In this document: positions 1-4,455 of the stretch, piece by piece
Layout of the letters: each line of letters opens with the position of its first letter
Position numbering within the stretch: the stretch's first letter is position 1
From: a virus
Lineage: Duplodnaviria > Heunggongvirae > Uroviricota > Caudoviricetes
Reading direction: 5' to 3' (one strand)
Virus record (IMG/VR): IMGVR_UViG_2706794673_000001
Length of the DNA: 4,455 nucleotides
Translations under genes and position numbers: made by a program
Notes under the pieces: generated by a model
Told to the model about the DNA's origin: nothing
Seen by the model: the letters and a program-made list of their open reading frames with translations, nothing else
Database searches by the model: none

Positions 1-363
1 GAGCAGCGCGACAAAAACGCAAGAGAACTGAAGCTGGCGAACGCAACCATTACTGACATGCAGCAGAGACAGCGTGATGTTAATGCACTCGATGCTAAAT
101 ACACGAAGGAGTTAGCTGATGCGAAAGCTGAAAATGAAACTCTGCGCGCTGATGTTGCCGCTGGTCGTCGTCGGTTGCACATCAAAGCAGTCTGTCAGTC
201 AGTGCGTGAAGCCACCACCGCCTCCGGCGTGGATAATGCAACCAGCCCCCGACTGGCAGACACCGCTGAACGGGATTATTTCACCCTCAGAGAGCGGCTG
301 ATGACGATGCAGATGCAACTGGAAGGGGCACAGGAGTATATCCGCACTCAGTGCATTAAGTAG
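1..363 (+). CDS. Rz: Rz i-spanin (inner-membrane spanin subunit), 5'-truncated by the window edge
   Basis: Frame 1 is open from base 1 to TAG at 361-363. The translation ([120 protein letters not shown]) is recognisably close to phage lambda Rz as I recall it, including the [28 protein letters not shown] block. It also contains an embedded +1-frame lipoprotein gene, the hallmark of Rz/Rz1. Confidence 0.9.
119..301 (+). CDS. Rz1: Rz1 o-spanin (outer-membrane lipoprotein spanin subunit), embedded in the +1 frame of Rz
   Basis: 60-aa [63 protein letters not shown]. It has a signal peptide ending in a lipobox (LVVVGC, Cys20), a PPPPP stretch, and is near-identical to lambda Rz1 as I recall it. 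AAGGAG Shine-Dalgarno at 105-110, 8 nt upstream of ATG 119. An alternative start at ATG 134 is possible. Confidence 0.85.
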
Positions 364-405
364 CCTTTTTATCGTGGTAAACATTTCGCAGGGTATGAGG
401 TATTT

Positions 406-705
406 ATGCCATCACTAATCCCACGTGCCTGCCGTAAGCGTGGATGTGCAGGTACAACCACAGACAGTTCGGGTTACTGCGATAAACATCGCGGTGAAGG
501 CTGGGTGCAGCACCAGCGCGGACTGAGCCGCCACCAGCGTGGCTATGGCTCAAAATGGACGGTGATTCGTGCCCGTATTCTGAAGCGCGATAAAGGTCTG
601 TGTCAGTTGTGTCTGCGTGTCGGTGTGGTGAGCGAGGCGAAAACCGTCGACCACATCATCCCGAAAGCGCATGGCGGAACAGACGCAGACAGCAACCTGC
701 AGAGT
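406..705 (+). CDS. HNH endonuclease, terminase-associated (HK97 gp74-like); 3' end hidden in the N-masked block
   Basis: ATG 406 preceded by GAGG (397-400) with 5-nt spacing. The translation contains the HNH core ...CQLCLRVGVVSEAKTVDHIIPKAHGGTDADSNLQS (CxxC zinc-ligand pair, catalytic His in DHIIP, N in SNL) plus a Cys/His-rich N-terminus (CRKRGCAGTTTDSSGYCDKH). The ORF runs into the N block at 706, so the true stop is unknown. Only the visible part is given as coordinates. Confidence 0.85.
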
Positions 706-991
706 NNNNNNNNNNNNNNNNNNNNNNNNNNNNNNNNNNNNNNNNNNNNNNNNNNNNNNNNNNNNNNNNNNNNNNNNNNNNNNNNNNNNNNNNNNNNNNN
801 NNNNNNNNNNNNNNNNNNNNNNNNNNNNNNNNNNNNNNNNNNNNNNNNNNNNNNNNNNNNNNNNNNNNNNNNNNNNNNNNNNNNNNNNNNNNNNNNNNNN
901 NNNNNNNNNNNNNNNNNNNNNNNNNNNNNNNNNNNNNNNNNNNNNNNNNNNNNNNNNNNNNNNNNNNNNNNNNNNNNNNNNNNNNNNNNNN
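706..991. other. Masked / undetermined sequence (286 N)
   Basis: Continuous run of n characters. Content cannot be read. From the flanking genes it must contain the HNH 3' end and the TerS 5' end. Confidence 0.95.
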
Positions 992-1307
992 GCAACTGAC
1001 AACCAAAGAACTCTGCGGTCAGGGCCTGCTGTGCGTGACTGACCTGGCGGTACTTGAGCGGTGGTGCGTGGCCTATGAGTTCTGGCGACGTGCCGTGAAA
1101 AATATTGCCATACAGGGCAACACCATCACCGGTGCAATGGGCGGCAGGGTCAAAAATCCGGAGCTGACCGCCAAAAAAGAACAGGAGTCCGAGATGAGCA
1201 GCACGGGGGCAATGCTCGGACTCGACCCCAGCAGCCGCCAGCGTCTGATTGGCCTGGCGGGGCAGAAGAAAGCCACTAACCCGTTTCTGAAAATTATCGA
1301 ATCATGA
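992..1307 (+). CDS. Terminase small subunit (P27-family type), 5' end hidden in the N-masked block
   Basis: Frame-0 ORF is open from the N block to TGA at 1305-1307. The visible 105-aa C-terminal part ([104 protein letters not shown]) has the character of P27-family small terminases, e.g. the ...[10 protein letters not shown]... tail. Its stop overlaps the TerL start (ATGA). Confidence 0.8.
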
Positions 1308-3026
1308 GCCGGAAATCTTACCCCAACGTAAATGCTGCAAATCAGTATGCCCGGGATGTCGTGCGCGGAAAGATTGTTGCCTGCCAGTTTGTGATTCAGG
1401 CCTGCCAGCGCCATCTTGATGACCTGATGGCGGAAAAAAGTAAGTCGTTTCGTTACCGCTTCGACAAGGACCTGGCTGAACGGGCCGCGAAATTTATTCA
1501 GCTGTTGCCGCACACCAAGGGGGAGTGGGCATTCAAACGGATGCCCATCACGCTGGAGCCGTGGCAGCTATTTGTGATCTGCTGTGCGTTTGGCTGGGTC
1601 AATAAAGGCACCCGGTTGCGCCGCTTCCGGGAGGTGTACACCGAAATCCCCCGTAAGAACGGCAAATCAGCAATCTCTGCCGGTGTTGCCCTGTATTGTT
1701 TTGCCTGTGATAACGAGTTTGGCGCGGAAGTGTATTCCGGTGCCACGACAGAGAAACAGGCGTGGGAAGTCTTTCGCCCGGCGCGACTGATGTGTAAACG
1801 CACACCCATGCTGACGGAAGCGTTCGGGATTGAGGTTAACGCCTCAAACATGAACCGTCCGGAGGATGGCGCGCGGTTTGAACCGCTGATCGGCAACCCA
1901 GGTGATGGTTCATCACCCCACTGTGCCGTGGTTGATGAATATCACGAGCATGCCACCGATGCGCTTTATACCACAATGCTTACCGGGATGGGGGCGCGAC
2001 GTCAGCCACTGATGTGGGCCATCACCACCGCCGGGTACAACATTGAGGGGCCGTGCTACGACAAGCGGCGGGAAGTCATCGAGATGCTCAACGGCTCGGT
2101 GCCTAANNNNNNNNNNNNNNNNNNNNNNNNNNNNNNNNNNNNNNNNNNNNNNNNNNNNNNNNNNNNNNNNNNNNNNNNNNNNNNNNNNNNNNNNNNNNNN
2201 NNNNNNNNNNNNNNNNNNNNNNNNNNNNNNNNNNNNNNNNNNNNNNNNNNNNNNNNNNNNNNNNNNNNNNNNNNNNNNNNNNNNNNNNNNNNNNNNNNNN
2301 NNNNNNNNNNNNNNNNNNNNNNNNNNNNNNNNNNNNNNNNNNNNNNNNNNNNNNNNGCAGTTCGAGGGGCAGCCGTGCATTCTGGCCTTTGACCTGGCGC
2401 GTAAGCTGGATATGAACAGCATGGCGCGACTTTATACCCGCGAGATTGACGGTAAAACGCATTACTACAGTGTGGCCCCGCGTTTCTGGGTACCGTATGA
2501 CACGGTGTACAGCGTCGAGAAAAATGAAGATCGACGGACAGCCGAACGCTTTCAGAAATGGGTGGAAATGGGCGTTCTGACCGTTACCGATGGTGCGGAG
2601 GTGGATTATCGCTACATCCTCGAGGAGGCCAAAGCGGCGAACAAAATCAGCCCGGTCAGTGAGTCACCCATCGACCCCTTCGGGGCGACCGGGTTGTCAC
2701 ATGACCTTGCTGATGAAGACCTGAATCCCGTCACTATCGTCCAGAACTTCACCAATATGTCCGATCCGATGAAAGAGCTGGAAGCAGCGATTGAATCGGG
2801 ACGTTTTCATCATGACGGCAATCCCATCATGACCTGGTGTATCGGCAACGTGGTCGGCAAAAACATGCCGGGTAACGATGATGTGGTGAAACCCGTCAAA
2901 GAGCAGGCGGAAAACAAAATCGATGGTGCAGTTGCGCTGATTATGGCGGTTGGCAGAGCCATGCTGTACGAGAAAGAAGACACGCTGTCTGACCACATTG
3001 AGTCCTACGGGATCCGCTCGCTTTAA
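1304..3026 (+). CDS. Terminase large subunit (ATPase + nuclease), HK97-like; interior masked by N at 2107-2356
   Basis: N-terminal part (1304-2106, frame 2) carries Walker A PRKNGKS (1649-1669), Walker B AVVDEYHE and a TTAG coupling motif. C-terminal part (2357-3026, frame 0) carries RNase H-like nuclease motifs (ILAFDLA ... [13 protein letters not shown]) and ends IRSL-TAA at 3024-3026. Total span of about 574 codons fits a single uninterrupted TerL. The two visible parts are in different frames, and the 250-nt N block cannot reconcile them, so the mask length is probably not the true length. Confidence 0.9.
2107..2356. other. Masked / undetermined sequence (250 N) inside the terminase large subunit gene
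   Basis: Continuous run of n characters between the ATPase and nuclease domains of TerL. Confidence 0.95.
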
Positions 3027-3037
3027 CTGAGGTAATT

Positions 3038-3220
3038 ATGATCATGCTGATTCTCGCGCCTCTGGTGGGCGTGCTGGGTGCGCTTTTGCTGGCGTATGGT
3101 GCCTGGCTGATTTATCCCCCGGCGGGTTTTGTTGTTGCCGGGGCGCTGTGCCTGTTCTGGTCGTGGCTGGTGGCGCGATATCTCGACCGTACACGGCAGT
3201 CTGTCGGCGGAGGTAAATAG
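3038..3220 (+). CDS. Small hypothetical membrane protein (60 aa, two predicted transmembrane helices)
   Basis: ATG 3038 (second ATG at 3044) preceded by GAGG at 3029-3032 with 5-nt spacing, 11 nt after the TerL stop. Translation [60 protein letters not shown] has two hydrophobic segments separated by a PPAG turn and a basic C-tail. Its stop TAG (3218-3220) overlaps the portal GTG start by 1 nt. No similarity to a characterised family that I recognise. Confidence 0.55.
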
Positions 3221-4376
3221 TGTTCTTTTCGGGATTATTTCAACGAAAAAGCGATGTGCCGGTGACCACGCCAGCAGAACTGCTGATGCTATCGGGCTGT
3301 CATACGACACCTATACCGGAAAGCGGATCAGTAGCCAGCGGGCCATGCGCCTGACGGCGGTCTATTCTTGCGTCAGGGTGCTGGCAGAGTCTGTTGGTAT
3401 GCTGCCCTGCAGTCTCTACAAAATCAGCGGTACCCTGAAAACACGGGCGGTGGATGAACGACTGCATAAGTTGGTTTCGGCAAAACCTAATGGCTACATG
3501 ACACCGCAGGAATTCTGGGAGCTGGTTATTGTCTGCCTGTGTCTACGGGGGAATTTTTACGCCTACAAGGTAAAGGCACTGGGAGAAGTGGTGGAGCTTC
3601 TTCCGATAGATCCGGGCTGTGTGGAACCGAAGCTGAACAGCCAGTGGCAGCCGGTTTATCAGGTGACGTTTCCGGATGGTTCCGTGGATGTGTTGACCCA
3701 GAATGAAATCTGGCATGTGCGCACCCTGACGCTGGATGGACTTGTCGGGCTGAATCCCATTGCGTATGCGCGTGAGGCCATTTCACTGGCAGCGGCAACC
3801 GAGGAGCACGGTGCCAGGTTGTTTAGTAATGGTGCGGTGACATCCGGTGTGTTGCGTACGGAACAAAAGCTCACGCCGGATGCTTACGAGCGTCTGAAGA
3901 AAGATTTTGAGGAGTGTCACACGGGGCTTGGCAATGCTCACCGCCCGATGATTCTGGAAATGGGGCTGGACTGGAAGTCGATGGCGCTGAACGCCGAGGA
4001 CAGTCAGTTCCTGGAAACCCGCAAGTTTCAGCTGGAAGAAATCTGTCGTCTGTTCCGGGTGCCGTTGCACATGGTGCAGAACACCGATCGCGCCACCTTC
4101 AACAATATCGAAGAGCTGGGGCTGGGATTTATCAACTATTCACTGGTGCCGTATCTGACCCGCATCGAACAGCGGATCAACACCGGACTGGTACGAAAAA
4201 GTAAGCAGGGCGTTTATTACGCCAAATTTAACGCCGGGGCGTTACTGCGCGGGGATATGAAGTCCCGTTTTGAAGCCTACGCCACCGGGATCAACTGGGG
4301 AATTTACTCTTCCAATGACTGCCGCGACCTGGAAGATATGAATCCGCGTCCCGGTGGTGTAATGCCGATCAGTTAA
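3220..4376 (+). CDS. Portal protein, HK97 family; apparent frame disruption near 3305-3315 (possible pseudogene or sequence error)
   Basis: The body (frame 0, about 3300-4376: ...YTGKRISSQRAMRLTAVYSCVRVLAESVGMLPCSLY ... GINWGIYSSNDCRDLEDMNPRPGGVMPIS, stop TAA 4374-4376) is a typical HK97-type portal. Frame 0 has no ATG/GTG with an RBS after the previous gene; the ORF-track start at 3129 is a TTG buried in the small membrane ORF. A strong start exists in frame 1: GGAGG (3209-3213) then GTG 3220, giving MFFSGLFQRKSDVPVTTPAELLMLSGCHTT..., which stops at TGA 3352-3354. The frame-1 N-terminus and frame-0 body would join by a 1-nt change near 3308-3314. Confidence 0.8.
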
Positions 4377-4408
4377 GGATCAGTTGACCGATCCAGTGGC
4401 TGTGTAAG

Positions 4409-4443
4409 AATCCGGAAACGCTCACTTGTTTCCGGATTTTTTT
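4409..4443 (+). terminator. Rho-independent (intrinsic) terminator downstream of the portal gene
   Basis: Perfect inverted repeat: tccggaaac (4411-4419) pairs with gtttccgga (4428-4436), extendable by two A-T pairs (4409-4410 with 4437-4438). Loop is 8 nt (gctcactt), followed immediately by a run of 7 T (4437-4443). Orientation is + strand; on the - strand the hairpin is not followed by a U-tract. Confidence 0.7.
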
Positions 4444-4455
4444 ATGCACATTGGA

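Follow-up and report, generated by a model that had tools for sequence, protein, structure and literature searches.

The closest known counterparts of the locus analysed here are the cos sites of the Shigella flexneri serotype-converting phages SfI, SfII, SfV and SfIV. The 10-nt sequence TGCCCGCCCC is missing from the sequenced ends of SfI virion DNA in comparison with the SfI prophage, which led the authors of that study to conclude that it is the cohesive end (PMC3636060), and the same cos has been reported in SfI, SfII, SfV and SfIV (PMC3851460). The SfI record ends exactly with TGCCCGCCCC and begins with GTCGTTTTTTTATACCCGCG. The mapping of virion DNA ends to this site comes from SfI alone. 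Further, the record of the Stx2e phage phiP27 (AJ298298) annotates a 10-nt cos-site, CGCCCGCCCC, between its HNH gene (L34) and its TerS gene (L35), and its TerS is a member of the Pfam family that takes its name from P27. In HK97, the gene for the HNH protein gp74 lies at the right genome end, and those for TerS, TerL and the portal protein lie at the left end. PMC9410871 and PMC11331095 describe gp74 as stimulating the cleavage of cos by TerL, with 10-nt 3′ overhangs, and place the binding of HK97 TerS at +15 to +29 downstream of the cut. The cos of lambda (cosQ-cosN-cosB) is likewise cut in a site-specific, staggered manner at the junction of the lysis and terminase genes, with TerS binding on the terminase-gene side. 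Lambda differs in having no HNH partner, 12-nt 5′ overhangs, and unrelated Nu1/gpA terminase and cos sequences.

The window, meaning the whole 4,455-nt stretch of DNA that was analysed (IMG/VR record IMGVR_UViG_2706794673_000001, Caudoviricetes), carries the same junction of lysis and terminase genes, masked by a run of Ns. Very probably, what lies under this run is the point where the right and left arms of an SfV/SfI/phiP27-type, HK97-like cos phage meet; the phage persists as a prophage remnant in a chromosome of Shigella sonnei type.

Gene layout of the window

The window contains 3,919 readable bases, in segments of 705, 1115 and 2099 nt, which are separated by two uninterrupted N runs (Table 1). 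The gap between the HNH and TerS genes is real and is flanked by the readable part of HNH on one side and by the readable 3′ part of TerS on the other. The gene order read originally from the letters alone (Rz/Rz1 - HNH - TerS - TerL - portal) is borne out by Pfam scans, with a ymfR-like ORF as the one extra member, and its likeness to the HK97 arrangement holds as well. In particular, comparison with relatives confirms a gene order in which the HNH endonuclease gene immediately precedes the terminase genes and closes the late operon. The readable part of HNH includes C66xxC69, D82-H83 and N97, and the Rz1 ORF found here is present in an identical chromosomal locus (L021 3006-3188), where it matches PF06085 Rz1. 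The closest E. coli relative has an iss (increased serum survival) lipoprotein gene (L001 1889-2182) and about 500 nt more between Rz and HNH; the window is without this insert, with Rz ending at 363 and HNH starting at 406.

Table 1. Features of the window, with gene identities from Pfam scans of the readable flanks. Positions inside N run 1 are nominal and were counted from the edge given.
Feature	Position	Strand	Evidence and remarks
Rz (i-spanin) gene, 3′ part	1..363	+	Phage_lysis PF03245, E=7.5e-51
Rz1 (o-spanin) ORF, 60 aa	119..301	+	ORF list; embedded in Rz
HNH endonuclease gene, readable aa 1-100	406..705	+	PF01844, E=5e-9
N run 1	706..991	.	286 N; one invariant 351-nt sequence (L013 3593-3943) in 16 flank-matched loci
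HNH end, predicted (left-edge count)	706..756	+	last 16 codons (LCWPCHKAKTARERIR) and TGA; L013 3593-3643
HNH-TerS spacer with cos, nominal place	757..812	.	121 nt in relatives, not 56
TerS start, predicted (right-edge count)	813..991	+	ATG, codons 1-59 and two bases of W60; L013 3765-3943
TerS (P27 family), C-terminal 104 aa	992..1307	+	PF05119 Terminase_4, E=4.9e-19
TerL gene, split by N run 2	1304..3026	+	PF03354 and PF20441; ATPase and nuclease domains
N run 2	2107..2356		250 N; inside TerL
ymfR-like 60-aa ORF	3038..3220	+	between TerL and portal
Portal pseudogene	3220..4359	+	PF04860, E=1.8e-107 (match from about 3330); 1-nt deletion near 3282, 3′ end lost
IS4 element terminus	4360..4455	+	inside portal gene

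Identical genomes and the content of the masked block

Ten chromosomal loci (L013-L022) were reached through an exact match to the 60-aa ymfR product, and six IMG/VR contigs were found with a gapped pattern anchored in both flanks of N run 1. Five of the chromosomal loci (L013, L015, L016, L019 and L021) match every readable base of the window at 100%, without a mismatch or a gap (705/705, 1115/1115 and 2099/2099). The ten loci include CP022672 (L022), which is Shigella sonnei strain 866, as well as CP179990 and CP037997, which are cited in Shigella genome papers. None of the complete E. coli genomes contains the whole window; the best match has 78% coverage at 94% identity, with an identity of at most 93.5% in the portal part. 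A 20-mer beside the mask had a lone match among genome contigs, in a Hyphomicrobiales MAG (L012 3542-3561), which was rejected as unrelated; about one chance match is expected in 596 Gb.

N run 1 is replaced by the same 351-nt sequence in 10/10 chromosomal loci and 6/6 IMG/VR contigs, giving 16 loci with matching flanks, while N run 2 is replaced by the same 261 nt in all ten chromosomal loci, where TerL stays one 577-aa ORF. The 351 nt are made up of 51 nt that end HNH, a 121-nt spacer, and 179 nt that start TerS. The 51 nt complete a 116-aa HNH protein (L013) by supplying the second CxxC pair and the last catalytic histidine (H106); the full protein matches PF01844 (E=1.6e-16) and also phrog_144. 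The TerS start reads MAGTAGRSGRRPKP…, with a ribosome binding site (AGGAG) 8 nt upstream of the ATG, and the full TerS (L013) is a 164-aa protein that matches PF05119 (E=3.7e-20) and phrog_83, terminase small subunit (E=1.1e-58). Both lengths lie within the sizes guessed beforehand, which were 110-130 aa for HNH and 150-165 aa for TerS. The relatives have the two genes in different reading frames, separated by a stop codon and 121 nt. Two contrary outcomes were sought, a continuous HNH-TerS ORF and an unrelated inserted gene, and neither was seen in any relative.

Judged from these sequence matches, it is almost certain that the mask covers the invariant 351-nt sequence shared by the identical public genomes. 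Because the window's own bases are N and the run is 65 nt shorter than the DNA of the relatives, we infer this identity of content from the relatives rather than seeing it in the window. The original prediction had placed the HNH stop codon, cos and the TerS start all within the hidden block, and all three are present in the 351-nt sequence of the 16 relatives, at a place where the window itself has N. 

It is barely conceivable that the block holds other content, such as a fused HNH-TerS reading frame, an insertion of a gene or IS element, or another cos allele: a mosaic joint does fall here, with HNH phiP27-like (96.7% nucleotide identity) and TerS SfV-like (98.5%), and IS elements are plentiful in this genome, but 16/16 flank-matched loci have one and the same block, in which HNH and TerS are separate ORFs, the stop codon, 121 nt and frame change keep the two genes apart in the relatives, and 286 N, if even roughly sized, is too short for an IS element of at least 1.3 kb.

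The cos region between HNH and TerS

The spacer of the relatives has the order TAATTATTCTCACTTGTA-GGGAGGGGCGGGGCAAATCCCTG-TGACCTGACGTCTTCCGGAC-TGCCCGCCCC-ATCGTTTTTTTAT-ACCCGCGAAAAATGAAATTTAACC-AGGAGTGCCGCAT. Along it, a G-rich block (GGGAGGGGCGGGGCAAATCCCTG) is followed by 20 variable nt, the 10-nt cohesive end (TGCCCGCCCC) and a T7 tract, after which come the conserved block ACCCGCGAAAAATGAAATTTAACC and the AGGAG ribosome binding site. The GC-rich, cos-like site that was anticipated between the HNH stop and the TerS start was found in the relatives, and it includes TGCCCGCCCC. This 10-mer is present once in each of the 16 flank-matched loci, where the window's own bases are N; it is single copy in the 12.2-kb locus L013 (3705-3714) and does not occur in the readable window. 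The content of the block in the identical genomes, together with the identity of the cut-site 10-mer and the surrounding 73 nt to end-mapped phages, can be read directly from the sequences. In particular, SfV and SfIV match L013 3698-3770 at 100%, a stretch of 73 nt that begins slightly upstream of the cut and reaches the TerS start.

When ten HNH-TerS junctions are aligned, the records of SfI, HK97 and Edwardsiella phage EPP-1 all terminate in one column, and the annotated phiP27 cos-site is found at the aligned position. A cos site of the SfV/SfI/phiP27 type would be marked by a 10-nt cohesive end (T/C)GCCCGCCCC that separates the HNH gene from a P27-family TerS gene immediately downstream. 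Conservation from Shigella to Klebsiella and Edwardsiella, and more loosely to HK97, is seen for three elements. The first is the G-rich block, whose end, (T/G)(C/T)AAATC, lies about 40 nt before the cut. The second is the C-rich cohesive end; together with the G block it makes up a perfect inverted repeat of 8 nt (GGGGCGGG/CCCGCCCC) around a 33-nt loop. The third is the T-tract followed by the ACCCGCGAAAAATGAAATTTAACC block, which lies at +14 to +37 from the cut. The ACCCGCGAAAAATGAAATTTAACC block is kept where TerS is very similar (Klebsiella and EPP-1), and it differs in phiP27 and Salmonella phage F1055, where TerS is diverged as well. The TerS of EPP-1 (L028 48-653) is 201 aa long as a result of an exact tandem 37-aa duplication in its N-terminal region (ELAGNPGKRTLNKNEPVFTPIAGVEPPEWFSEDGLLL, twice).

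Compared with SfI, SfV, SfII and SfIV, the locus has the same cohesive end, the same HNH-cos-TerS order, and TerS and TerL of the same family, where the readable part of TerS has 97-98.5% nucleotide identity (98.5% to SfIV and SfII). It differs from their cos by a single T-to-G change in the G-rich block, and from SfV in its HNH gene and first 18 spacer nt, which are phiP27-like. The L34 HNH gene of phiP27 is 96.7% identical in nucleotides to the HNH gene of the window; however, the first base of the phiP27 10-mer is C rather than T, its TerS is clearly diverged, and its sequence downstream of the cut differs. HK97 shares the gene order, the alignment column of the genome end, the upstream G-rich block (...TCAAATC...) and the downstream T-tract. 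In contrast, its TerS is unrelated at the sequence level to the P27-family TerS found here, its cohesive end is a different one (CGCCGCCAAA), and its genome end lies 319 nt from the HNH stop, as compared with 71 nt here.

The joint between phiP27-like and SfV-like sequence can be followed within the cos region (L013 3644-3700): HNH and the first 18 spacer nt are phiP27-like, and the sequence is SfV-like from CTGTGACCTGACG onward. The crossover lies within the G-rich block GGGAGGGGCGGG.CAAATCCCTG, which both types share. The window flanks mirror this mosaic: HNH has 97% identity to an E. coli prophage of P27 type, and TerS with the 5′ part of TerL has 99.9% identity to one of SfV type.

A packaging mechanism can be proposed by homology to these phages. 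TerL and the adjacent HNH protein would nick either side of TGCCCGCCCC in a staggered manner, which would leave 10-nt cohesive ends, probably as 3′ overhangs like those of HK97, and a contribution of the HNH protein to cleavage would likewise be expected. Packaging would run rightward, with the terminase genes entering first. The full 577-aa TerL (L013) matches the HK97 TerL structure (PDB 6z6d, E=5.4e-26, residues 80-556), and the HNH protein matches the HNH protein of GVE2 (5h0m, E=1.1e-12) and HK97 gp74 (E=2e-10). TerS may bind just downstream of the cut, and the conserved block ACCCGCGAAAAATGAAATTTAACC, at +14 to +37, is its candidate site by analogy of position with HK97. HK97 gp1 was rejected as a homologue of TerS at the sequence level: phmmer gave no PDB match for TerS, BLASTP against gp1 gave E=6.9, and gp1 does not match PF05119. 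With no detectable similarity between TerS and gp1, the HK97 model of the TerS site applies here as an analogy of position only. Moreover, the candidate site overlaps the 5′ leader of TerS, and the leader alone could explain its conservation.

The spacer was also considered as a terminator or structured RNA, and this was rejected. A sequence scan of the spacer gave no promoter-like or terminator-like site, Rfam gave no match for it, its fold z-score is only -1.2, and the loop of its inverted repeat is 33 nt long. These negative results fit read-through of the late transcript across cos.

N-run lengths and the state of the prophage

According to the original prediction, the hidden features fit within a 286-nt block. 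The count of Ns stands, but the fit does not, as the DNA in every identical relative is 351 nt long. Overall, N run 1 is 65 nt shorter than the DNA of the relatives (286 vs 351) and N run 2 is 11 nt shorter (250 vs 261). As a result of the first mismatch, features inside N run 1 have no exact window coordinates. For example, TGCCCGCCCC would fall at 818-827 when counted from the left edge and at 753-762 when counted from the right edge, and an HNH end at 756 (left-edge) with a TerS start at 813 (right-edge) leaves too little room for the 121-nt spacer. Further, the two halves of TerL are in different reading frames if the 250 N are taken literally. The more economical reading is that the N runs do not keep the true lengths, being, for instance, scaffold gaps of estimated size; it is preferred since the alternative needs two deletions that lie exactly within both N stretches of an otherwise identical sequence. 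Scaffolded draft assemblies commonly carry N runs of estimated size. The N-run lengths in the window are thus unsuited to reading-frame or size arguments.

The alternative is that the lengths are true and that the source has only 286 nt here, with a deletion of about 65 nt that removed cos or trimmed the 3′ end of HNH or the 5′ end of TerS, and a frameshifting 11-nt deletion in TerL, as further decay of the prophage. Both length differences and the disagreement of the TerL frames on the two sides of N run 2 at literal length are consistent with it, the element is already decaying through the portal deletion and the IS4 insertion, and TerL gene calls are split in some S. sonnei assemblies. Nevertheless, it is quite unlikely, as it calls for two independent deletions, each exactly in an N stretch, while the 3,919 readable bases equal those of five public genomes, and as scaffolded drafts usually have gaps whose size is an estimate. 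Moreover, the IMG/VR viral contigs gave no match with the anchors 271-300 nt apart and six matches at 351. The same gapped pattern gave nothing at 271-300 or 335-364 in metagenome contigs, a collection without the locus and so uninformative on the spacing.

The reconstruction from identical genomes confidently fills the N stretch and places the S. sonnei remnant among the HK97-like, putatively HNH-assisted cos packagers. The cos group itself is already known from SfI/SfV/SfII/SfIV/phiP27, with an HK97-like organisation and a P27-family TerS, and the locus adds nothing new to it. The copy found here differs from those of the SfI/SfV group phages in that it sits in a truncated, non-inducible prophage. 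A functional cos prophage would have an intact portal gene and a downstream head module; here the portal gene is broken, and the identical genomes carry IS and host genes after IS4, without a head module. In particular, alignment to intact E. coli relatives places a 1-nt deletion in portal near 3282 (3275-3290; …GAACT-GCTG vs …GAGCTGGC), which breaks the ORF into one part at 3220-3354 and another, in a second frame, that extends to 4376. The IS4 terminus (TAATGCCGATCAGTTAAGG…) begins at 4360 inside portal, the last roughly 100 nt of the gene are lost, and the window ends inside IS4. With a broken portal gene and with IS4 cutting off the head module, the element cannot package itself, and its cos is a relic. 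Because the prophage is defective, the mapping of its ends by induction, which had been proposed earlier, is not feasible.

HNH, TerS and TerL are all still intact ORFs in the remnant of the identical genomes, and its cos is identical over 73 nt to that of SfV and SfIV. It is nonetheless very improbable that the remnant is not inert and that its relic cos is cut by a superinfecting or co-resident SfV/SfI-type phage or by its own terminase, or, alternatively, that the N lengths are literal and the source strain lost cos in a 65-nt deletion. If the relic cos were cut, the adjacent S. sonnei chromosome could be packaged in one direction, as a cos-driven kind of lateral transduction.

The sequence that follows IS4 differs among the ten chromosomal loci (L013-L022, 7400-12183), with an IS3-family element, bamE and recN in some and raiA, pheL, pheA, tyrA and aroF in others. 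This variable DNA downstream of IS4 suggests an IS-mediated rearrangement at the remnant.

Follow-up and report, generated by a model that had tools for sequence, protein, structure and literature searches.

The portal gene in the window, the whole stretch of 4,455 nt analysed here, is almost certainly a pseudogene of a degraded P27-like Shigella sonnei prophage with HK97-type head genes. It has suffered two independent lesions, and mutational decay, once selection has ceased to preserve the gene, suffices to explain its broken reading frame. Instead of a single uninterrupted ORF of about 413 codons, we found a frame that is broken at 3281-3283 and a 3' end that is replaced by the insertion sequence IS4 at 4360. 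Loss of one G at the first site changed the ancestral GAA CTG GCT GAT GCT (ELADA) into GAA CTG CTG ATG CTA, and ribosomes initiating at GTG 3220 would read 21 codons in the portal frame and then the wrong frame up to the stop at 3352. IS4 entered after base 4359, with the last 33 codons gone and VMPIS plus a stop added. In complete S. sonnei genomes, chromosomal genes (bamE or raiA) stand where protease, capsid and tail genes would be expected, probably through later recombination between IS4 copies. Because of the two lesions and the missing late genes, the locus is predicted to yield no functional portal, and virion production from it would be impossible. The features are collected in Table 1.

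Table 1. Features of the portal region and of the IS4 junction (positions are those of the window)
Feature	Position	Strand	Remarks
ymfR-like ORF, 60 aa, hydrophobic	3038..3220	+	Between large terminase and portal genes; TAG stop 3218-3220 overlaps the portal GTG by 1 base
Shine-Dalgarno GGAGG	3209..3213	+	6 nt 5' of the portal start; read directly from the sequence
Portal codons 1-21, original frame	3220..3282	+	Homologous to the intact portal N-terminus; aligned with the portals of phiP27 and of three E. coli prophages
1-nt deletion site	3281..3283	+	One G of ancestral CTGGCT missing; position within the G doublet ambiguous
Out-of-frame tail of the 44-codon ORF	3283..3354	+	LMLSGCHTTPIPESGSVASGPCA, then stop 3352-3354; without homologues
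Portal body, codons 23-380 and first base of codon 381	3285..4359	+	Frame reached through the deletion; full Phage_portal domain
Internal ATG	3345..3347	+	Start chosen by gene callers for a 343-aa 'portal protein [Shigella sonnei]'; without Shine-Dalgarno
12-bp IS4 target sequence GTCCCGGTGGTG	4348..4359	+	Second copy across IS4 in contig L020
Left end of IS4 (TAATGCCGATCAGTTAAGG...)	4360..4455	+	Runs off the window; gives read-through codons VMPIS and stop TAA 4374-4376
Predicted junction string, IS4 right end to late region			IS4 right end + GTCCCGGTGGTG + ATGTCTATCTC...

The gene order TerL, ymfR, portal is that of phiP27 and of E. coli prophages, which places the portal gene downstream of the large terminase gene in a head-morphogenesis module. 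In the window the portal start stands in the context GGAGG(3209-3213)TAAATA-GTG(3220), and the GTG homologous to 3220 is the annotated start of the intact portals in phiP27 and in E. coli RefSeq records, where it also overlaps the small upstream gene. These annotations confirmed the start that had been proposed in an earlier, sequence-only reading of this DNA from its Shine-Dalgarno spacing and its overlap with the preceding stop codon. As that reading had also stated, the frame opened at 3220 comprises only 44 codons and terminates at 3352-3354 in the ORF list. The adjacent frame forms an ORF at 3129-4376 that holds the whole Pfam Phage_portal domain (PF04860, E = 2.5e-107, profile positions 2-321 of 321). 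Before the conserved body this frame offers as in-frame starts only TTG 3129/3132/3135, which sit deep inside ymfR, and ATG 3345. None of these codons is preceded by a Shine-Dalgarno sequence, and the earlier description of a portal body lacking a canonical start and ribosome binding site of its own held.

A protein look-up returned the exact product of the 3038-3220 ORF under the name YmfR [Shigella sonnei]. The homologous small gene at the equivalent position is annotated 'protein YmfR' in E. coli, where RefSeq names it 'ymfR', and 'membrane protein' in phiP27. YmfR appears as a two-helix hydrophobic protein of 60 aa that is conserved between TerL and portal in P27-, SfII-, ST64B- and e14-type prophages, and it belongs to no Pfam family. 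Its label 'head-tail joining protein W' in some phage records looks like a mis-annotation.

For localization of the break, window positions 3220-4359 were globally aligned with the homologues of phiP27 and three E. coli prophages, each of which is annotated with a 413-codon portal gene. Against each of the four intact homologues one gap was found in 1140 nt, a single base at 3281/3282, and the DNA alignments agreed. The ancestral allele of the 3281-3283 region is CTGGCTGATGC; the homologues read GA[A/G] CTG GC[N] GA[T/G] GCT ATC GGG (ELA[D/E]AIG) and the window GAA CTG CTG ATG CTA TCG GGC. Residues 1-21 of the intact proteins were matched by frame 1 and residue 23 onward by frame 0 (DAIGLSYDTYTGKRISS...). 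With the G restored, 380 codons are open, the product is identical to the phiP27 portal at 370 of the 380 positions, and the peptide across the junction reads ...PAELADAIGLSYDTYTGKR... (...PAELADAIGLSYDTYTGKRISS). The frame-1 text after 3283 has no counterpart in the homologues and no Pfam match, and a look-up by the 44-aa frame-1 product retrieved no recorded gene. A single indel separates the gene from its intact orthologues, and beyond it the homology resumes in the other frame, which marks the gene as a frameshift pseudogene.

The intact state occurs in many relatives, and the frame break is not a product of chance. A variable-gap pattern built from the window showed CTGGCTGATGC to be present and the portal frame to be open in a related prophage that is 94.8% identical (L021). 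Among the megablast matches listed for complete E. coli genomes and phage records, the full-length relatives had a subject interval 1 base longer than the query. In complete E. coli genomes the deletion was not found (0/5426), every match to a 56-nt probe spanning 57 nt. The repaired gene carries 9 synonymous and 4 non-synonymous lineage-specific substitutions, counts that are too small to indicate relaxed selection.

The sequence-only reading had supposed one gene of a defective prophage, broken by a single-base indel near its 5' end, and this is borne out by single homologues that cover both frames in consecutive order and by the orthologous locus of related prophages, which is intact, 1 base longer and in a single frame. 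The place of the indel was misjudged. It had been put at 3306-3316, and the real site lies about 25 nt upstream; frame 1 had been regarded as plausible protein across 3300-3315, where its text is without homologues, and the repaired peptide ...CHTTPYTGKRISS (...CHTTPYTGKR...) derived at that place was wrong.

The same reading had left the choice between a sequencing or assembly error and a genuine mutation, and of these the genuine mutation stood. If the G had merely been dropped in the record, the gene would be intact in the organism; the deletion does fall in a short GG doublet, and both states are on record, since the unshifted product is encoded by 19 contigs named S. sonnei. However, a GG doublet is not an error-prone homopolymer, and eight assemblies with separate accessions, several of them complete chromosomes, agree at every one of the 241 nt around the break. 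The eight assembly places were those returned for the 343-aa product, most of them on contigs of 4.8-5.0 Mb, and the piece 2357-4455 was exact in all eight. The 41-nt deletion allele was present on all six IMG/VR contigs, five of which match the window at 100% and one (L020) at 99.95%. The 343-aa product (ATG 3345 to stop 4376), which arises only when deletion and IS4 are both present, was recorded in 1695 index blocks and on at least 1000 contigs, all named members being Shigella sonnei. Since the same sequence occurs in eight assemblies and six IMG/VR contigs and the product on at least 1000 contigs, a sequencing error was rejected as extremely improbable. The deletion and its recurrence across assemblies were observed directly, and judged by these records the deletion is a true mutation that is passed on within an S. 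sonnei lineage. Exact scans of genome_contigs, one for the shifted allele and one for either allele, gave 0 matches; S. sonnei evidently has no species representative there.

With respect to the order of events, we built a hypothetical 385-aa protein that joins the repaired N-terminus to the IS4 tail and looked it up by exact sequence. An exact match, named 'portal protein [Shigella sonnei]', occurs on 19 contigs and confirmed the reconstruction residue for residue. This suggests that some isolates carry the IS4 insertion without the deletion, so that the deletion would be polymorphic in S. sonnei, and that the deletion may be younger than the IS4 insertion; the 19 unshifted contigs could in principle be assembly variants and not a true polymorphism. 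As the simplest history we infer an IS4 insertion, followed by the 1-nt deletion and then by the rearrangement.

Two readings would grant the broken gene a product in its present form. Programmed recoding, in which a -1 ribosomal frameshift or transcriptional slippage joins the frames and the full N-terminus is made, could draw on the overlap of the two frames over about 130 nt and on the strong start signal of the upstream frame. Yet the 3220 frame contains no X XXY YYZ heptamer in 3220-3354, and its only runs, TTTT at 3226 and AAAAA at 3246, lie far from the point at which homology switches (3282/3285). Moreover, the portal is encoded in a single frame in all homologues examined, so the two-frame layout is not conserved, and recoding would serve a gene without 3' end in a locus without capsid genes; we regard it as barely conceivable. 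Rfam searched at the gathering threshold gave nothing in the window. Alternatively, the body might be translated from ATG 3345 as an N- and C-truncated fragment with a retained or new role, e.g. to interfere with related phages entering the cell. This 343-aa product is the one that gene callers annotate, it keeps the Pfam portal domain complete, and in most assemblies the lysis, HNH and terminase genes beside it have stayed intact. Against such a role, the ATG has no Shine-Dalgarno sequence and follows the coupled start site at a distance of 125 nt, 42 N-terminal and 33 C-terminal residues are missing from the fragment, and there is no evidence of selection, the substitution ratio (9 synonymous : 4 non-synonymous) being uninformative. 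Translation into a functional fragment is therefore very unlikely. A more elaborate version has an equally slight chance: a deletion that is polymorphic (about 19 versus at least 1000 contigs), together with a 343-aa fragment expressed from ATG 3345 as a dominant-negative decoy against superinfecting P27/SfII-type phages. If true, it would explain the persistence of the remnant throughout the species.

The second lesion supports the reading as a decayed pseudogene and had been missed by the sequence-only reading. Homology to intact portals stops at 4359, and the sequence from 4360 matches IS4 copies in thousands of E. coli records. Its end at 4360 aligns with two annotated IS4 copies, one inserted in mlc and the other in a terminase gene. 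Codon 381 is interrupted, the last 33 portal codons are taken away, and VMPIS plus TAA is added. In L008 the element is 1426 bp long and encodes a 442-aa transposase with Nterm_IS4 and DDE_Tnp_1 domains. The terminal repeat TAATGCCGATCAGTTAAG has its counterpart in TAATGCCAGTCAGTTAAG at the opposite end of IS4. In sequence the window copy equals annotated IS4 copies or comes very close to them, and a target repeat of 12 bp is seen in the draft contig L020. It differs from a standard IS4 in that the copy in the complete S. sonnei genomes examined has lost the matching target repeat, and in that the copy in four assemblies (L003, L004, L005 and L007) is itself split by an IS3-family element. Megablast matches of IS4 extended 13-24 nt into the unrelated flanks of other copies (window 4341-4359 versus L013 and L014). 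This resemblance of flanks, e.g. AAACCGCGCCC...GGTC in mlc, hints at a preferred IS4 target sequence.

In the S. sonnei assemblies the region upstream of the window contains genes for an ORF6N protein, holin, lysozyme, Rz, HNH endonuclease and small terminase and for a large terminase that is intact at 577 aa; 3' of IS4, protease, capsid and tail genes are absent. Both the IS4 junction and the loss of late genes downstream of this site are direct observations. On the right, IS4 of L004, split by the IS3-family element (L004 7016-9777), is followed by bamE-recN-nadK, and IS4 of L008 (L008 7016-8441) by raiA-pheA-tyrA-aroF. No repeat of the target sequence was found in the right flanks of L004 and L008, and the two arrangements are consistent with an inversion between IS4 copies.

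The target repeat GTCCCGGTGGTG flanks IS4 in the draft contig L020, whereas complete S. sonnei genomes, whose right flank has been exchanged, do not have it. L020 keeps the frameshift, and past the right end of its IS4 (region 2819-4210) come GTCCCGGTGGTG, the remaining part of the portal gene and the genes for protease, capsid, connector and tail; the L020 proteins carry E. coli names. Part of this arrangement is an assembly artefact, for the contig contains an N and, next to an IS4 truncated at its 5' end, a near-duplicate of 386 nt. L020 indicates that IS4 probably first inserted in a simple manner, duplicating 12 bp of its target, and that recombination between IS4 copies would later have detached the late region in S. 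sonnei.

The closest known system is portal protein L38 of the Stx2e phage phiP27 (NP_543090.1), whose gene shares with the window the order HNH, cos, TerS, TerL, 60-aa membrane protein, portal. As in the window, L38 begins with a GTG that overlaps the upstream stop, and the DNA identity is 92.6%. The same portal gene is also present in SfII, SfIV, SfI, ST64B and many E. coli prophages. Genes of the phiP27 type are intact, with 413 codons followed by protease and capsid genes, whereas the window copy is without one G and is cut by IS4 after codon 380. In the e14 prophage of E. coli K-12, which we take to be a decayed defective prophage, ymfR presumably stands directly before beeE, a portal-family pseudogene. 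The host and the lesion differ from those of the window, and the likeness is one of layout.

Such a gene agrees with what has been published on genome decay driven by IS elements in Shigella, where IS1, IS2, IS4, IS600 and IS911 have expanded in all species (Hawkey et al., PMC7373316) and where about 12% of the interrupted genes of S. sonnei carry an IS together with another inactivating mutation (PMC7373316). For Shigella it is typical that a prophage structural gene bears an IS as well as a frameshift; this is ordinary, already understood prophage decay with no new mechanism. The annotation should read 'frameshifted; incomplete' and not 343-aa portal protein. In S. sonnei genomics, simple lineage markers could be made of the 1-nt deletion and the IS4 junction. 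Importance beyond annotation is small, and the S. sonnei locus is predicted to yield no phage.

Two runs of N in the window are masked sequence. The run at 706-991 has 286 N in place of 351 nt, covering the 3' end of the HNH gene, the intergenic region in which phiP27 has its cos site, and the 5' end of TerS; the run at 2107-2356 has 250 N in place of 261 nt inside TerL. Neither run has the length of the sequence it replaces, so that no meaning attaches to ORF frames that cross it. Frame changes in HNH, TerS and TerL were considered as further frameshifts and rejected as masking artefacts, because the N runs alter the length and TerL is intact (577 aa) in the unmasked S. sonnei assemblies. In two assemblies the small and/or large terminase is called in pieces (L006 3459-5682, L010 3461-5682) and in the other six both are intact, which may reflect either further decay in some isolates or errors of long-read assembly. 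At the beginning of the window, positions 1-363 represent the 3' part of the Rz spanin gene, for which a Phage_lysis domain is found in L003. A 60-aa ORF at 119-301 on the plus strand is embedded in Rz in another frame and has a lipobox-like VVGC and a proline-rich tail, features of a putative Rz1 in the classic embedded arrangement.

Follow-up and report, generated by a model that had tools for sequence, protein, structure and literature searches.

In phage lambda, gene A (large terminase) and gene B (portal) flank a small gene whose product, gpW, is a soluble virion-completion protein. Phage exclusion by small phage membrane proteins is common, HK97 gp15 being an example. Morons carry a promoter and a terminator of their own, and the prophage expresses them; cargo genes normally turn over fast. 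Class II holins and pinholins, such as S21 68, are small proteins with two transmembrane (TM) helices, an N-in/C-in topology and a charged C-terminal tail. In phage T4, the portal initiator gp20 is assembled at the inner membrane with the help of a viral factor, gp40 (PMC9958956).

The gene ymfR (b1150) of E. coli K-12 MG1655 is located in the cryptic prophage e14, between the large terminase (TerL) remnant aaaE and the portal remnant beeE, and is labeled in RefSeq as 'IPR020297 domain-containing protein YmfR'. Its counterparts in phages phiP27 (L37), ST64B (Sb3), SfI and SfII are annotated as membrane protein or putative integral membrane protein. A functional study was not found in the literature on ymfR, sb3, IPR020297 and genes between terminase and portal; papers on Microbacterium phages and SPP1 that came up had no bearing on the gene. 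Here we describe a gene of this family in a DNA stretch of 4,455 nucleotides from a tailed phage (IMG/VR record IMGVR_UViG_2706794673_000001), referred to below as the window. An earlier note on this DNA had drawn attention to the open reading frame (ORF).

Layout of the window

The window carries a late phage region in the order Rz/Rz1, HNH, terminase small subunit (TerS), TerL, small ORF and portal. Rz/Rz1 occupies positions 58–363, with Rz1 nested at 119–301; the HNH endonuclease gene starts at 406 and the TerS gene ends at 1307. Two parts of the window are N-masked, 706–991 and 2107–2356, and the second of these separates the two parts in which the TerL gene (1304–3026, plus strand, stop TAA at 3024–3026) is read. 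The TerL product matches PF03354 TerL_ATPase (E 1.6e-26) and PF20441 TerL_nuclease (E 7.2e-22).

The small ORF, 60 codons at 3038–3220 on the plus strand, begins 11 nt after the TerL stop. Its start codon, ATG 3038, is preceded on the same strand by a Shine-Dalgarno sequence read as GAGGT at 3029–3033, with GAGG (3029–3032) 5 nt upstream of the ATG and kept at the same site in enterobacterial homologues. The stop TAG (3218–3220) and the portal start GTG (3220–3222) have G3220 in common, an overlap of 1 nt, and this GTG is the counterpart of the portal start annotated in phiP27. A ribosome-binding site of its own and an overlap with the portal start had both been described in the earlier note, and both hold. 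The portal Shine-Dalgarno sequence, read as GGAGG at 3209–3213 (plus strand), falls within the last codons of the small ORF, where it encodes a conserved C-terminal G-G. GC content is 60.7% in the small ORF as against 54–55% in its flanks, and GC at third positions is 67% as against 53% in TerL and 65% in the portal gene; a composition rich in Leu, Ala and Gly can explain the GC gap.

The portal gene (3220–4359, plus strand) is defective. Its product matches PF04860 Phage_portal with an E value of 2.1e-107 on 3291–4373. Alignment to ST64B and phiP27 places a 1-bp deletion between 3281 and 3282, a -1 frameshift that moves the remainder into the frame of ORF 3129–4376. At the 3' end, similarity to intact portals stops at 4359, and the end of an IS4 element (4355–4455, no strand assigned) interrupts the gene; its 101 bases match regions labeled 'IS4-like element IS4 family transposase' at 100%, with as many as 32 such matches in one E. 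coli genome. The same 1-bp deletion also occurs in five IMG/VR contigs (L004–L008), each matching the window at 100% identity wherever it covers unmasked sequence; of 80 viral loci, 73 are without the deletion and two more could not be scored. Since the portal gene is both frameshifted and truncated by IS4, the head module of the window is dead, and the copy of the small gene found here is probably a relic that has stayed intact, as ymfR has in e14. In Shigella flexneri, a second copy (locus L095) has a frameshift inside ymfR itself.

Family identity

The earlier note could not assign the ORF to a described family and proposed a profile search with its 60-aa sequence. The assignment can now be made. 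The search found the phrog_502 profile ('membrane protein') at an E value of 2.8e-28, residues 1–55 aligning to profile positions 3–57 of 58, and the window protein is identical to E. coli K-12 YmfR at 58 of 60 positions without gaps (97%). In e14 the spacing is also that of the window, with an 11-nt gap after the TerL remnant and a 1-nt overlap with the portal remnant. A 501-base query (window 2900–3400) matched 1600 of 5426 complete E. coli genomes (about 30%), and the annotation among the E. coli matches listed is 'ymfR: protein YmfR'. The gene is therefore already known and catalogued, being annotated in model phages, in K-12 and in about 30% of the complete genomes of E. coli.

Neither the ORF nor distant members of the family are covered by a model in Pfam or NCBIfam, and only sub-threshold matches to unrelated membrane families were obtained. 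A word-indexed search for relatives gave 166 clusters at 90% identity. When 1.84 billion representatives were searched with a profile and E values up to 0.001 were accepted, 402 clusters at 50% identity were obtained, nearly all of proteins of 45–75 aa. These share the core motif G-[LVI]-x-G-x-x-L-x-S-Y-G-A-W-[LM]-[IV]-Y-x-P-A-G-[FY]-I-x-x-G, a core which, as judged from the aligned sequences, exceeds generic hydrophobicity.

Coding status and selection

Selection was analyzed with homologues from Enterobacterales, Halomonadaceae and viral contigs, 35 in total, each of which has an open sense frame; the pairwise Nei-Gojobori dN/dS values are 0.19–0.31. The pooled pN/pS is 0.40 for the TM core and 0.79 for the tail, the core being the more constrained part. 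The small ORF is thus a genuine protein-coding gene under purifying selection, as the earlier note had supposed.

The opposite reading, that the small ORF is a chance open frame or that an antisense ORF of 95 aa at 3023–3310 is the real gene, has in its favor that the antisense ORF is open in the window and its nearest relatives. However, the antisense frame contains one to five stops in 24 of the 35 homologues, two antisense frames out of three, among them that of 3023–3310, have dN/dS values above 1, and the antisense product has no match to any family in PHROGs, Pfam or NCBIfam. The stops and the dN/dS values rule out the antisense ORF as a gene, and we give this reading as a whole next to no chance. 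The two outcomes that the earlier note had named as fatal to the small gene, a substitution pattern unlike that of a coding sequence and a genuine antisense gene, were both looked for; the pattern found is coding-like and the antisense frame is broken.

One conserved feature of the peptide has its origin at the nucleotide level. GGAGG, GGGGG or GAGG is found at a fixed distance before the portal start in all 35 homologues, and the C-terminal G-G-[E/D/K] is conserved because those codons are the portal Shine-Dalgarno sequence.

Peptide features and predicted structure

Residues 1–46 of the peptide have no charged residue and a GRAVY value of 1.16; the charged residues, R47, D50, R51, R53 and K60, are in the tail. 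An AlphaFold2 model, calculated from a 28-sequence alignment, has helices at residues 2–25 and 27–57 with a mean pLDDT of 74.8. From hydropathy, this model and conservation, a first TM helix is predicted for residues 2–25 (3041–3112, plus strand), with conserved G11, G14 and G21-x-W23. It is followed by a short conserved turn, Y-P-P-A-G, of residues 26–30 (3113–3127, plus strand), and by a second predicted TM helix of residues 31–46 (3128–3175, plus strand) with conserved G35, C38-L39 and W41-S42-W43. The variable basic tail, residues 47–60 (3176–3217, plus strand), is constrained in its last codons by the portal Shine-Dalgarno sequence. The window peptide has the family hallmark G-x-x-G...G-x-W...P-A-G...C-L-x-W-S-W, made up of invariant alignment columns, and Y-x-P-A-G-[FY] is the most conserved element in the wider family.

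Hydropathy and the model agree with the two-helix hydrophobic peptide with a basic tail that had been proposed earlier, and we consider it very probable that YmfR is a membrane hairpin. By the positive-inside rule, the turn Y-P-P-A-G is predicted to face the periplasm and both ends, the tail included, to lie in the cytoplasm. No related solved structure was obtained when PDB sequences were searched with the family profile, and Foldseek comparison of the model with BFVD returned uncharacterised viral hairpins only, none with E < 0.001; a two-helix hairpin is too simple for informative fold matching in such searches. Four relatives (P0156, P0173, P0186 and P0196) are tandem duplications with four helices, which suggests that single YmfR hairpins pair with one another in the membrane.

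A small protein having two TM helices, a predicted N-in/C-in topology and a charged C-terminal tail could also be a holin-like, antiholin-like or lysis-timing peptide of the class II type, and the window copy begins M-I-M. The M-I-M start is not conserved, relatives beginning MIL, MFL or MLT, and the idea of a dual-start holin is ruled out on this ground. No holin family was matched in Pfam, NCBIfam or PHROGs at E values up to 1, for distant members as well as for the ORF. The gene also lies outside the lysis cassette: Rz/Rz1 is upstream of HNH, TerS and TerL, and the small gene is always between TerL and portal. An ASKA over-expression clone of ymfR was recovered growing at 0.1 mM IPTG (PMC10299036), which argues against a lethal membrane lesion. 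Taken with the portal linkage described below, we find a lysis function very unlikely.

Gene context

The first scan of viral contigs gave near-identical loci only, of little value for evolutionary comparison; it was replaced by a scan of genomes and by one that used distant members. In the genome scan, with one genome per species, 30 loci were found, and the C-terminal part of TerL is directly upstream and the portal directly downstream in 30/30; the order is the same in the window, ST64B and phiP27. A tblastn count that included reference phages places the small gene between TerL and portal in all 32 loci with both neighbors identified. Searching viral contigs with the distant members yielded 80 loci, and in 28/28 of the non-redundant ones with both neighbors PF20441 is upstream and PF04860 downstream. 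A relative is thus found in each of the 58 related loci, 30 of them genomic and 28 viral, with TerL and portal identity to the window down to 35–39%. In Halomonadaceae, where TerL and portal are 35–40% identical to those of the window, the small protein is 46–58% identical.

The overlap with the portal gene is nearly as regular. It is 1 nt in all 35 close loci and in 64 of 75 distant ones and 4 nt in six more, so that stop and start overlap in 105 of 110 loci (about 95%), 99 by 1 nt and 6 by 4 nt. In Halomonadaceae the start of the small ORF also overlaps the TerL stop (ATGCTGA). In the window, no promoter-like or terminator-like site was found flanking 3038–3220, the nearest promoter-like site on the plus strand being at 2497–2525. 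The absence of such sites, the portal overlap and the embedded portal Shine-Dalgarno sequence together indicate that the gene would be expressed only with the late head operon and that portal translation is coupled to it, in line with the earlier proposal that the ORF is probably translated with the late operon. K-12 ymfR was reported to be up by 4.5 log2 alongside other e14 genes after SOS-inducing treatment (PMC10012262).

These regularities could be explained if the ORF were mainly a translational device, setting or localising portal translation by termination-reinitiation, with a peptide of little function; the hydrophobic nascent chain would then pull the mRNA to the membrane. The frequency of the overlap, the position of the portal Shine-Dalgarno sequence in the last codons and the explanation it gives for the C-terminal G-G-[EDK] all suit this reading. 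On the other hand, the peptide itself is under purifying selection and the motif G-x-x-G...YGAW..Y-x-PAG[FY]I is kept across the 402 clusters. Phages of the HK97 type that lack the gene couple the portal directly to TerL. On all these grounds, a device of this kind seems decidedly unlikely to be the main function.

In four phage records (H2, H3, H6 and H19) 'head-tail joining protein W' is listed under the match. The Pfam scan of the window ORF gave no match to the gpW family at E values up to 1, and the label looks like annotation by position.

On these comparisons of sequence and synteny, the YmfR-family gene belongs to HK97-type head modules of Proteobacteria, where it is fixed throughout a large clade. 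The gene had been described previously as inserted in a junction that is normally tight, and as a candidate moron. The first description has to be given up, as the large clade has the gene exactly at this junction in every locus of both the tblastn and the Pfam counts. The junction is indeed tight in HK97, Burkholderia phi1026b, Pseudomonas phi2 and Pantoea AH07. As for a moron, the gene has no flanking promoter-like or terminator-like site, is coupled on both sides and is in ancient synteny with its neighbors. Recent gain is not seen either, the gene being present in all related loci and absent in distant lineages only. A lysogenic-conversion moron is thus probably not what we have here. Identity as YmfR, coding status and membership of the head module are, taken jointly, close to certain.

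Lineages without the gene

The survey of HK97-like phages at this junction, which the earlier note had suggested, found the gene in every related locus and its absence only in distant lineages. In HK97, TerL and portal overlap by one base, and no hydrophobic ORF is present at the junction in any frame. The junction is equally tight in phi1026b, phi2 and AH07, whose portals are 33–37% identical to that of the window; together with HK97 the four have related portals (32–37% identity) and no gene. HK97-type assembly as such can therefore do without the gene. At the same junction, Vibrio phage K270 has a member-like hairpin of 67 aa, and two relatives from Gram-positive hosts have unrelated genes there.

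Portals linked to a hairpin gene begin M-F-[FWLVM]-[PS]-x-[LM]-F, and in the four portals without it a similar hydrophobic motif comes after an extension that is basic or charged (35 versus 4 cases). The pattern of the portal N-terminus, direct start or extension, tracks the hairpin gene, a suggestive correspondence from few cases.

Linkage to the portal gene

Mean identity over 1540 pairs is 43% for YmfR, 41% for the portal and 34% for the C-terminal part of TerL, so that the rate of change of the peptide is no higher than that of the structural genes. In partial rank correlations, YmfR divergence follows that of the portal (0.35) more than that of TerL (0.24); the pairs are non-independent and p-values are not meaningful, and the correlation favors the portal only weakly. 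In 95 pairs of loci the C-terminal part of TerL is less than 45% identical and the portal more than 70%; YmfR is 53% identical in these pairs. The reverse pattern was seen in 0 pairs of the same comparison.

Phage SfV shows the exchange most clearly. Its TerL is 96% identical to that of the window until about 20 residues before the C-terminus, DNA similarity ends near window position 2945, and the SfV portal is 28% identical. Between the two genes, at SfV 2289–2450, there is an unannotated two-helix ORF of 53 aa, a member of phrog_7105 (E 3.2e-22) that is 31% identical to the window ORF and matches phrog_502 weakly (E 5.7e-6). With a breakpoint near the end of TerL, a distinct hairpin and a distant portal, the exchanged unit consists of the TerL tail, the hairpin gene and the portal. 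As read from these alignments, recombination that replaces TerL leaves the small gene and the portal together. The tight linkage could merely reflect the absence of recombination sites in a 1-nt overlap.

A late membrane effector acting outside assembly, for example a superinfection-exclusion or anti-defence peptide directed at a host inner-membrane protein, has to be considered here as well. Such a role would suit the concentration of conservation in the membrane part and periplasmic turn, as expected for a membrane partner, and the patchy distribution of the gene among HK97-type modules (absent from HK97, phi1026b, phi2 and AH07); phrog_502 is also filed under 'moron, auxiliary metabolic gene and host takeover'. 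An effector would, however, have to be reconciled with coupling to the flanking genes and the lack of a promoter-like or terminator-like site beside the ORF, with strict synteny from Enterobacterales to Halomonadaceae, and with change as slow as that of the portal. Moreover, if expression follows prophage induction, the lysogen is not protected by the peptide. We regard an effector of this kind as unlikely.

Proposed role

The main question then is what a membrane hairpin may contribute to a head module. The peptide would be made only with the late head operon, with its translation coupled to that of the portal. We propose that it inserts into the inner membrane, N- and C-terminus both on the cytoplasmic side, and that its glycine-rich helices mediate pairing or oligomerisation there. 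In the membrane it could bring portal synthesis, or the initiation of the portal ring or prohead, to the inner membrane, or act as a chaperone for it at that site. An accessory factor in packaging or assembly is a candidate role that suits the evidence better than a moron does. That YmfR is a portal-linked accessory factor of portal or prohead production is the role that we favor, with low confidence, and the explanation as a whole, including the portal-linked role, is one that we hold tentatively. The chief argument against a role in assembly is that the conserved residues are in the membrane helices and the turn, and the N-terminus and tail, the parts that would need to contact a cytoplasmic portal, are variable; other lineages also assemble HK97-type heads without the gene. 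The broader proposal, that YmfR hairpins are an unrecognised membrane-embedded part of the head-assembly or packaging programme in a large group of HK97-type phages of Proteobacteria, is speculative and more doubtful. Through its translational tie to the portal gene, each hairpin would then locate portal synthesis, ring formation or prohead initiation at the inner membrane. If true, it would make membrane-nucleated head assembly, documented mainly for T4, widespread among temperate phages.

As a sequence feature of the window, nothing is changed by this work, and its value is in the regularities at the level of the family. A y-gene that is as conserved as the portal, is fixed at the TerL–portal junction and moves with the portal is a cheap and well-defined target for knockout in phiP27 or the Sf phages. 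Two annotation habits can also be corrected: the positional label 'head-tail joining protein W', and portal genes extended too far at the start, so that the small ORF disappears inside them, as in SfV.

Comparison with known systems

The parallel to T4 gp40 is a loose one, an analogy of role and not of membership. In keeping with the role proposed for YmfR, gp40, annotated as head vertex assembly chaperone, is a small viral factor tied to assembly of a membrane-bound portal initiator. Unlike YmfR, it is acidic and hydrophilic and has no hydrophobic hairpin, and its gene neighbors uvsX and gene 41, a long way from the portal gene of T4. Comparison of YmfR with gp40 by hhalign gave a probability of 0.07%, and this value and the hydrophilic character of gp40 rule out homology.

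Morons of the HK97 gp15 type resemble YmfR in being small membrane proteins encoded among virion genes; they differ in that the window gene is without promoter-like or terminator-like flanks and is ancient at its position. Compared with pinholin S21 68, the window gene is strictly linked to the portal and its over-expression is tolerated. Lambda gpW is soluble, unlike the window peptide with its uncharged, hydrophobic residues 1–46.

The SfV-type hairpin (phrog_7105, found also in Klebsiella and Edwardsiella phages) shares with YmfR the position between TerL and portal, the two hydrophobic helices and the basic tail. Its start overlaps the TerL stop (ATGA), and the portal Shine-Dalgarno sequence and start are inside its 3' end. 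It is assigned to a separate PHROG, although its conserved glycines align with those of phrog_502. With K-12 YmfR, phrog_502, phiP27 L37 and ST64B Sb3, the window copy agrees in length and by a full-length profile match. Relative to e14, it resides in a more complete yet also defective prophage, which has kept Rz/Rz1, HNH, TerS and a full TerL.

Gene content and masked stretches

The first genes of the window encode an ordinary embedded spanin pair. Rz lies at 58–363 (PF03245, E = 2.4e-45), and Rz1, at 119–301 (PF06085, E = 6.4e-20), is nested within it in the +1 frame, which places the lysis cassette upstream of the packaging genes. Two runs of N interrupt the window: one of 286 bases at 706–991, which covers part of the HNH/TerS region, and one of 250 bases at 2107–2356, which hides the central part of TerL. 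Any predicted ORF that spans either run is an artefact of this masking.

The portal gene and the state of the prophage

The portal gene (region 3220–4376) begins with GTG at 3220, but one base pair is missing between 3281 and 3282 when the gene is compared with those of phages ST64B and phiP27. As a result, the frame opened by GTG 3220 ends at 3354, and the remainder of the portal is found in the frame of the ORF at 3129–4376. The same deletion is present in five IMG/VR contigs (L004–L008), and it is therefore a feature of the lineage and not a read error; these contigs are 100% identical to the window across the stretches they cover. The final ~100 bases of the window (4355–4455) are a 100% match to the end of an IS4 element, of which a single E. 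coli genome can carry as many as 32 copies. The element cuts the portal gene about 35–40 codons short of its usual end, and because of this truncation the prophage is defective.

Copies of the ymfR-family gene, which encodes the two-helix hairpin peptide between TerL and portal, do decay in degraded prophages. The second copy in Shigella flexneri CP182557.1 (locus L095, at approximately 3494–3682) has a 1-bp deletion in the region of the P-P-A-G turn, and its ymfR reading frame is shifted at that point.

Database labels and record titles

In several deposited phage genomes (H2, H3, H6, and H19) the features under the window match include a "head-tail joining protein W". Identity of the ymfR-family peptide with gpW was considered and rejected, since the peptide is hydrophobic and has no gpW match; the label seems to have been carried over by position from the lambda gene order, A-W-B. 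Near-identical enterobacterial prophage sequence was also found under the titles "MAG: Bacillota bacterium" (L086), "Martelella alba" (L101), and "Enterococcus phage Efm 3-10" (H18), which likely reflect contamination or mis-binning and not a true host range.

Comparison with related proteins and phages

Four YmfR-family relatives retrieved by profile search (P0156, P0173, P0186, and P0196), 102–122 aa in length, consist of two tandem hairpin units with four helices. Such natural tandem fusions suggest that single hairpins work as dimers or larger assemblies.

Portals of phages without the hairpin gene have a charged N-terminal extension of 10–20 residues in the four cases at hand (HK97, phi1026b, phi2, and AH07), a sample too small to judge. 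Portals encoded downstream of a hairpin gene start immediately with M-F-[FWLVM]-[PS]-x-[LM]-F. In phage SfV (L003, NC_003444) an unannotated ORF for a 53-aa two-helix protein (phrog_7105) lies at 2289–2450, between TerL and portal, and the annotated portal start, GTG 2392, is probably over-extended. The GTG at 2440 is preceded by AAGGGGG and gives the N-terminus MLLDALF, which resembles those of other portals of this type.

Follow-up and report, generated by a model that had tools for sequence, protein, structure and literature searches.

IS10 and IS50, two members of the IS4 family, block the translation of read-through transcripts by a structure whose 5′ partner lies upstream of the transcription start of the element itself, so that only transcripts entering from outside can fold. 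This structure acts on translation and has no U-tract, and both elements, which are known to be under Dam control, carry GATC sites in their promoter and end region. IS4 of Escherichia coli, the type element of the family, makes target duplications of 11-13 bp. Among phages, the SfIV, SfII, ST64B and phiP27-type members share a portal-protease-capsid module in which the intact portal gene has 413 codons and overlaps the prohead protease gene; there is no gap, no hairpin and no terminator between the two genes. Another way of guarding a transposase gene is described for IS200, whose left end has an intrinsic terminator at nt 12-34, entirely ahead of the tnpA start at about nt 40, and another hairpin which hides the Shine-Dalgarno sequence; this left-end terminator is bidirectional and "protects against impinging transcription" (PMC4513863). 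In "IS4 family goes genomic" there is no mention of a terminator or a promoter.

Here we analyzed a window of 4,455 nucleotides, by which we mean the whole stretch of DNA taken from IMG/VR record IMGVR_UViG_2706794673_000001 (Caudoviricetes), and compared the hairpin near its 3′ end with these systems. A preliminary description of the window had placed a strong intrinsic terminator directly after the stop of a portal gene, where the protease and capsid genes were expected, and had offered three readings: a phage terminator passed by late antitermination, the edge of an inserted moron cassette, or a rearrangement point in a degraded prophage. In our analysis the locus is very probably an IS4 end inserted in the portal gene, with a leader hairpin which is proposed to insulate the transposase gene from outside transcription.

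The last 96 nucleotides of the window (4360-4455, plus strand) agree at 96/96 positions with the IS4 copy of lambda_4B5 (L001 2506-2601), and on this identity we take it as virtually certain that they are the first 96 of the 1426 nt of IS4, at its left end, the window ending within the element. The last 101 nt of the window likewise match, at 100%, lambda-derivative DNA annotated as IS4/InsG. The reference IS4 (L001 2506-3931, 1426 bp) carries insG at 2590-3918, and its product of 442 aa matches the Pfam families Nterm_IS4 (3e-33) and DDE_Tnp_1 (2.8e-31). The terminal inverted repeats are 18 bp long, TAATGCC(G/A)(A/G)TCAGTTAAG; the left one (IRL, TAATGCCGATCAGTTAAG) is at 4360-4377 on the plus strand and is conserved with at least 0.8 identity per position over 50 distinct leaders, and the inverted copy at the other end (IRR) was seen in L001 and in the right junction of contig L008. 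The insertion is oriented like the phage late genes. The preliminary description had also suspected that a new gene begins at ATG 4444, and it does: the plus-strand codons ATG CAC ATT GGA at 4444-4455 (MHIG) are the start of the transposase gene insG, since contig L007, which has the same junction as the window, reads on with MHIGQALDLVSRYDSLRNPLTSLGDYL and matches InsG over 27 residues, its IS4 match extending to nt 166. The possibility that the protease gene starts at this ATG was not borne out.

IS4 itself is very common: 2687 of 5426 complete E. coli genomes carry it, at 5500 places. In terminal repeat, leader hairpin and insG start the copy in the window agrees with the known element, from which it differs nowhere in sequence; the insertion site alone is particular. 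This is an ordinary insertion of an element which is already known, and for the annotation of the window, what had looked like a portal stop, a terminator and a new ATG are all parts of IS4 and not a new phage regulatory element.

The DNA in front of the element is the 5′ part of an HK97/P27-type portal gene (3220-4359, plus strand; approximately codons 1-380 of 413). Up to 4359 it is 96-98% identical to the portal genes of SfIV, SfII, ST64B and E. coli prophages, and the similarity to portal genes of SfIV, SfII, ST64B, phiP27 and more than 1000 E. coli prophages ends at about 4359-4370. A four-way alignment sets the junction exactly, with portal sequence to 4359 and IS4 from 4360 (TAATGCCGATCAG...). 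At the matching position the portal gene runs uninterrupted into the protease gene in 19 related phage records and in more than 1000 E. coli prophages, where it continues for about 100 nt past the insertion point before the overlap with the protease gene. As the intact portal has 413 codons and overlaps the protease gene without a gap, the insertion is placed in codon 381. The stop codon which had been read as the portal stop (TAA, 4374-4376) lies within the IS4 terminal repeat and is not the natural end of the gene, and the final residues of the ORF, VMPIS, are encoded across the junction and by IS4.

These alignments also bear on the first reading of the preliminary description, that the hairpin is a native phage terminator at the portal end which is either passed by late antitermination or marks a moron boundary. 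Its sense orientation and its place directly past the stop codon of an ORF in a late operon are what such a terminator would have. The 96 nt are however 100% IS4, stop codon included; the hairpin is absent from SfIV, from E. coli MSI001 and from all other portal homologues, whose alignments pass the insertion point; and a 12-bp target duplication flanks the insert. There is hardly any chance left for this reading, and it was rejected on the alignment, by which the hairpin belongs to IS4. The second and third readings of the preliminary description, taken together, came closest: foreign DNA does begin past the portal sequence and the rearrangement is an insertion, but the insert is IS4 and not a moron.

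The portal-IS4 junction was found in four IMG/VR contigs which match the window at 100% in all unmasked segments; it was absent from GTDB representative genomes (exact search) and from the 5426 complete E. coli genomes. Each of the four contigs ends 43-166 nt into IS4, as short-read assemblies break at multicopy insertion sequences, and this accounts for the window stopping inside the element as well. The right junction was located by a combined pattern of IS4 right end, spacer and portal remainder, which led to L008, a different assembly. Here a complete insG ORF of 442 aa is followed by ...CTTAACTGACTGGCATTA, then by GTCCCGGTGGTG and by ATGTCTATC..., after which phage genes come. The 12-mer GTCCCGGTGGTG stands at L008 4197-4208, directly past the IS4 right end and before the portal remainder, and equals window positions 4348-4359; it is thus the target-site duplication of the insertion, with its left copy in the window, and its 12 bp fall in the range given above for IS4. 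Beyond the duplication L008 is 98.5% identical to SfIV 3615-5697, that is, the portal remainder, the prohead protease and the major capsid gene. These genes, which the preliminary description had expected after the portal gene, are shown to lie beyond the other end of IS4, past the 12-bp duplication, with the right junction taken from another assembly than the window. Both flanks of IS4 thus belong to the module of SfIV, SfII, ST64B and phiP27-type phages, and it is shown that IS4 has transposed into portal codon 381 of an SfIV/ST64B-like prophage; against intact homologs the C-terminus is cut at codon 381 of 413.

L008 is a scaffold joined by a single N (2819-2860 region). Its first piece has the insertion site uninterrupted (GGTGGGGATG) and differs from the filled copy at 3 of 386 nt, so the genome of L008 has empty and filled versions of the site. 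Its second piece begins within the IS4 hairpin and shows the loop in inverted form, AAGTGAGCG in place of GCTCACTTG, as an artefact of fold-back during assembly.

The suggestion of a degraded prophage with a disrupted portal frame has held as well. At about 3281 one G is absent from the portal gene in comparison with SfIV and E. coli MSI001 (GAGCTGGCGGATGC versus GAACTGCTGATGC), a 1-nt deletion which puts the gene out of frame from about codon 21 onward. All related IMG/VR contigs share this deletion, so it is a feature of the lineage and not a read error. With the frameshift and the IS4 insertion the prophage is degraded twice over, and the portal gene is a pseudogene on both counts. Between the large terminase and portal genes the window has a hydrophobic ORF of 60 aa (3038-3220); its counterpart in E. 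coli MSI001 is annotated as YmfR and is ordinary in SfIV/ST64B-like prophages. The N runs of the window at 706-991 and 2107-2356 do not keep length, having 286 and 250 N where the identical contig L004 has 351 and 261 nt, and frames and distances across these masks are unreliable for this reason.

The hairpin with its U7 tract occupies 4409-4443 on the plus strand and ends one base before the insG ATG. The stem has 11 bp, with the 5′ arm AATCCGGAAAC at 4409-4419 and the 3′ arm GTTTCCGGATT at 4428-4438, and encloses a loop of 8 nt (GCTCACTT, 4420-4427). The T7 run is at 4437-4443 with its first two T within the stem. In IS4 numbering the hairpin is nt 50-79 and the ATG is nt 85, giving a leader of 84 nt. 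A smaller inverted repeat, GGATC-N8-GATCC, lies upstream at 4377-4394, with its arms at 4377-4381 and 4390-4394. The preliminary description had the small hairpin, the 11-bp stem, the 8-nt loop, the T7 run and the ATG in the right places, and its expectation of a stable hairpin is confirmed by RNA folding: the main hairpin is predicted at -18.8 kcal/mol, whereas 200 dinucleotide-preserving shuffles have -4.9 +/- 2.1 (z -6.76) and none of them does as well. With -5.2 kcal/mol (z -2.5) the small hairpin is weak, being matched by 4/200 shuffles, and 11 of the 30 relatives examined have the GGATC-N8-GATCC repeat. The left end of IS4 thus has a predicted RNA structure of inhibitory type between the IS end and the transposase start codon, and this structure is a stable GC-containing stem-loop with a U-tract immediately 3′. 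A consensus pattern scanner listed no terminator at the main hairpin, either in the window or in the whole IS4; this miss is probably an artefact, the stem having been extended into pairing of the A-tract with the T-run and too few T being left. A search of Rfam with the whole IS4 (E <= 1) gave no family match.

For the conservation of the leader, relatives of InsG were collected from plasmids and GTDB genomes, which gave 53 distinct leaders whose transposases are 35-100% identical to InsG and which span many genera in Gammaproteobacteria and beyond. The hairpin is found in 53/53 leaders, with energies from -11.5 to -25.7 kcal/mol (median -18), and its end lies 0-7 nt upstream of the ATG; 49/53 leaders have a U-run of 5 or more after it. 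There are 34 distinct 5′ arms among these stems. In an unguided MAFFT alignment the 16-pair helix has 89.6% paired cells, compared with 32-61% when the 3′ partners are slid by 1-3 columns, and compensatory changes on both sides are present at 13 of the 16 pairs. The covariation score is 0.475 against 0.175 +/- 0.012 after shuffling (0/500 reaching it), and RNAalifold gives the same helix independently. A Streptomyces relative (L018, 30% identity) is without a leader hairpin, which limits the feature to the closer IS4 group studied here. As judged from these leaders, the hairpin with U7 is shown to be a conserved part of the IS4 leader having the anatomy of an intrinsic terminator. As a modestly useful by-product, the comparison of the leaders gives strong evidence that selection acts on the IS4 leader hairpin as an RNA structure.

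The same alignment bears on whether the inverted repeat acts as DNA, in a cruciform or as a site for transposase or host proteins, or as an antisense terminator for outgoing transcripts. The repeat falls in the outer 85 bp or so of IS4, where in other elements transposases and host factors bind; in many relatives the -10 region reads nAAAAT, which on the opposite strand would give a short U-tract; and the IS200 left-end terminator works in both directions (PMC4513863). The stem sequence varies while the pairing is kept, as the distinct arms and the covariation show, and this is against a role as DNA. In the core stem G.U wobbles outnumber A.C mismatches by 38:9 (p = 2.5e-5), and a G.U pair is an A.C mismatch on the other strand. 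As G.U exceeds A.C, the fold under selection is that of the sense-strand RNA and not that of a DNA cruciform or an antisense RNA. The minus-strand tail of IS4 is moreover merely UUCUUAC. A DNA or antisense role is on these grounds very improbable, and both the cruciform and the antisense terminator were rejected on the G.U versus A.C asymmetry.

A putative promoter of insG overlaps the sense-strand hairpin. A scan for sigma-70-like sites gave only one on either strand of IS4, TTGACC-16 nt-TGn-AAGAAT, and there is no other promoter-like site from the IS end to the hairpin. In the window the -35-like hexamer TTGACC is at 4384-4389 and the TGn with the -10-like hexamer AAGAAT at 4403-4411, both on the plus strand, and the last three bases of the -10-like hexamer are the foot of the hairpin. 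TTGA is conserved at 0.8-0.9, and the 16-nt spacer is kept in most leaders with its sequence varying. In the nAnAAT pattern A48, A50, A51 and T52 of IS4 are conserved at 0.9 or above and positions 47 and 49 at just 0.2-0.3; a TG stands upstream of the -10-like hexamer in 31/49 leaders. Since the last three bases of the hexamer are the stem foot, a start 6-8 nt downstream falls inside the 5′ arm, and from this geometry the insG transcription start is predicted at 4417-4419 (plus strand). Between a transcript from outside and the element's own transcript the predicted fold drops from -18.8 to 0.0 kcal/mol in IS4 and from a median of -18.5 to -1.3 in 49 relatives, a loss which is trivial when half a hairpin is removed, so that weight lies only in the fixed placement of the promoter-like hexamers. 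Two Cappable-seq supplements, the files of which are possibly incomplete, have no entry near the predicted insG start and are uninformative on this point.

We propose that the hairpin and U-tract shield insG from transcription entering from the flanks. A polymerase arriving from a flanking gene would copy both arms, the hairpin would form, and transcription would end on the U-tract, a single base short of the ATG; in any RNA which reads through, the CCGGA just 5′ of the ATG would be buried in the stem. The promoter of IS4, with its -10 on the stem foot, would start its transcript at about nt 58-60, in the 5′ arm, and this transcript, being without the full hairpin, would be extended and translated. 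On balance we incline to this arrangement of a promoter inside a terminator as the mechanism in IS4, by a small margin over its being wrong. An improbable alternative is that the hairpin is an attenuator of the IS4 mRNA itself, with the start upstream of the stem and most transcripts stopping before insG. The expression of IS transposases is generally very low, and a start few bases further upstream than predicted would take in the whole stem. The -10-like hexamer on the stem foot, at its fixed 16 nt from TTGAcc, puts the start in the 5′ arm, however, and the stretch from the IS end to the hairpin offers no second promoter-like site.

The hairpin may also work mainly on translation, as in IS10 and IS50, by hiding the ribosome-binding region in read-through RNAs, in which case the U-run would be a U-rich initiation region. 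The 3′ arm (CCGGA) and the U-run do stand at the Shine-Dalgarno place, no strong Shine-Dalgarno sequence is present, the stem end is 0-7 nt before the ATG in every relative, and IS10 and IS50 of the same family use such fold-back inhibition. Against this, a GC-rich stem with 6-8 U directly behind it is how an intrinsic terminator is built, and 49/53 leaders have kept it; moreover, the right end of the element has the same design without a nearby start codon, with a 3′ end mapped there in vivo. We consider a mainly translational role rather unlikely, and translational and terminator effects are not mutually exclusive.

The right end in question has an inward-facing hairpin with a T-tract, GCCAGTCAGTT-AAGC-AACTGACTGGC-TCTTTTT (L001 3902-3927, minus strand), whose 5′ arm is formed by the right terminal repeat and which is conserved in most relatives. 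In E. coli K-12 the region of this hairpin is 4502090-4502127, and Term-seq has mapped an RNA 3′ end exactly past the U-tract, at 4502127(+) (PMC7815308, supplementary file 1). This conserved inward hairpin with its mapped 3′ end supports the terminator reading of the left end, and the right terminal repeat would act as a second inward-facing terminator, shielding that side of the element in the same way. For the left end of the K-12 copy no 3′ end appears in the Term-seq tables, which is uninformative as this copy may receive no inward transcription. Thus IS4 seems to carry terminators against incoming transcription at both of its ends.

Compared with the systems described above, the predicted IS4 arrangement is like that of IS200 in having an intrinsic terminator inside the left end and ahead of the transposase gene. 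It differs in having one hairpin only, which directly adjoins the ATG and is straddled by the putative promoter, with the predicted start within the stem, and the transposases of the two elements are unrelated (HUH in IS200, DDE in IS4). The IS4 model follows the same logic as IS10 and IS50, in which only transcripts from outside fold, whereas its structure is terminator-like and the sequences are not alignable. IS4 appears, by analogy, to combine the IS10/IS50 logic of discrimination with action through a terminator. This gives a testable model of how a very common IS of E. coli and Shigella shields its transposase gene from neighbouring transcription, and the model is relevant to the polar effects of IS4 insertions and to the question of when these elements are activated.

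The flanks of IS4-group insertions (L009-L017 and L019-L095) were also inspected, and most of them lie in terminator-like targets having an A-tract, a GC hairpin and a T-tract; the duplication of 10-13 bp covers the apex of the target hairpin, for example AAAAAACCCGCCGAAAGGCG, then the IS, then CGCCGAAAGGCGGGTTTTT. An insertion of this kind into a host terminator would replace the terminator which it destroys. The target in the window, GTCCCGGTGGTG, is coding DNA and atypical in this respect, but its last four bases, GGTG, are shared with several other IS4 sites of E. coli and Shigella. For the IS4 group as a whole, it is doubtful that the combination of a -10 on the terminator foot, a right-end terminator and a preferred insertion into host terminators is both correct and absent from the older literature, and we offer it tentatively.

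Like IS10 and IS50, IS4 has GATC (Dam) sites in its promoter and end region. Three of them are in its first 35 nt, at 4367-4370 (in IRL), 4378-4381 and 4390-4393 of the window; the last two are those of the GGATC-N8-GATCC repeat and flank the -35-like hexamer, and most relatives have 2-4 GATC in the first 45 nt. By analogy, this suggests that Dam may control the IS4 promoter or the recognition of the end. The IS4 leader of several E. coli genomes is itself interrupted, by an IS200C element which lies between nt 46 and 48 (L099 349-1057, E. coli LR-58-1), in the -10-like hexamer, and parts the putative -35 from the -10 and the hairpin.
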